A stretch of 64,000 nucleotides of DNA, from positions 1-64,000 of the forward strand of contig JANLSU010000067.1 in NCBI GenBank assembly GCA_031362565.1. The letters are read 5' to 3'. Origin of the DNA: a bacterium. GTDB taxonomy: Bacteria > Krumholzibacteriota > Krumholzibacteriia > G020349025. The position numbers were made by a program, and so were the translations under genes. The notes beneath the pieces are model-generated. The model searched no databases, had not been told where the DNA came from, and worked only from the letters and a program-made list of their open reading frames with translations. Below are positions 1 to 64,000 of the stretch, in pieces; position 1 is the stretch's first letter; each line of letters starts with the position of its first letter.

Positions 1-1153
1 GGGCAAGCCACATTCCGACCGCCATGCCGGACTTCGACACCGGATCGCGGTGAATGCGCTCGTTAATACCGGAATCGAGGTGGGTCACCGCGATCCCGTA
101 GACGGCGGCTGCGAGCGTGAACGGCACGGCAAACGAGCGCAGGTGTTCCAGTCGTTGCATCGAGAGCGCGGCCATCAAGCAGAGAAGCGGCAGAATCGGC
201 GCAAAGAACCGGAACGCGGGCATGCTGTCGCCGCCGACGAGGACCACGTACAGCATGTATGCACCGCAGAGGAGTGGTAGAACACGGCCACCCGAGTCGC
301 GCTGGGCCCAGCGGCCTCGCACGAGAACTGCGACGGTGGGAAGAAGCACCAGCGCCGCCGGGATCAGGAAGCGCAAGGTGTACACGGCGCCGTTTTCGAT
401 CTGCAGCGCCGTCCCGCCGACCTTGGCGTAGAAGGTGTTCGGCAGCGGATAGCCGTAATACGAGAGCCGCCAGAGGAAGTGCGGCAACACGATCGCGGTG
501 AATGCGGCGAGGGCGACACTGGTTCGAGCCGGGGTGCGGCGCCACGTGCACAGCGTGAGATCGAGCGCCAGCACGCCGAAGACGAGCAAGCCTTCGGGGC
601 GCGCCAGAACCAGCAGGCCTCCGAGGAGGACCGGGCCGAGCAGGCCGCTACTCAGCGCGAGCCCGCCCGCCGGCGCCGGCTCGGGCGCCCGCGAGAGGCG
701 AGCGTGCAGCAGCATGCACGTCGCCACGAGGAAAGCAAAGAGCGCGACGTCCATGCCGGTCAGCGACCACGCTGTGAACACGCCGCACGTGCCAAGGAGC
801 AACGCGGCCAAGCGCGTGGTGCGGGCCTCGGCGCCTGGAATCCATCGATGTGCGAGTGCCACCGCGACGAGTGTTGCCGCCGCGAACCCGAACCCCAACA
901 CGCGCGCCAGTATCACGGTGTCCGCACCGAGCTTGCGCCCGAGTGCCAACACCGCGACCCACAGGAACGACGTGTAGCCCTCGACGTGCTCGCCGGCGTT
1001 GTACACCGGGCCGACTCCGGCGGCGAAGTTGTCGGCATAGCGGAAGAAAATGAACGCGTCGTCCAGCATCCAGCCGGAAATCCTCCAGGCGTGCGCTGCC
1101 ATGGCGAGCAAGCCTGCCGGCAGCGCCCACCGCGCGCGTTCGAGAAGAGACAT
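1..1153 (-). CDS. Polytopic membrane glycosyltransferase-like protein (GT-C fold-like), 3' end runs off the window
   Basis: Translated by hand from ATG at 1153: [65 protein letters not shown]...[19 protein letters not shown]. Absent from the ORF track because it has no stop in the window. Paralog of 28120-29844. Confidence 0.8.
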
Positions 1154-1248
1154 CGCGCGTCACGCCCCCGCAGAACCTTCAGGTCAGAATGGCACGTTGG
1201 AACCGGCAGAGGGGAAATTCCGCTATCGGCGACCAAGTTGCACGCCGA

Positions 1249-3018
1249 CTACTTGACCAGTGTTGCCGTCCGTGCCGCCACCATCTCGCCATCGACGAAG
1301 AGCCGATAGAGATACGTGCCGCTCGCCGCTGCCGTACCGCTCGCGAGCTTGCCATCCCACGTGTAGCGATGTGTGCCGGCGGGCAGGAGCGCATCGACGA
1401 GGCGCTTCAAACGCCGGCCGCGAACGTCGAAGAGATCGAGGCGCACATTCCCCGCACGCGGCAAGTCGAAGGCGATCGTCGTGCGCGGGTTGAACGGGTT
1501 CGGTGTGCTGGCATAGAGGGTGGCGCGTGGCGCGGGTGGCGCGCTCCCGGCGTCCGTCACCGGAGCCTGGTAATACTCCCGAATCTCGTCGACGCTGATG
1601 TGCTTCTTCGGCGATTGATCGACGATCGCGAGAAACACGAGCGAGTCGGTCCAGGCCGACACATCCCACAGTTGCTCGGCCATCGTTTCGATACCGCCTT
1701 CGGGGCCCGTCGACGCCATGCGCAACACGCTGTCGGCCGCGGTGTACAAACCGAGGAACTCGAAGTCGATATCGGCGTGGCCCGCGATCCGGAACGCGAT
1801 GCGATTGCCGGTGAGCGTGAACGGCGCGGTACGGATTTCGCCGACCGGCGTGTCGCCGGCAATGTCGCCGGGCAGGCCGCTCTGCAGGGGCCCGGTCCAG
1901 CGTTCGTACGTGCCGATCCATGAGTTGCCGCCGAAGTTGCTCGGAGCGCCGCCGCGTGCCAGCGGGTTGTCCCAGAACGTCGGCTGGAATGCGAACGCGG
2001 TTCCCCCGGGAAGGCGCGTCCAGCCCTCGATCCCGACCTGGATCACGGTCGGTTTGGAAGGCGTGTTCCAGCGCATCTCGTCGAACTTGATGACGTAGAA
2101 AGGCGAGCCCAAAAAGGGGAGCGCCGCGTGGCGCGACAGATACCACTTCGTACCGAACTGGTTCAGTTCGATGGCGCGCCCGGCGTCGAAGTACACTTTC
2201 TGGGCGTAGTCCCAGGGGCCGAGCAAGCTCGCCGATGATAGATACGAAGTGCTCGGCACATTCTCTTCATTGAAGAAGAGGTGATAGCGGCCGTTCACCG
2301 CATGCAACTGTGGCGACTCCAGGACATGCCACGCCTGCGGTCCGGGATGCACCAAGAGCGGGCCTACATCCGTCCAATCGAACAGATCGGTGGAGACGGC
2401 GTGCGACAGCGCACCTTGCTGATTGCGGGTCCATGCGGTCGTCAGCATGTGCCACAAAGCATCTTTGTTGTCGTAGAACACGTAGGAATCGCGGCAATTC
2501 GAATACGTGGTGTCGCTCCACGCGGCCCAGGTCGTGTCCGGCCGGTACACCGGGTTCAGGGACGACTTGCTCCAATTGTAGAGATCGTTGCTGATCGCGA
2601 TGCCGATCTGCTGCGACCAGACATGGTTCACGCCCGTGTAGTACATGTAGTACACCGGCGCCATCGAATCCGTCGATGCTTGCACGACATGCGGCGCCCA
2701 GATGTATGTGTCTTCCCAGGAATTCGGCACGGTGTGGATGACGTCGGGGCGAAAGGTCCAGTGCTTGAGATCCATCGAGGTCGCATGCCCCAGCGACTTG
2801 GCCGTCTCGCCCTCCGGGACCGATTGGTCGGCCTTGATATAGAACAGGTGAAACGTGTCGCCCACCGCCTGCACGAGCGAGTGGTCCTTGACGATGAAAC
2901 CCGGCTGGACGAGATAGCGTTGGTCGAAATCGAAGGTTTTGAACGCAACGGATGGCCGCGGTGCGACCGCGGCTGCGAGGAGCCCGGCGAGAGCCAGGAA
3001 CGGCACGGTTCGACGCAA
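1249..3018 (-). CDS. Secreted five-bladed beta-propeller glycoside hydrolase (GH32/GH43-like) with beta-sandwich and C-terminal FlgD-Ig/T9SS-type domain
   Basis: Signal peptide; propeller motifs KDHS, WAPHV, CRDSYV, LESPQL; C-terminus PNPFNPRTTIAF...WDGK...SGTYLYRL...TATLVK. Confidence 0.75.
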   Translation of the reverse strand: MRRTVPFLALAGLLAAAVAPRPSVAFKTFDFDQRYLVQPGFIVKDHSLVQAVGDTFHLFYIKADQSVPEGETAKSLGHATSMDLKHWTFRPDVIHTVPNSWEDTYIWAPHVVQASTDSMAPVYYMYYTGVNHVWSQQIGIAISNDLYNWSKSSLNPVYRPDTTWAAWSDTTYSNCRDSYVFYDNKDALWHMLTTAWTRNQQGALSHAVSTDLFDWTDVGPLLVHPGPQAWHVLESPQLHAVNGRYHLFFNEENVPSTSYLSSASLLGPWDYAQKVYFDAGRAIELNQFGTKWYLSRHAALPFLGSPFYVIKFDEMRWNTPSKPTVIQVGIEGWTRLPGGTAFAFQPTFWDNPLARGGAPSNFGGNSWIGTYERWTGPLQSGLPGDIAGDTPVGEIRTAPFTLTGNRIAFRIAGHADIDFEFLGLYTAADSVLRMASTGPEGGIETMAEQLWDVSAWTDSLVFLAIVDQSPKKHISVDEIREYYQAPVTDAGSAPPAPRATLYASTPNPFNPRTTIAFDLPRAGNVRLDLFDVRGRRLKRLVDALLPAGTHRYTWDGKLASGTAAASGTYLYRLFVDGEMVAARTATLVK

Positions 3019-3298
3019 GCTCCCACTCCAGTGGTGTCATCGCAAAGAAGCCTTGGGGCCATGCGAACGCACCGGCGCGTGGGGGGGCAGGCGGTCCCCT
3101 CGACCCGCGGGTCCGATCGCACGATGCCCATAACTTTACACGTTGGGTCCGGGAGGACACAACGGGCCGGGGGGGCCTCCAACGCGCTTTGGGTGCCCGG
3201 CGCGCCGTGTGCGCGCCCAAACCCGGGGCCGGCCGCGTGTATCATCCCCGCCGTTCGACCCCTTGGTGCCAAAGAACTCGAGAAGGCGAGCCCTGCGC

Positions 3299-6200
3299 AT
3301 GCGACTCGACGGCTCCCAGCTGACTGTTTCGGCAACCGATCTTGCCAATCACCTGGGGTGCCGGCATCTGTCGACGCTCGACCGGGCCGAGGCGGAGCAC
3401 CGGATTCGGTCGCCCGTGTTCAACGATCCGGCGCTTGCGGTTCTGATCCAGCGTGGATTCGAGCATGAGCGGGCGTATCTCGAGTACCTCGGCAGCCTGG
3501 GGCTGGGTGTCGAGCGGATCGAAAAGGATGACGTGGCGAGCGGCGTCACGGGTGGTGCCGATCGTACGGCGGCGGCGATGCGCGCCGGCCGGGACCTCAT
3601 CGTCCAGGCCCAGCTCACGAGCGGGCGCTGGCACGGTCGCGCCGACATCCTGCGGCGTGTGGCGCATCCGAGCGCGCTTGGCGCCTGGTCCTACGAGGTC
3701 GTCGACACCAAGCTGGCCCGGGAAACTCGCGCCGGCACGATTCTGCAGCTCTGCCTCTACTCCGAAGTCGTTGCCGAGCTGCAGGGCGAGCTGCCGGTGG
3801 CGATGCATGTCGTGTCGCCGGCGCGCGAGGATATCCACGCTCCCACGCCCGCTCCCGCCGTGGGCACCGGTGGCTTTGGAGTCGAGTCGTTCCGGGTCCA
3901 CGACTACCTCGCGTATTACCGCCTCGTGAAAAGCCGCTTGCAGGTGGCGGTAGATCGAGCGGTGGATGATGCGGCCGCGGTCACGTATCCGGATCCCGTC
4001 CCGCAGTGCGACATCTGCCGCTGGTGGTCGCAGTGCGACCGCCGGCGCCGCAACGATGATCACTTGTCGCTCGTCGCCGGCATCACGCGCTTGCAAAGGC
4101 GTGAGCTGCAACACTGGGATGTGGACACATTGGCACGGCTGGCGGTGCTGCCGGTGCCGCTCGAGCACGCGCCGCGCCGTGGCACACCGGAGTCCTACGT
4201 GCGCGTGCGTGAGCAAGCGCGCGTTCAATACGAGGGGCGCGAGAAGAGCGCGCCCATTCACGAATTGCTGCCGCGCGAACCTGGGTTTGGTTTCGCACGA
4301 CTGCCCGAGCCGTCGCCCGGCGATCTCTTCTTCGATGTCGAAGGCGATCCATTTGTGGGGACGGCAGGGCTCGAATATTTGCTGGGTTGCGTCGAGGTGC
4401 TGGCCGAGGGTGGCGGGCTGAGATACGAAGGCCGCTGGGCGTTCGATGCGGCAGGCGAGCGCGCGGCGTTCGAAGGCTTCATCGATGACGTCATGGCGCG
4501 GTGGGCGCGCGACCCCGGCTTGCACATCTACCACTTCACGCCGTACGACCCGAGTGCTCTCAAGCGGCTCATGGGGCGTTATGCGACGCGCGTCGACGAG
4601 ATGGATCGCATGCTGCGGGCGGGTGTTTTCGTCGATCTGCACGCCATTGTGCGGCAGGCGCTGCGAGCGAGCGTCGAACAGTATTCGCTGAAAGGGCTCG
4701 AAGCCTTCTATGGCTACGTGCGCGCGACGCCGCTCACGGATGCCGCGTTGCACAAGCGGGCACTGGAGCAGGCGTTGGAGCTGGCGTTTCGCACCGATGT
4801 GACGGAAATCATGCAGCGCGTCGTCCAGGATTACAACCGCGAGGACTGCGAGTCGACGCTCCGGCTGCGCAACTGGCTCGAAGCGTTGCGCGCCGAGTGC
4901 GTGGCGGCGGGCGAGACGATCGACCGCCCGGCCGTGAAGGCGGGCGACGCGAGCGACAAGGTCAAGGAAGACGTGGAGCGGCGCCGGGCACTTGCGGCGC
5001 GGCTCTTGGAGGGAGTGCCCGACGACGCTGCGGCGCGCACACCCGAGCAGCAGGCGCTGTGGATCTTGGCGCAACTCCTCGAGTACCACGACCGCGAGGC
5101 GAAAGTCGTGTGGTGGGAGTTCTTCCGCCTGCGCGATCTCGCGCCGGAGGATCTGGTGGGTGAACGCAGTGGGCTGGGCGGGCTCGAGTTCGTGGAGGAT
5201 CGGGGGCCGGAGAAGCGGAGCCGCGTGCACCGCTATCGCTTCCCAAGGCAAGTCACCGACCTGCGTCCCGGCAAGAAACTGTGTTCGGGGGACGCATTCG
5301 GAACCTCCGAAGAAACGAACAACAAGGTTGGCGAGGTGCATGCAATCGATCTGCATGCGGGCACGATCGACATCAAGAAGGCGGCCAAGGCGGTCGGTGT
5401 GCATCCGAAATCGGTGTTTGAGTTCTCAGAGGTCTCTGCGGAGGCCCTCGCGGAGTCGCTCTTCCGGTTGAGCGAATGGGTGGCAGAGAACGGTATCGAT
5501 GGCGATGGGCTGTATCGCGCTGGCCGCGATCTCTTGCTGCGGCGCCCACCGCGCCTCGAGCGCGAGGTTGGGCGGCTGCAGCGGGATGGCGAGGCGACGT
5601 TGGATGCAGCACGGCGGCTGGCAGGCGAGCTGGCGGGTGGCGTGCTGCCAATCCAAGGCCCGCCCGGCGCCGGAAAGACCTACACCGGTGCACGCATGAT
5701 CGTCGATCTCGTGCGACAGGGGCGTCGGGTCGGCATCACGGCCGTGAGCCACAAAGTGATCCGCAATTTGCTCGATGAGGTGGTGGCGGCTGCACAGACA
5801 GAGAAAATGGATGTGCAGTGCGCGCAAAAAATCCGCAAGGGTGATCCGGTCATCGAAGCGCCGCACATTCGGCAGCTGACGGAGTCGGAAGATATTCTCG
5901 CCGACCTCCAAACCGGCGCCGCGCAGGTCGCCGCTGGCACCGCATGGCTTTGGGCAACTCCCGAGTTCGTCGGATCGATCGACGTGCTCTTCGTCGACGA
6001 GGCCGGCCAGATGGCTCTCGCGCCGGTGCTCTCGGCCGCGCCAGCCGCGCGCAACATCGTGCTTCTCGGCGATCCGCAACAACTCGAGCAGCCGCAGAAG
6101 GGTTCACACCCGGAGGGTACCGAGGTGTCGGCGCTCGAACACCTGCTGGGCGGCGGACAGACGATCGAGAGTGATCGCGGACTCTTTCTGGGCGAGACGT

Positions 6201-6799
6201 GGCGGTTGCATCCGGCAATCTGCGCGTTCACGTCGGAACTGTTCTATGAGGATCGACTGAAGCCAATTGCGGGACTCGAGCGGCAGGCGATCACGGGTCC
6301 AACGCGGTTCGCGGGGACGGGACTGTGGTTCGAGCCGGTTGAGCACGAGGGCAACCAGAGTTCGGCGCCGGAAGAGGTCGAACGCGTCGCCGAGATCGTG
6401 GGGGAGCTGACGCGTGGTGGCGTGCAGTGGGTCGATCGGCATGGCGTGGCGCGTTCGCTGACGCTCGAGGAGATCTTGATCGTCGCCCCATACAACGCCC
6501 AGGTGGCCGACTTGGAATCGCGCCTGCCGGGCGCCCAGGTTGGAACGGTCGACAAATTCCAAGGCCGGGAAGCCCCGGTCGTCATTTACTCGATGGCCAC
6601 GTCCAATCCGGAGGACGCCCCGCGGGGGATGGAATTCCTGTACAGCCTGAACCGGCTGAATGTGGCGACGTCGCGGGCCCGGTGCGCCGCCATCCTGGTC
6701 GCCAGCCCGCGGCTCTTCGACCCGGAGTGCCGGTCGCCGCGGCAGATGCAGCTCGCGAATGCGTACTGCCGGTACTTGGAACTCGCCCGGGTGGTGTGA
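3299..6799 (+). CDS. TM0106-family RecB-like nuclease fused to RNase H-like domain and SF1 (DNA2/NAM7-like) helicase
   Basis: SATDL...GC start; PD-(D/E)xK-like GRADIL...VVDTKL, QLCLY; CDICRWWSQC; LFFDVEG; Walker A QGPPGAGKT; DEAGQ; GDPQQL; GTVDKFQGRE; RLNVATSRA. ATG at 3299 preferred over the ORF-track start 3143. Confidence 0.85.
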   Translation: MRLDGSQLTVSATDLANHLGCRHLSTLDRAEAEHRIRSPVFNDPALAVLIQRGFEHERAYLEYLGSLGLGVERIEKDDVASGVTGGADRTAAAMRAGRDLIVQAQLTSGRWHGRADILRRVAHPSALGAWSYEVVDTKLARETRAGTILQLCLYSEVVAELQGELPVAMHVVSPAREDIHAPTPAPAVGTGGFGVESFRVHDYLAYYRLVKSRLQVAVDRAVDDAAAVTYPDPVPQCDICRWWSQCDRRRRNDDHLSLVAGITRLQRRELQHWDVDTLARLAVLPVPLEHAPRRGTPESYVRVREQARVQYEGREKSAPIHELLPREPGFGFARLPEPSPGDLFFDVEGDPFVGTAGLEYLLGCVEVLAEGGGLRYEGRWAFDAAGERAAFEGFIDDVMARWARDPGLHIYHFTPYDPSALKRLMGRYATRVDEMDRMLRAGVFVDLHAIVRQALRASVEQYSLKGLEAFYGYVRATPLTDAALHKRALEQALELAFRTDVTEIMQRVVQDYNREDCESTLRLRNWLEALRAECVAAGETIDRPAVKAGDASDKVKEDVERRRALAARLLEGVPDDAAARTPEQQALWILAQLLEYHDREAKVVWWEFFRLRDLAPEDLVGERSGLGGLEFVEDRGPEKRSRVHRYRFPRQVTDLRPGKKLCSGDAFGTSEETNNKVGEVHAIDLHAGTIDIKKAAKAVGVHPKSVFEFSEVSAEALAESLFRLSEWVAENGIDGDGLYRAGRDLLLRRPPRLEREVGRLQRDGEATLDAARRLAGELAGGVLPIQGPPGAGKTYTGARMIVDLVRQGRRVGITAVSHKVIRNLLDEVVAAAQTEKMDVQCAQKIRKGDPVIEAPHIRQLTESEDILADLQTGAAQVAAGTAWLWATPEFVGSIDVLFVDEAGQMALAPVLSAAPAARNIVLLGDPQQLEQPQKGSHPEGTEVSALEHLLGGGQTIESDRGLFLGETWRLHPAICAFTSELFYEDRLKPIAGLERQAITGPTRFAGTGLWFEPVEHEGNQSSAPEEVERVAEIVGELTRGGVQWVDRHGVARSLTLEEILIVAPYNAQVADLESRLPGAQVGTVDKFQGREAPVVIYSMATSNPEDAPRGMEFLYSLNRLNVATSRARCAAILVASPRLFDPECRSPRQMQLANAYCRYLELARVV

Positions 6800-7052
6800 G
6801 GCCCCGGGCGTGCCGAGGTAACACCGAGGCCCAGCCGCGCCACGCCCGCGCCGCGCGCCGATCCGCCGAGACTTTTCTCCCCGTCAACGAAGATGACACT
6901 TCGCCATCAACATCCTGGACAAAACGAGGGCGCTCAACCGTGGCACGCGCGCCTGCGGCGTCGCCGCGCGATGACTCTCCACATTCGTAGCAGTAGTGGA
7001 ATCAAGCCAATTGGCGATCACTGCCGAATCCAGCGCGTGCGGCTCAAATGTC

Positions 7053-7068
7053 AGGCACGGTTTGCGCA
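7053..7068 (+). promoter_or_regulatory. Candidate sigma-54 (-24/-12) promoter
   Basis: AGGCACGGTTTGCGCA: GG-N10-GC spacing with a GGCACG -24 box, about 125 nt upstream of ATG 7192. The -12 box (GCGCA) departs from TTGCA. Confidence 0.4.
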
Positions 7069-7191
7069 GTCCCGCATGACTCAGTCCGAAGACGGTTGCG
7101 AGATTCGAGGATGGGCGCGGAGGAGTGATGCGTGCTCCCCGTCCCCCGACCCGCACCGGCGCGCAAGAAAATAGACAGATGGAGGTCGACC

Positions 7192-7548
7192 ATGAAGCGA
7201 CTCATTCACCTCAGCGCATGCGTGTTGCTGGCAACGAGTGTCGTGTCAACGCAGGCCCGTGCGAATCCGAGCGTATTCGACACGCCACATGCCGGCGGCT
7301 CGGGACCCGGCGATGATGACATTCCGCTGGTAGGTTCACCGGGTACGCCCGTCGCGATCACCATCGCTCATCGCGTGGATCGGCAGGCGCCGCCGACCAG
7401 GCAAACGGTCGAAATGCCGCAGGAACCAGTGCAGTCGAGTTTCGTGGTTGTCGTCGCTGGGTGGTTCGAAGTTCTCCGGCATTGTTTCCGATTCATCAAT
7501 CCTGCCACCGCGAACGTGGGCGACGACGCAGCCTCAAGGCCGAGATGA
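7192..7548 (+). CDS. Small secreted protein 1 (PGDDDxPL motif family), 118 aa
   Basis: GGAGG RBS at 7181; Sec signal MKRLIHLSACVLLATSVVSTQARA; motif FDTPHAGGSGPGDDDIPL; C-terminal SSFVVVVAGWFEVLR. Confidence 0.8.
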   Translation: MKRLIHLSACVLLATSVVSTQARANPSVFDTPHAGGSGPGDDDIPLVGSPGTPVAITIAHRVDRQAPPTRQTVEMPQEPVQSSFVVVVAGWFEVLRHCFRFINPATANVGDDAASRPR

Positions 7549-7640
7549 GAAGCATGCCGCCGGCCGCGCACGCATTCGTGACCGAGCAGAAGAACCGACT
7601 ACATCCGGCGCTTTCATGCGTCATAGTTAGTCCGGGAAGG

Positions 7641-7973
7641 ATGTCTCGATTGGTTCTAGTCACCGCCTGCGCCCTGTTGGCGATCGGGGTTCTGCCAGTA
7701 AGCGCGTCAACGATTCCGAAGGAATTTGACGCTCCCAATGAGAGCGGTTCTGCTCCCGGCGACGACGACGACCCCTTGTCGCTCGGTTTGCCGGATGCGC
7801 CCGACGCGATCACCTCGACTCGACGCGTTGAGCCGCAGTCGATTGCGAACGAAGCCTTTGAAGGAGTGCCGCGCTTGTCAGTTCGGTCCAGTTTCGCGGC
7901 GGCGGTTGCCTGGTGGTTTGATGTCCTCCGCCAAGGGCGCCCGAAGAATCGCCGGGTGGACCAGGCGAAGTGA
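7641..7973 (+). CDS. Small secreted protein 2 (PGDDDxPL motif family), 110 aa
   Basis: Signal MSRLVLVTACALLAIGVLPVSA; motif FDAPNESGSAPGDDDDPL; C-terminal SSFAAAVAWWFDVLR; aligns along its length with protein 1. Start codon less certain. Confidence 0.75.
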   Translation: MSRLVLVTACALLAIGVLPVSASTIPKEFDAPNESGSAPGDDDDPLSLGLPDAPDAITSTRRVEPQSIANEAFEGVPRLSVRSSFAAAVAWWFDVLRQGRPKNRRVDQAK

Positions 7974-8106
7974 CTCATCGCCCGTTCCCGCTTTGACTGA
8001 GGGGGAGAATGCTGGCGGGGCGCCACCCGTCCCGCCAGCTCCGCGTCCGGCCGGCGCACGGGGTGCGCCGCTCGCGGATCCGCAGTCCCGCCGCTGCCCG
8101 ACGGCC

Positions 8107-8136
8107 TTGACCCGACCCATGCCTCAGGTGTAAAAC
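8107..8136 (+). promoter_or_regulatory. Candidate sigma-70 promoter for small protein 3 and the activator
   Basis: TTGACC-N18-TAAAAC. Confidence 0.3.
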
Positions 8137-8239
8137 CAAACCACCTCTGCTAGATTGCCGGGCGGCGCAGCCGTCCCGACCTGTTTTTGTTGGGTTGGCC
8201 TTGGGTGGTCGTGCGGTGGACGCACGGGAGGTAGGTTTC

Positions 8240-8581
8240 ATGAAACGGTTCATTCTGCTCGTCCTTTGCGCCCTGCTGCTCGGAGCGGTCGCTCCGGTGC
8301 GCGGGTGGGCGGGTCGGCTGGAATATGACATTCCGCCGGGACAGAGCTCCGCGCCTGGGGATGATGACACGCCTTTGCCGCTGCGCGCGCCAGATGACGA
8401 GGTTGTTCGCGTCGGCCATCCACGCAATGCCCCGGCCGGAAGCCACACTGCCGGTCCTCGTGAACAGCCAGCGATTCGAGCGTTCTGGACGGACCACATT
8501 AGTGGTGTTCAGATTGAAAACGTGCTCAGGTTTTGGCGCCACGTGTTCGATAAACAGCAGATCCGCATTCCGAAGGGTTAG
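8240..8581 (+). CDS. Small secreted protein 3 (PGDDDxPL motif family), 113 aa
   Basis: GGAGGT RBS at 8227; signal MKRFILLVLCALLLGAVAPVRGWA; motif YDIPPGQSSAPGDDDTPL; Trp-rich C-terminus VLRFWRHVF. Confidence 0.8.
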   Translation: MKRFILLVLCALLLGAVAPVRGWAGRLEYDIPPGQSSAPGDDDTPLPLRAPDDEVVRVGHPRNAPAGSHTAGPREQPAIRAFWTDHISGVQIENVLRFWRHVFDKQQIRIPKG

Positions 8582-8587
8582 GCCAGC

Positions 8588-10951
8588 ATGGTGCGGTCAC
8601 GACAGCAATTGGCCATTGCTAGGCTGAGCGAACAAATAAAATGCGAGTCCTATCGGGACGCGCTGCGCCGCGCTCGCCGCCTTGTTCGGTGGGGGAACCT
8701 GCTGCCATCCGAACAATTTGAAGTGATCTGCCTTGAGACGGAAATCCTGGCACGCCTGGGGGACGCTTCCTCTGCGGCGGCCAACCTCTCAAACCTGAGG
8801 CATCGCGCGTCCTCGCCGCGCGAGCATATTCGGCTGCGGTTCGTAGAGGGACTGACCGCGGTGACGACGGGCAGCGCGCGCAACGCGTCATCGGCCGCGG
8901 TAGATGTGATCCAGCGGCTGAACTCAGACACCGGAGTCGATCCGCTCTCTGTGGCCGCACGCAACGTCCTCGGGGTTGCTTTGTATCGAATGGGGCGTTA
9001 CCGCTGGGCTAGGTCGGCATTCGAGGACTGCGCGGCCTTCTATAGATTGAAGCGCGATCACGCTGCACTCGCTGAGGTCCTGATAAACATCTCGCTCGTG
9101 GTCAAGAACTCGGGTCGCATCGATTTGGCGTTGGATATGATCGACGAGGCAACTCGCTTGTTGCCCGGCCCCGGTTATGGACGCGCGTGGACCGCTGCGT
9201 TTGTGACCCGGGCGATTTGCTTGTTACGTCTCGGTCGTATTGACGCAGCGCTTGCGTCTCTTTTGCAAGCGCGACAAGTCGCGAGGGTCCAGCGGGTCTT
9301 TACGATCGCGGTCAGTAACAACCTTGGTCACGTCTATCGCATGCGAGGCGCCTATCCGGTTGCGGTAGAGTTCTATTCGGAAGCACTCCAGTGCGCTCGC
9401 ACGGAGGGCGCCGTACGTAGCGAGTGCCTCGCGATGGAGTTCCTGGCGGAAACCGCTTACGAGAGTGGCTCTCCTGGCGAAGCAGTCCGATTGCTGGACG
9501 AAGCGCTGGCGCTTGCCGAGCGGGTTTCGGGCGCCGCAGACCTCGCGATGGAAGTCCTGCGCCGCCGCGGCGAGGCGCATCTGGCGCTGGGACATCAAGC
9601 TGAGGGGCGCGCCGATCTCGAGCGGGCGATGCGCATGTGCAAAGCGCGCGGCGAGCGCCGAGAGGGGATCCTCACGGAACGCGCCTTCCATTTCGCCTTC
9701 GCGCCGGCGGCCGAACTGCCCTCGAAGATTCGTGGGGTGCTCGAGAGCCTGCGCGATATCGACGACCGTTTCGAATACGTCCGGACCGTTTGCTTTGCGC
9801 TCGAACGCGGCTTCCGGCTCGAGGATCACGAGTGGTTTCACGACGCATACGTCGCTGCAGCGCATTATGTGTCGACCTCGGGCCTCGCGTTTTGGCGCAA
9901 GCGGCTTGAGCAGGCGGCGGGCTACCGCACGGCTCTCACGCCGAAGCAGTCCGCGGCGGCGAACGACAAACTCACACCGTCGGACGCACCCGTGCCGACG
10001 ACCTCGCGCAGCCTGCGCTACCTCCGCACTCTGGAAGCGACGCGGGTCGCGGCGCGCAGCAGCGAACCGGCGCTCGTCTTGGGCGAGACGGGAACCGGCA
10101 AGGAAGTGATCTCTCGTCTCGTGCACGGTTGGAGTACTCGCTCGGCGAAGCCACTCATCGCGGTCAATTGCGGTGCCATCCCCGAGAACCTCATCGAAAG
10201 CGAGATCTTCGGCCACACGCGCGGCGCGTTTACGGGTGCGAGCAAGGAGCGCATGGGACTCTTCGAGGCGGCGAGCGGCGGTTCGGTGCTGCTCGACGAA
10301 ATCGGCGATCTACCCATGCAGATGCAAGTCAAACTGCTACGCTTCCTCGACAACTATGAAGTGCGGCGCATCGGTGCGCACACGACTCGCCGTGTCGATG
10401 TCCGGGTCATCGCAGCCACGAATCGCGATCTGCGGCAGCTCGTCGCGGACGGACGATTCCGCAGCGACCTTTTCTTTCGGCTCAACGTTTTCCGGATCGA
10501 AATCCCGGCCCTGCGCGAGCGCCGCGAGGACATTCCCGACTTGGTTTACCACTACCTGCACGACGGTGCACATTCGGGCCTGCCGATCCAGGTCGCCGAT
10601 GATCTCATGCAGTGGTTCCAGAATTTCGATTGGCCGGGCAACATTCGGGAACTCCGCAACCTATGCCGTTATCTGAGCGCGCACGCTTGGGGAAAACCGC
10701 AAATCCAAGTTGCGGACTTGCCGGAGGACTTTCTCAACCGCGCTGCGCTGGCGACTGGCGAAGTGACCGAGTTCGAGCGCGAAAACACCGAACTGCAGCG
10801 CGAACAAATCGAACGCGCGCTGCACCAAACGGGTGGCACCATTATCGCGGCGGCGCGCCTTCTCCACCTGGGCCGCAATAGCCTGTCCCGTAAGATGCGC
10901 GAATTTGGTATCGACCGCGAAGACTTCAAGAACACGCCGACGCCGCGCTGA
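8588..10951 (+). CDS. Sigma-54-dependent enhancer-binding protein with N-terminal TPR domain and Fis-type HTH
   Basis: About 440 aa of TPR-like helical repeats (NVLGVALYRMGRY..A, NNLGHVYRMRGAY..A); Walker A GETGTGKE; intact GAFTGA; LLDEIGD; FRSDLFFRL; WPGNIREL; HTH AARLLHLGRNSLSRKM. Confidence 0.92.
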   Translation: MVRSRQQLAIARLSEQIKCESYRDALRRARRLVRWGNLLPSEQFEVICLETEILARLGDASSAAANLSNLRHRASSPREHIRLRFVEGLTAVTTGSARNASSAAVDVIQRLNSDTGVDPLSVAARNVLGVALYRMGRYRWARSAFEDCAAFYRLKRDHAALAEVLINISLVVKNSGRIDLALDMIDEATRLLPGPGYGRAWTAAFVTRAICLLRLGRIDAALASLLQARQVARVQRVFTIAVSNNLGHVYRMRGAYPVAVEFYSEALQCARTEGAVRSECLAMEFLAETAYESGSPGEAVRLLDEALALAERVSGAADLAMEVLRRRGEAHLALGHQAEGRADLERAMRMCKARGERREGILTERAFHFAFAPAAELPSKIRGVLESLRDIDDRFEYVRTVCFALERGFRLEDHEWFHDAYVAAAHYVSTSGLAFWRKRLEQAAGYRTALTPKQSAAANDKLTPSDAPVPTTSRSLRYLRTLEATRVAARSSEPALVLGETGTGKEVISRLVHGWSTRSAKPLIAVNCGAIPENLIESEIFGHTRGAFTGASKERMGLFEAASGGSVLLDEIGDLPMQMQVKLLRFLDNYEVRRIGAHTTRRVDVRVIAATNRDLRQLVADGRFRSDLFFRLNVFRIEIPALRERREDIPDLVYHYLHDGAHSGLPIQVADDLMQWFQNFDWPGNIRELRNLCRYLSAHAWGKPQIQVADLPEDFLNRAALATGEVTEFERENTELQREQIERALHQTGGTIIAAARLLHLGRNSLSRKMREFGIDREDFKNTPTPR

Positions 10952-11041
10952 GTTGTCGCGAACCTCGATCCGCCACCGCACCCCGTCTCTCTCTTCTGTC
11001 CAGACTGTGCAACCCCGCCGTCCGCGCGCCTCTGCCGTTGC

Positions 11042-11070
11042 TTGACGCAACCCACTCGCAGCCCTACGGT
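11042..11070 (+). promoter_or_regulatory. Sigma-70 promoter upstream of yqeY
   Basis: TTGACG-N17-TACGGT. Confidence 0.45.
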
Positions 11071-11109
11071 TCTCCGCTGCAAGGCCCATGTGGCCGCGAG
11101 GAGGGTTTG

Positions 11110-11565
11110 ATGTCCGATCTCGTCACACGCCTGAACGACGACTTGAAGACCGCACTCAAAGCGCGCGACGAGTTTCGCCTGGGTGTCATTCGCATGTTGG
11201 TCGCCAAGGTCAAGGATCTGCAGATTCACCAGGGCCGCAGCGAGCCGCTCACGGAAGCGCAGGTCATTCAAGTTCTCGCGAGCTACGCCAAGCAACGCGC
11301 CGATGCGGCGGAGACATTCGCGCAGGCCGGCCGCTTGGATGTCCGCGACCGGGAGCTGCAGGAACGCGAGATCGTGCTGAGTTATTTGCCGAAGCAGTTG
11401 GACGACGACGCGGTGCGCACCGTCGTGCGCGAGATCATCGCCAGCGTCGGCGCGACCTCAGCGAAGGACATCGGCAAGGTCATGGGACCGGCAATCGGCC
11501 GGCTGAAGGGGCAAGTGGACGGCGGACGCGTACAGCAAATCGCCAAGGAACTTCTCGGCGGTTGA
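11110..11565 (+). CDS. yqeY: GatB/YqeY domain protein
   Basis: DLKTALKARD...IRML, YLPKQL, KDIGKVMG, GQVDG; RBS GGAGG. Confidence 0.9.
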   Translation: MSDLVTRLNDDLKTALKARDEFRLGVIRMLVAKVKDLQIHQGRSEPLTEAQVIQVLASYAKQRADAAETFAQAGRLDVRDRELQEREIVLSYLPKQLDDDAVRTVVREIIASVGATSAKDIGKVMGPAIGRLKGQVDGGRVQQIAKELLGG

Positions 11566-11593
11566 GCGCGCGGCGTCGGCGGGGGTGTGGACG

Positions 11594-12196
11594 ATGGGTT
11601 GGGTCGACATCGGGATCGTCGCAGTGCTTCTGGGCTGCGCCATCTTTGGATACAAGCGCGGACTCGTGCGCCAAATGGTGGAACTGATCGGCCTCACGAC
11701 CGGGGTTTTGCTAGCCCTCTACTTGACCGGTGGACTGGTCGCCAACTACGCCAAGCCGCTGGCCGCCTACCGCATCACATATCCTGTAGTATTCCTGACC
11801 ATCGTCGCCGTGACGCTCCTGGTCGCGGAGGTCATCGGGAAGGTTGCCGGCGAAGTCGCGCAGGTGACGTTCTTCGGCATGTTCGATCAAATGGGCGGCG
11901 CGATCGCCGGGCTGGGCAAAGGTACCCTGTGGCTCGCTATCATCATCACGATCGCTTTCCACCTGAACCTCGGGCAGAAAGTCGATGACAACTTGCGGCG
12001 ATCGAATCTCGCGGGCCCGATCTCGGGCATCCTTCCGGCCGCGTTCCAGGTGGTCAAGAACTACGCGCATGATGCGCCACTTCGCGAGCCATTCAACATC
12101 GAACGCCGCTTGGCTTCTGCCAAGTCCGCAGCCGCGAAAATTGCGACTGGCAAGCCGACTTCGAACCGCTCTGCGAAGGACAAGTCCGACAACTGA
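11594..12196 (+). CDS. cvpA: CvpA family membrane protein
   Basis: WVDI...GYKRGLV, DQMGGAIAGLGKG; usual position before mutS2. Confidence 0.85.
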   Translation: MGWVDIGIVAVLLGCAIFGYKRGLVRQMVELIGLTTGVLLALYLTGGLVANYAKPLAAYRITYPVVFLTIVAVTLLVAEVIGKVAGEVAQVTFFGMFDQMGGAIAGLGKGTLWLAIIITIAFHLNLGQKVDDNLRRSNLAGPISGILPAAFQVVKNYAHDAPLREPFNIERRLASAKSAAAKIATGKPTSNRSAKDKSDN

Positions 12197-12273
12197 TCGT
12201 CAGCGCGTCGAGCGATTGCGCCGCGCCGCGCGGAGTGTCCTCCCACGGCCCTCGCCCGCTTTGGAGATTTGTC

Positions 12274-14730
12274 ATGGCGGATGATCGCCGTGCCGCGTGC
12301 ACGGTCGACCCGTCCGGCCATGCACGCCACGTTCTTGAATTCGACAAGGTTCTTGCCGCTGTCGCTGCCGAGGCACGCACGCCAGGCGGGCGTGAGCGCG
12401 TTCTGGATCTCGTACCACTCGCCGATGTCGAACGGGTGCGCGACGAGCACGATACGGTGCGCGAAGTGCGCCGCGCGATCGACGACGGCCTTGCACCCTG
12501 GTCGTTTGATGGCGTCGCCGATGTGCGCGACTTGTTGCGAGATGCCGTGCGTCCCGGGACCCGGCTCGACCCAGGTGAATTACGGCGTATTGCCGAGACG
12601 CTTGAAACCGCGGGCCGCATTCGCCGTTCGCTCGATACGCATCCGGATCATTGGCCGCGCCTTGTCGCGCGCACGGCGGGACTCGGGTCGCATCCGGCGG
12701 TCGTCGATGCCATTCGCGCCGTCATCGACGAGCGTGGCGAGTTGCGCGACAACGCCTCGCCGGCGCTCCGTGCGATCCGGCGCGAACAACAGACGCAGCG
12801 CGAGTCTCTTCTCCAGCGTCTCGAGGGGATGATGCGCGCGACGGCCGCGACCGACGATCCGTATGTCACACTGCGCGGCGATCGTTACGTCATTCCGGTG
12901 CGGTCGGATACCGCTGGCGCCGTGCGTGGGATCGTGCACGACCGTTCGGCGAGCGGTGCAACGCTTTTCGTCGAACCACTTGAAGTCCTCGACGCCAACA
13001 ACGAGCTACAGCGCCTGCGCGACGCCGAACAGCGCGAAGTGCGCCGCATCCTGGAAGAACTGACGCGCACCGTAGCGGCCGACGCACCGCGCGCCGAATC
13101 GAGTCTCGACGCTCTCGAGTCACTGGACGATGTGCAAGCACGCGCCCTGTGGGCGAAGGAGGCCGATGCACACCCGCCACGCGTCGACAGCGTGCCGTCG
13201 CCGAAGACGGGCGTGCGTCTCGTCCTGCGAAGCGCGCGGCACCCGCTGCTCGACGCACAGTTGCGCGCCGCGGGGAGTACGTGCGTGCCGCTCGACCTCG
13301 ACTTGGGCGGCGCGCGGGCGCTCGTCGTGACGGGTCCGAATACGGGCGGCAAGACGGTGGCGCTCAAGACCGTCGGCGTCTTGGCGTTGCTTTCACAGGC
13401 GGGGATTCCGATTCCCGCTGCCGCGGAATCCGAGCTGCCGGTATTCGAGCGTATCGTTGCCGACATCGGCGATGAACAATCCATCGAAGCCGCCGTGAGT
13501 ACTTTCAGTTCGCATTTGCGTCATGTGGTCGACGCGGTGCGCTCTACCGGCCCGCGCACGCTCGTGTTGCTGGATGAACTCATGGCAGGTACCGATCCGG
13601 AGGAAGGCGCGGCGTTGGCGCGCGTCGTGCTGCGGACGCTTGCCGATGGCGGTGGGGTGACACTCGTCACGACGCACCTCTCCGATCTCAAACTCTTCGC
13701 GCATTCCGAGCCGGGTCTGGCGAACGCCGGGATGGCGTTTGATGCGGAGAGCCACGTACCGCTGTATCGTTTGCAGCCTGGCGTACCAGGAAGCAGCAAT
13801 GCCTTCGCCACCGCGGCGCGATTCGGCATGCCGGATGCGCTGCTGGCGGCCGCCCGGCATGAGCGTGGCGACGCGGCTGGTCGCTTGGAAAAGGCGCTCG
13901 CAAGTCTGGAGGCGGAGCGCGCTCAGATGTCGTTGGCGCGGGAACAAGCGCGGGCTGCGGAATCCGAGGCGAAGCGCATTCGCGAGGAGTATGCGGAACT
14001 GTATGCGCAGGTCGTCGCCAAACGCCGCACCGCCAGCGACGATGCGCGCCGCGAAGCCGCACGCATCGTGGCCGATGCGCGGGCGCGGATCGAACAAGCC
14101 GTACGCGATATTCGCGCCACCAACGCGAATCGTGACAGCATTCGTGCCGCGCACGATGCAGTGCGCAGCATCGAAGATGCCGCGCGCCCGGAGATCGACG
14201 CGGACGGTGGCGTGGCAGGCGGCGGCGAGCCAAGTGCGCCGGGCGGCGTGGAAACGGGCGGTCCACGCGCGCCGCAGCCCGGCGACCGGGTCTGGGTGCG
14301 AAGCCTGGCGCGCGAGGGCATTTTGGAATCGATGGACGCGAGCGGACGCGCCCGCGTGTTGCTCGGCAACGTGCCGTTTGCAGTGCCGGCGAACGAAGTC
14401 GAGCGACTGGGCGCCGCACCGGCGACGCCGTCGGGCGGTGCCGGCGCGCGAGGCTCAGGTCACTACACCGCGCCGGAGGTGGAGCACACGTCGCCGCGGC
14501 TCGACTTGCGCGGCATGGAGCGCGCCGAGGCGATTACCGCCATCGAGAGTTTTTTGGATCGCCAGGTGCTACAGGGTTCTCCGCAGGTTGAGATCGTGCA
14601 CGGCAAGGGCACCGGCGTTCTGCGTCGCGCTGTGCAAGAACTCTTGGCGCAGCACCCCGACGTCGCCGAATTCCATCTCGGGGAGCACAACGAAGGCGGT
14701 AGCGGCGCGACGATCGCCAAGTTGCGCTGA
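12274..14730 (+). CDS. mutS2: Endonuclease MutS2
   Basis: LEFDKVL; GIVHDRSASGATLFVEP; TGPNTGGKT; DIGDEQSI..STFSSH; LLDE..GTDPEEG; C-terminal Smr domain LDLRG...VHGKGTG. Confidence 0.95.
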   Translation: MADDRRAACTVDPSGHARHVLEFDKVLAAVAAEARTPGGRERVLDLVPLADVERVRDEHDTVREVRRAIDDGLAPWSFDGVADVRDLLRDAVRPGTRLDPGELRRIAETLETAGRIRRSLDTHPDHWPRLVARTAGLGSHPAVVDAIRAVIDERGELRDNASPALRAIRREQQTQRESLLQRLEGMMRATAATDDPYVTLRGDRYVIPVRSDTAGAVRGIVHDRSASGATLFVEPLEVLDANNELQRLRDAEQREVRRILEELTRTVAADAPRAESSLDALESLDDVQARALWAKEADAHPPRVDSVPSPKTGVRLVLRSARHPLLDAQLRAAGSTCVPLDLDLGGARALVVTGPNTGGKTVALKTVGVLALLSQAGIPIPAAAESELPVFERIVADIGDEQSIEAAVSTFSSHLRHVVDAVRSTGPRTLVLLDELMAGTDPEEGAALARVVLRTLADGGGVTLVTTHLSDLKLFAHSEPGLANAGMAFDAESHVPLYRLQPGVPGSSNAFATAARFGMPDALLAAARHERGDAAGRLEKALASLEAERAQMSLAREQARAAESEAKRIREEYAELYAQVVAKRRTASDDARREAARIVADARARIEQAVRDIRATNANRDSIRAAHDAVRSIEDAARPEIDADGGVAGGGEPSAPGGVETGGPRAPQPGDRVWVRSLAREGILESMDASGRARVLLGNVPFAVPANEVERLGAAPATPSGGAGARGSGHYTAPEVEHTSPRLDLRGMERAEAITAIESFLDRQVLQGSPQVEIVHGKGTGVLRRAVQELLAQHPDVAEFHLGEHNEGGSGATIAKLR

Positions 14731-14734
14731 AGTC

Positions 14735-14769
14735 ACGGACCCGGACCGCAGACTACAGTCCGGGCCCGT
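14735..14769 (+). terminator. Stem-loop after mutS2 (possible terminator)
   Basis: ACGGACCCGGAC...GTCCGGGCCCGT imperfect inverted repeat; weak U tract. Confidence 0.3.
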
Positions 14770-14952
14770 TGTCGATGCCGTTGCCGTCGCGGTGTCGACG
14801 TCGTTGTCGGTCGCGCTGCCAACGCGCGAGGCCGGCCGCGCCGCGCCGCGCCCGCTCTGGCCGGCGGGCGCCCGCGATCGGACGACGCCATCCTGGCCGC
14901 CGCGGCCCTGTGCACTTGAGTTCAGATTGCGAACCTTTTTTAACAGACACTA

Positions 14953-14981
14953 TTGACAACGCGTGTCGGGTGTCGTATGCT
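14953..14981 (+). promoter_or_regulatory. Sigma-70 promoter of the HNH gene
   Basis: TTGACA-N17-TATGCT, near consensus. Confidence 0.6.
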
Positions 14982-15041
14982 TCCTGCGTACGAATCGCTT
15001 CGCTGTTCCCCCGCGCGATTCGGCCTCCCAAAGTGATCGAA

Positions 15042-17261
15042 ATGACCTCGATGTGCGGCGTTCCACATGTCGAAGGGAGACGCGTGTCAACGCGAAGCGC
15101 GAGCGCTGCATTTGCTGCGGCGCCTGGCACCGCTGTACGTCCGCGGCCTCATCTCGGCCTGGCGTCGGTCGGAACACCGGCCGCGACGCGACCTTGGGAT
15201 GCGGTCGAAGCGGATCGTACGCTGCGTATGCTGCGGGCCCGTTTGGGGCCGCTGTCTGCGGAATTGGCGGAGGCGGCGCACGCCGCAGCCGTAGCACAAG
15301 TCTGGGCGCCACTTGGATTCGCGCGTGCGAGTGACTTCGTGCGTGAGACCTGGGGCCGTTCGCCGCGGTGGTTTTCGGATCTGGCCGCCTTGGGTGAAGC
15401 CATGGGCCGGTCGCCTGCACTGCGCGCTGCTGTGGCGGGTAACGACGGTGCGCGGCCGCTTGGGCGCGTTGCGGCCTTGGAACTCGCCCGAAATGTTGTT
15501 GCGGCGAATGCTGATGATACCGCGCAGGTCGAGTCCGAGTGGATCGCCTTGGCGCGCACGGTCACTGTTCGCGAACTCAGGAAACATCTTCGGGAAATCC
15601 GCAACCGGGACGGTTCCCGGTGCGAACTCGAGAACGCGGAAGAAGCGGCTGCTGTAGCGGTCGCGGTGCGTTTGGGAGCACCGCGCAATGTCGCGGCGGC
15701 CTTCGAAGACACGTTGGATCTACACCGCGCAGTCAACGGTTACACCGCAAGTACGGAATCGTTTCTCGAGGCCCTCGCGGCCGAAGCTGTGGCGGGTCCG
15801 CGCCCGCCGGATGCGAGCTGCGAACCGCTGCAACGGCGCACGACACGGGCGCCAATCGAAGAAGCCTTCGACCGATTGCGCGCCGGGAGGGCCGGCGCAG
15901 ACGTTTTCGAACCAGCCTCGAGCGATCCTTCCGTCCTGGATTCCGCCGACGCGTCTCACACGCATGGCGCCGACCCGCCTGATCGGGGTGCCGCAGAAAG
16001 TCTCGATGCATTCGGCTCCACGGAATCCCGTGCCAACCCGTCCATCGGCGCGCTTCTGGATGTACCCACCCCCGATGTGGGTTCCATCGAGTCCAGCGCA
16101 GACGTTTTCCAAGGGCAAACAGAATCCGAGCGGCGCGCTTGGGCCGCCGCCCAACGCCTGGCGGGGTTGGTTGGCGCCGAAGAAGAGGTCGAGAAGCGCA
16201 TCGGACGCTTGCTCTATGAAATGAATCAGCGCGGTGTGTGGAAGGCGCTGGGTTTCGCATCGCTCGGCCACTATGCGGTCGAGGTGCTCGGGATGGCGCG
16301 CCGCACCGCAGAGTCTCGGGCCGGAATCCTGCGCGCCGGCCGCGCCGTACCCGCAGTTTTGGCGTCCTACGAAACGGGTGCGTTCGGTCTCGAAGCGGCC
16401 TGGCTCGTGCGCCGGATTCTGACCTCGGTGACGTTGCCGATCGACCGCGAAGTGCAAGATCGTTGGATCGAACATGCGCAGGCGGCCACCATCAAACGTC
16501 TGCGACACGAGCTGCGCCGGATTCACCTGCGCGCGATCGAGGATCCATTCAATGATAGTGTGCCGTGGCCGGCCACAGACGCGGAATGGTTCGAGTCCTT
16601 GCGGCGTGAACCGGGAATGACCCGCGAGCGGCTGCGTACGCTGGAGACCGCGGCGATGGACTGCGATACACCCAGCCGGGACCTCGACTCGAGCGCAGAC
16701 GTTTTCCTTCGATTTCGTGTGGCACCCGAAATCGCGACATCGTTCTTGGCGGCGGTTGAGTCGGCCCGTCGCCATGCCGCGACAAGCGCGAGCGAAATCG
16801 CGCCGACGACCGGTGCACCCGCCTCGGTGCGCGCCGCGCGAATGTTCTTAGATCGTGAACGGCAGCCGCCCGCGTGGGTCGGGCTCCTCGCATTGCTCGA
16901 GGACTACGCCGAAACGCACGACGACCCGCGGGCGTTTCCCAAGCGCCAGTGGGACGCGATCTATTCACGCGATGGGTGGCAATGCATGGCGCCCGGTTGC
17001 ACCAGCCGGTGTCGAATGGACGATCACCACATCGTGTATCGCGCTGATCGTGGCAGCAACGAGCCCGCGAATCAGATCACCCTGTGCCGTTTCCATCACC
17101 AACGAGGGGAACATGGACGATATGCGCGCGTTCGGGGAACCGCGCCTCTGGGTCTTGTGTGGCGGCTCGGAACCCGCGCACTCGCGACCTACTATCAGAA
17201 TGAACGGCGCCGGGCGCTGGGCTTGCGACACACCGCACCGGGCCTGGGTGGTGGGCGTTGA
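15042..17261 (+). CDS. Large HNH endonuclease-signature protein (DUF222/13E12-like architecture)
   Basis: C-terminal RDGWQCMAPGC...DDHHIVYR..RGSNEPANQITLCRFHH; duplicated N-terminal module (WAPLGFARASDFVRE / WKALGFASLGHYAVE). Start taken downstream of the promoter; uncertain. Confidence 0.75.
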   Translation: MTSMCGVPHVEGRRVSTRSASAAFAAAPGTAVRPRPHLGLASVGTPAATRPWDAVEADRTLRMLRARLGPLSAELAEAAHAAAVAQVWAPLGFARASDFVRETWGRSPRWFSDLAALGEAMGRSPALRAAVAGNDGARPLGRVAALELARNVVAANADDTAQVESEWIALARTVTVRELRKHLREIRNRDGSRCELENAEEAAAVAVAVRLGAPRNVAAAFEDTLDLHRAVNGYTASTESFLEALAAEAVAGPRPPDASCEPLQRRTTRAPIEEAFDRLRAGRAGADVFEPASSDPSVLDSADASHTHGADPPDRGAAESLDAFGSTESRANPSIGALLDVPTPDVGSIESSADVFQGQTESERRAWAAAQRLAGLVGAEEEVEKRIGRLLYEMNQRGVWKALGFASLGHYAVEVLGMARRTAESRAGILRAGRAVPAVLASYETGAFGLEAAWLVRRILTSVTLPIDREVQDRWIEHAQAATIKRLRHELRRIHLRAIEDPFNDSVPWPATDAEWFESLRREPGMTRERLRTLETAAMDCDTPSRDLDSSADVFLRFRVAPEIATSFLAAVESARRHAATSASEIAPTTGAPASVRAARMFLDRERQPPAWVGLLALLEDYAETHDDPRAFPKRQWDAIYSRDGWQCMAPGCTSRCRMDDHHIVYRADRGSNEPANQITLCRFHHQRGEHGRYARVRGTAPLGLVWRLGTRALATYYQNERRRALGLRHTAPGLGGGR
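15895..16706 (+). repeat. Three exact dispersed copies of the 14-mer GCGCAGACGTTTTC
   Basis: At 15895-15908, 16096-16109 and 16693-16706, all in the same frame (ADVF). Confidence 0.85.
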
Positions 17262-17472
17262 ATTGCGCTCGCAGGCTGCAGCGATGACGCGATTTGGGGC
17301 GCTCTGGCAGGCAGCCAAGCGTGGGTACAGCTCCTGGGCGCGGGAGGGTATATTGCGAATAGAAGTCTGAGTGGTGGCGGGCTGGCTGGATCGTGCCCGT
17401 GGCCGCTGCCGCCGGCGGCTGCCTGTGCCCGAGTCGCCGCTCGACCGCACGAATTTGGCGAGGAGTCTTCGC

Positions 17473-19275
17473 ATGGACCGCACCAGTGGCCGCAGCCCCG
17501 ACGACGTCGTCGAGCGCGTCCGCGAAGCCACCGACGTCGTGCAGCTCGTCGGCCAATACGTAAACCTGAAGCGTTCGGGCCGGGGCATGAAGGGCCTCTG
17601 CCCCTTCCACAACGAGAAGACCCCCAGTTTCATGGTCAATCCGGAGCGGCAGATGTATCACTGCTTCGGATGTCATAAGGGCGGTGACGTTTTCTCGTTT
17701 CTGATGGAACACGACGGGGTGAGCTTCCCCGAGGCCCTGCGCGTGCTGGGGGAGCGGGCTGGGATCGACGTCGAGGTCCGGCGGCCTCGCGACAGCGGCC
17801 AGGATTCGCTTTACGACGGTGCCGAGCGCGCGGCGCGCCATTTCGCCGAGCAGTTGACTCGGCCCGAGGGCGAAGCAGTGCGCCAATACGCCCGCAAACG
17901 TGGCCTGGCGCCGGAGATCGTCGCGCGCTTTCGCCTGGGCGCCGCCCCCAATTCCTGGGAGGACCTGTCGCGAGTCCTGCGCGCCGAAGGGGTGACCGAG
18001 GAGATCCTGCTCGCCCTGGGGCTTATTGCCCGGCGCGCCAGCGGCCCCGGGAGCTACGACGTGTTTCGCAACCGGCTCATCATCCCCATCGTCTCGCTCT
18101 CCGGCCGGGTGGTGGGCTTCGGGGGCCGTGCCTTGCCGAATCCCGAGGGCGAACAGGGGCCCAAGTACCTGAACAGCCCCGATTCGCCCATCTACCACAA
18201 GGGCCACCTGTTATACGGCATGGCCGAGGCGCGGGCGGCGATCCGGCGGCACGACGCCGTGCTCCTGACCGAGGGCTACCTGGACTGCCTCAGCCTGGTC
18301 CAGGCCGGGATCGAACACGTCGTTGCCGCCTGTGGAACGGCGTTTACACCGCAACAAGCTGCTCTCTTGCACCGTTATACGCGTCGGGCGTATATACTTG
18401 GAGACAGTGATCCGGCGGGCCGCCGGGCGGCGGTACGCACCGCGGGGCTTCTTCTCGAACACGGATTCCTGGTCTACCTGGTCGAGCTGCCGAGCGGCTA
18501 CGACCCCGATTCATTTATCCGCGAGCATGGTGCCCCGGCGCTGGAGACCCGCATTCGAGAAGCCCCGAGCTATGTCGCCAGTATGAAGCTCCTCGTCGAC
18601 CGTCGGGCCGGCGACATGGCAGTCAAGGAACGCGTCGTGCGGCACCTGTTGGATGATTTATCACGGGTGTCGGACCCGTTGCTCCAGGAGTTGTACGGCA
18701 AGGACATGGGCCGCACCTTCGGGTTGTCCGAAGGCGCGATTGCCGCGGCCCTCGAGCAGCGACGCGGGCGTGGCCGGATGCCGCGCCCTGCTGCCATGCC
18801 GGTTGGTGCAGCGGGGGTGCATGGAACGCAGTCGGGGGCGTTGGTCGAAGCGCAACAAGGGCTGTTGCGGCTCGCGCTCTTGGGACCCATGTGGGTGGAA
18901 CGGGCCGCTGAACTGCTCGGCCCCGAGGACTTCGACGCGGGACCGCCGCGTCATTTGTTCGAAGCGCTCCGTGAGCACACGGGGGCGACGGTAGGGGGCG
19001 GTTGGTTCGATCGGCTGGAGGCCGACGAAGACCGCTCGTTCGCGACGGAACTCGCGCTTGGTGACGCCCCGGTGGGTGAACCCGAGCGTTTGTTCAACGA
19101 CTATGTCTCGGCTCTGAAGAGCGCTCGACTCGAGGCCGCCGAACACGATTTACAGCAGCGCTTGGCCGACGCCGAACGGCGCGGCGACCAGGATGAACAG
19201 GCAAGGCTGCTTGAGGAACAACGTGGACTCGCGCTCGATCGCAGCGCGTGGAAGAGACGGGCCGCGTGGAATTGA
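17473..19275 (+). CDS. dnaG: DNA primase
   Basis: [11 protein letters not shown] zinc finger; CFGC; PKYLNSP; Toprim EGYLD, DSDPAG, DPD; AGGAG RBS. Confidence 0.97.
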
Positions 19276-19316
19276 AAAGAAGGCCGGCGGCGAAGGTGAC
19301 GAAAGGGGATGTCGCT

Positions 19317-21059
19317 TTGAGCGACCCGAAACTGATCAAGATCATCGACCAGTTGAAACGCCGCAATCACGACCGTGGTTACGTCTTGCACGATGACATC
19401 AACGAACTGATCGACGACGATTTCGATCTGGAAGGCCTGGACTCCATCTACGGTGAGCTCACCAAGCTCAACATCTCGTTCTACGACTCGGAAGAAGTCG
19501 CGCGCGAGAAGATGAAGCTGCAGGACAAGCGCCGCGAGAAACAGAAAAAAGAGCAGGCAGTTCGCGCCACCATCAAGTACGACGACCCGATTCGCATGTA
19601 CTTGCGGGAAATGGGCCGCGTGCCGCTCCTGGACCGCCAGGGCGAAGTCGAGATCGCCAAGCGCATCGAAAGCGGCCAGCACCAGGTGCTCGAAACGGTG
19701 TTCGCCACCGAGGCCTCGCTCTCCAAGTTGCGCGAGCTGGTCAAGCAACTCGAGAACGAAGAGATGCGCATCGACGAGTTCCTACAGCTCGAGATTCGCA
19801 ACGCCACGACGCCCGGCTCGATCAAAAAAGAAGTCATGCGGCTCAACCGGCAGATCAAGAAGATCGAACAGGTGCGCGAGGAGCTGGCCGACCTCAAAAA
19901 GAAGTTCGGGACGCGCGACTACAACGACAAGAAGAAAGTCGTCGACAAGTCCATCCTGATGCGCGAGCAAAAGCTGCAGCACGAAATTCACGATCTGAAG
20001 CTGCATCCGAACCAGATCGAAGCCTTGGTCCAGAACCTGTACGACATCCTGGAGCGCATCGAGGGCGCCGAGAAAGACGTCAAGACGCTGGAAGGCGAAT
20101 ACGGCATCGAGGTCACCAAGGCGAACGAAGCTTTGGCCGAGATGCGCAAACGCAACACGCGGTCCTTCAAGCACAAGAACCGCATGTACAGCAAGGAAGT
20201 CCTGCAAAGCTTCCAGAAGCGCGTCAAGGATTGCCGCAAGGCTATCGAGATCGTGGAAGTCGACGCCGGCATCACCGGCGAACGCTTGCGCACGCTGTTG
20301 CGCACCATTGCCATCGGCCAAGTGCGCGTGCAACAGGCGAAGAAGGAGATGATCGAGGCCAACGTGCGCCTCGTGATCTCGATCGCCAAGCGCTACACCA
20401 ACCGCGGCCTCGAATTCCTGGATTTGATCCAGGAGGGCAACTCGGGCCTCATGCGCGCCGTCGACAAGTTCGACTATCGCAAGGGCTACAAGTTTTCGAC
20501 CTACGCCACGTGGTGGATTCGCCAAGCCATCACCCGCGCCATTGCCGATCAGGCGCGCACGATCCGCGTGCCGGTGCACATGATCGAGGCCATCAACAAG
20601 GTGGCGCGGGCGTCGCGCGCCCTGGTGCAGGAATACGGCCGCGAGCCGACGCCCGAAGAAGTGGCGAAGAAGCTCATCATGCCGGTCGACAAGGTGAAGT
20701 CGGTCATGAAGGCGAGCCTCGAGCCGATTTCGCTCGACCGCCCGATCGGCGAGGACGAGGACAGCAACCTGGGCGATTTCATCGAGGACACCTCGGCGGA
20801 TTCGCCGGCCTCGTCGGCAGCGCACGCCATGCTGCAGGACCAAATGTCCAAGGTCCTCTCGACGCTGACGCGCCGTGAGGAAAAAGTGATCCGGCTGCGC
20901 TTCGGCCTGGGCGACGGCACGCCGCGGACACTCGAGGAAGTGGGCTCGATCTTCCAGGTGACCCGCGAGCGCGTCCGCCAGATCGAAGCCAAGGCGCTCC
21001 GGAAGCTGCAACACCCGAGCCGGGCCCGCAAACTGCGCGGCTATACGGACAGCGTTTAG
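19317..21059 (+). CDS. rpoD: RNA polymerase primary sigma factor
   Basis: [69 protein letters not shown] start inferred from RBS AAGGGG. Confidence 0.97.
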
Positions 21060-21141
21060 CCGGCGACGCACCGGCACGCCGCGTTGCGCCGTGCGCGTCC
21101 TGACGTCTTTTACGAGGCCGCCGGGGCGGCGCTGGCCGTCG

Positions 21142-21171
21142 TTGACGACCCCCGGCGCCCGGTGCTACGGT
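21142..21171 (+). promoter_or_regulatory. Sigma-70 promoter for the tRNA pair
   Basis: TTGACG-N18-TACGGT, about 30 nt before the tRNA. Confidence 0.4.
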
Positions 21172-21201
21172 TCGACCGCTTTGGCGCCGCATGGCCTCGA
21201 T

Positions 21202-21278
21202 GGGCCTATAGCTCAGTTGGTTAGAGCACCCGGCTCATAACCGGAGTGTCCCAGGTTCGAGTCCTGGTAGGCCCACCA
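21202..21278 (+). tRNA. tRNA with CAT anticodon, probably tRNA-Ile2 (lysidine-modified); elongator Met not excluded
   Basis: GGGCCTA/TAGGCCC acceptor stem; CCCGG-CTCATAA-CCGG anticodon arm; GGTTCGA T-loop; encoded CCA; fully paired 1:72 so not an initiator; position after rpoD as for E. coli ileX. Confidence 0.9.
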
Positions 21279-21315
21279 GACTCGAGCCTCCGGCCGTCGA
21301 AAGCAACTGAACGTC

Positions 21316-21392
21316 GGGCGAATAGCTCAGTTGGACAGAGCGCTCGCCTCACACGCGAGAGGTCACAGGTTCGACCCCTGTTTCGCCCACCA
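21316..21392 (+). tRNA. tRNA-Val (CAC)
   Basis: GGGCGAA/TTCGCCC acceptor; CTCGC-CTCACAC-GCGAG anticodon arm; encoded CCA. Confidence 0.93.
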
Positions 21393-21483
21393 CACCGCGG
21401 CCCGGTTCACGCCGGGCCGCGTTTGTTTCGGCCGTTTTCCACCCCGCTGGTGCGATCGTCCCCCACGTGGTAGCTTGCAACCG

Positions 21484-22197
21484 ATGGCAGATCAACAACA
21501 GACACTCGTCGAACTGGCGCGCGAAGACGCGCGACTCTTCCAAATCAAACAATTGCTTGCCAACCTGCCGCGGCGCATTCAGGAACTGGGCAAGGAGCGG
21601 CTGACGCTCGAGTTGCAAGGCCGCGAGGCCGAGGGCCGTTGGCAAAACGCCGAATCCGCCCGCCGCAAGCTCGAGAACGAACTGAGCGAGGCGCGCGCCA
21701 AAAAAGCCAAGAGCGAGTCGCGCCTGGGCGCCATCACCAGCACCGACCAGTATCAAGCGCTGACCAAGGAAATCATCACCATGGGCGAGCGCATCGACGC
21801 CCTGGAGTCCTCCGTGCTCGAAGCACTCGAACGCAGCGAAGAAACCGAGCGCTCGCGGGATGCCGAAAAAGCGCGTGTCGACCAAGGCATGGCGGCGCTC
21901 GACGCACAAAGGGTGACGCTCGAAGGTGACCTGGCCCGCGCCCGTGCCAATCTCGAAGAGCAAACGCGCAAGCGCGAAGCCGCCCTCGTCAACATGTCGG
22001 GCCCGCTGCGCTCGATCTATGACCGCATCCTGAAATCCAAGGGTGACGCCGCCCTCGCTATCGTCAACGGCCAGACGTGCGGTATCTGCAAGGGCGTGCA
22101 ACCACCGCATATCGTGCAGCAACTGCGCGCCGCCAGCGGCGTCCACCACTGCCAAATGTGCGGCCGCATTCTGGTCTGGGACTCCGCGTTCGTATGA
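21484..22197 (+). CDS. Coiled-coil protein with C4-type zinc ribbon (DUF164-like)
   Basis: Long coiled coil; CGIC...CQMCGRIL; usual neighbour of rnhA and rnpB. Confidence 0.88.
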   Translation: MADQQQTLVELAREDARLFQIKQLLANLPRRIQELGKERLTLELQGREAEGRWQNAESARRKLENELSEARAKKAKSESRLGAITSTDQYQALTKEIITMGERIDALESSVLEALERSEETERSRDAEKARVDQGMAALDAQRVTLEGDLARARANLEEQTRKREAALVNMSGPLRSIYDRILKSKGDAALAIVNGQTCGICKGVQPPHIVQQLRAASGVHHCQMCGRILVWDSAFV

Positions 22198-22634
22198 CCT
22201 TGCCGTTTCCCGCCGACTCCGGCGAATACGTTCTGTATTGCGATGGTGCATCGCGCGGCAACCCCGGTGCCGCATCGTTCGGCTATGTGTTGTTCGATTC
22301 GGCCGGCAACGAAGTCGCCGCCCACGGTGCTGTGCTCGGCACCCAAACGAACAACTTTGCCGAGTACACGGCCCTGATCGAAGGCCTGGCGCAGGCGGCG
22401 TCGCTTGGCGTGCGCCGTATTTGCGTCCGCATGGACAGCGAACTGGCCGTGCGCCAGATGCTGGGGATCTACCGCGTCAAGAACGAAGGGTTGAAGCCGC
22501 TTTTCGCCGCCGCGCAGCAACAGCGATCGCGTTTCGCCGCCTTCCGAATCGAGCACGTGCCGCGCGCCCAAAACGCGCGCGCCGATTCCCTTGCCAACGC
22601 TGCTCTCGACGCCCTAAAATCACCGTCACAGTGA
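22194..22634 (+). CDS. rnhA: Ribonuclease HI
   Basis: YCDGASRGNPG; TNNFAEY; DSEL; HVPRAQNARADSLAN. Confidence 0.93.
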   Translation: MTLPFPADSGEYVLYCDGASRGNPGAASFGYVLFDSAGNEVAAHGAVLGTQTNNFAEYTALIEGLAQAASLGVRRICVRMDSELAVRQMLGIYRVKNEGLKPLFAAAQQQRSRFAAFRIEHVPRAQNARADSLANAALDALKSPSQ

Positions 22635-22686
22635 ACCGGCATGCCGTGACACTGCAGTTGGGATCCGGCGCGCCGGATCGAGGTGT

Positions 22687-23055
22687 GAAGTCGTTCAGGT
22701 GATCGCGCGTCTCGTTCGCGAGGCGTGAGGAAAGTCCGGGCTCCGCAGGGCAGGGTGCTGGGGAAATCCCAGGAGAAGTGATTCTACGGAAAGTGCAACA
22801 GAAAGCAAACCGCCTCTGCAGCCGCAAGGCCGCAGCGGTAAGGGTGAAACGGTGAGGTAAGAGCTCACCAGCATTCCCGGTGACGGGGATGGCTTGGCAA
22901 ACCCCACCTGGAGCAAGACCAAATAGGAGAGGAGAGGTGGCCCGCCTCGCTGGACTCTCGGGTTGGTCGCTCGTGGGTCACGGTAACGTGGCTCCCAGAT
23001 AAATGATCACCACCCGCTTTCGGGCGGGGACAAAACTCGGCTTACGAACGGCTTC
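22687..23055 (+). ncRNA. rnpB: RNase P RNA (type A)
   Basis: GAGGAAAGTCCGGGCTCC; GGAAAGTGCAACAGAAA; AAGGGTGAAACGGTGAGGTAAGAGC; AGATAAATGATCAC; ACAAAACTCGGCTTA; P1 GAAGTCGTTC/GAACGGCTTC. Confidence 0.97.
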
Positions 23056-23116
23056 ACACCTCCATCCGGCGCGACCGCAGTACAGTCCCGAACCCCTCCT
23101 CCCCCAACGAGGGCCG

Positions 23117-24862
23117 ATGCGACCGCGACGCCAGTGGATCCAGCCGCCGCAATCCGCGGCGCGCGACATCGAGGCGCTCGCACGCGCCTGCGACGTGCCG
23201 CCGGCCTTGGCCCGGCTGTTGTGGGGCCGCGGGCATCAAGATGCCACTGCCTTGCGCACGTTTCTCGATCCGAATCTCGACACCCTGCACGATCCGCTCC
23301 GCATGGCCGACATGGACCGCGCCGCCGAGCGGCTCGATGGCGCGATTCGGAACGGCGAACGCATCGTGGTAAGCGGCGACTATGATTGTGATGGCGTCAC
23401 CGGCACGGCCCTACTCACATCGGAACTGCGCGCTCTCGGCGCCCAAGTCGACTTCTTTATCCCCGACCGTGAGCGCGACGGTTATGGCATTTCGCCGCGG
23501 TTGGTCGAGCGTTCGGCCGAAGTCGGCATTCGCGTCCTGATCTCGGTCGATTGCGGCTCGTCCGAGCACGCGACTATTGCCCGGGCGCGCGACGTCGGCA
23601 TCGACGTGATCGTCGTCGACCATCACGAGATTCCGCTCCGGCCCGAAGGCGCTTATGCAGTCTTGAATCCCAAGCGCGCCGACTGCACCTATCCATTCAA
23701 GGGCCTGTCGGCGGTCGGGGTCGGTTACAAGCTGCTGCAGGCCGTGTGCGCGCGGCGCGGCGTCGCGGCGCCCGCCCACAGTCTCGACTTCGTAGCGCTC
23801 GGGACGTTGGCCGACTCGCAACCGGTGCTCGACGAAAATCGTACTTTGGTCGCACTCGGGCTCTTGTGCCTGACCCACGGCGGCCGCCCAGGCATTCAGG
23901 CGCTGCGCGCCTCTTCCGGTGTCCACGAAGCCGTGCGCAGCCGCCAAGTGGGATTCCGCCTCGTGCCGCGTTTGAATGCCGTCGGACGCGTGGCACGCGG
24001 CAAACTGGCCGTCGACCTGCTGCTCGCACCCGACGCTCGCAGTGCCGCGGCGCTGGCGCAACAGCTCGAAGCCCACAACGTCTCACGCCGCGCCATCGAA
24101 CACGAAGTGACGCGCGTCGCGCTCGAACGTGCCGCGGTGTTGTTCCAGGTGAGCCGCCCCGCCGCCCTGGTCCTGGCGTCCGAAGCCTGGCATCCCGGCG
24201 TTGTCGGCATCACCGCCGCCCGGCTCGTAGATCGCTTCGAAGTCCCCGCCGCGGTCATTGGCTTTCAAAACGGTGTCGGCCGCGGCTCGGTGCGGACCCC
24301 CGAGGGTATCGATGTCAAAGCGGCGCTCGACGCGACCCAAGATCTCCTGGTGCGCTACGGCGGCCATCGCGAAGCCGCCGGTTTCACGATCGAACCATCA
24401 CAGGTCGCCGCATTCACCGAACGATTTCCGGCCGCCATCGGGGCTCAGAACCGCGACCGTGGCCTCCGGCCGCTCGTCTTGGATGCGACGCTGGAACCCG
24501 ACGAAATCGAAACCGCCCTCGCCACCGCGCTCGATCGACTCGAACCCTTCGGCAGCGGCCATTCCGAACCGGTGTTCCTGATCTCGGGCCTGCGCGTCGG
24601 CCGGCGTACGCGGCGGGTCGGCGAGGGGCATTTGAAACTCGATCTCGAGACATCCACCGGTGCGAGTGTCGACGGGATCGCCTTTGGCTGGGGCGAATTG
24701 TTCGCGCCCGCCGATGCGATCGGCCGCACCGTCGACGTGGCGGCGCACGTCCGCATGCAAGATCCGCGCTGGGGCGCCGGCGTGCAACTCGTCGTTCTCG
24801 ACTTCGACGCGACGGCCGAGGCGATGCCTGTCGTGCACGGCGCGATGGAGGACCGCCCATGA
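23117..24862 (+). CDS. recJ: Single-stranded-DNA-specific exonuclease RecJ
   Basis: GDYDCDG; SVDCG; VDHH; PRLNAVGR; GGHREAAG; LEPFG. Confidence 0.95.
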   Translation: MRPRRQWIQPPQSAARDIEALARACDVPPALARLLWGRGHQDATALRTFLDPNLDTLHDPLRMADMDRAAERLDGAIRNGERIVVSGDYDCDGVTGTALLTSELRALGAQVDFFIPDRERDGYGISPRLVERSAEVGIRVLISVDCGSSEHATIARARDVGIDVIVVDHHEIPLRPEGAYAVLNPKRADCTYPFKGLSAVGVGYKLLQAVCARRGVAAPAHSLDFVALGTLADSQPVLDENRTLVALGLLCLTHGGRPGIQALRASSGVHEAVRSRQVGFRLVPRLNAVGRVARGKLAVDLLLAPDARSAAALAQQLEAHNVSRRAIEHEVTRVALERAAVLFQVSRPAALVLASEAWHPGVVGITAARLVDRFEVPAAVIGFQNGVGRGSVRTPEGIDVKAALDATQDLLVRYGGHREAAGFTIEPSQVAAFTERFPAAIGAQNRDRGLRPLVLDATLEPDEIETALATALDRLEPFGSGHSEPVFLISGLRVGRRTRRVGEGHLKLDLETSTGASVDGIAFGWGELFAPADAIGRTVDVAAHVRMQDPRWGAGVQLVVLDFDATAEAMPVVHGAMEDRP

Positions 24863-27069
24863 GCCTCCCCGACCCGCCGATTCTGCCGTCCGACCCCACC
24901 GCCATCGGGCCGGCGCCGCTCCTCGACGCGGAGCTCGCGCGCCTGCAAGCAGCCATCGGCTCCTACATGCCCCCCGACGATGTGGCGTTCGTGACCGACG
25001 CGTTTCATGTCGCCGAAAAAGCCCACGAAGGCCAAGTTCGCAAGTCCGGCGAAGCCTATTTCACCCATGTGCTCGAGGTGGCCTTCATTCTGTCGCGGTT
25101 GCGTCTCGACCGCGAAACCGTCGCCGCCGGGCTGCTGCACGATGTTGTCGAGGACACGACCGTCAAGCTCAAGGACATCGAGGCGCGCTTCGGCACCAAC
25201 GTCGCGCACCTGGTGGACGGCGTCACCAAGATCGGCCACCTGCCGTTCACGAGCGTCGAACATGAACAGGCCGAGAACTTCCGCAAGATGCTCCTGTCGA
25301 TGATTCGCGATGTGCGCATCATTCTCGTCAAGCTCGCCGACCGGTTGCACAACATGCGCACCCTCGAATGGCACTCCGCGGACAAACAAAAATCGATCGC
25401 CAAAGAGACCATGGAGATCTACGCGCCGCTCGCGCACCGGCTGGGCATCGGGTTGCTCAAGTGGGAACTGGAGGACCTGGCGTTCAAGTACCTGGAGCCC
25501 GAGGAATACCGTAACATCGAAGAGCAGATCGGCCAAAAACGCCAAGAGCGCGAAGACTATATCGAGCGCGTCAGTCGGCCGATCGTCGAAAAACTGCGCG
25601 AAGCCGGCATCCAGGTCGAAATCAGCGGCCGCGCCAAGCATTTCTATTCCATCTATCGCAAACTGCACCATCGCGACAAGACGCTTTCAGAACTCTACGA
25701 TCTGTTGGCGCTGCGGGTCGTGGTGCCGTCGGTGCAAGATTGTTATCACGCCCTGGGGATCCTGCACACGCTCTACACGCCTATTCACGAGCGCTTCAAG
25801 GACTACGTCGCCACCCCCAAGAGCAATCTCTACCGGTCATTGCACACGACCGTCGTCGGTCCCGAGGGCCACGTCATCGAGATTCAGATCCGCACCTTCG
25901 AAATGCACCGCACCGCCGAGTATGGAATCGCCGCGCACTGGAAGTACAAAGAAGACGGTAAGACCGACCAGCAGATGGACTCGCAACTGCAATGGCTGCG
26001 GCAGATGATGGAATGGCAGCACGACCTCAAGGATCCGCGCGAGTTCATGGAGTCGCTCAAGATCGACCTCTTCCAACAGGAAGTGTTCGTTTTTACTCCC
26101 AAGGGCCATTTGAAGCAATTGCCGCGCGGCGCCACGCCGATCGATTTCGCCTATGCGATTCACACCGAGGTCGGCAACAAGACGATCGGCGCACGCGCCA
26201 ACGGCCGCATGGTGCCGCTGCACTACACGCTCAAGAACGGCGACACGGTCGACATCATCACCTCGAACCAAGCCCACCCGAGCACGCACTGGTTGCAGAC
26301 CGCGCAAACGACCCGGGCGCGCACCAAGGTGCGGCATTGGCTGAAGGCTCAGCGCCAGACCGAGAGCCTCGGGCTCGGGCGTCAAATGCTCGAACGCGAA
26401 CTCAAGCAGTTGCGCATCGTTCTCGACATGGACCGCGACTTGACCGATGTCGCGCAGGGCTTGGGGTACGAGGACAACGAGAAATTGTTGACCGCGCTCG
26501 GCAACGGCAGCCAGTCGCTGCAAGCGGTCATGAACAAGCTCAAGCCGCCCGAGCCCAAGAGCCGCATGGCCGGCATCGTGCCGCGCGTCGACAAACTGTT
26601 GCGCGGCGGCCTTTCGGCGACGAGCCCGGGGATCCAAGTGCAGGGCGTCGGCAATCTCATGGTGCGCTTCGCGCAGTGCTGCGCGCCGGTGCCGGGGGAC
26701 CGCATCGTCGGCATCATCACCAAGGGCCGGGGCATTTCGGTGCATCGCCACGATTGCGTCAATATCATCGGCAGCAGTGTCGAGCCCGATCGCCACATCG
26801 ATGTGTCGTGGGATGCCGGCAAGGAGCAATCCTTCCCGGTGCGCATCGTGGTGACCGGCGAAGACCGTCCGAACCTGCTCGCCGATCTCAGCAAGAAGAT
26901 CTCGGCCGACGGCACCAATATCCAAAAAGGCGATTTCGTGTCCGAGGACGGGCTCATGCGCTGCACATTCATGGTCGAAGTGCGCAACCTGCGCCACCTG
27001 AACGAGATCATCGCGTCGGTGCGGCAAGTGCGCAGCGTGCGCAATGTGGTGCGCGACGAGGGACACTAA
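24859..27069 (+). CDS. rel: Bifunctional (p)ppGpp synthetase/hydrolase (long RSH)
   Basis: AHEGQVRKSGE; LLHDVVED (HD intact); KLADRLHNMRT; RFKD; EIQIRT; TGS and ACT domains; GGAGG RBS. Confidence 0.96.
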   Translation: MSLPDPPILPSDPTAIGPAPLLDAELARLQAAIGSYMPPDDVAFVTDAFHVAEKAHEGQVRKSGEAYFTHVLEVAFILSRLRLDRETVAAGLLHDVVEDTTVKLKDIEARFGTNVAHLVDGVTKIGHLPFTSVEHEQAENFRKMLLSMIRDVRIILVKLADRLHNMRTLEWHSADKQKSIAKETMEIYAPLAHRLGIGLLKWELEDLAFKYLEPEEYRNIEEQIGQKRQEREDYIERVSRPIVEKLREAGIQVEISGRAKHFYSIYRKLHHRDKTLSELYDLLALRVVVPSVQDCYHALGILHTLYTPIHERFKDYVATPKSNLYRSLHTTVVGPEGHVIEIQIRTFEMHRTAEYGIAAHWKYKEDGKTDQQMDSQLQWLRQMMEWQHDLKDPREFMESLKIDLFQQEVFVFTPKGHLKQLPRGATPIDFAYAIHTEVGNKTIGARANGRMVPLHYTLKNGDTVDIITSNQAHPSTHWLQTAQTTRARTKVRHWLKAQRQTESLGLGRQMLERELKQLRIVLDMDRDLTDVAQGLGYEDNEKLLTALGNGSQSLQAVMNKLKPPEPKSRMAGIVPRVDKLLRGGLSATSPGIQVQGVGNLMVRFAQCCAPVPGDRIVGIITKGRGISVHRHDCVNIIGSSVEPDRHIDVSWDAGKEQSFPVRIVVTGEDRPNLLADLSKKISADGTNIQKGDFVSEDGLMRCTFMVEVRNLRHLNEIIASVRQVRSVRNVVRDEGH

Positions 27070-27115
27070 GCCACGATTCGGCCTCTAATTCAGGCGCGAC
27101 GAGGGGCACTAGAAT

Positions 27116-27583
27116 TTGCGAGTCGTCATTCAGCGCGTGACGCGGGCCACCGTGCGGCGCATCGACATCGAACCACCCGCGGCGGCGCATATCGGTTCCG
27201 GGCTCCTGCTCCTGGCGGGATTCCGCGCTGGCGACGACGATGCCGTGTTGCGCTGGATGGCCGAAAAGTGCCTGGGCCTGCGCATCTTCGCCGACGACGC
27301 CGGCGCCATGAACCGCTCCGTCGAAGAGGCCGGCGGCGCGTTGCTGGTCGTCCCCAACTTCACACTCTATGGCGACGCGCGCAAAGGCCGGCGCCCGGGT
27401 TTCAGCGATGCGGCACCGCCGGAAGTCGCCGCCCAGTATTTCGAACGTTTCGTGGCCCACCTACGCGCCGGCCCGGTGCCCGTACAAACCGGCTTCTTTC
27501 AAACTACGATGCAAGTCGAACTCGTCAACGACGGGCCCGTAACGCTCTTGATCGAACGCGACGCCGGAGCACCGCCGTCCTAA
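27116..27583 (+). CDS. dtd: D-aminoacyl-tRNA deacylase
   Basis: MRVVIQRV; NFTL; KGRRPGF; NDGPVT; follows rel. Confidence 0.93.
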   Translation: MRVVIQRVTRATVRRIDIEPPAAAHIGSGLLLLAGFRAGDDDAVLRWMAEKCLGLRIFADDAGAMNRSVEEAGGALLVVPNFTLYGDARKGRRPGFSDAAPPEVAAQYFERFVAHLRAGPVPVQTGFFQTTMQVELVNDGPVTLLIERDAGAPPS

Positions 27584-27614
27584 CGTATCGTGCACTCTTG
27601 AAGGAGGACTCCCT

Positions 27615-28088
27615 GTGACCGTGAAGGAAGGCAAAGCCGCCCCGGCGTTCACGCTCGCCGGTCCCGGCGGCAAGACCGTGTCGCTCGGGGACTATGCGGG
27701 CAAGCATGTCGTCTTGTACTTCTATCCCAAGGACGACACGCCCGGATGCACCAAGGAAGCCTGTGGCTTCCGTGATAGCTGGTCCGAAATCAAGAAGCTG
27801 GGCGCCATCGTGCTCGGCGTCTCGGCCGACAGCAGCGAGTCGCACGCCAAATTCACCGCCAAGTACAAGCTGCCGTTCCCGCTCCTCTCCGACCCCGACC
27901 GCAAGGTGATGACGAAGTACGGCGCTTTCGGCGAGAAGATGCTGTACGGCAAGAAGACGATCGGGGTGATTCGCTCGACGGTGTGGATCGGCCCCGATGG
28001 CACGGTACGCAAGCACTGGGCGCGGGTACCGAAAGCCGAAACGCATCCCGAGAAAGTTCTGGAAGCGCTTCGCGACGCCGGCGACTGA
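27615..28088 (+). CDS. bcp: Thioredoxin-dependent peroxiredoxin (BCP/PrxQ)
   Basis: YFYPKDDTPGCTKEAC. Confidence 0.93.
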   Translation: MTVKEGKAAPAFTLAGPGGKTVSLGDYAGKHVVLYFYPKDDTPGCTKEACGFRDSWSEIKKLGAIVLGVSADSSESHAKFTAKYKLPFPLLSDPDRKVMTKYGAFGEKMLYGKKTIGVIRSTVWIGPDGTVRKHWARVPKAETHPEKVLEALRDAGD

Positions 28089-28119
28089 ACCGCGCCGCGT
28101 CGAGGCGGCCGGCAGCGCC

Positions 28120-29844
28120 TTACTGGTTCTGCAGCGTTCCCGGGTCCTGCACGAGCACCGGCGGCGCATTCTCGGGCAGGTTGGTGAGGCCGCGCGCGGC
28201 GAGCGCCGCACGCAACCGCTGGCGCAGGCCCTCGGGGTCGGCGTTGTGGTTGAAATAGAAATGTTGAAATTGATTCCAGTCGGCAGTGAGCCGCCACGGC
28301 TGCAGGGTCGGCACCGACGGCAGATACGACTCCGCCAGCCAAATCGGGAAATCGAGAAAACGCGCCCCGTGGCATGTCTTGAGATGATCCATGAGGGCGC
28401 GGTCGTAGACCACGATGTCACCCGCGACGCCGCCGAGTTCGATGAGCGAGTATACCGGCACATTGCGCACCGGATTGAAGTGAAATCGCAAGTTCACGCC
28501 GCGCCGGAACAGGTACTCCGGCGTCGCGAACTTCTCGTGCCCCGGCCGGCCGCGCTGCCGGATGGGTTGATGCGCGATGGTGGCGTCCGTGAGGCCAAAG
28601 CGCTCGACCGCGTTCGGGTACTGGGTGTAGTACGCCAGCGCGGCCTGCCCGCCGCTGACCAGAATCGTCGCGTCGGTGCCGGCGAAGCACTCGCGCAAGT
28701 GGCCGGCCGCCTCGCGAATCTCGCGCATGCGAAAATCGGGATAGAACTGCGGTTCGTCGACGATCCCGGACACGTTGCGTTTGTTGCCCACGATCGTGTG
28801 TTTGCGCACGATCCCCACCACCATGAGGCCGGCGCACAGGAATGCGGCCGTAGCACGCCATCCCGGCCGTGGCAAGGATTGGACGCCGGCTTCGACGAGC
28901 AACAGCAAGAGCGGTGTGGTGGGCAGGAAGAAGCGCGCGAACATGAAGTCGCCGCCACCCCGGGTCACGAGCAGGATCGTCGCCACCGCGGCCGCAAAAA
29001 AGAGCCCCAGCGCCCGAGCGGTGCGGCGGGCATCGGGGTCCACGCTCGCCAGGCCGCGCCCGACCGGCACCGCCGCCGTGAGTCCCAAGAGGAGCACGAA
29101 GTACGACCCAAAGTAGGTCTTGAGGTAGATCCATCCTTGCGACCAGTAGGCGAGTCCGCCCGACTTCGCGTAGTACGGATTGGGCAACGGATAGCCGTAA
29201 TAGGCCATGCGAAATACAAAGAGCGGCACGGCCAACAGCGACCACGTGATGACGAAATCACGTAGCGCCCGGCGATCCGTCCAAGCCAAGAACGCCCCTG
29301 CGAGCCCGGTATAGAGCAATCCCTCCGGACGCAGGAGCGTCGCAACCGCCAGTGCCCACCCGCCCCAAGCCCCGCGCCGCGCCGAACGTCCAACCGCCAC
29401 CGCTTCGAATCCCACCAACAAGGCCCAAGTAAACGCCGCCGTTTCCAGCCCCCCGGATGCGAACCGGCGCGCGTCCTCGTGCAGCGCCCAGCAAATCATC
29501 GCGACCGGAACGCCCCAAAGCCCGCCGCGCCCGGGAAACAAACGGCCCGAGAGACGCACGAGCCAAATCAAACAACCCAGGTACGCCGGCAACGCCGCGT
29601 AGCGTCCGAGCCAAATCGGGTCCATGTGCAGGGCGCGGCCGGCGGTCAGCAGCGCGAACCAGAGGAAGTGCGTATAGCCTTCGGAATGCTCGCCGGCGTT
29701 GTACACCGGTCCAAGGCCCGCGAGCACGTTGTCGCAGTAGCGGAACGTAATAAAGATGTCGTCGGTGACCCACGCCCGAACCGCGGCCGACACCACCGCC
29801 GCCAGGGCCACCGCCACCCAAACCGCGGCCGACAATTGCGCCAT
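28120..29844 (-). CDS. Polytopic membrane glycosyltransferase-like protein (GT-C fold-like)
   Basis: WVTDDIFITFRY...[45 protein letters not shown]; many transmembrane segments. ATG 29844 preferred over the ORF-track start 30102. Confidence 0.78.
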   Translation of the reverse strand: MAQLSAAVWVAVALAAVVSAAVRAWVTDDIFITFRYCDNVLAGLGPVYNAGEHSEGYTHFLWFALLTAGRALHMDPIWLGRYAALPAYLGCLIWLVRLSGRLFPGRGGLWGVPVAMICWALHEDARRFASGGLETAAFTWALLVGFEAVAVGRSARRGAWGGWALAVATLLRPEGLLYTGLAGAFLAWTDRRALRDFVITWSLLAVPLFVFRMAYYGYPLPNPYYAKSGGLAYWSQGWIYLKTYFGSYFVLLLGLTAAVPVGRGLASVDPDARRTARALGLFFAAAVATILLVTRGGGDFMFARFFLPTTPLLLLLVEAGVQSLPRPGWRATAAFLCAGLMVVGIVRKHTIVGNKRNVSGIVDEPQFYPDFRMREIREAAGHLRECFAGTDATILVSGGQAALAYYTQYPNAVERFGLTDATIAHQPIRQRGRPGHEKFATPEYLFRRGVNLRFHFNPVRNVPVYSLIELGGVAGDIVVYDRALMDHLKTCHGARFLDFPIWLAESYLPSVPTLQPWRLTADWNQFQHFYFNHNADPEGLRQRLRAALAARGLTNLPENAPPVLVQDPGTLQNQ

Positions 29845-29949
29845 GCGGCTGTGCTCGCGCCAAGCGGCGAATTCGCGCACCAAATTCCTCCCGAGGACTC
29901 GACCGGGCAGCGCGCCGCCGCCGCACGGGGCCCAAGATAGACCATGTCG

Positions 29950-30002
29950 GCTGCGTTGCGGAGCGTGGCGCTGCGTTGCGGGGCGTGGCGGCTGCGTTGC
30001 GG
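29950..30002. repeat. Three direct repeats of GCTGCGTTGCGG at 20/21-nt spacing
   Basis: Copies start at 29950, 29970 and 29991, in the divergent intergenic region. Confidence 0.8.
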
Positions 30003-30053
30003 GGTCTGCCGGCGCGGTGCTAGCCTGCCTCGTCCGCCTTAGGAGGCCGCCCG

Positions 30054-30668
30054 TTGAACCCCATGCTGTCCGCCGCTTTGCAGCGCGACCTGGTGCTCGC
30101 ATCCACGAGCCCGCGGCGCGCCGCCATTCTCCGCATGCTTGATTTCGACTTCGAAACCGTCGCGGCGCCCATTGCGGAAGAGGAGCATGGCCTGGCCGAT
30201 CCCGAACCGCACGTCCTGCAGCTCGCCCACCTCAAAGCGCAAGCGGCGCGAGCCCACCGCCCGAGCGGCGTATTGATCGGCGCCGACACCGTCGTGGCGA
30301 TCGGCGGCGAAATCCTCGAAAAACCCACCTCGCACGCCGATGCACTGGCGATGCAAAAGCGCTTGCGTGGCCAGTGGCACACGGTTTTCACCGGCGTCGC
30401 CCTCGTCGACGCGGCATCCGGACGGCACGCCGCCGCCGCGGAGCGGACCGAAGTCCATTTTCAGGCCTGGGACGATGAGTTTCTGGAACGTTACGTGGCG
30501 ACCGGCGAAGGCATGGACAAGGCCGGCGCCTACGCCATTCAAGGTCTCGGCGCCTTGCTCGTGCGCGAGATCCGCGGCTGCTATTTCAATGTGATGGGAT
30601 TCCCGGTGGGCTGCTTCGTGCGCCTTCTCGAGCACTTCCACCTTCCGGAGGCGACACGTGGCGGTTGA
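30054..30668 (+). CDS. maf: Maf family nucleoside triphosphate pyrophosphatase
   Basis: LVLASTSPRR; IGADTVV; EKP; DKAGAYAIQG; NVMGFP. Confidence 0.93.
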   Translation: MNPMLSAALQRDLVLASTSPRRAAILRMLDFDFETVAAPIAEEEHGLADPEPHVLQLAHLKAQAARAHRPSGVLIGADTVVAIGGEILEKPTSHADALAMQKRLRGQWHTVFTGVALVDAASGRHAAAAERTEVHFQAWDDEFLERYVATGEGMDKAGAYAIQGLGALLVREIRGCYFNVMGFPVGCFVRLLEHFHLPEATRGG

Positions 30669-31713
30669 AACGCTTGCCTATCGCGACGGCGCCATCGAAA
30701 TCATCGACCAGACGCTATTGCCCGGCGAATTGCGCATCGTGCGCCTCGAGCACCTCGACGACTTGTGCGAAGCGATTCGCAGCCTGCGCGTGCGCGGCGC
30801 CCCGGCAATCGGCGTCGCGGCGGCCTACGGTTTCCGCCTCGTCGCCGACACCTGGTGGCGGGAGGGGGGCGGGACCGCCGAGGAATTGCGTCTGCGTCTG
30901 CGGACCACGGGCCGCACCCTGGCCGCGACCCGTCCAACCGCCCGCAATCTCTTTATGGCCATCGAACGCTTGCAGGCTGCGGTCGATGCGCCGTGCCCTT
31001 CGGCGCGCGAACTCGTCGACCGGGTGGCGGAGACGGCGGTTGCCGTCCACACCGAGGATCGGGCCCTTTGTCAGGCCATCGCCCGGCACGGCGCCGAACT
31101 TCTGCCGCAAGAAGCGCGGGTCATCACCCATTGCAATGCTGGCGCCCTGGCCACCGGCGGCATCGGCACGGCGCTCGGCATCATCTATGAGGCGGTCAGG
31201 CAGGGTAAATCGGTGCACGTCTTCGCGGACGAAACGCGGCCGCTTTTGCAGGGCGCCCGGCTCACGGCGTGGGAACTGGGTCAAGGCGGTGTGCCGGTGA
31301 CCCTGCTGTGCGACAACGCGGCGGCATCGCTGCTCGCCACGGGCGGGATCCATTGCGCCATCGTCGGCGCCGACCGCATCGCCCGCAACGGCGACACCGC
31401 GAACAAGGTCGGAACGCTGTCGCTGGCGCTCGCGGCGCGGCGCTTCGGCGTGCCGTTTTATGTCGCCGCCCCATCCACGACCTTCGACCTGGCGCTCCTC
31501 TCGGGCGCCGAGATTCCAATCGAACAGCGCGGCGCCTCCGAAGTGGCGAGCGGTTTCGGCAGGGTGACCGCGCCCGCCGGTGTGGCCGTATACAACCCCG
31601 CCTTCGACGTCACGCCGGGCGACCTCATTGCGGCGATCGTTCACGAACATGGTGTGGTGCGGCCGCCCTACGAAAAGACTCTTGCCGAGAGTCTCGGCGT
31701 CCCACACCTTTAG
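30658..31713 (+). CDS. mtnA: S-methyl-5-thioribose-1-phosphate isomerase
   Basis: IDQTLLP; VRGAPAIG; THCNAGALAT; DETRPLLQGARLT; GADRIARNGDTANKVG; NPAFDVTP. Confidence 0.95.
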   Translation: MAVETLAYRDGAIEIIDQTLLPGELRIVRLEHLDDLCEAIRSLRVRGAPAIGVAAAYGFRLVADTWWREGGGTAEELRLRLRTTGRTLAATRPTARNLFMAIERLQAAVDAPCPSARELVDRVAETAVAVHTEDRALCQAIARHGAELLPQEARVITHCNAGALATGGIGTALGIIYEAVRQGKSVHVFADETRPLLQGARLTAWELGQGGVPVTLLCDNAAASLLATGGIHCAIVGADRIARNGDTANKVGTLSLALAARRFGVPFYVAAPSTTFDLALLSGAEIPIEQRGASEVASGFGRVTAPAGVAVYNPAFDVTPGDLIAAIVHEHGVVRPPYEKTLAESLGVPHL

Positions 31714-31802
31714 CTTTGTGCATCGCCACACCCTTGATGTGGCGTCATTCCGGCCGCCGCGCGTCGTGCCCCGCTCGGCGGCCCATCACGCTCGCACCCG
31801 CG

Positions 31803-31832
31803 TTGACAGCGGGTGCGCGGCCCGAGTAGGCT
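31803..31832 (+). promoter_or_regulatory. Sigma-70 promoter for the TonB receptor operon
   Basis: TTGACA-N18-TAGGCT. Confidence 0.45.
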
Positions 31833-31906
31833 CGGCGCGGAATGCAGAGCAACTCCTTGTCCGTACCTCGTTTTCGGGACACAACGGCTTGTTCAACGAG
31901 CTTGCC

Positions 31907-34693
31907 ATGAGTCGGAATTCGGGACTGCGTCCGCGGCGCCGGCGTGCCGTGTGGGCGGCGCTTTGTCTCGTCTTGATAGGCGCTGCCGGCACCGCAAGGG
32001 CGCAGGACGTCGGTACCGTGACCGGTGTCGTCGTCGATTCGACGACCGCGAAACCCTTGCCATTCGCGAATGTCATCTTGGTGGACACGCGCCTGGGTGC
32101 CAACGCGAAGATGGACGGCACTTTCGAAATCCGCAGCGTGCCGCCCGGCGAGTACCGGGCCCGCGGCACGTATTTGGGATACGAAGCGAGTTTTCGACCG
32201 GTCACCGTGACGGCCGGCGGTACCGGCACCTTGCGCTTTACGCTCCGCAAGAAGATCGCCGCCGGTACCACCAAAAAAATCGTCGTGCTCGACACCCGCC
32301 CGCTCGTCAACGTGTCGGAGATCTCGACCGTGCGCTCGACGCGCGCCGAAGACATCAGCAAGATGACTGTCGATGAAGTCTCCGGCGTGGTGCAGCGCCA
32401 GGTGGGCGTCTCAGGCACCGACGAAGAGATCCATGTGCGCGGCGGGCGCAGCGACGAAACGCTGTTCCGCATCGAAAGTGTCGCGATGAAAAACGTCGTG
32501 ACCGGTGCGCCGGTGGGCGGCCAGCTCTCCGCCAAGGCAGTCCAAGAAATCCAAGTCATTACGGGTGGCTACCAGGCCGAGTACGGCCAGGCGATCAGCG
32601 GTGTCGTCGACGTCGAGCTACGGGAGCCGGGGCGCGAACGCAAGTCGGCGGTCGAGGTGCAAGGCGGCAGCTTCGGCACCCAGCGGCTCTTCCTGCAGAC
32701 CGAAGGCCGCGAACCGTTGTCGGCGCACATCTTGCCGGCCCTCGGCGTGCACGTTCCGGGCACGTTGGGTCTCTTGCTCGGTGTCGACATGCTGTCCACG
32801 GACACCTATTTGCCGAGCCAGCGCCGCACGACCAACTTCAGCGGTACGCGGCGCTCGTTGCGTTCGGGGTACGATGCGTCGCTCTTCGGCTTGCAATTCA
32901 ACTACGACGATGTCCTGCGCAGCCGCCAGAAGAACAGCCTGAACGGCTATGCCAAAATGACCTGGCGCCCGACGACGCGGCATCGCGTCAACCTGACGCT
33001 CACCAAGTTCGTCGGCATCGACCACGGCTTCGGACGGTTCCGCCTCGGTGACGAAGTCTCCGACGCGTCGTCGACCAGCACGCCGTACCACTTCGAATTC
33101 CGCGACCAAATGGACCAGTACCCGACCTTCACCGAGGAAACCAACGCCCAAATCCTCAACTGGAAATATGCGATCAACGACAAGTCGTTTTCGTCGACGT
33201 CGATTTCGCACTTTTTCAACACCGTGCAGCAGTCGGTCCAGGGCAAGCTGTGGTCGGAATACGACGAGTGGCGTCCGCCGGGCCGCGACCAGTTCTTCAT
33301 CGCCGACGACAACGGCGACTATCCGTTCTTCCAGGACCTGTTCGTGGACCGCTGGAGTGGGAGCGGCAACTTCACGCGCCGCTGGCACGGCCACCACGAA
33401 TTCAAGGCCGGCATCGAGGCCAGCTACTACACGCTGCAAATGATCGAAATACGCAATCCGCGCGAAGGCCCCGCGGGGCTTGGCAGCGTGCGCGACCTGT
33501 ACCGGGTGCACCCGAACGACGGGTCTTTCTACGCCCAAAATCAGTTCAAGTACGAGGGCTTCGTCGGCCACGCCGGCTTGCGCGGCGACTATCTCTTCCT
33601 CGGCAATGAAGCCGACGACGCGGTCGCCGAGCGCCGCAACGGTATGACCGAATCCGTGGCGCAGGCCTATCTGGACGACACGCGGTCGCTGTTCGGACAT
33701 CGCTACAAGATGTTCTTCAGCCCCCGGCTCGGCATCAACCACCCGATCACCGAACGCGATGAAATGCACTTCAACTTCGGGCATTTCATCCAGTGGCCGC
33801 GGCTCGTGTACTACTACGCCAAGATCGGCTCGAACTCGAGCGAGGCCTTTCCGGTGACCGGCAACCTCGACCTCGATCCGCAGCGCTCGGTGCAGTACGA
33901 AGCCGGCGTCAAACATCAGTTTGGCGACAACGACGCCATCGACGCGACGTTCTTCAACAAGGATGTCTACGACTATCCGACGGCGACACGCCCGGTCGAA
34001 GCGGCGGCGCGCCGGCTGGTGTACATCAACGACGATTTTTCGCGCACCCGTGGCTTCGAATTCCAGTACCAGCACCGCGCCAGCAGGCGCCTCTCCGGCA
34101 CCGCGTCCTACGAGTATCAGATCGCGACCGGCAAACCCGCCGATCCGAACCGCATCAAGCAAGTCGATCCCGACGCGCTGGAAACCGGCGACGTGGAGCC
34201 CGACCTGACCGAACAGTTCATGCCGTGGAACCGGCCGCACCGCGTGCAGCTGACGGTGGACTGGCGGTTTGGCAAAGGCGATCGCACCAAACTGGGCGGC
34301 TGGACGCTGCCGGACAACTGGGGCGTGAACGCCTACTACACGCTGCAATCGGGCCGCCCGTATACGCCCACCAACTCGCGTGGCGAGCGCACCGGGAAGA
34401 ACAACTCCAAGAATGCGCCGTTCGAGAATGATCTGGATCTCAAGCTCAACAAACGCTGGGACCTGCGTGCCGGGTCGTGTTTCGGCGTCAATTTCGAAGC
34501 GCGCAACGTCTTCAACACCCAGGTTCTGCGCGTTGTCGATCCGAGCACTGGGGCGAAACCGCAAGTCGGCGTCGGCCGCTACCAGACCCTGACAACCGAT
34601 ACGTCGCGCGCCACGCTTGCCCAGTCGCTGTCGAGTCCCGCCTTCTTCGCCGAAGGCCGCAACCTCCGGCTTGGGTTGGAGGTGACGTTCTGA
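31907..34693 (+). CDS. TonB-dependent outer membrane receptor with N-terminal carboxypeptidase-regulatory-like domain
   Basis: Signal peptide; GTVTGVVVD..PLPFANV; plug motifs HVRGGRSDE and ITGGYQAEYGQAISGVV; FSPRLG; C-terminal LRLGLEVTF. Confidence 0.9.
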   Translation: MSRNSGLRPRRRRAVWAALCLVLIGAAGTARAQDVGTVTGVVVDSTTAKPLPFANVILVDTRLGANAKMDGTFEIRSVPPGEYRARGTYLGYEASFRPVTVTAGGTGTLRFTLRKKIAAGTTKKIVVLDTRPLVNVSEISTVRSTRAEDISKMTVDEVSGVVQRQVGVSGTDEEIHVRGGRSDETLFRIESVAMKNVVTGAPVGGQLSAKAVQEIQVITGGYQAEYGQAISGVVDVELREPGRERKSAVEVQGGSFGTQRLFLQTEGREPLSAHILPALGVHVPGTLGLLLGVDMLSTDTYLPSQRRTTNFSGTRRSLRSGYDASLFGLQFNYDDVLRSRQKNSLNGYAKMTWRPTTRHRVNLTLTKFVGIDHGFGRFRLGDEVSDASSTSTPYHFEFRDQMDQYPTFTEETNAQILNWKYAINDKSFSSTSISHFFNTVQQSVQGKLWSEYDEWRPPGRDQFFIADDNGDYPFFQDLFVDRWSGSGNFTRRWHGHHEFKAGIEASYYTLQMIEIRNPREGPAGLGSVRDLYRVHPNDGSFYAQNQFKYEGFVGHAGLRGDYLFLGNEADDAVAERRNGMTESVAQAYLDDTRSLFGHRYKMFFSPRLGINHPITERDEMHFNFGHFIQWPRLVYYYAKIGSNSSEAFPVTGNLDLDPQRSVQYEAGVKHQFGDNDAIDATFFNKDVYDYPTATRPVEAAARRLVYINDDFSRTRGFEFQYQHRASRRLSGTASYEYQIATGKPADPNRIKQVDPDALETGDVEPDLTEQFMPWNRPHRVQLTVDWRFGKGDRTKLGGWTLPDNWGVNAYYTLQSGRPYTPTNSRGERTGKNNSKNAPFENDLDLKLNKRWDLRAGSCFGVNFEARNVFNTQVLRVVDPSTGAKPQVGVGRYQTLTTDTSRATLAQSLSSPAFFAEGRNLRLGLEVTF

Positions 34694-35715
34694 TGCGCCG
34701 GCTGCCTACCGCTTCGCAACACCTCGTGACCGGTCTCACGGCGCTCGCGGTTGCCGTGACCGGCGCGCCGCCCGTCGCACGCGCCGCCGAAGAACTGGGC
34801 GCGCAGCGCGTCGCGACCTCCATGTTGACCTTCTTGAAGATCGGCGTCGGCGCCCGCGCCGAGGCCATGGGCGAGGCCTTCGTCCCGGTGGCCGACGACG
34901 CGACGACGTTGCATTGGAATCCCGCCGGCATCGGCGACCTGCCCAAACGCAGCGTGCATGTCTCGCACACGAGCTGGCCGGCCGACATCGACTATCAGAA
35001 CGCTATTTACGTGCAGCCGACGGGGTTTTTCGGCGGCGGTTTCGGCGTCCAGATCGCCTCACTGCGGACGACCCTCGACTACACGACCGAAGCCGAACCG
35101 TTGCCGCACGGCCGCACGTTCGGCTATTCCGACCTGTTGCTCGGCGTCGGCTACTCGCGGCCGTTCACCGACCACTTCACCCTCGGCGTCGGGCTCAAGT
35201 ACCTGCGTGAGGATCTGGGTTCGGACGTCGGCGGCAGCGTGCTCGGCTCCTGGAGCCTCGACATGGGCACGGTTTTCCGCCTGCCGTACCGCGGGTTTCG
35301 CGTCTCGATGGCGTGGACCAACTTCGGGCCGGATTTCAAACCACCGGGTGGGTTCCACAGTGTGGGTCCCAATCCGAGCGACGTGCGCTACGCCAGCTTT
35401 TCGCCGGCCAGCATCTTTGCCTTCGGAGTGGCGCTCGAACCGATCAAGCGCCAGCACTATCGCTTGCTGACCGCATTGCAGTTCGACCATCCGGCCGACG
35501 GCGCGGAACTCGTCAAGGGTGGCGCCGAACTGTGGCTCGACGAAATGCTGGCGCTGCGCGCCGGTTGGAACCCGCGCTCGGCGGAAATGGATTTCTCGAC
35601 CGGAATCGGTCTGCGCGGCGCCTTCTCGGGGCGCGTCGTGCACTTCGACTACGCCTACACCGACGGCAATGCACTCGGGCGCGTCGACCGCTTCAGTGTG
35701 GAGGTCGAGTTCTGA
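34693..35715 (+). CDS. PorV/PorQ-family outer membrane beta-barrel
   Basis: FLKIGVGARAEAMGEA..ADDATTLHWNPAG; C-terminal DYAY...RFSVEVEF; ATG overlaps the receptor stop codon. Confidence 0.85.
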   Translation: MRRLPTASQHLVTGLTALAVAVTGAPPVARAAEELGAQRVATSMLTFLKIGVGARAEAMGEAFVPVADDATTLHWNPAGIGDLPKRSVHVSHTSWPADIDYQNAIYVQPTGFFGGGFGVQIASLRTTLDYTTEAEPLPHGRTFGYSDLLLGVGYSRPFTDHFTLGVGLKYLREDLGSDVGGSVLGSWSLDMGTVFRLPYRGFRVSMAWTNFGPDFKPPGGFHSVGPNPSDVRYASFSPASIFAFGVALEPIKRQHYRLLTALQFDHPADGAELVKGGAELWLDEMLALRAGWNPRSAEMDFSTGIGLRGAFSGRVVHFDYAYTDGNALGRVDRFSVEVEF

Positions 35716-36746
35716 TGCACCCGACCGCCACCACACGACGGGCGAGCGTGTCACGGCTCGCCTGGTTGATGCTCGCCGCGTCGATGTTCGCTGGACTCGA
35801 CACCGGTTGCGGGCGGCGGCTCGATTTGCCTGCCGAGCCCGATTCGGACGGCGGCCCGGCCGGGGAAGTCGCGTACGTCAAGAAATACGCCTGGGATGGC
35901 TTGCCGGCGCTCACCGATCTCGTGTTGACGCGCGGCCAGCAGCTCTACGGCATCGACCCCGCGGGCCGGGTGCGCAGTTGGTTTTCCGATACCGCGACAC
36001 CGCGCGAGAACACGTCTCGCAACCTGCCGGTCGATGTGATCGTCGGACCGGACACGCTGCGGGCGCCGGTGCAACTCTGTGAGGGCCTGGGCAGCACGCT
36101 GTGGGTGGCGTACTCGCAGCCGCAGCCGACGCTCTTGCAGTGGAATGTCGGTGTCGTGCCGCCGGTGCCAGTCGATTCCGGCGTCGTTCGCGACAACGCG
36201 TTCCGGCGTTTCGGCGGCATCGCCGCCGACCCTGACAGCAATCTCGTCTATGTGGCCGACGACAGCGTCAGCACGATCACCAAGTACGCGCCGTCGCGGA
36301 CCGGCGGCCATCGCATCGCCACCCTCGCCTCGCAGGGCAATGGGGATCATTTCGTTCAGCAGCCGCACGGCTTGTTCGCGTTCGGGGATTCACTCCTGGT
36401 CGCCGACACCGGTAAGAACTGGCTGCAGGTTCTCTCGTCGCGGGTGCCGTTCAGCGGCCGCGGCCAAGTGGAGGGTCCGATCGACCAACCGTTGCAGATG
36501 ATCTTGCCCCGCGACGTGTGGATCGACCCAACCGGCTTTTTCTACGTTACCGACACCGGCAACGCGCGGGTCTTGAAACTCACCCGCCAGGGCCGCATCA
36601 AGGAAATCGTCACCGAGCTGGACGTCGCTGCGGCCGACCATCCGAACACTCTCGCGGCCACCGACACCAAGGTTTGGGTCGTGGATCCCGACCTCGGCCG
36701 GTTGACCATCTATCAATTGAATACGGCGAGTGAGGGATTGCCATGA
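35715..36746 (+). CDS. NHL-repeat beta-propeller lipoprotein
   Basis: Lipobox-like LDTGC; repeats VYVADD, LLVADTGKN, FYVTDTGNARV. Confidence 0.75.
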   Translation: MHPTATTRRASVSRLAWLMLAASMFAGLDTGCGRRLDLPAEPDSDGGPAGEVAYVKKYAWDGLPALTDLVLTRGQQLYGIDPAGRVRSWFSDTATPRENTSRNLPVDVIVGPDTLRAPVQLCEGLGSTLWVAYSQPQPTLLQWNVGVVPPVPVDSGVVRDNAFRRFGGIAADPDSNLVYVADDSVSTITKYAPSRTGGHRIATLASQGNGDHFVQQPHGLFAFGDSLLVADTGKNWLQVLSSRVPFSGRGQVEGPIDQPLQMILPRDVWIDPTGFFYVTDTGNARVLKLTRQGRIKEIVTELDVAAADHPNTLAATDTKVWVVDPDLGRLTIYQLNTASEGLP

Positions 36747-38782
36747 TGCCACAGACACGCCGCCGTACAATCGCCGGTTTCGTGTTGCTCGGCGTGCTTG
36801 CCGCCGGCCTGGGGATCGCGCGCGCCGGCTCGCCGGAACGCGACGCCGTGAACAGCACGCCGGCGCCCCGCGGGCTGACTTTCTCGAGTAGCCGCAGCGG
36901 CGACGAGATCGAAGCGACAAGCTGCCTTTTGACCCCCACCGATATCGGCAATGTCCGCCTGATCGTGTCGAGCAACGGCACGTTCGGCACCGGGTTCTCG
37001 GCGCGCGAAACACCGTCGATGGAATGGCCGGCGCGCTCCGGCATCGACCATATGGTCCGCGCCTCGGTCTGGGTGGGGGCTATCAGTGCTGCCTCGGGTG
37101 ACACCCTGGTCTCGATCGGCGGACGCGACGCGCAATACACCGATGCCATCTGCCAGTACTCCGAGTGGACGCCGGTCGGCGGCCGGCCGCTGGAATTCTC
37201 GCGCCTGCGCACCAGCCCGTTCTACCGCAGCGGCACGGTGTCCGACGAAAATCTGCACACCGTGTACGTCGACTCGGTCCTCGTGCCGCGCACCGGCGCC
37301 GAACCACCGCACCGGCCGCTCGGGGTGCGTCTCGTGCAAGAAACCTATACCTGGGGATTCGACCCGCTCGATGACTTCGTGATCGTCGAGATGAACGTCG
37401 TCAACACCGGCGACATCTCGCTGCAGGACGTGTGGGTCGGCATCTACAGCGAAATGGTCACCAACGACCGGCAAGCCAACTGGCCGACCTGGCCGCCCGG
37501 CGGGCGTTGGTTCGATTTCCAAGCCCCGGAGTGGGATGCCGAACGCCACATGCTGGTCAACCACAACACCGAACGCCGGTTTGTGGGACCGGACGTGCGT
37601 GCGGCCATTAAAGTGCTGGGAACGGGCGGCCAAGGCCCCTTTGGGCGCGGCCCGGACAGCCTGTCGACGAAGCGCATTTCGCTCACGGCCTGGAACTGGA
37701 GCCCGACCCAGTTCCAAACCTGGACCGACGATTCGCTCTACATCCGCATGAGCACCGGGCGGATCACGAATCTCGACTCGACGATTTTCTCACCCGGCAT
37801 CGAAGCGAATCCGGTGACGATCGTTGCGGCGGGGCCGTTCGCGCAACTCGCGCCTGGCGACACCGCGCAAGTCGTGTTCGCGTTCATTGCCGCCGAGAGC
37901 CAAGTGGATCTCGAGAAGAACGCCTTCTGGGCCCAAAAGGCGTACAACGACAAGTACGCGCTGCCGTCGCCCCCCAGTCCGCCGCGGGTGCGCGTCTATC
38001 CGCGCCACAACGAAATCGTGCTGCGCTGGAACAGCGCGCCGGAATCCGAACCCGATCCCGCGACGCATTTGCCCGACTTCCAGGGCTATCGCGTCTACTT
38101 GAGCGAGAGCCCGCTGGCGGCGCGTTTCCAACTCGCACAGCAATACGACGTGCGCGATGGCGTCGGCTTCGATACCGGTTTGGAGGGCGTGCGCTTGCCG
38201 CAGCCCTATATCGATGGCCCCGACACGTTGCAGTACGAGGCACACTTGACCGGCATCCCCGACGGCCAGAAACGCTACGTTGCCGTCACCTCCTACGACT
38301 TCCAACAGGGCGTACCGCCGACTCTCGAGAGCGGTGTCTTGACGAATTCGGTGTACTGCATCACCGGCCCCGATGCCGCCCAAGCGCGCGGCCACAAGGT
38401 GAGCGTGTTCCCGAACCCCTATCGCGGTGAGTCGACCTTCGATGGCCGCGACGCACAGGGTGGCCTGAACCCACGCAAGCGCATCATTTGGTTCGTGAAC
38501 CTGCCGTCGCGGTCGCGGGTGCGCATTTACACCCTGGCCGGCGACCTGGTGCGCAGCTACGAGTACGACGCCGCGACGTATCGCGGCACCGAAGCGCAGG
38601 GGATCAAACCCGACAATGCGGACCTGTCGCAGGGCCGCTATCTGGTGACGGGCGGCACCATGGTCGCCTTCGATTTGCTGAGCGAGAACCGGCAGGAAAT
38701 CGCCACCGGCCTCTATCTGTTCTCGGTCAAGGACCTGGCGAACGGCGACACGCAGCAGGGCAAGTTCTTGGTGCTCAAGTAA
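36743..38782 (+). CDS. Secreted protein with FN3-like domain and T9SS-type C-terminal domain
   Basis: Signal peptide; IVLRW...DFQGYRVY...YVAVTSYD; C-terminal VSVFPNPY...RIYTLAGDLV...IATGLYLFSV...GKFLVLK. Confidence 0.75.
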   Translation: MMPQTRRRTIAGFVLLGVLAAGLGIARAGSPERDAVNSTPAPRGLTFSSSRSGDEIEATSCLLTPTDIGNVRLIVSSNGTFGTGFSARETPSMEWPARSGIDHMVRASVWVGAISAASGDTLVSIGGRDAQYTDAICQYSEWTPVGGRPLEFSRLRTSPFYRSGTVSDENLHTVYVDSVLVPRTGAEPPHRPLGVRLVQETYTWGFDPLDDFVIVEMNVVNTGDISLQDVWVGIYSEMVTNDRQANWPTWPPGGRWFDFQAPEWDAERHMLVNHNTERRFVGPDVRAAIKVLGTGGQGPFGRGPDSLSTKRISLTAWNWSPTQFQTWTDDSLYIRMSTGRITNLDSTIFSPGIEANPVTIVAAGPFAQLAPGDTAQVVFAFIAAESQVDLEKNAFWAQKAYNDKYALPSPPSPPRVRVYPRHNEIVLRWNSAPESEPDPATHLPDFQGYRVYLSESPLAARFQLAQQYDVRDGVGFDTGLEGVRLPQPYIDGPDTLQYEAHLTGIPDGQKRYVAVTSYDFQQGVPPTLESGVLTNSVYCITGPDAAQARGHKVSVFPNPYRGESTFDGRDAQGGLNPRKRIIWFVNLPSRSRVRIYTLAGDLVRSYEYDAATYRGTEAQGIKPDNADLSQGRYLVTGGTMVAFDLLSENRQEIATGLYLFSVKDLANGDTQQGKFLVLK

Positions 38783-38798
38783 CGGGAGCGGTGGTGCC

Positions 38799-40334
38799 TT
38801 GAGATTCGAGCCCGCACAGACAGGGTTGCGCCGGGGGCGGCGCGGCACGGCTGGGATCGTGCTTTTGGCCGCGCTCGCGCTGGGGCTGGGCCTCGGTGGG
38901 CCGGGCTGCGACGACTCGATCGACCCCAAGCCCCCCAAGGAAGGCAACCTGGCGCCGGAGACCTTCCTGCTGGTGCGCGCCGACAGCGTCGCGCCGCAGT
39001 TCTACAAGCTGCCTTTGGCCTGGCTCGGCACGGATCCCGATGGCCGGGTGGCGGGCTACAACGTTCGCTGGCAGTGCATCACCACCCCGGGCATCGCCTG
39101 CACCGATCCGGTAGCATGGTCGTTCACCACCGCGACCCGTGACACGTTTATCCTCCAGGTTCCGCAAGGCACCGCCACCTATCGCTTCGACGTCGCAGCC
39201 GTAGATGACCAGGGGGCGGTGGACCCGACCCCGGCGAGCCAGGTGGTCCGCTTCTACAACGCCGCGCCGATCGTGGCTTTTCAGGCTTCGACGACCCCGA
39301 CGCGCACTCTGCCGGCGGTGACCTTTTACGCCGAGGCGGTCGACCCGGACAGCTCCGTCAACCCCAACGACCACGACGCGGCGGGAACGATTGCGCAATA
39401 TCGCGCCTGGCTGGATGGCAACGAAGCCGCGGCCCATACGGTCCCCGCGGCAGCGGCCGGCGTGACGTTCCGTCCCGAAGACTTCCAGGGGCGTTTCGGC
39501 TCCCGCACCGTGTTTCTGCAGGCGATCGATACGGGCGGCCAATCCAGTGCGCTGGTGCAACATACCTGGCAAGTCGACGCGCCGCCCGATCAGGGGATTC
39601 TGCTCGTCGACGACTGCCGCATGGGCGGGTTCCTGGAACAGTTTTCGGATACTTCGTACCGCAATGCACTGACCGCCGCCGCCCCGGGGCGTCCGGTCGT
39701 GATGGACGTCGAGACCATTCCGCGCCTCGGCAGGGCAGATCTGGAAGCGACACTCTCGCTCTTCCATGACGTCGTCTGGTATACTGACGCCGATACGGTT
39801 TCATCCGGGGCGCTCGAATTGGCGCGGGCCGGCCTCGATTCGCTGCTCAGCCGCGGCGGCAACATGCTGCTGGTGACTGGGTTGGCGTTCGGCACGCGTG
39901 GTGCGTTCGGGCCCGAAGAGCCGCGTTTCCGCGACTTCTTCGGAATCGAAACGGTGTTCCGGGGTCCGAACGGCAGCACGAATTTCGCGCTCAGCCTGAC
40001 GGACTCGGTACGCGCGGTGGTAACGCCCGCCGTCACGCAGTTCCACTTCTTGAGCTTCGGATTGGGCGCAGTGATGGAGTGCTTCGGGTCGCGGCAGGAC
40101 GCCGCAACGCAGAGCCTCTATTTCTACCCGGAATCGACGTTCGTGCGCGGCGACAGTCTGACCCCCTTCGCGAACACCGTCCAGTTCGACGTCGGGGTGC
40201 AGCACCAGGTAGCCGCGGGCGGGCACGCCATTTACGTGAGTTTCCCGCTCGGGGTGCCGATCAACGACGTCCTGTCGGGCGAGAACGAGGCCGAGATCCG
40301 CGAGCTCCTGCGACTTGCGGGCATGGTCCCTTGA
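38799..40334 (+). CDS. Lipoprotein of unknown function
   Basis: Lipobox LGGPGC; NLAPETF; WLGTDPDG; AVDDQGAVDPTPA (Ig-like); ILLVDD domain. Confidence 0.7.
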   Translation: MRFEPAQTGLRRGRRGTAGIVLLAALALGLGLGGPGCDDSIDPKPPKEGNLAPETFLLVRADSVAPQFYKLPLAWLGTDPDGRVAGYNVRWQCITTPGIACTDPVAWSFTTATRDTFILQVPQGTATYRFDVAAVDDQGAVDPTPASQVVRFYNAAPIVAFQASTTPTRTLPAVTFYAEAVDPDSSVNPNDHDAAGTIAQYRAWLDGNEAAAHTVPAAAAGVTFRPEDFQGRFGSRTVFLQAIDTGGQSSALVQHTWQVDAPPDQGILLVDDCRMGGFLEQFSDTSYRNALTAAAPGRPVVMDVETIPRLGRADLEATLSLFHDVVWYTDADTVSSGALELARAGLDSLLSRGGNMLLVTGLAFGTRGAFGPEEPRFRDFFGIETVFRGPNGSTNFALSLTDSVRAVVTPAVTQFHFLSFGLGAVMECFGSRQDAATQSLYFYPESTFVRGDSLTPFANTVQFDVGVQHQVAAGGHAIYVSFPLGVPINDVLSGENEAEIRELLRLAGMVP

Positions 40335-40368
40335 AGTAAGCGAGTCGCAGGCAAAGGGGAGGAACCGC

Positions 40369-42324
40369 ATGAAACACATCCTTCGGGTGCTCACGGTGGG
40401 CGCCGTGGCGGTGCTGCTCGCCGCGAGCGGTGCGTTCGCCGTCGACACCACCATCTACAACATTCAGCAGGGCCTGCATTTGTCCGGTGCGGCGGTGAAG
40501 GTCCTCAGTGTCGTGATCATCGGCGTCGACGTGAAGCCGAGCACCTACGGCGTGTACGTCCAGGAATCGGCCGGCGGTGCCTATAGCGGTATCCTGGCGT
40601 TCACAGGTTCGACTTTCCCCGCCTACACGCCGGTATCGACGGTGCCCGCGGTCGGTGACGTGGTCAATGTCGAGGGGCTCTACACGGAATTCAGCGGCCT
40701 GTCGGAAATCACCAACCCGATCTTCACCAAGATCGGCACGACGACACCGCTCGTGCCGATCAAGCTGCCCGTCGACTCCCTGAAGGTCAACTATGCGGGC
40801 TCCGAACGCTGGGAAGGCGTGCTCGTTCGCGTCGACTCGGTGATCGTGACGTCGCTCAACGGTTTCAACGACTGGCGCGTGCATCACTTCAACGGTCCCG
40901 TCGGCGGGCGCGTCGATAGCCTCGTGGGCTACGAAAAGATGGTCGCCGGCCAGGTGGTGCCGGAAGTCACCGACAAGCTGAACGTCATCGGCGTCGCTGA
41001 TTTCGCCTTCTCGGAACGCCGCATCGCGCCGCGCAACGACGCCGACATCACGTTTCTGACCCCGGGTCCGGCGGCGGTGCCCAATCTGTGTTACTCGCCG
41101 GCCGAGAACAAGATCAAGGTGCGGTTCAACGTCGCGTTGAACGCCGCCGACGCCCAGACGACGTCGAAGTATTCTCTGAGTACGCTGACGCCGATCACGA
41201 GCGCCGTGTATACGGCCGCCACCAAGACCGTCCTCTTGACGACGTCCGTGAACCTGACGCCGTCGGTCACGCCGCACGTCCTGTCGATCAGCGGCATCCG
41301 CAACAGCCAGGGCACGCCGATGGTGGATCCGCAGACCATCAGCTTCATCGGCGGTGTCACGACGATCCCGTTCATTCAGACGCCGAAGTCGGCGACCAAT
41401 GACACGAGCCAAGTCGTCGGCCAGCAGGTGTCGTTCCGCGGCGTGTGCACCGGCAGTACCGCGGGTGCGTCGCCGGACTTCCCGCCGAGCATCGGTGGGT
41501 TCTACGTCCAGCAGCGTAGCGCGACCCAGTACGGCGGCATCTTCGTCTTCGGTTCACCGTCGACGCCGGCGCGCGGCGACAGCGTGTTCCTGAGCGGGCT
41601 CCTGACCGAGTTCGGGGTGGGCCCCGAGACCGAGTTGACGAGTGTCGACGAAATGACCGTACTCGGTACGAACCGTCCGCCGATCACGCCACCCGTGGTG
41701 TCGCTCTTGAACGCCAGCGGGACGATCCCGGCCGAGGCCGAGAAGTACGAAAGCATGCTCATCAAGATTCCGAACGTCTTCTCGCTCTTCACGGGCACGT
41801 TTGGTACGTCGTTCAATGTCTCGCAGAGCTTGGCCGGCGGCGATACGCTCCGAGTCGACAACTTCGCGATCAACGACCAGCAGTACGCGCCCTGGCGCGG
41901 CGATAACGACGACATCACCGGGATCATCCGGTTCAGCGGCACGGCGCCTTTCCGCCGCATCGAACCGCGCAACTGGTCCGAGCCACCGACGGGTGACATC
42001 CACGTCATCGCCAAGGCCAACGTGTCCGACGCGCCGCCCACGGCACTCCGGACGCAGTTGCTGCAGAATCAGCCGAATCCGTTCAACCCGACGACCCGTA
42101 TCGACTTCACCCTGGAACACGCGGGTCCGGTCGCGGTGCGGATCTACGATCCGGCCGGCAAGCTCGTCCGCACGGTCTTCTCGGGCGAGAAGGCGGCCGG
42201 CTTGAATAGCGTCACGTGGGACGGCAAGAACGACCAGGGCCGCCAGGCCGGTACGGGCCTCTACCTGTATCGCCTCGCCGCCGGTACCTTCACTCAAACC
42301 CGCAAGATGATGCTGCTCAAGTAA
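40369..42324 (+). CDS. Secreted protein with two ExeM/YhcR-type OB-fold modules, an Ig-like domain and a FlgD-Ig/T9SS-type C-terminal domain
   Basis: GGAGG RBS; signal peptide; repeats VYVQE..YSGI..VGDVVNVEG..TEF..ERWEGVLV and FYVQQ..YGGIFV..RGDSVFLSG..TEF..EKYESMLI; QNQPNPFNP...WDGKND...RKMMLLK. Confidence 0.75.
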   Translation: MKHILRVLTVGAVAVLLAASGAFAVDTTIYNIQQGLHLSGAAVKVLSVVIIGVDVKPSTYGVYVQESAGGAYSGILAFTGSTFPAYTPVSTVPAVGDVVNVEGLYTEFSGLSEITNPIFTKIGTTTPLVPIKLPVDSLKVNYAGSERWEGVLVRVDSVIVTSLNGFNDWRVHHFNGPVGGRVDSLVGYEKMVAGQVVPEVTDKLNVIGVADFAFSERRIAPRNDADITFLTPGPAAVPNLCYSPAENKIKVRFNVALNAADAQTTSKYSLSTLTPITSAVYTAATKTVLLTTSVNLTPSVTPHVLSISGIRNSQGTPMVDPQTISFIGGVTTIPFIQTPKSATNDTSQVVGQQVSFRGVCTGSTAGASPDFPPSIGGFYVQQRSATQYGGIFVFGSPSTPARGDSVFLSGLLTEFGVGPETELTSVDEMTVLGTNRPPITPPVVSLLNASGTIPAEAEKYESMLIKIPNVFSLFTGTFGTSFNVSQSLAGGDTLRVDNFAINDQQYAPWRGDNDDITGIIRFSGTAPFRRIEPRNWSEPPTGDIHVIAKANVSDAPPTALRTQLLQNQPNPFNPTTRIDFTLEHAGPVAVRIYDPAGKLVRTVFSGEKAAGLNSVTWDGKNDQGRQAGTGLYLYRLAAGTFTQTRKMMLLK

Positions 42325-42352
42325 GCTGCATCGTTTCAAGGGTCTAGATCCC

Positions 42353-42386
42353 AAACGGGGTGCTCCTGCGGGGGCACCCCGTTTTA
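42353..42386 (+). terminator. Rho-independent terminator
   Basis: AAACGGGGTGCTCC-TGCG-GGGGCACCCCGTTTT. Confidence 0.8.
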
Positions 42387-42416
42387 CTTGGTGGGAGCGC
42401 CACCCTGGCGGGCCCC

Positions 42417-42446
42417 TTGACGCCTGGCCCCCCAGACCGGTAGCCT
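42417..42446 (+). promoter_or_regulatory. Sigma-70 promoter for rplM
   Basis: TTGACG-N18-TAGCCT. Confidence 0.4.
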
Positions 42447-42489
42447 CCCGGTTTGCTGTGTCCGATTCAGAGGTTCCGGAGGATTTGCA

Positions 42490-42921
42490 ATGAAAACCCA
42501 CGTGGTCAAGGCGCGCGAAGTCGAGCGCGGTTGGGTGCACATCGACGCCGATGGCCAGATTGTGGGCCGGCTCGCGACGCGGGTCGCCGATATTCTGCGC
42601 GGCAAGGACAAGCCCACCTTCACGCCGTACATGGACTTGGGCGATTTCGTGATCATCACGAATTGCGCCAAGGTCAAGTTCACCGGCCGCAAGCTCGAGC
42701 AACGTACTTTTTCGAAGTACTCGGGCTGGCAGGGTGGTCTGAAGACCAAGTCGCTGCAAGAGATATTCGATAAGCATCCCGATGAAGTCGTGTACGAGGC
42801 GGTGCGCGGCATGCTGCCGCACACCAAGCTCGGCCGCGCCCAAATCAAGAAGTTACGCGTCTTCGCCGGTGCGGAGCATCCGCACAGCGCGCAGCAGCCT
42901 GAAGTTCGCAAGCTCGGCTGA
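42490..42921 (+). CDS. rplM: 50S ribosomal protein L13
   Basis: IDADGQIVGRLA; LRGKDKPTFTP; GDFVII; VRGMLP; HPHSAQQP. Confidence 0.98.
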   Translation: MKTHVVKAREVERGWVHIDADGQIVGRLATRVADILRGKDKPTFTPYMDLGDFVIITNCAKVKFTGRKLEQRTFSKYSGWQGGLKTKSLQEIFDKHPDEVVYEAVRGMLPHTKLGRAQIKKLRVFAGAEHPHSAQQPEVRKLG

Positions 42922-42984
42922 TGCCAGAGCCGTGGTGCGCCGCGGCGCGCCGTTCGTACACTCTCGACGATGGAAGGAGGGACA

Positions 42985-43380
42985 ATGCCTCAACCGACCG
43001 CGTATATGGCGACCGGCCGCCGCAAGGAAGCCGTCGCCCGGGTTCGTATCGTCAGCGGAACCGGCCAGCAAATTGTCAATGGCCGCCCGATGCGTGAATA
43101 TTTGTGCCGTGACTCGCTCGTCCGTCAGGTGCTGCAACCGCTCGAGGTTGCGCAAACCGCCATGACGTTCGATCTCCGTGCCAACGTGCACGGTGGCGGT
43201 GTGACGGGCCAGGCCGGCGCGATTCGCCTCGGACTGGCACGCGCGCTCTTGGTCTACGACGCCGAACTGCGCAAAGCCTTGCGCCGCGCCGGACTGCTCA
43301 CCCGTGATCCACGGATGAAGGAACGCAAGAAGTACGGTCTGCGTGGTGCTCGCCGCGCCTTCCAGTTCTCCAAGCGCTAA
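42985..43380 (+). CDS. rpsI: 30S ribosomal protein S9
   Basis: [42 protein letters not shown]. Confidence 0.98.
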
Positions 43381-43454
43381 GTCTGGGTTGCTCGTTTGTC
43401 GCGCGAACGGTGCTCGGCGCCGCTCGCTTCCTCGCGCCACGGCGCGAGGCATTT

Positions 43455-43534
43455 CACACGGCGCCCAACCAGCCGTGTCCCGTGGTGCCGCTCTTTGGAG
43501 CGGTTGGGATACGGCGGACGCCGGAGGCACAACC
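43455..43534 (+). ncRNA. rpsB 5' leader structure (t44-like, putative S2 autoregulation)
   Basis: CACAC...GGTG-hairpin(CCGCTC/GAGCGG)...GGGATAC...GGAGGCACAACC directly upstream of rpsB; resemblance recalled from memory, not computed. Confidence 0.45.
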
Positions 43535-43549
43535 TCGGAGGCTCCGTTC

Positions 43550-44440
43550 ATGGCTGCAAAACTCAGCGTCAAGGACTTGCTCGAGTCCGGCGCGCACTTT
43601 GGTCACCAGACTCGCCGTTGGAATCCGAAGATGAAGCCGTTCATCTTCATCGAACGCAACGGCATCCATATCATCGATTTGCAGAAGACTCTCGACTGCT
43701 CCAACCGGGCTTACGAAGCGGTCAAGAAAGTCGTCGAGAAGGGCGACAGCGTGCTCTTCGTCGGCACCAAGAAGCAGGCGAAGACGGTGGTCGAGGAAGA
43801 AGCCGCGCGTTGCGGCCAGTACTACGTCACCGAGCGCTGGCTGGGCGGCATGCTCACCAATTTTCAGACGATCCGCAAGAGTCTGAACCGGATGAAGGAA
43901 CTGCAGGCGCTGACCGCCGAAGGTGGCGGCTCCGAGCGCTTGAACAAGAAGGAGCGCATCCGCGTCGGTAAAGAGCTCGAGAAGCTCGAAGCGGTGCTCA
44001 CCGGTATCGCCGATCTGGACCGCGTCCCCGGGATGATCTACGTCATCGACACCAAGAAGGAAGAGATCGCGGTCAAGGAAGCCAACAAACTCGGGATTCC
44101 GGTCGTCGGCATCGCCGACACCAACGCCGACCCCGACATGATCGACTATCCGATCCCGGGTAACGACGATGCGATTCGCGCCATCCGTCTGTTCACCGCC
44201 ATGGTGGCCGACGCGGTGCTCGAAGGCCGCGAGCGTTCGCTCGAAGGCCGCGAGGCGGAGCGCAACGCCGAGGGTGCTGCCGGCAAGATCGCCCAGGAAC
44301 AGTCCGACGATCGTGACGACCGGGCGCGCCGCACCGGACGCCCGCGTCCGAGGCGCGAGGACGAGGTTGCTGCGGCACCCGCGCCCACGCCACCGCCGGT
44401 CAGCGGCCAGGTGCCGCTCGTCGACCGCTCGAACGCCTGA
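43550..44440 (+). CDS. rpsB: 30S ribosomal protein S2
   Basis: LLESGAHFGHQTRRWNPKM; RWLGGMLTNF; DTNADP; PGNDDAIRAI. Confidence 0.98.
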   Translation: MAAKLSVKDLLESGAHFGHQTRRWNPKMKPFIFIERNGIHIIDLQKTLDCSNRAYEAVKKVVEKGDSVLFVGTKKQAKTVVEEEAARCGQYYVTERWLGGMLTNFQTIRKSLNRMKELQALTAEGGGSERLNKKERIRVGKELEKLEAVLTGIADLDRVPGMIYVIDTKKEEIAVKEANKLGIPVVGIADTNADPDMIDYPIPGNDDAIRAIRLFTAMVADAVLEGRERSLEGREAERNAEGAAGKIAQEQSDDRDDRARRTGRPRPRREDEVAAAPAPTPPPVSGQVPLVDRSNA

Positions 44441-44473
44441 CGCCGCGCAACAACAACGATCTGTGGAGGAGTC

Positions 44474-45079
44474 ATGAGCGAGATACCTGCGACGGTCGTC
44501 CGCGATTTGCGCGACAAGACGGGCGCCGGAATGATGGACTGCAAGAAGGCCCTGGGCGAAGTCGGCGGCGACCTGGACAAGGCCGTCGACTGGTTGCGCA
44601 CCAAGGGCCTGGCGTCGGCGTCGAAACGCGCCGATCGCGCCACCAACGAGGGCCTCGTGCACTCGTACATTCACCCGGGCGGCCGCGTCGGGGTGCTCCT
44701 CGAAGTCAACTGCGAGTCGGACTTCGTAGCGCGCACCGAGGACTTCCAGGAACTGTGCAAGGACCTGTGCTTGCAAATCGCCGCCGCCAGCCCGACCTGC
44801 GTGCGGCGCGAGGAATTCCCGGCCGCACTCTTGGCGCGTGAAACCGGCATCTTCAACACTCAAGCACAAGAGTCCGGGAAGCCGGCCGTGGTCATCGAGA
44901 AGATGGTCGCCGGGCGCATCGAGAAGCTCTACAAGGAGTCGGTGTTGCTCGAGCAGGCGTTCGTGAAGGACCCCAACATGACGGTCGAAGAGCGGGTCAA
45001 GGCGGGCATCGCCAAGCTCGCCGAAAACATCACGGTGCGCCGGTTCGTGCGGTTCCAGCTCGGCGAAACCGTCGCGTAA
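44474..45079 (+). CDS. tsf: Elongation factor Ts (short form)
   Basis: LRDKTGAGMMDCKKAL; EVNCESDFVA; RRFVRFQLGE. Confidence 0.97.
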   Translation: MSEIPATVVRDLRDKTGAGMMDCKKALGEVGGDLDKAVDWLRTKGLASASKRADRATNEGLVHSYIHPGGRVGVLLEVNCESDFVARTEDFQELCKDLCLQIAAASPTCVRREEFPAALLARETGIFNTQAQESGKPAVVIEKMVAGRIEKLYKESVLLEQAFVKDPNMTVEERVKAGIAKLAENITVRRFVRFQLGETVA

Positions 45080-45114
45080 CACCTGTCGCACGGCGCTGCC
45101 TTGGAGCCAACGCA

Positions 45115-45840
45115 ATGCAACTGAAGTACCGACGCATCCTGCTCAAGATGAGCGGCGAATTGCTGGGCGGCGCCGCGGAATCCGGCATCAGTGTGGAGCG
45201 CGTGCACACCCTCGCCGAGGATTTGCAGGTGCTGCACCAATTGGGTGTGCAGATCGGCCTCGTGGTGGGTGGCGGCAATATTTTTCGGGGCTCGATCGGC
45301 GAGACGCGCGGCATCGACCGCGTGTCGGGTGACCACATGGGAATGCTGGCCACGGTCATCAATTCGCTGGCCGTACAGGACGCGCTCGAGAAGCACGGCG
45401 TGCCGGCCAGCGTCATGTCGGCGCTGCGAATCGAGTCGGTGGCCGAGCCGTACGTGCGGCGCGACGCGCTCCGCCGCCTCGACGCCGGCCAAGTCGTCAT
45501 CGTCGCCGCCGGCACCGGCAATCCGTTCTTCACGACCGACACGGCCGGCGTGTTGCGCGCCATCGAGCTGGGTGCCGAGGTGCTGTTGAAGGGGACCAAG
45601 GTCGACGGCGTCTACGACGACGATCCGGCCAAGAATCCCGCCGCCAAACGCTTTAACACGCTGACGTATCGCGAAGTCCTCAACCGTGATCTCAAGGTCA
45701 TGGACGCAACGGCTATTTCACTGTCCCGGGAAAATGAACTGCCGATCATCGTCTTCGACATCAGCCGGAGAGGCGACTTGCTGCGCATCGTGCAGGGCGA
45801 ATCGGTAGGCACCTGGGTCGGGAAGGGGGAGAACACATGA
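45115..45840 (+). CDS. pyrH: Uridylate kinase
   Basis: RILLKMSGE; GGGNIFRG; DHMGMLAT; GTGNPFFTTD. Confidence 0.97.
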   Translation: MQLKYRRILLKMSGELLGGAAESGISVERVHTLAEDLQVLHQLGVQIGLVVGGGNIFRGSIGETRGIDRVSGDHMGMLATVINSLAVQDALEKHGVPASVMSALRIESVAEPYVRRDALRRLDAGQVVIVAAGTGNPFFTTDTAGVLRAIELGAEVLLKGTKVDGVYDDDPAKNPAAKRFNTLTYREVLNRDLKVMDATAISLSRENELPIIVFDISRRGDLLRIVQGESVGTWVGKGENT

Positions 45841-46400
45841 GCGCTCAAGATCTCGTCCGCGAAGCTCAGGACCACATGGAAAAATCACTCGACGCAACCA
45901 AGCGCGAGTTGTCGGGCTTGCGCACCGGCAAGGCCTCGGCGGGCTTGCTCGACACCGTCAAGGTGGACTACTACGGCACCCACATGCCGCTCAAACAGAT
46001 CGCCAACGTCTCGGCGCCCGAAGCCCGGCTGCTCACCGTGCAGCCTTTCGACAAGGGCGCCGGCGCCGCGATCGAGAAGGCGATCCGCGACTCGGGCCTG
46101 GGCCTCAACCCGCAGTCCTCCGATGGCGGCATCATTCGGATTCCGCTTCCGACCTTGACCGAAGACCGGCGCAAGGAACTCGCCAAGGTCCTGCGCGGCA
46201 TGGTCGAACACGGCCGCGTCGCGGTGCGCAACATCCGCCATCACACCAACGACCACCTGAAGCAGCTCGAGAAGGAGGGCACGATCACCGAGGACGAGCA
46301 CAAGCGCGAAGCCAAGCGCGTCCAGGACATGACCGACGCCCACATCAAGAAGCTCGACGACCTGCTGAAGGTCAAAGAAGCCGAGATCATGGAAGTCTGA
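45837..46400 (+). CDS. frr: Ribosome recycling factor
   Basis: LRTGKAS; VDYYG; GLNP; LTEDRRKEL; KEAEIM. Confidence 0.97.
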   Translation: MSAQDLVREAQDHMEKSLDATKRELSGLRTGKASAGLLDTVKVDYYGTHMPLKQIANVSAPEARLLTVQPFDKGAGAAIEKAIRDSGLGLNPQSSDGGIIRIPLPTLTEDRRKELAKVLRGMVEHGRVAVRNIRHHTNDHLKQLEKEGTITEDEHKREAKRVQDMTDAHIKKLDDLLKVKEAEIMEV

Positions 46401-46490
46401 TCCCCCCTTTGGGGGCAACCTCTGGCGTTTGTCTCCCAAACGTCTCGGATGCCGCGGGTCGGGAACAATCCACCCCCCCTGTCCGTTTCA

Positions 46491-46728
46491 AGGTGTGACG
46501 AGACCGCCAGCGCGGTCGCGAGACAGAGCGGGAGCCGATCGACCGGGCCAAGTCCAAAGGACGAACGCGGGCCCAGGCTGCGGATCCCCCTCCGAGCAGC
46601 CGAGCCCGCGTCCCTTGGATCCGGACGAACGGTGCCCCCCGGTTCTGTCTCAACCCAGGTCGTAGCCTGCCCATGTCCCCGGCAGGAGCGCCCGGTGAGC
46701 CGTGTTCGGCGCCTCGTCGACCTCACCT
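46491..46728 (+). ncRNA. Candidate structured non-coding RNA of unknown family
   Basis: Nested complementary segments forming a roughly 130-nt rod plus smaller hairpins, followed by a terminator; no credible ORF. Strand inferred from the terminator. Confidence 0.45.
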
Positions 46729-46752
46729 CTCCTGATGGAGAGTCTCCGCATG

Positions 46753-46786
46753 AACGGGCCAGCGACGTCGCTGGCCCCGTTTCTTT
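46753..46786 (+). terminator. Rho-independent terminator
   Basis: AACGGGCCAGCG-ACGT-CGCTGGCCCCGTTTCTTT. Confidence 0.7.
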
Positions 46787-46861
46787 GGTACGCCCCGAAT
46801 TGCCACTCCGTGCGGCCGGTGTCCGAACCCCGCCTCGGGCGCCGCCACCCTGCCTCGTGCC

Positions 46862-46889
46862 TTGACACTGGGTCGCCGCGGAGTAAACT
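46862..46889 (+). promoter_or_regulatory. Sigma-70 promoter of the nuo operon
   Basis: TTGACA-N16-TAAACT. Confidence 0.6.
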
Positions 46890-46902
46890 ATCGAGTCGGT
46901 TT

Positions 46903-46924
46903 GTTTGAGAAATTTTTCTCAAAC
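46903..46924. promoter_or_regulatory. Palindromic operator, Rex-box-like
   Basis: GTTTGAGAAA-TT-TTTCTCAAAC perfect inverted repeat; core TTGAGAA-N4-TTCTCAA versus Rex consensus TTGTGAA-N4-TTCACAA. Confidence 0.55.
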
Positions 46925-46977
46925 TCACCCAACTCGAAGTACCACAAGAACTTGGGCGCGTGTGGGGGAGACGGCAC

Positions 46978-47328
46978 GTGAGCTATCTGCCGCTCGCTTT
47001 CGTGATCGGGCTCGCGTGCCTGGTGCCGGTGCTGCTCTTTGGACTGCAGCGGCTCCTGGCGCCACGCCGCCCGAATGTCGCCAAGCTGGAGACTTACGAG
47101 TGCGGGGCGCCCATCATCGGCAGCCCGCACCAGCGCCAGCCGGTCAAGTTCTACATCGTTGCCGTGCTGTTCCTGCTCTTCGACATCGAGACCGTGTTCC
47201 TCTTTCCCTGGTCGGTGCTCTATCGCCGGCTCGGGGTCTTTGGTCTGGTCGAAATGGGCGTTTTCCTCGCGGTGCTGGTGTTCGGCCTGGTCTACGTCTG
47301 GCGCAAGGGCGCCTTGGAGTGGGAATGA
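46978..47328 (+). CDS. nuoA: NADH-quinone oxidoreductase subunit A
   Basis: [23 protein letters not shown]. Confidence 0.95.
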
Positions 47329-47807
47329 CACGTCCGGCCGGCGGGGACGGCGCGCCGTTCCTCACCACCAAGCTCGAAGGCGCCATCGACTGGGCGCGCA
47401 AGAACTCGCTCTTTCCGATCCCGTTCGGGACCGCCTGCTGTGCGATCGAGTTCATGGGGGTCGTCGGACCGTCGTTCGACATCTCGCGCTTCGGCGCCGA
47501 GGTGGTGCGGTTCTCACCGCGCCAGGCCGATCTCATGATCGTCGCCGGCACCATCGTCTATAAAATGGCGCCGGTTCTGCGCAAGGTCTACGCGCAGATG
47601 GCCGATCCCAAGTGGGTCATTTCGATGGGTGTGTGCGCCAGTTCAGGCGGCTTCTATGACGACTACTGCACGTTGCAGGGCATCGACCAGATCATCCCGG
47701 TGGATATCTACGTGCCTGGGTGCCCGCCGACACCGGATCTCTTCCTCGACGGCTTGTTGAAACTGCAGCAAAAGATCGATCTCGATCGCCGTCTCAGGCT
47801 TGCCTGA
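47325..47807 (+). CDS. nuoB: NADH-quinone oxidoreductase subunit B
   Basis: [27 protein letters not shown]. Confidence 0.96.
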
Positions 47808-49557
47808 AAGGACGCTCGTGCCGGCTCTGGATCTCGAACGCGTCCGCGGGCTCGTCGGCGACGATTTCGTTGCGGACCGTTCCTCGCATGGCGACCATGC
47901 CTATGTCGTGCGCCCGGCCGGTGTGCGCCGGATCTTGACCGCGCTGCGCGACGACCCGGTGCTGCAGTTCGACATGCTGATGGACCTGACGGCCGCCGAT
48001 CGCAGCCTCTTGCCGCCCAAGGACCGCACCGAGCGTTACGAAGTCATCTACAACCTGTACTCGCTGTGGAACGGCTGGCGGCTGCGGCTTCTGGCGCCGG
48101 TTCCCGAATCCGACCCGACGCTGCCCAGTGTGCACGACCTGTGGAAGGCCGCCAACTGGGCCGAGCGCGAAGTCTGGGACATGTACGGGATTCGCTTTGC
48201 CGGCCACCCGAATCTCAAACGCATTCTCTGCCACCACGAATTCGTCGGCCATCCGCTCCGTAAGGACTACGACCGCACTCGCGGCCAGTGGTGCTCGGAA
48301 CTGGAGACCCTCGAAGACGAACTCGAGATGGCGCACACCGCCGAACGCCTGCGGGCCCACGAGTCGGGCGCCGATCCGGCGGAATCGGGGATCGGCGAAC
48401 GGATGATCCTCAACATCGGGCCCAGCCATCCGGTGACGCACGGCACGCTCCGGGTGCTCGTCGAACTCGAGGGCGAGATCATCAAGACCGCCATTCCGGA
48501 GATCGGCTACCTGCATCGCGGTTTCGAAAAATGTGCCGAAAAGGGCAGTTGGAACAACGTCATCCCGTATGCCAGCCGCCTGAACTACGTGTCGGCGCTC
48601 GCCAACGATGTCGCCTACGTGAAGGCGGTCGAGAAGCTGGCCGGCATCGAGGTGCCGGACCGCTGCAAGTACATCCGCGTCATCGTCACCGAGCTGGCGC
48701 GCATCATGGATCATTGCGTCTGCAACGGCGCCAACATCGTCGACTTGGGCGCCCTCACCAACTTTTGGTACCTGTTCAGCGCCCGCGAAAAGATCTACAC
48801 GATCGTCGAGAAGCTGACCGGCATCCGGCTCACGACCGCGTACACGCGGGTCGGCGGGCTGTCGCACGACTTGTACGACGGCTTTGCGGATGAATGCCGG
48901 GCCATGCTCAAGGAAATCGTCCCGTTCGTGACCGACGTTATCAAGCTCGTGAAGAAGAACCGCATCTTCATGGAGCGCACCGTCGGCATCGGCGCCATCA
49001 CTTCCGAGCAGGCGATCTCCTACGGCTGGACCGGACCGTGCCTGCGCGCCACCGGCGTGCCGCTCGACGCCCGCAAGCGCGACGGGTACTACTTCTACGA
49101 TACGTTCGATTTCGACGTGCCGGTGGGCGAGAACGGTGACAGCTACGACCGCATCATGGTGCGCTTCGAGGAGATCTTCCAGAGCATCCGCATCATCGAG
49201 CAGGCGCTCGACAAGTTGCCGGGCGGGCCGGTCAACACCGACAACAACAAGTTCTTCCTGCCGCCGAAACAGGAGTTGTACCGCGACATCGAGCCGCTCA
49301 TGAACCACTTCATGATCGTCATGTTCGGAACCCCGGTGCCGGCGGGCGAAACCTACGATTCGTTCGAGGTCACGAACGGCGAGCTGGGTTTCTATCTGAT
49401 CAGCGACGGCAAGGGCAAACCGTATCGCTTGCGGGTCCGCCCGCCGTGCTTCTACATCTATCAGGCGTACACGTCGATGATCGAAAACGGCATGTTGGCG
49501 GACATGGCGGCCATTCTCGGCAGCCTGAACATCGTGGCCGGGGAACTGGACCGCTAG
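47800..49557 (+). CDS. nuoCD: NADH-quinone oxidoreductase fused subunit C/D
   Basis: [13 protein letters not shown]...GHPLRKDY (C) followed in frame by [15 protein letters not shown] and GELDR (D). Start could be GTG 47818. Confidence 0.95.
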
Positions 49558-49569
49558 AGGAGGCGCGCC

Positions 49570-50094
49570 GTGGAGTCCAAGGTGGAATTCCGTCCCGCGC
49601 CGCTGCGGGTGCCGGAGGGCGAGCCGTTCCGCTTGTCCGATGCGGCGCTTGCCGAGATCGAGCGCCTGGCGCCGCGCTACGCGACGCGTGCCGCGCTGCT
49701 CTTGCCGGCGCTCTGGATGGTGCAGCGCCAGCAGGGCTATATCTCGGAAGCCTCCATGCGCCATGTCGCCGCAGTCCTCGGCGTTTCGCCGGTCAAGGTC
49801 TACAGCGTCGTGACGTTCTATCACATGTACCACGAGAGCCCACCCGGGCGCTGGAACATCCAGGTGTGTCACAACCTGTCGTGTTCGCTCCTGGGTGCCG
49901 AAAAATTGCTCGACCTGCTGCATGCCAAGCTGGGCGTCGGCGAAGACGAGCCGACGGCCGATGGCCGTTTCATGATCCAACGGGTCGAATGCCTGGGCGC
50001 CTGCGAGCATGCGCCGGTCTGCCAGATCAACGACGACTTTGTGTTCGACGTGACGCCCAAAGATCTCGAGCGCAAGCTTGACGAATTGAAGTGA
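49570..50094 (+). CDS. nuoE: NADH-quinone oxidoreductase subunit E
   Basis: CHNLSC...ECLGAC 2Fe-2S ligands. Confidence 0.95.
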   Translation: MESKVEFRPAPLRVPEGEPFRLSDAALAEIERLAPRYATRAALLLPALWMVQRQQGYISEASMRHVAAVLGVSPVKVYSVVTFYHMYHESPPGRWNIQVCHNLSCSLLGAEKLLDLLHAKLGVGEDEPTADGRFMIQRVECLGACEHAPVCQINDDFVFDVTPKDLERKLDELK

Positions 50095-50101
50095 AGGACC
50101 G

Positions 50102-51382
50102 ATGGCCGACGTCATTCTGACAAGCCGCTTCGCGACCAAGGACTCGCACACGCTCGCGTCCTATGTGGCGGATGGCGGCTATGGCGCTGCCAAGAAGGCG
50201 CTCGCCATGACGCCCGAGCAAGTGCTGGAGGAGGTCAAGAAGTCGGGCCTGCGAGGCCGGGGCGGCGCCGGGTTCCCGACCGGCATGAAGTGGGGCTTCA
50301 TCCCCAAGTCCGACAAACCGGTCTACCTGTGCATCAACGCCGACGAGAGCGAGCCCGGGACCTTCAAGGACCGCTACCTGATGGACCTCGACCCGCACCT
50401 GCTGATCGAGGGCATCATCATCTCGTGCTGGGCGATCCGTTCGCACGATTGCTACATCTATATCCGCGGCGAGTACCACTCGACGTACGACGTCATGCAG
50501 AAGGCGCTCGACGAGGCGTATGCGGCGGGTTACCTCGGCGACGACGTCGCCGGCACAGGCTTCCGGTTGCACTGCACGATGCACAAGGGCGCCGGCGCCT
50601 ACATTTGCGGCGAGGAAACCGGCCTCATCGAGTCGCTGGAAGGCAAGAAGGGCGAGCCGCGCATCAAGCCGCCCTTTCCGGCCATCGTCGGCCTGTTCGG
50701 TTGCCCGACCATCGTCAACAACGTCGAAACCATCACCTGCGTGCCGTGGATCATCGAGCATGGCGGCGAGGCGTACGCCAAGATCGGCGTCGGCAAGAGC
50801 ACCGGCACCAAGCTCTGGTGCGTGAGCGGCCACGTCAAGAAGCCCGGGCTTCTCGAGCTGCCGCTCGGCCTACCGTTCAAGACCATGCTCGAGGAACATT
50901 GCGGCGGCATGCGTGACCCGAAGCGGCCGCTGAAGGCGGTCATCCCGGGCGGTTCTTCGGTGCCGGTGTTGACCGCCGCCGAGATGATGGACTGCAACTT
51001 GGATTACGAGTCGATCGCCGCCAAGGGTTCCATGCTGGGATCGGCCGGCATGATCGTCATCGAAGAGGGCACCTGCATGGTGTGGACGCTGGCGATTCTG
51101 ACCCGCTTCTACGCCGACGAATCGTGCGGCCAGTGCACGCCGTGCCGTGAGGGCACGAGCTGGGTGAACGACATCCTGTGGAGGATCGAGCGCGGCGGTG
51201 CGACGCCGAAGGACATCGACTTGCTGCACAATCTGTGCGACAACATGATGGGCAAGACGATTTGCGTGCTGGCCGATGCGTGCGTCATGCCGGTGCGCAG
51301 TTTCTTGGAGAAATTCGGCGCCGAATTCCAGGCCCACTTCGAGCACGGGAGTTGCCCGCAGGCGGAGCCGGTACACATCTGA
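50102..51382 (+). CDS. nuoF: NADH-quinone oxidoreductase subunit F
   Basis: GLRGRGGAGFPTG; NADESEPG; GAGAYICGEET; ESCGQCTPCREG. Confidence 0.97.
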   Translation: MADVILTSRFATKDSHTLASYVADGGYGAAKKALAMTPEQVLEEVKKSGLRGRGGAGFPTGMKWGFIPKSDKPVYLCINADESEPGTFKDRYLMDLDPHLLIEGIIISCWAIRSHDCYIYIRGEYHSTYDVMQKALDEAYAAGYLGDDVAGTGFRLHCTMHKGAGAYICGEETGLIESLEGKKGEPRIKPPFPAIVGLFGCPTIVNNVETITCVPWIIEHGGEAYAKIGVGKSTGTKLWCVSGHVKKPGLLELPLGLPFKTMLEEHCGGMRDPKRPLKAVIPGGSSVPVLTAAEMMDCNLDYESIAAKGSMLGSAGMIVIEEGTCMVWTLAILTRFYADESCGQCTPCREGTSWVNDILWRIERGGATPKDIDLLHNLCDNMMGKTICVLADACVMPVRSFLEKFGAEFQAHFEHGSCPQAEPVHI

Positions 51383-51456
51383 ACGAGGCGAACGATGGGC
51401 CGGGGCTCCGAACGGGCCTTGCCCGCAGCACATCACTGAACACGAAGACGAGCGCG

Positions 51457-53064
51457 ATGCCCAAGATCACCATCGACGACCGCGAGGTCGAGGCCCGGGA
51501 CGGCGAGAACCTCATCGATGCGGCAGCACGCATCGGGGTCAACATCCCGCATTTCTGCTACCACCCCGGACTGAGCGTGGCGGGCAACTGCCGCCAGTGC
51601 CTGGTGGAGCTCGACGGTAATGCCAAGCCGCAGATTGCCTGCAATTTGCCGCTCAAAGACGGCATGAAGATCCGTTGCACGACGCCGGCCATCCAGGAGG
51701 CCCGGCGCGGCGTGCTCGAGTTCCTGCTGCTCAACCATCCCATTGATTGCCCGGTGTGCGACCAAGCGGGCGAGTGCCGCCTGCAGGAGTACTACATGGG
51801 GCACGGGCTGTACGACGCCCGGCGCAACGTCGACAAGGTGCACAAGCCCAAGGTCGTCGATCTGGGGCCCTTGGTCGTACTCGACGCCGAACGCTGTGTC
51901 CTGTGCACGCGCTGCGTGCGTTTCTGCCAAGAGGTCGCCGGCACCGAAGAGTTGTACGTCAAGGAACGCGGCCATCACGCCGAAATCGTCACCTTCCCGG
52001 GCATGCAACTCGACAATCCGTACTCGGGCAATGTCATCGATGTCTGCCCGGTGGGGGCGCTTTTGAACCGCCAGTTCCGGTTCCAGAGCCGCGTCTGGTG
52101 GCTCAAGCAAGCCGACAATGTGTGCTCGAGCTGTGCGCGCGGTTGCAACATCCGCGTCGACCATCACTGGAACAAGGTGCAGCGGCTCGTGCCGCGCCCG
52201 AATCCCGACGTCAACAAGTACTGGATGTGCGATCGCGGCCGAATGAACTTCCAGTCCTACAACGACAACCGCCTGGTGGATGCGCGCGTCGGGGCCCAAG
52301 ACAGTACGCTTCGGGACGCCATCGACACGCTCTGCACGCGCTTGACCGCCGCCGCGGGCGAGGTGGCCGTGTTGCTGTCGCCCAAACTCGCCAACGAGGA
52401 ACTGCTGGTCATGCGCCGGTTGTTCGGCGACCTCTTGCGGGTCAAGGTGCTGGGTGCGGGTTCACTGGAACCGGACCAGCCCGAGGACGACATTCTGCGC
52501 CGCGCGGATCCGCATCCGAATTCGTTCGCGGTGCAGATGCTCGGGCTGCAAGGCGATGTCCGAAAGATCGTTCGCGAGTCGCAAGCGCGCGTTCTGGTCA
52601 TCGTCGGCGACGATCCTCTTGGCTGGGATCCGTCCTTGGCCGAGACGTTCGCACGCTACGAAACGGTCGCCGCCCTGCTCACGAATTCGAACGCGACCGC
52701 CGCGGCCGTCGACGCCGCGGGTGGCATTCTGATACCACTCGCCACCCACTTCGAGTTCGCGGGTTCGTTCACCAACTTCGAGGGACGCGTGCAGGCCTTC
52801 GAACCGGCCTTGGCATCGCCCGGTTCGGCGATGGCCGCCTCCGATCTCGGTATCGAACTCGCACACACCCTGGGTCTGGCCTTCTGGCCGCGCACCGAAC
52901 ACCCGGCGCTCGTTCTCGAAGCCATCTGGTCGGAACTCTTGCCCGCCGGCGTCGCCCTCGCAGCTCCCGGCTGGGGCCAGGTGCCGCAAGACGAACTCGT
53001 TGCTACACCGCGGCCGACCGCGCAGTCGACCACCAAGGGCTACACGCCCAGTGGGACGGTGTGA
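51457..53064 (+). CDS. nuoG: NADH-quinone oxidoreductase subunit G (short form)
   Basis: PHFCYH; GNCRQC; HPIDCPVCDQAGEC; RCVLCTRC; CPVGAL; CSSCARGC...C. Confidence 0.93.
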   Translation: MPKITIDDREVEARDGENLIDAAARIGVNIPHFCYHPGLSVAGNCRQCLVELDGNAKPQIACNLPLKDGMKIRCTTPAIQEARRGVLEFLLLNHPIDCPVCDQAGECRLQEYYMGHGLYDARRNVDKVHKPKVVDLGPLVVLDAERCVLCTRCVRFCQEVAGTEELYVKERGHHAEIVTFPGMQLDNPYSGNVIDVCPVGALLNRQFRFQSRVWWLKQADNVCSSCARGCNIRVDHHWNKVQRLVPRPNPDVNKYWMCDRGRMNFQSYNDNRLVDARVGAQDSTLRDAIDTLCTRLTAAAGEVAVLLSPKLANEELLVMRRLFGDLLRVKVLGAGSLEPDQPEDDILRRADPHPNSFAVQMLGLQGDVRKIVRESQARVLVIVGDDPLGWDPSLAETFARYETVAALLTNSNATAAAVDAAGGILIPLATHFEFAGSFTNFEGRVQAFEPALASPGSAMAASDLGIELAHTLGLAFWPRTEHPALVLEAIWSELLPAGVALAAPGWGQVPQDELVATPRPTAQSTTKGYTPSGTV

Positions 53065-53065
53065 C

Positions 53066-54364
53066 GTGGATCTCGATTCGTTCTGGGGGGTGCAACTGGG
53101 GCGCGTGGTGCTCATGTGGCTTCTGCCGCTCTTGCTGTTGCCGCTCATGATCTGGTTCGAGCGCAAGGCGAGCGCCTTCATGCAGGATCGCACCGGTCCG
53201 AATCGCGCCGCCATCGCCGGCGTCCGCCTGGGCGGCATCATCCACACCATGGCCGACGTGCTCAAACTGCTCAGCAAAGAGGACATCCGGCCGGTGAACG
53301 TCAACGGGTTCTATTTTGCCCTCGCACCGCTCATCGCCATCGTCGTGTCGCAGTTGCTGTTCGTCGTCGTGCCGTTCGGCGACGCGATCGACGTCGGCGG
53401 CCAGACGATTTCGCTGCAAGCCTTGCATCTCGACATCGGCATCCTGTACCCGCTCGCGGTGGGTTCGGTGTATGTGTACTCCATCGTCTTGGCCGGCTGG
53501 GCTTCGAACAACAAGTACGGCATCTTGGGCGGGTTGCGGGCGGCAGCGCAGGTCGTGAGCTACGAAGTCGCGCTCGGGTTGTCGATCGTCGGCGCGCTCA
53601 TGGTGTACGGCACGACCGACTTGAACGAAATGGTGCGCTACCAGGGCGGCCTGCTGTTCGGATTCCTGCCGCGCTGGGGCATTTTCCTGCAGCCGATCGG
53701 GGCCCTGCTCTTCCTCGTCGCGGCGTTCGCCGAAACCAACCGCACGCCGTTCGACTTGCCGGAGCGCGACGCCGAACTGGTCGCCGGCTTCCACACCGAG
53801 TATTCCGCCATGCGCTTCGCGTCCTTCTTCATGGCCGAGTACATCCATATCATCGTTGCTTCAGGGCTCGTCGTGACGCTCTTCTTCGGCGGCTGGCAGA
53901 TCCCGTGGCTCTCGACCGAAACCTTGCGCGCCAATGCCGGTATCGTTCTCGACGTCATGCTGGGCGGCTTGGTCGTGGTGGGCTTCGGTTCCGCGGCGCT
54001 CGCGATGCGTTGGTCACCGTCCCTTATGCGGCAGTTCCAGGATTTGCGCCGCCATGAGGGTAAGGTGCTGGCGACACTGTTCGGCGGCCTTGGCGCCCTC
54101 GGGTTGCTCGGCTTAGGGCTCGTGCACACCCAAGTCGGCGTGCTGCCGGACTGGGCGGCGAGCGCGCTGGCTGCACTGGCGCAATTCAGTGCCTTTACCG
54201 CCAAGACCATGCTCTTCGCGTTCGGGTTCATCTGGGTGCGCTGGACGCTCCCCAGCTTCCGCTACGACCAGCTCATGCGGCTCGGCTGGAAGAACATGAT
54301 GCCCGTGGCTCTCGTGAATGTCGCCTTGACCGGCCTGGTACTGCTCGCAGTGGGAGGCCGCTGA
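53066..54364 (+). CDS. nuoH: NADH-quinone oxidoreductase subunit H
   Basis: ERKASAFMQDRTGPNR; AETNRTPFDL; EYS; RYDQLMRLGWK. Confidence 0.95.
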   Translation: MDLDSFWGVQLGRVVLMWLLPLLLLPLMIWFERKASAFMQDRTGPNRAAIAGVRLGGIIHTMADVLKLLSKEDIRPVNVNGFYFALAPLIAIVVSQLLFVVVPFGDAIDVGGQTISLQALHLDIGILYPLAVGSVYVYSIVLAGWASNNKYGILGGLRAAAQVVSYEVALGLSIVGALMVYGTTDLNEMVRYQGGLLFGFLPRWGIFLQPIGALLFLVAAFAETNRTPFDLPERDAELVAGFHTEYSAMRFASFFMAEYIHIIVASGLVVTLFFGGWQIPWLSTETLRANAGIVLDVMLGGLVVVGFGSAALAMRWSPSLMRQFQDLRRHEGKVLATLFGGLGALGLLGLGLVHTQVGVLPDWAASALAALAQFSAFTAKTMLFAFGFIWVRWTLPSFRYDQLMRLGWKNMMPVALVNVALTGLVLLAVGGR

Positions 54365-54888
54365 TGGCCATCGATCGGGCCGATCTGTACACGCGTTTGG
54401 GCGTCAAACCGGAAGAGGTCACGGTCGTCCGGCCGGAGCCCAGCATCCTCACGCGCCTGTACATCTTCGAGATCATCAAGGGCATGGGCATCACCATGCG
54501 CCACATGCTCTACAACATGTTCCATCAAGGGCAGATGCCGACGCTGCAGTTTCCGGAACTGCGGCGCACCCTGCCGCCGCGCTTCCGCGGCCGGCACCGG
54601 CTGATGAAGAAGGAAGACGGCACGCCGCGCTGTGTGGCCTGCATGATGTGCCCGACGGCCTGCCCGGCGGATTGCATCCATATCGAGGCGGCCGACAGTC
54701 CGGATCCGCGGGTCGAAAAGATTCCGGTGCGGTTCGAGATCGATCTCATGCGGTGCATCTTCTGCGGTTACTGCGTCGAGGCGTGCCCCAAGGACGCCAT
54801 CCGCATGGACACCGGGCTCTTTACCGACATGGCGGCGACGCGGCGCGAAGATTTCGTTTTGACGATGGACAAAATGCTGTCCGAGTGA
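54364..54888 (+). CDS. nuoI: NADH-quinone oxidoreductase subunit I
   Basis: CVACMMCPTACP and CIFCGYCVEACP. Confidence 0.95.
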   Translation: MAIDRADLYTRLGVKPEEVTVVRPEPSILTRLYIFEIIKGMGITMRHMLYNMFHQGQMPTLQFPELRRTLPPRFRGRHRLMKKEDGTPRCVACMMCPTACPADCIHIEAADSPDPRVEKIPVRFEIDLMRCIFCGYCVEACPKDAIRMDTGLFTDMAATRREDFVLTMDKMLSE

Positions 54889-55397
54889 CGAAGCGAGGGG
54901 CCTTGGAACGCGTGCTGTTCTATCTGTTCGGCGGGCTCGCCGTACTGTCGAGTCTCTCGATGGTGACGCGGCGCAATCCGCTCGGCAGTGCCCTGTCGCT
55001 CGTCGTGGCATTCCTGTCGCTGGCGGCGCTCTACGCCGTGCTCAAGGCGCATCTCCTGTTCGCGATTCAACTCTGGGTGTACGCCGGCGCGGTCATGGTG
55101 CTGGTGCTCTTCGTCATCATGCTGCTCAACTTGCGGGAAAGCGAATCGCGCCCGCAGCCGCTCGGGTTCGGGCGCTTCGCGATCGCCACCGTAGCGGTGG
55201 CCGGCGTGGGTTGGAAGGCGCTGTCGGTATTCGCCGAACAGACCGGTGACGCGGTCACGGTCGACGACAGCTTCGGCACCGTAGCCGGGGTGGGCGAAGT
55301 GCTGTTCACCCGCTGGGTGTTGCAGTTCGAGGTCGTGTCGATCCTGCTCTTGGCAGTGATCGTGGCCGTCGTGGTGCTCGTCAAACGGCGCGCCTGA
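54885..55397 (+). CDS. nuoJ: NADH-quinone oxidoreductase subunit J
   Basis: [25 protein letters not shown]. Start is GTG 54885 or TTG 54903. Confidence 0.93.
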
Positions 55398-55404
55398 GGG
55401 AGCA

Positions 55405-55710
55405 GTGATGGTCGGACTCAACGAATGGCTCATCCTGAGCGGCATCCTGTTCCTGATCGGGGCCGTGGGTGTGCTGACGCGTAGCAACGGGCTCATTCTG
55501 TTCATGTCGCTGGAACTCATGCTGAACGCGGTGAACTTGAGCTTTGTCGCCTTTTCGCGTTTCACCGGCCGCATGGACGGACAGGTGTTCGTGTTCCTGG
55601 TGACGGCCGTCGCGGCCTCCGAGGCGGCGATCGGACTGGCGATTTTCGTGAATCTGTTCCGCCTGCAAAAATCGGTCGACGTGGATCAGTTGAACTCGAT
55701 GGGGGACTAG
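55405..55710 (+). CDS. nuoK: NADH-quinone oxidoreductase subunit K
   Basis: [22 protein letters not shown]. Confidence 0.95.
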
Positions 55711-57690
55711 GTGGAGTCCGGGCTCCTGTGGCTCATTCCGGCGGCGCCGCTCGCCGCCTTCGTGGTGAACGGCAGCGTGTCGCTGGCGACGTCGCGCCCG
55801 GGACGGCACGCGCCCCACGGGCTCGTGCACGCCGTCGCGTGTCTGGGACCCGGCATCGCGTTCTTGGTGTCGGTGTGGACTTTCTGGCAGTTGCACGGCA
55901 TGCCCGAAGGCTCGCGGGTCTTGACCCAGCACGTCTACGAGTGGATTTCGTCCGGCAGCCTGCAGATCGATGTCGCCTTCCGGATCGACCCCTTGTCGGG
56001 GTTGATGCTGCTCTTCGTGACCGGCGTCGGGACGCTCATTCACATCTACTCGACGAGTTACATGCACGAAGAGCGCGGCTTCGCGCGCTACTTCACGTAT
56101 CTCAACTTGTTCATGTTCGCGATGCTGATCCTCGTCCTGGCCGACAGCCTGCCGCTCCTCTTCGTGGGTTGGGAAGGCGTCGGGCTCTGTTCGTACTTGC
56201 TCATCGGCTATTGGTACGACGATCCCGAGAAGGCGTCGGCCGGCAAGAAGGCCTTCGTCTTCAACCGCATCGGTGACTTCGGCGTGCTGCTCGCCATGTT
56301 CCTCATTTTCTGGACGCTGTCACGCGCCGGCGCTCCGAGCCTGCGCTTCGAGGACATTCGCGCCCACTTGGACGCTTTCTCCCCCGGTGTTGCGACCGCG
56401 GTGTGTTTGCTGCTCTTCCTGGGCGCGACGGGGAAATCGGCGCAGATTCCGCTCTTCGTGTGGCTGCCGGACGCCATGGCGGGCCCGACACCGGTCTCGG
56501 CGCTCATTCATGCCGCCACCATGGTGACGGCCGGCGTCTATCTCGTGGCGCGGCTCGGCTTCTTGTACGCGCTGGCGCCGATGGCGCTCTCGATCGTGGC
56601 CCTGGTCGGCGCCACGACGGCGGTCGTGGCGGCATCCATTGGTGTGGCGCAGAACGACTTCAAGAAGGTGCTGGCTTACTCGACCGTGAGCCAGCTGGGC
56701 TACATGTTCGTGGGCGTCGGCGTCGGCGCCTACGGCGCCGGTATTTTCCACGTCTTTACCCACGCCTTCTTCAAGGCCTGCTTGTTCCTGGGTTCGGGTT
56801 CGGTCATTCACGCTCTGCACGGTGAACAGGACATTCGCAACATGGGTGGCCTGCGCAAGGTCATGCCGGTCACCTTCTGGACCTTCTTGATCGCGACCTT
56901 GGCGCTCGCCGGCATTCCGCCGCTCGCCGGTTTCTTCAGCAAGGACGCCATCCTGTGGGAAGCGCTATCGCGCCCCAACGTGGTGTGGCCGTGGCTGCCG
57001 AAACTGCTCTGGGCGATGTTGCTCTTGGGAGCGTTCCTGACTGCGTTCTATATGTGGCGTTTGGTGGCGCTGGCTTTCTTCGGCACGTTCCGCGGCACCA
57101 AGGAAAAACTGCATCACGCCCACGAGTCCCCATGGCCGATGGCGATGCCGCTCGTCGTCCTGGCGGCCTGCAGCGTCATCGTTGGATTCTTCGGGGTGCC
57201 GGGGTTCCTGGGCGGTTCGAATGCCATCGATCACTGGCTCGAACCGGCCTTTGTGGCTGAAGGCCATACTGCCGTTGCCGCCGTGGCGGAACACGCGGCG
57301 CATTCCGCCGCCGCCGAGTGGGGTGCGACCGGCGTCGCGATGCTGATGGGGCTCTTGGGGATCGGACTCGGGCACTTGCTCTACGTGCGGCGGCCCGAAC
57401 TCGCGACCCAATTGGCGGCGCGCTTCAGCGGCCTGCGCCGGGTGCTGGCCGCCAAGTACTACGTCGACGAAGCGTACGACGCCGTGGTCGTCCGCCCGGT
57501 GCGCATGCTGTCCGACCGGGTGCTGTGGCGCATCTTCGACGTGCGGATCATCGACGGCATCGTCAACCTTCTCGGCGGGCTCACCAAGGCCTTCTCGTAC
57601 GTGTTCCGGTTCTTCCAGAGCGGCTACGTGCAGACCTACGTCTTCGTCGTGGTCTTGGGCGTGCTCGTCCTGCTCTGGCGCGTGAAGTGA
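55711..57690 (+). CDS. nuoL: NADH-quinone oxidoreductase subunit L
   Basis: GWEGVG; GKSAQIPLFVWLPDAMAGPTPVSALIHAATMV; THAFFKA. Confidence 0.96.
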   Translation: MESGLLWLIPAAPLAAFVVNGSVSLATSRPGRHAPHGLVHAVACLGPGIAFLVSVWTFWQLHGMPEGSRVLTQHVYEWISSGSLQIDVAFRIDPLSGLMLLFVTGVGTLIHIYSTSYMHEERGFARYFTYLNLFMFAMLILVLADSLPLLFVGWEGVGLCSYLLIGYWYDDPEKASAGKKAFVFNRIGDFGVLLAMFLIFWTLSRAGAPSLRFEDIRAHLDAFSPGVATAVCLLLFLGATGKSAQIPLFVWLPDAMAGPTPVSALIHAATMVTAGVYLVARLGFLYALAPMALSIVALVGATTAVVAASIGVAQNDFKKVLAYSTVSQLGYMFVGVGVGAYGAGIFHVFTHAFFKACLFLGSGSVIHALHGEQDIRNMGGLRKVMPVTFWTFLIATLALAGIPPLAGFFSKDAILWEALSRPNVVWPWLPKLLWAMLLLGAFLTAFYMWRLVALAFFGTFRGTKEKLHHAHESPWPMAMPLVVLAACSVIVGFFGVPGFLGGSNAIDHWLEPAFVAEGHTAVAAVAEHAAHSAAAEWGATGVAMLMGLLGIGLGHLLYVRRPELATQLAARFSGLRRVLAAKYYVDEAYDAVVVRPVRMLSDRVLWRIFDVRIIDGIVNLLGGLTKAFSYVFRFFQSGYVQTYVFVVVLGVLVLLWRVK

Positions 57691-57705
57691 AATAAGGGAG
57701 CGTTC

Positions 57706-59268
57706 GTGGGTCTCTTGTCGTCCATCGTGTTCTTGCCGACGGTGTTCGCACTGGCGCTGCTCCTCATGCCGCGCGGCAACGACCGCGCCGTGCGAGTGCT
57801 GGCGCTGGTCGGCATGCTGGTGGATTTCGCGGCCGCTCTGGTGCTCCTGGCCAGATTTGGGACCGGCAGCGGCATGCAGTTCGTCGAACGGGTGCCGTGG
57901 ATCGAACACTTCGGCATCGAGTACCACTTGGGCGTCGATGGGATCAGCCTGTGGCTCGTGGTGCTGACGGGCTTCATCGCGCCGCTCGCCGTGCTCGGTT
58001 CCTGGAAGGGAATCTCCGAGCGGGTGCGCGAGTTCCACGTCCTGTTGCTGCTCTTGCAAACCGGCATGATGGGCGTCTTCATGAGCTTGGATCTCTTCCT
58101 CTTCTACATCTTCTGGGAGATCACCCTCATTCCGATGTACTTCTTGGTCGGGATCTGGGGCCATGAACGGCGCTTGTACGCCGCCATCAAGTTCTTTGTC
58201 TATACGATGGCGGGATCGCTGCTCATGCTGGTGGCGATTCTGGCGCTCGTGCTGCAGCACCAGCAGCAGACCGGCGAGTACACGTTCAACGTGCTGCGCC
58301 TGTACGAGACGCATGTGCCGCAGTCCCAAGCGTTATGGTATTTCGGCGCCTTCGCGGTGGCATTCGCGATCAAGGTGCCCATGTGGCCCCTGCATACCTG
58401 GCTCCCCGATGCGCACGTCGAAGCGCCGACTGCGGGCTCGGTCATCCTGGCGGCTATTCTGCTCAAGATGGGCTGTTACGGGTTCTTGCGCTTTGCGATC
58501 CCGCTCTTCCCCGAAGCCGCCATGGCCATTTTGCCGGTGCTCTTCATCTTGCCGGTCGTGGGGATTGTCTATGGGGCGCTCGTCGCCATGGTGCAACCGG
58601 ATCTCAAGAAACTCGTCGCCTATTCCTCGGTCAGCCACTTGGGCTTCGTCATGCTGGGTCTCTTTGCCTTCAATCGCCAGGGCCTGGAAGGCGCCCTCTA
58701 CCAGATGATCAATCACGGTCTCTCGACCGGCGCCCTCTTCCTCATGGTGGGCATGCTGTACGAGCGCCGGCACACGCGGCAGATCGCGGCGTTCGGCGGC
58801 CTCGCGCAGAGCATGCCGGTGTATTCGACGGTGTTCGTGATCGTCATGCTGTCCTCCATCGGGCTTCCGGGCCTGAACGGCTTCGTCGGTGAGTTCCTGA
58901 TTCTGCTGGGCGCGTTCCACGAGGCGCGGCCGTACGCCATTGTCGCCACGACCGGCGTCATCCTGGGTGCCGTGTACATGCTGTGGGCGACGCAGCGCGT
59001 GTTGTTCGGCAAGCTCGATAAGGACGAGAATCGCAATCTGCCCGACCTCGGCCGGCGCGAACTCGCCGTTTTGGTGCCGCTCGTGGTGATGATTCTGGTG
59101 ATGGGCGTCTATCCGAAACCGTTCTTGTCGCGGATGCACGACGCCGTTGGCGACTTGATGGCGCACGTCGAGTCACGGGTCGAGAACCAGCGCCGGGCTG
59201 ACCTTGCACCTCCGGCCCCCTGGGATGTCGCGCGCCAAGTCGATGCGACTGGAAAGGGGGCGCGATGA
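57706..59268 (+). CDS. nuoM: NADH-quinone oxidoreductase subunit M
   Basis: FWE; KVPMWPLHTWLPDAHVEAP; AYSSVSH; GLPGLNGFVGE. Confidence 0.96.
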   Translation: MGLLSSIVFLPTVFALALLLMPRGNDRAVRVLALVGMLVDFAAALVLLARFGTGSGMQFVERVPWIEHFGIEYHLGVDGISLWLVVLTGFIAPLAVLGSWKGISERVREFHVLLLLLQTGMMGVFMSLDLFLFYIFWEITLIPMYFLVGIWGHERRLYAAIKFFVYTMAGSLLMLVAILALVLQHQQQTGEYTFNVLRLYETHVPQSQALWYFGAFAVAFAIKVPMWPLHTWLPDAHVEAPTAGSVILAAILLKMGCYGFLRFAIPLFPEAAMAILPVLFILPVVGIVYGALVAMVQPDLKKLVAYSSVSHLGFVMLGLFAFNRQGLEGALYQMINHGLSTGALFLMVGMLYERRHTRQIAAFGGLAQSMPVYSTVFVIVMLSSIGLPGLNGFVGEFLILLGAFHEARPYAIVATTGVILGAVYMLWATQRVLFGKLDKDENRNLPDLGRRELAVLVPLVVMILVMGVYPKPFLSRMHDAVGDLMAHVESRVENQRRADLAPPAPWDVARQVDATGKGAR

Positions 59269-60851
59269 TCACCGTCCCGGCCTGGAACTCCGAAGTGTGG
59301 ATGTTGCTCGCGCCCATGGTTGTGGTGTGTCTGACTGCCGTTCTGCAGTTGACACTCGATCTCATGGCCGGCGAGCGCCGCGTGCCGTCGGCATGGATTT
59401 CGATCGGTGGTCTGGCGATTGCAGGCGTGCTCGTGCTCGGGCGCTGGGAAGCGCCGCTCGGCCAGGCCGAGCGTGCCTTGGGCGGCGCCATCCGCATCGA
59501 CAATCTCACCGTCTTCTTGACCGTCCTCATCCTGGGCGGTGCGGCGCTCGCGCTCGCGACCGCCGACGGCTATTTGGACCAGGCGAAGCGCGGCCAGCGC
59601 CCCGAGTTCCATGCGCTGGCCCTCTTTGCCGTCACCGGCATGATGCTGCTGGTCGCCGCCGGCGAACTCATGACGCTCTTCCTGGCGCTCGAGCTCTTGT
59701 CGTTCCCGACCTACGTGCTCTGCGCCTTCCGGCGCGACCAGTTGAAATCGAGCGAGTCGGCTCTCAAGTACTTCGTGCTGGGCTCGTTTGCGTCGTCGAT
59801 CTTCCTCTACGGCGTCGCCCTCATCTGGGGCTCGACGGGCACGACGGTGATCTCGTCGCTGGCGGCGGCTCCCGAGAGTTCGCTCCTGCACTTGGGAACG
59901 CTGCTTCTCGTCGTCGGATTTCTGTTCAAGATTGGCGCGGCGCCATTTCACATGTGGGTGCCGGACGTCTATGAAGGCGCACCGACACCGGTCACGGCCT
60001 TCATGGCGACGACCGTCAAAGTGGCGGCGTTTGGCGCCTTCATCCGGGTCCTCGTCGGCTTTGTGGTGACGCAGTCGATGCCGACCGCGACCGCACTTGC
60101 CGTCATCGCCGGCCTGACGATGATCGTCGGCAATTTGTCGGCGCTCACCCAGGACAACATCAAGCGCATGCTGGCCTTTTCGTCCGTGGCGCATGCGGGC
60201 TACATGCTCGTCGGTCTGGCGGCGGTGGCGCGATCGGGCTGGGATACGGGTGCCGTCGCCGTGCTCTACTACTTGGCGGCGTACGTGTTCATGAACATCG
60301 GCGCCTTCACGGTCGTAACACTCTTGTCGCGGAGCGCCGAAGGCGAACTGCAGTTCGATCGCGACTGGAGCGGGTCGGCCAGGCGTTATCCGTTCCTCGG
60401 CATCGCCATGACCATCTTCATGCTCGGCTTGGGCGGCATTCCGCCGACGGCGGGATTCTTCGGAAAATATTCGTTGTTCAAGGCCGCCATCGACGCCGGG
60501 ATGATGCCGCTCGTCCTCGTTGCGATCCTGAACAGCCTGGTGTCGGTGTACTACTATCTGCGGGTGGTCGTCGCCATGTACATGCGCACCGAACGCACCG
60601 TGATCCCGGGGGTGCTGGAATCGCTCGCGCCGGCCCGCGCCCATGTGCTGCAGGGTCCGGGTGCGATGGCCGCCGAAGAAATGGTCGCACCGCCGCGCAT
60701 GGCCGACGGTCGCGCCTGGATGGCAAACGCCGTCGTCGCCATTTGCCTCTTCGCGACGCTCTGGCTCGGCATCGGCGCCAACCTCGGCGCACTCCCGGGT
60801 GTGTCGCGCGTCATCGATTGGGCGGAACTCGCGGCCTCGGCATTGCGGTAG
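59265..60851 (+). CDS. nuoN: NADH-quinone oxidoreductase subunit N
   Basis: [46 protein letters not shown]. Confidence 0.96.
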
Positions 60852-60904
60852 GCGGCGGGATCCTGAGGCAATGCCGCCCCGGGCTTCCCCCATTGGGGCT
60901 TCAA

Positions 60905-62590
60905 GTGGCCGATCAACCACAACATCCCGCCGCGGGACCCGAATCGCCGCGCGCCCGCTGGGAGCGCGAAGTCTTGGCGCCGTACCTGGCGCGCCACCCC
61001 GAAAGCGCGCCGGAGTTCACCACCGGATCGCGCGCGCCGGTCGAGCGCTTGTACTCCGCCGTTGATCGCAGTGGCGCCGACGAAGAGCGCGATCTGGGCT
61101 ACCCCGGCGCCTATCCCTTCACGCGCGGCCCCTACCCGACGATGTATCGCGGCAAACTCTGGACCATGCGCCAGTACGCCGGCTTCGGCACCGCCGCCGA
61201 GTCGAATCGCCGCTATCACTACTTGCTGGGGCAAGGCCAGACCGGCCTCTCGGTTGCCTTCGATCTCTGCACCCAAATTGGCTATGACTCCGACCATGCG
61301 ATGGCGCGCGGTGAAGTCGGCAAGGTGGGCGTCGCGATCTCGACCATCGAAGACATGGAGACACTGCTCGCGGGGCTGCCGCTCGAGACCATCTCGACCT
61401 CGATGACGATCAATTCGACGGCGTCGACGTTGCTGGCGTTGTATCTCGTGGTGGCGCGCCGCCGTGGCGTCGCCTGGACGGCACTTCGCGGCACGGTGCA
61501 GAACGACATTTTGAAGGAATACGTGGCGCGCGGCACCTACATCTATCCGCCCGGGCCGTCGATGCGGCTCATCACCGATATGTTCGCGTTCTGCGCCAAG
61601 GAAGTGCCGGAGTGGAACCCGATCAGCATTTCCGGCTATCACATTCGCGAAGCGGGCTCGACGGCGGCGCAAGAGATCGCCTTTACGCTCGCCGACGGGA
61701 TCGCCTACGTGCAGGCCGCGCTCGACGCCGGACTCGACATCGATGCCTTCGCGGGCCGGCTGTCGTTCTTTTTCAACGCTCACAATGATCTCTTGGAGGA
61801 AGTCGCCAAGTTCCGCGCCGCCAGGCGCCTGTGGGCGCAGATCATGCGCGAGCGCTTCGGCGCCAAAAGGCCGGCGTCGTGGGCGCTCCGCTTTCATGCC
61901 CAGACGGCGGGCGTGACGCTGACCGCGCAGCAACCGGAAAACAACGTCGTCCGCGTAACGATTCAGGCGCTGGCCGCCGTCTTGGGCGGTGCCCAGAGCT
62001 TGCACACGAACTCGCGTGACGAAGCGCTGTCGTTGCCGACCGAAGAAGCGGCGCGCATCGCGCTTCGCACTCAGCAGATCCTGGCGCACGAATCAGGCGT
62101 CGCGCACACGATCGATGCGCTCGGCGGCTCGTACGCCATCGAAACGCTCACCGACCGGCTCGATGCCGAAGCCCGCGCCCTCATCGCCGCCGTCGATGCG
62201 CGGGGCGGCATGGTGGGTGCCATCGAGCAAGGCTGGGTCCAGCGTCAAATTCAAGACGCGGCGTACGACTTGCAGAAGGAAATCGATACCGGGGCGCGCG
62301 TCGTCGTCGGGGTCAACCGGTATCGCGACGACACAGCGAACGGTGTACCGATCATGCGCGTCGATCCGAAGCTCGAACGCGAGCAGGTGGAGCGGGTGCG
62401 CCGTTTCCGCGCCCAGCGTGAGCCCGGTGCGGTCCGCGCTTCGCTCGACTGGCTGCGGCGCGCTGCCGTCTCGGATGAGAACCTCATGCCGGCCCTCGTC
62501 GAATGCGTCGATCGGAACGTCACGCTGGGCGAGATCGCCGACGCGCTGCGCGAGATCTTCGGCGAGTATCATGAAAACGTCGTCGTCTAA
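60905..62590 (+). CDS. Methylmalonyl-CoA mutase, large (substrate-binding) subunit
   Basis: [25 protein letters not shown] (Tyr at the specificity position); [37 protein letters not shown] start inferred. Confidence 0.92.
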
Positions 62591-62605
62591 GGCGGAGGAC
62601 GCAGT

Positions 62606-63013
62606 GTGACTTCAGAAGCGCGGCGCATCCGGGTGCTCGTCGCCAAACCCGGCCTGGACGGCCACGACCGGGGCGCCAAGTTCATCGCGCGGGCTTTCAA
62701 GGAAGCCGGCATGGAAGTCATTTATACCGGTATTCGCCAAACCCCCGAGGCCATCGTCACGGCCGCGATCCAGGAGGACGTCGACGCCATCGGGCTCTCG
62801 ATCCTCTCGGGCGCCCACCGGGAATTGTTTCCGGATATCATGCAGCGCCTGCGCGACCAGGGCGCCGGCGACATTCTGGTGTTCGCGGGCGGCGTGATCC
62901 CGGACGAAGACCGGGAGTTTTGTCGGAAGCTCGGCGTTGGCGCCGTCTTCGGCCCGGGGACTTCGGCGGACGAAGCGATCGAATTCGTACGGACACACGT
63001 GCGCCCCGCGTGA
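62606..63013 (+). CDS. Acyl-CoA mutase cobalamin-binding subunit
   Basis: [24 protein letters not shown]. Confidence 0.93.
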
Positions 63014-63042
63014 CGGCGCGGCGCACCTTGAAGGGAACGGCT

Positions 63043-63498
63043 GTGAACGATCAGATGCCGAGTGTGGGCGTCGAAGTATTGCCGCATGGCGCCGGGTTGC
63101 CGCCTTTGGCGCCGATGACCGGTGGCGCCGCGGGCTACGACCTACGCGCCGCGGTGACGGAAGATCTCGTACTCGAGCCGGGCGAGGCGAGGCTCGTGCC
63201 GACCGGCGTGCGGCTCGAGATCCCGGTGGGGTTCGAAGCGCAAGTGCGGCCGCGGAGTGGTCTCGCGCTCCGCGACCGCATCGGCGTCCTCAACAGTCCA
63301 GGAACGATCGATAGCGATTATCGCGGCGAGGTGCAGGTCATTCTGTTCAACTTCAGCACCACTGCCTATCGCGTCACCCGCGGCGCCCGCGTCGCGCAAC
63401 TTGTCTTCGGGCGCGTCTTCCGGCCCGAACTCGAACCACGCGTGTTGGCGGAAACGGAACGCGGCGGCGGCGGTTTCGGTTCGACCGGAGCGAAGTGA
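63043..63498 (+). CDS. dut: dUTP diphosphatase
   Basis: AGYDL; RPRSGLA; GTIDSDYRGE; AQL; RGGGGFGSTG. Confidence 0.96.
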   Translation: MNDQMPSVGVEVLPHGAGLPPLAPMTGGAAGYDLRAAVTEDLVLEPGEARLVPTGVRLEIPVGFEAQVRPRSGLALRDRIGVLNSPGTIDSDYRGEVQVILFNFSTTAYRVTRGARVAQLVFGRVFRPELEPRVLAETERGGGGFGSTGAK

Positions 63499-64000
63499 AC
63501 CGAGCGGTTGGCGCCGCGCCGGATGCCATGCAGACGTTCCCAGCCATACTCGCGTACCACAAAGTCGGCACCCCGGAGATGGGCGGCACCTGGTGCACGC
63601 GCCGGCAGTTGCGCGCCCAGTTGGCGGCACTCACCGCCGGCGGCTGGGCGTTCGTGGACGCGGCGACTTTCGAGCGCCGCATCGACGCCGGTACATTTCC
63701 ATCCGCCGCCCATGAAGTCCTGATGACCTTCGACGATGCCTTTGCGAGCTTCGGCGCCCACGCCTGGCCCGAACTCGAGCGCGCCGGCGCGCCGGCGATC
63801 GTTTTCGTCGTGAGCGAGTTCGTTGGGCAGCGCTCGTCGTGGGACTGGCCGCTCCCGGGACGGCGGGTGCCGCATCTCGATTGGGCGGAACTTCGCGCCC
63901 TGGCCGCCGCCGGCGTCACGATCGGCGCGCACAGCGCGACGCATCGCGACCTGCGGCGTCTCGATGATCACGATCTCGACGCCGAATTGCGCGGTGCCCG
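63495..64000 (+). CDS. Polysaccharide deacetylase family protein (partial, runs off the window)
   Basis: Hand translation: ILAYHKVG...VLMTFDDAF...IGAHSATHRDL. Start is GTG 63495 or ATG 63528. Confidence 0.85.
   Translation, partial: MNRAVGAAPDAMQTFPAILAYHKVGTPEMGGTWCTRRQLRAQLAALTAGGWAFVDAATFERRIDAGTFPSAAHEVLMTFDDAFASFGAHAWPELERAGAPAIVFVVSEFVGQRSSWDWPLPGRRVPHLDWAELRALAAAGVTIGAHSATHRDLRRLDDHDLDAELRGA

Follow-up and report, generated by a model that had tools for sequence, protein, structure and literature searches.

Genes and putative transcription units of the locus

The analysed stretch of 64,000 nucleotides (hereafter, the window) carries three small co-oriented genes, sp1, sp2 and sp3, followed by a gene coding for a 787-amino-acid transcription activator. 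Their coordinates, together with those of candidate regulatory elements, are listed in Table 1. As predicted originally, the third small gene ends 6 nucleotides ahead of the activator: the sp3 stop codon ends at position 8581 and the activator open reading frame starts at 8588.

Table 1. Features of the locus (positions in the window)
Feature	Position	Strand	Remarks
Candidate σ54 -24/-12 element AGGCACGGTTTGCGCA, upstream of sp1	7053..7068	+	Weak; 3 mismatches to consensus
sp1	7192..7548	+	118 aa, exported (predicted); GDDDIP at 7309-7326, between signal peptide and C-terminal helix
sp2	7641..7973	+	110 aa, exported (predicted); GDDDDP at 7758-7775
GC-rich hairpin after sp2	8011..8039	+	Two 12-nt arms (92% complementary) around a 5-nt loop; a second hairpin follows
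σ70-like promoter TTGACC-N18-TAAAAC ahead of sp3	8107..8136	+	Read from aligned upstream regions
sp3	8240..8581	+	113 aa, exported (predicted); GDDDTP at 8357-8374
TPR sensor domain (residues 1-450)	8588..9937	+	23 helices, superhelix (model)
AAA+ σ54 interaction core and lid (residues 478-720)	10019..10747	+	GETGTGKE, GAFTGA
Fis-type HTH_8 DNA-binding domain (residues 735-773)	10790..10906	+	Pfam

Open reading frames and translations agree with the prediction that the small genes encode Sec-type signal peptides and share a motif. In each product an MKR/MSR n-region is followed by a hydrophobic core and an AxA-type end, a succession that by rule of thumb marks the protein for Sec secretion; this was judged by a home-made heuristic, not by SignalP. 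In all three proteins PGDDDxPL occupies residues 39-46, and GDDDxP lies ca. 15 residues past the predicted cleavage site. With 45% (sp2) and 33% (sp3) identity to sp1, the proteins are paralogous and consist of a signal peptide, the invariant GDDDxP, a disordered middle part and a C-terminal amphipathic helix; in the AF2 model of sp3 (mean pLDDT 67.9), helices at residues 2-17 and 90-106 flank a disordered segment (residues 18-89). A coding-type dip of GC content at codon position 2 is present in the three genes (0.48-0.53 vs. 0.65-0.67 in the spacers). Translation of sp2 could alternatively start further upstream, at an ATG (7545) that shares bases with the sp1 stop codon (ATGA); the database gene call for sp2 is 142 amino acids long. 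The copy positionally conserved with other genomes is sp3. The description of the products as small secreted pro-peptides thus stands in part: they look Sec-exported, but they are proteins of ca. 110 amino acids and not short peptides.

Pfam and the translation likewise bear out the predicted architecture of the activator, i.e., TPR repeats, an intact AAA+ core of a bacterial enhancer-binding protein (bEBP) and a Fis HTH. TPR_12 matches three stretches (82 bits) and TPR_2 and TPR_10 are also listed, while TPR_MalT scores 33 bits, below its 45-bit cut-off. Sigma54_activat (PF00158) matches residues 478-638 with 215 bits, and AAA_lid_14 is matched as well. The protein therefore qualifies as a bEBP, with a Walker A motif and a GAFTGA loop in its AAA+ domain, a C-terminal HTH and a single rpoN gene in the same genome (G000:C38). 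As anticipated, no Pfam match to receiver, GAF or PAS domains was found in the 787 residues, and every NCBIfam equivalog scored below its cut-off. The claim that no kinase is nearby agrees with the domain search, which revealed no kinase domain in the activator or in eight larger open reading frames at positions 2-24862 of the window (mutS2-like, dnaG, rpoD, recJ and others). The locus has no linked gene for a processing protease or a dedicated transporter, no conserved repeats readable as activator-binding sites were found at it, and no structured RNA with a σ54 promoter was found 3′ of the activator.

The proposal of σ54 feedback through the -24/-12 site upstream of sp1 is not supported. Besides its mismatches, matches of this kind in the window are at chance level (253 vs. 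246 expected), and small-gene upstream regions are not enriched: at least 9 of 12 consensus positions are matched in 4 of 38 regions, compared with 2.1 in shuffled sequences and 5 on the antisense strand. The GG-N10-GC spacing of the site is kept, 123-127 nucleotides before the ATG. Instead, sp3 and two orthologous loci of genome G001 share a σ70-like pattern, CCTTGA(C/T)-N17/18-TAnnnT, though the promoter scanner did not call the sp3 site. The scan gave no promoter-like site for the downstream yqeY either, which had been thought to have its own promoter. The spacer between sp2 and sp3 (7974-8239) folds with z = -2.63, a value reached by 1 of 200 shuffled sequences, and the hairpin within it is probably the end of an sp1-sp2 transcription unit.

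Pairing of the small gene with the TPR activator

We surveyed all 64 TPR places in 61 related genomes; four are cut by contig ends, leaving 60 informative loci. A same-strand small open reading frame with a signal peptide ends at the activator start in 57 of them, against a background of the signal-peptide heuristic of 0.17 per 0.6-kb strand window, and the three loci without one code for very long TPR proteins of another kind. The gap between the two genes is 4-6 nucleotides. All nine partners tested carry TPR, Sigma54_activat and HTH_8. Within the genome under study, a GDDDxP small open reading frame is located upstream of all three TPR-bEBPs and of none of the 19 other bEBPs; the pattern GDDD.P occurs in only 5 of 4935 heuristic signal-peptide open reading frames, and these are exactly the five upstream ones. 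There are three modules in this genome (G000) and four in another (G022). A frequent lack of small secreted neighbours at orthologous activators, which would have refuted the original prediction, is not what the survey shows. Each of the four orthologous loci has different flanking genes, and pairing is kept down to ca. 25% TPR identity. Since the flanks are not conserved, the pair itself is the unit, and the locus is self-contained in this sense.

A family search with the small protein in 1.84 billion representatives retrieved 32 proteins at E ≤ 0.001. Their lengths are 99-142 amino acids, with matches beginning at residues 1-7 except in two proteins with longer called N-termini. In the alignment, all 31 members carry G-D-D-D-x-P unchanged, with an identity of ca. 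23% otherwise, and the Ala just before the cleavage site (-1) is conserved in at least 90%. The C-terminal segments, in contrast, are not conserved in sequence; they are hydrophobic or aromatic, often end in basic residues, and are specific to each module clade. GDDDxP is common to paralogous modules of one lineage and is replaced in other lineages by GDPxDG or DPGEDP. The distribution of motif classes tracks the TPR clades, with 12 changes vs. a shuffled mean of 30.3 (no count as low in 200 shuffles), a pattern that would also be obtained without binding, from co-inheritance of neighbouring genes. Since the acidic motif follows the host lineage across paralogous modules, a common tag fits better than a receptor-specific code, and the motif, judged from its distribution in sequences, looks like a tag for shared processing or uptake machinery rather than a pheromone code. 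Typical pheromones are strain-specific, unlike this motif, which is invariant across many species.

Genes of bEBPs often adjoin their targets, and the small proteins might accordingly act in the envelope or periplasm and be linked to the activator by co-expression or regulation alone, while its TPR domain senses something else. The weak -24/-12-like site upstream of sp1 would agree with such an arrangement. Yet at nearly every locus the small gene is upstream of, co-directional with and probably translationally coupled to the activator, and it is not behind a σ54 promoter; moreover, the pairing outlasted TPR divergence in the midst of unconserved flanks, and the classes of motif and C-terminus go with the TPR clades. 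We consider linkage without binding quite unlikely.

The position of the small gene directly upstream of a regulated gene, its signal peptide, its length of ca. 100 codons and a Trp/Arg-rich C-terminus near the stop codon are also reminiscent of SecM, VemP and MifM, signal-peptide-bearing upstream open reading frames that tune downstream translation by ribosome stalling at their C-terminal segment. The chance that the small genes are secretion-monitoring leaders of this kind appears slim, since here it is the N-terminal acidic motif that is invariant and the C-terminus that varies, a gap of 4-6 nucleotides is better explained by simple translational coupling than by a hairpin that stalling would open, and no regulated gene follows sp1 or sp2.

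The same C-terminal segments could serve as membrane anchors, in which case the small protein, once its signal peptide is cleaved off, would hold the activator at the membrane until an envelope signal, received at the acidic motif, releases it in an anti-σ-like manner; their hydrophobic or aromatic, often terminally basic composition and the presence of several paralogous pairs per genome, resembling sets of ECF σ and anti-σ factors, point this way. The helices, however, are amphipathic and not membrane-spanning: they contain Asp, Glu and Arg, and mean hydropathy over the best 19 residues reaches no more than 1.46 in sp1, 0.86 in sp2 and 0.40 in sp3, making a tether improbable.

Fold of the TPR sensor and a proposed circuit

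The model of the TPR sensor (pLDDT 87.9, pTM 0.82) consists of 23 helices. In an unbiased fold search of 48,161 chains, the top match was a peptide-bound Rap protein (8rte_B; 336 residues aligned at Z 28.8 and rmsd 3.3). In another fold comparison, Rap and NprR proteins took all of the eight best places, with Z 27.9-29.3; alignments to these receptors cover 336-351 residues, and the values cited for them are 28.8-29.3 for Rap and 29.1 for NprR. Unrelated TPR proteins scored Z 25-27 (APPBP2 27.0, APC subunits 25.8), so that the margin of Rap/NprR is only ca. 2 Z. Identity of the sensor to Rap/NprR is 10-12%, and a sequence-profile search retrieved no RRNPP receptor chain among its matches. The fold of the modelled sensor thus comes nearest to that of RRNPP peptide receptors, by a small margin.

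We tentatively propose, as a plausible reading, a two-gene signalling module formed by the exported small protein and the cytoplasmic TPR-sensor σ54 activator. The sp3 and activator genes would be co-transcribed from the σ70-like promoter and translationally coupled. The small protein would be exported, cut by signal peptidase I and then processed by machinery common to the modules of the genome, which would read the lineage-specific acidic motif. A fragment, be it the ca. 25 conserved residues at the N-terminal side or the C-terminal helix, which is rich in Trp and Arg and specific to the module, would re-enter the cytoplasm and bind in the concave groove of the TPR superhelix, switching AAA+ assembly and, through it, σ54 transcription of unlinked targets. 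The two extra small-gene copies may amplify the module in this genome, with sp1-sp2 as a second transcription unit that would raise signal dosage, possibly under control of the activator. Since the organism is diderm, the returning peptide must cross two membranes, which counts against this reading. Eight SBP_bac_5 genes in the genome encode binding proteins of the OppA/DppA type; an uptake route therefore exists, which permits but does not show re-entry.

The two-membrane problem would disappear if re-import were not needed. The precursor might dock onto the TPR domain before it leaves the cytoplasm, by way of its C-terminal helix or its signal peptide; the speed of Sec export would then determine the amount of free activator, much as with secreted anti-activators and with TPR chaperones that act as type III secretion co-activators (FlgM, ExsE, IpgC-MxiE). 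The 4-6-nucleotide gene spacing suggests stoichiometric co-production, the small protein is modelled as mostly disordered with terminal helices, as for a chaperone client, and its C-terminal tails are specific to the module clade. On the other hand, Sec export is constitutive, parallel modules (three in G000, four in G022) would be redundant as Sec sensors, and an invariant extracytoplasmic acidic motif with its lineage-wide sharing is left unexplained. Such export-coupled control is in our view unlikely.

Of the originally predicted circuit analogous to peptide signalling, the conserved pair, the Sec-type signals and the RRNPP-like fold are supported, while σ54 feedback and the motif as a receptor code are not. 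In its broadest form, which is possible but doubtful, the two-gene module would represent phylum-wide, multi-copy signalling of diderm FCB-group bacteria with RRNPP-like TPR superhelices on σ54 activators, perhaps the long-sought outgroup of the Gram-positive RRNPPA family, and with a partner that combines a lineage-specific acidic tag, for processing or uptake common to all modules of a cell, and a module-specific Trp/Arg-rich C-terminal helix as ligand.

Comparison with known systems

No published description of a small exported protein combined with a TPR σ54 activator was found in the literature, in line with the claim that no such system had been described, and the combination looks like an undescribed signalling module that is recurrent across an uncultured phylum. 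If the pair binds, cytoplasmic TPR sensing of peptides or proteins would extend to double-membraned bacteria, bEBPs would gain a new class of input, and synthesisable ligands (25-mer and 20-mer peptides) would become available for a phylum without cultured members.

Like classical bEBPs (NtrC, NifA, PspF, FleQ, ZraR), the activator has Sigma54_activat with GETGTGKE and GAFTGA, an AAA lid and a Fis-type HTH, whereas their receiver, GAF, PAS or V4R domain is replaced by a TPR superhelix of ca. 450 residues. Activity of a bEBP can be set by a separately encoded partner, often from the same operon, as in PspF-PspA, NifA-NifL and HrpRS-HrpV; those partners, however, are cytoplasmic and have no signal peptide, and the activators have no TPR sensor. 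MalT, a STAND activator of transcription driven by an ATPase, likewise carries a fused superhelical sensor; its domain III (SUPR/TPR-like) matches the sensor model with Z 24.6 over 354 residues (1hz4). MalT differs in its STAND NTPase and LuxR HTH, its dependence on σ70, its control by maltotriose and cytoplasmic proteins, and in having no exported partner gene.

The closest parallel is with the RRNPP(A) pairs (Rap-Phr, NprR-NprX, PlcR-PapR, AimR-AimP), where a gene for a small Sec-type precursor adjoins that of a cytoplasmic TPR receptor, several paralogous pairs occur per genome, and the receptors Rap and NprR are nearest to our superhelix model. The RRNPP signature comprises a propeptide of 10-100 amino acids, its secretion by Sec, a receptor of ca. 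250-500 amino acids, TPRs in that receptor, and adjacent genes (PMC10075063). Three of these five features (Sec-type signals, TPRs and direct neighbourhood) are found here, while both sizes fall outside: the precursors have 110-118 amino acids (99-142 in the family), and the receptor, fused to a σ54 AAA+ activator, has 787, its TPR part alone accounting for ca. 450. In the literature consulted, cytoplasmic TPR receptors with secreted precursors are treated as a speciality of Bacillota, phages and plasmids (PMC10075063; PMC12700828), and an outgroup, to be traced by way of remote structural homologues, is said to be of help in rooting the RRNPPA family (PMC12700828). The module described here shares no sequence-level similarity with these pairs, and what is conserved in it is an acidic motif, common to paralogues, close to the N-terminus of the mature protein. 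RRNPP(A) hosts are Bacillota, their phages and plasmids; here, the same gene logic is found in an uncultured diderm phylum, with σ54 output, three to four copies per genome and a strictly conserved acidic motif.

Small genes, activator and neighbouring genes

Three small genes of the window, sp1, sp2 and sp3, lie in the same orientation ahead of a 787-aa open reading frame (ORF) that is separated from the sp3 stop codon by 6 nt. They are paralogues (the other two are 45% and 33% identical to sp1), and each product has an MKR or MSR start, a hydrophobic core, an AxA-type end and the sequence PGDDDxPL at residues 39-46. GC content at codon position 2 falls to 0.48-0.53 in all three, a dip of the coding type that is absent from the adjoining spacers (0.65-0.67). 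The ORFs, motif positions and Pfam matches agree with the original prediction of three co-oriented genes with signal peptides and a common motif just ahead of a TPR-containing sigma-54 activator (bEBP). The small signal-peptide ORFs are thus real, while their products, which had been termed peptides, are proteins of ~110 aa.

Coordinates of features (window positions unless a genome, contig or locus is named; G000 is the genome of the window, G001 a related genome, C- and L-numbers are contigs and fetched loci)
Feature	Position	Strand	Description
sp1	7192-7548	+	118 aa, small ORF
sp2	7641-7973	+	110 aa, small ORF
sp3	8240-8581	+	113 aa, small ORF
TPR sigma-54 activator	8588-10951	+	787-aa ORF
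Second G000 small gene	C21:3145-3510	+	PGDDDQPT; directly upstream of a TPR activator, 775 aa from the first start codon (786-aa open frame)
Third-module G000 small gene	C97:35671-36000	-	PGDDDMPN; directly upstream of a TPR activator, 1041 aa (1045-aa open frame)
Upstream in-frame ATG of sp2	7545-7548		ATGA, overlapping the sp1 stop
Candidate -24/-12 element	7053-7068		GG-N10-GC kept, three mismatches
Promoter-like pattern before sp3	8107-8136		CCTTGA(C/T)-N17/18-TAnnnT
First direct repeat pair	6848-6866 / 8065-8083		19 nt, 89% identity
Second direct repeat pair	7065-7075 / 8081-8091		11 nt, 100% identity
Large ORF	14769-17261	+	830 aa
Large ORF	2-1153	-	384 aa, cut by the window end
dnaG	17371-19275
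rpoD	19248-21059
CT398-like gene	21331-22197	+	288 aa, coiled-coil hairpin domain PF24481 (E 2.6e-16)
bEBP not matched by the TPR query	G000:C97:45045-45545	+	761 aa, 438-aa N-terminal region
Giant repeat protein	G001:C53, L029 7229-11980	-	1583 aa
Second bEBP-like frame	L076, L084, L086, L088, L090, L099-L103, L108, L109, L111		long activator class

The public gene call for sp2 starts at the upstream ATG and gives a 142-aa protein (P0001). The family alignment favours the later start listed in the table, whose ATG is directly abutted by a Shine-Dalgarno-like GGAAGG. The spacers upstream of sp1 and sp3 have two pairs of short direct repeats in common, which probably date from the duplication behind the extra small-gene copies.

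In Pfam, the activator matches TPR_12 in three stretches along with other TPR models, Sigma54_activat (residues 478-638, 215 bits), AAA_lid_14 and HTH_8; GETGTGKE and GAFTGA are both intact in the translation, and receiver, GAF and PAS domains are not among the matches, as had been read from the sequence. Nor is there a kinase domain among the eight larger ORFs tested in the window between positions 2 and 24862, in line with the earlier statement that no kinase is nearby. Six of the eight match Pfam families (an FlgD_ig-domain protein, MutS2, DnaG, RpoD, a CT398-like protein and RecJ); no family is matched at E <= 1e-5 by the 830-aa and 384-aa ORFs.

The locus is preceded by an SF1-helicase/RNase H-like gene and followed by yqeY, cvpA and a MutS2-like gene. 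We considered cvpA ("colicin V production") as a part of the unit and rejected it, as each orthologous locus has other flanking genes. The CT398-like gene is located just after rpoD and dnaG. In Chlamydia and Helicobacter, sigma-54 is bound by proteins of the CT398/HP0958 type. By analogy, the one encoded here may be a partner of sigma-54; the genome is sigma-54-rich, with one rpoN and 22 strong Sigma54_activat matches.

The small-protein family and its linkage to TPR activators

A profile of the three small proteins retrieved no further member from their own genome and nothing credible from 60 relatives; a word-indexed search of 5.8 billion proteins yielded no match besides sp1, sp2 and sp3 themselves; scans of metagenomes and genome contigs gave nothing beyond AAA+-domain relatives or the two loci of the related genome G001; and models for these proteins are absent from both Pfam and NCBIfam. 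LptD-fragment clusters from a protein atlas scored 0.85-0.86, under the atlas's own 0.9 line, and were treated as noise. Relatives came to light only when the sequence ahead of activator orthologues was inspected: at each of the closest three (two in G001, one in the related genome G005; TPR part 36-40% identical) there is a signal-peptide GDDDxP small gene. A profile of six sequences then matched 32 proteins at E <= 0.001 among 1.84 billion representatives, nine of them at E <= 1e-10. All are 99-142 aa long and align from residue 1-7, except for two with longer called N-termini. Columns of a 31-member alignment average 23% identity; every member carries G-D-D-D-x-P, and the Ala that precedes the predicted cleavage site is at least 90% conserved. 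Judged by these comparisons, the small proteins form a real family.

Other export signals were considered. A lipoprotein is ruled out, since the Cys at position 10 is not kept across the family, as is a Tat signal, since most members start with MKR and RRxFLK is absent. The AlphaFold2 model of sp3 built from the family alignment (mean pLDDT 67.9) has a helix at residues 2-17 (the signal peptide), no regular structure at 18-89 and a C-terminal helix at 90-106. The last of these could be imagined as a membrane tether; however, the best 19-residue mean hydropathy of the C-terminal helices is 1.46, 0.86 and 0.40 in sp1, sp2 and sp3, respectively, which rules out a transmembrane anchor. These helices are amphipathic rather than membrane-spanning, and we regard a tether as quite improbable.

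Linkage was assessed with the TPR part of the activator as a query, which found 64 places in 41 of 61 genomes. All 64 were examined; contig ends truncate four (L013, L016, L081 and L095), leaving 60 informative places. At 57 of these, a same-strand ORF of ~95-145 aa with a signal-peptide-like start ends close to the activator start, at a distance of a few up to some tens of bases. The signal-peptide rule was home-made, with a background of 0.17 per 0.6-kb strand window at the same loci; the automatic count, 48/54, had taken a wrong long frame at five loci and was corrected from the ORF listing. The three misses (L093, L097 and L098) are open frames of 1487-1567 aa without a bEBP motif in the fetched parts and probably represent another TPR family. 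An acidic Gly/Asp/Pro motif is present in all linked small ORFs but one (56/57; the exception is L096), and each of nine partners tested in Pfam consists of TPR, Sigma54_activat, AAA lid and HTH_8.

Within the window's own genome, a GDDDxP small ORF precedes all three TPR bEBPs (this one and those on contigs C21 and C97) and none of the 19 other bEBPs. Among 4935 heuristically defined small signal-peptide ORFs of this genome, GDDD.P occurs in exactly five, the ones ahead of the three TPR activators. Contig C97 also encodes a bEBP whose N-terminal region is not matched by the TPR query and which has no small signal-peptide ORF upstream. The association of small genes with TPR bEBPs, whose failure had been named as grounds for refutation, therefore stands.

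Each of the four orthologous loci has different flanking genes: helicase and yqeY in the window; at G001:C53, a giant repeat protein on the upstream side and, on the downstream side, a 170-aa ORF with no Pfam match and then a DUF748 gene; M3 peptidase and methyltransferase at G001:C17; and a purple acid phosphatase-like gene downstream at G005:C139, where the contig end truncates the upstream side. What is conserved is thus the pair. The giant repeat protein, with many "APGVLANDSD.DGD"-type repeats and a type-IX-secretion-like C-terminal tail, is unrelated to the window's flank.

Transcription signals and motif classes

A sigma-54 feedback loop through a -24/-12 site had been proposed. The candidate element lies ahead of sp1, and such matches number 253 across the window vs. 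246 expected, i.e., are at chance level. In 38 upstream regions of homologous small genes, at least 9 of 12 positions match in four, compared to 2.1 in shuffled and five in antisense sequences. By these counts, the idea of a sigma-54 promoter fails. Feedback on sp1-sp2 is possible but not supported. A recurrent GG-N10-GC ~210 nt upstream of small genes of the long activator class turned out to be the "ALGMQ" coding sequence in the HTH of a preceding bEBP.

A promoter-like pattern is common to sp3 and its two G001 orthologues, and the sp2-sp3 spacer contains two GC-rich hairpins and folds better than its shuffles (z -2.63). On these grounds, we read the locus as two putative transcription units, sp1-sp2 and sp3-activator. 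A look-up of sequencing runs for the locus gave four, all of DNA and from a single freshwater-sediment study, one being probably the source; no RNA run was among them. Rfam gave only two chance miRNA-like rows at 6500-11700. Spacers 6800-7191 (z -0.11) and 10952-11109 (z +0.65) fold no better than shuffles, and no structured RNA was thus found next to the activator. That the small gene is a SecM-like leader peptide of the activator is very improbable.

In a tree of 52 TPR domains (quick method), the long activators (~1015-1080 aa), sampled in six of the phylum's families, are separated from the shorter classes by a branch with 100% support; the window's clade also has 100% support. In the long class, a second same-strand bEBP-like frame (~460-670 aa in the fetched sequence; GSFTGA or GAFTGA present) lies ~120-160 nt upstream of the small gene. 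The long class would be a three-gene unit of bEBP, small gene and TPR activator, which is absent at the window locus.

Motif classes track TPR clades (12 changes vs. 30.3 on average after shuffling; none of 200 shuffles is as low), a pattern that alone does not show co-evolution since neighbouring genes are inherited together. The motif core is common to paralogous modules within a lineage, while orthologous modules of other lineages carry another. GDDDxP occurs in all modules of family f1 across three TPR clades (five genes in G000, four in G001, three in G005); family f2 has GDPxDG in both classes, with EGDPxDG in all four modules of the genome G022; and families f3 and f7 have (D/E)PG(E/D)(D/L)P. 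The idea of GDDDxP as a receptor-specific "code" is not supported. Clade-specific sequence is found instead in the residues that follow the motif and in the C-terminal tails (...QPT(I/V), ...TPNRDG, ...GRWHRAP, Leu-rich, Trp-rich). Because the motif core is shared, we infer that something common to the cell's modules may read the acidic motif; candidates are processing enzymes, uptake systems and modifications. Alternatively, gene conversion among paralogous small genes could have spread one motif through a lineage. If common machinery reads the motif, module identity possibly resides elsewhere, the C-terminal helix being a candidate.

Putative mechanism and comparison with known receptors

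The predicted TPR domain (residues 1-470, 7-sequence alignment; pLDDT 87.9, pTM 0.82) forms 23 helices as far as residue 450 and then continues into a disordered linker. Its NNLGH sequence has invariant Asn residues (N244 and N245); in RRNPP receptors, Asn binds the peptide backbone (Rap and NprR peptide complexes include 8rte and 4gpk). In the Foldseek ranking, the peptide-binding TPRs of LGN/Pins lead, with Rap proteins in second place. When its best chains were re-aligned, the top eight were RRNPP receptors, i.e., Rap of phages phi3T and phi105, RapJ, RapF and NprR (Z 27.9-29.3, 336-351 residues). In a separate pass over 48,161 representative chains, peptide-bound Rap 8rte_B came first (Z 28.8, rmsd 3.3, 336/350 residues), followed by APPBP2 (27.0), APC/C subunits (25.8), LGN and NprR (24.8) and MalT domain III (24.6), with AimR at 22.5 and PlcR at 19.8. 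The margin for Rap is ~2 Z at 10-12% sequence identity, and the matches of a sequence profile are limited to bEBP cores and to TPRs of generic, LGN or KLC type. The modelled fold therefore supports a protein working like a peptide-binding TPR receptor, whether or not it shares ancestry with RRNPP.

By analogy, an RRNPP-like circuit is the best available reading, which we hold tentatively and regard as unproven. The small protein would be exported and cut by signal peptidase; after further processing, a fragment would return, bind the TPR groove and switch the AAA+ activator. Eight OppA/DppA-type genes in G000 make an uptake route available and imply nothing more. Control could also be coupled to export, with the TPR domain binding the precursor before export, which seems somewhat unlikely; that the linked genes are merely co-expressed, without binding, we consider unlikely.

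Literature searches on TPR bEBPs, Eisenbacteria sigma-54 and RRNPP(A) in Gram-negative bacteria or other phyla gave no description of the pairing of a small exported protein with a TPR sigma-54 activator. The two-gene module is real and conserved and, judged by these searches, unpublished. Passages of PMC12700828 assign RRNPPA to Bacillota together with the phages and conjugative elements of these bacteria, and call for an RRNPPA outgroup via remote structural homologues. Of the five-criterion RRNPP signature given in PMC10075063, three features are found in the module described here.
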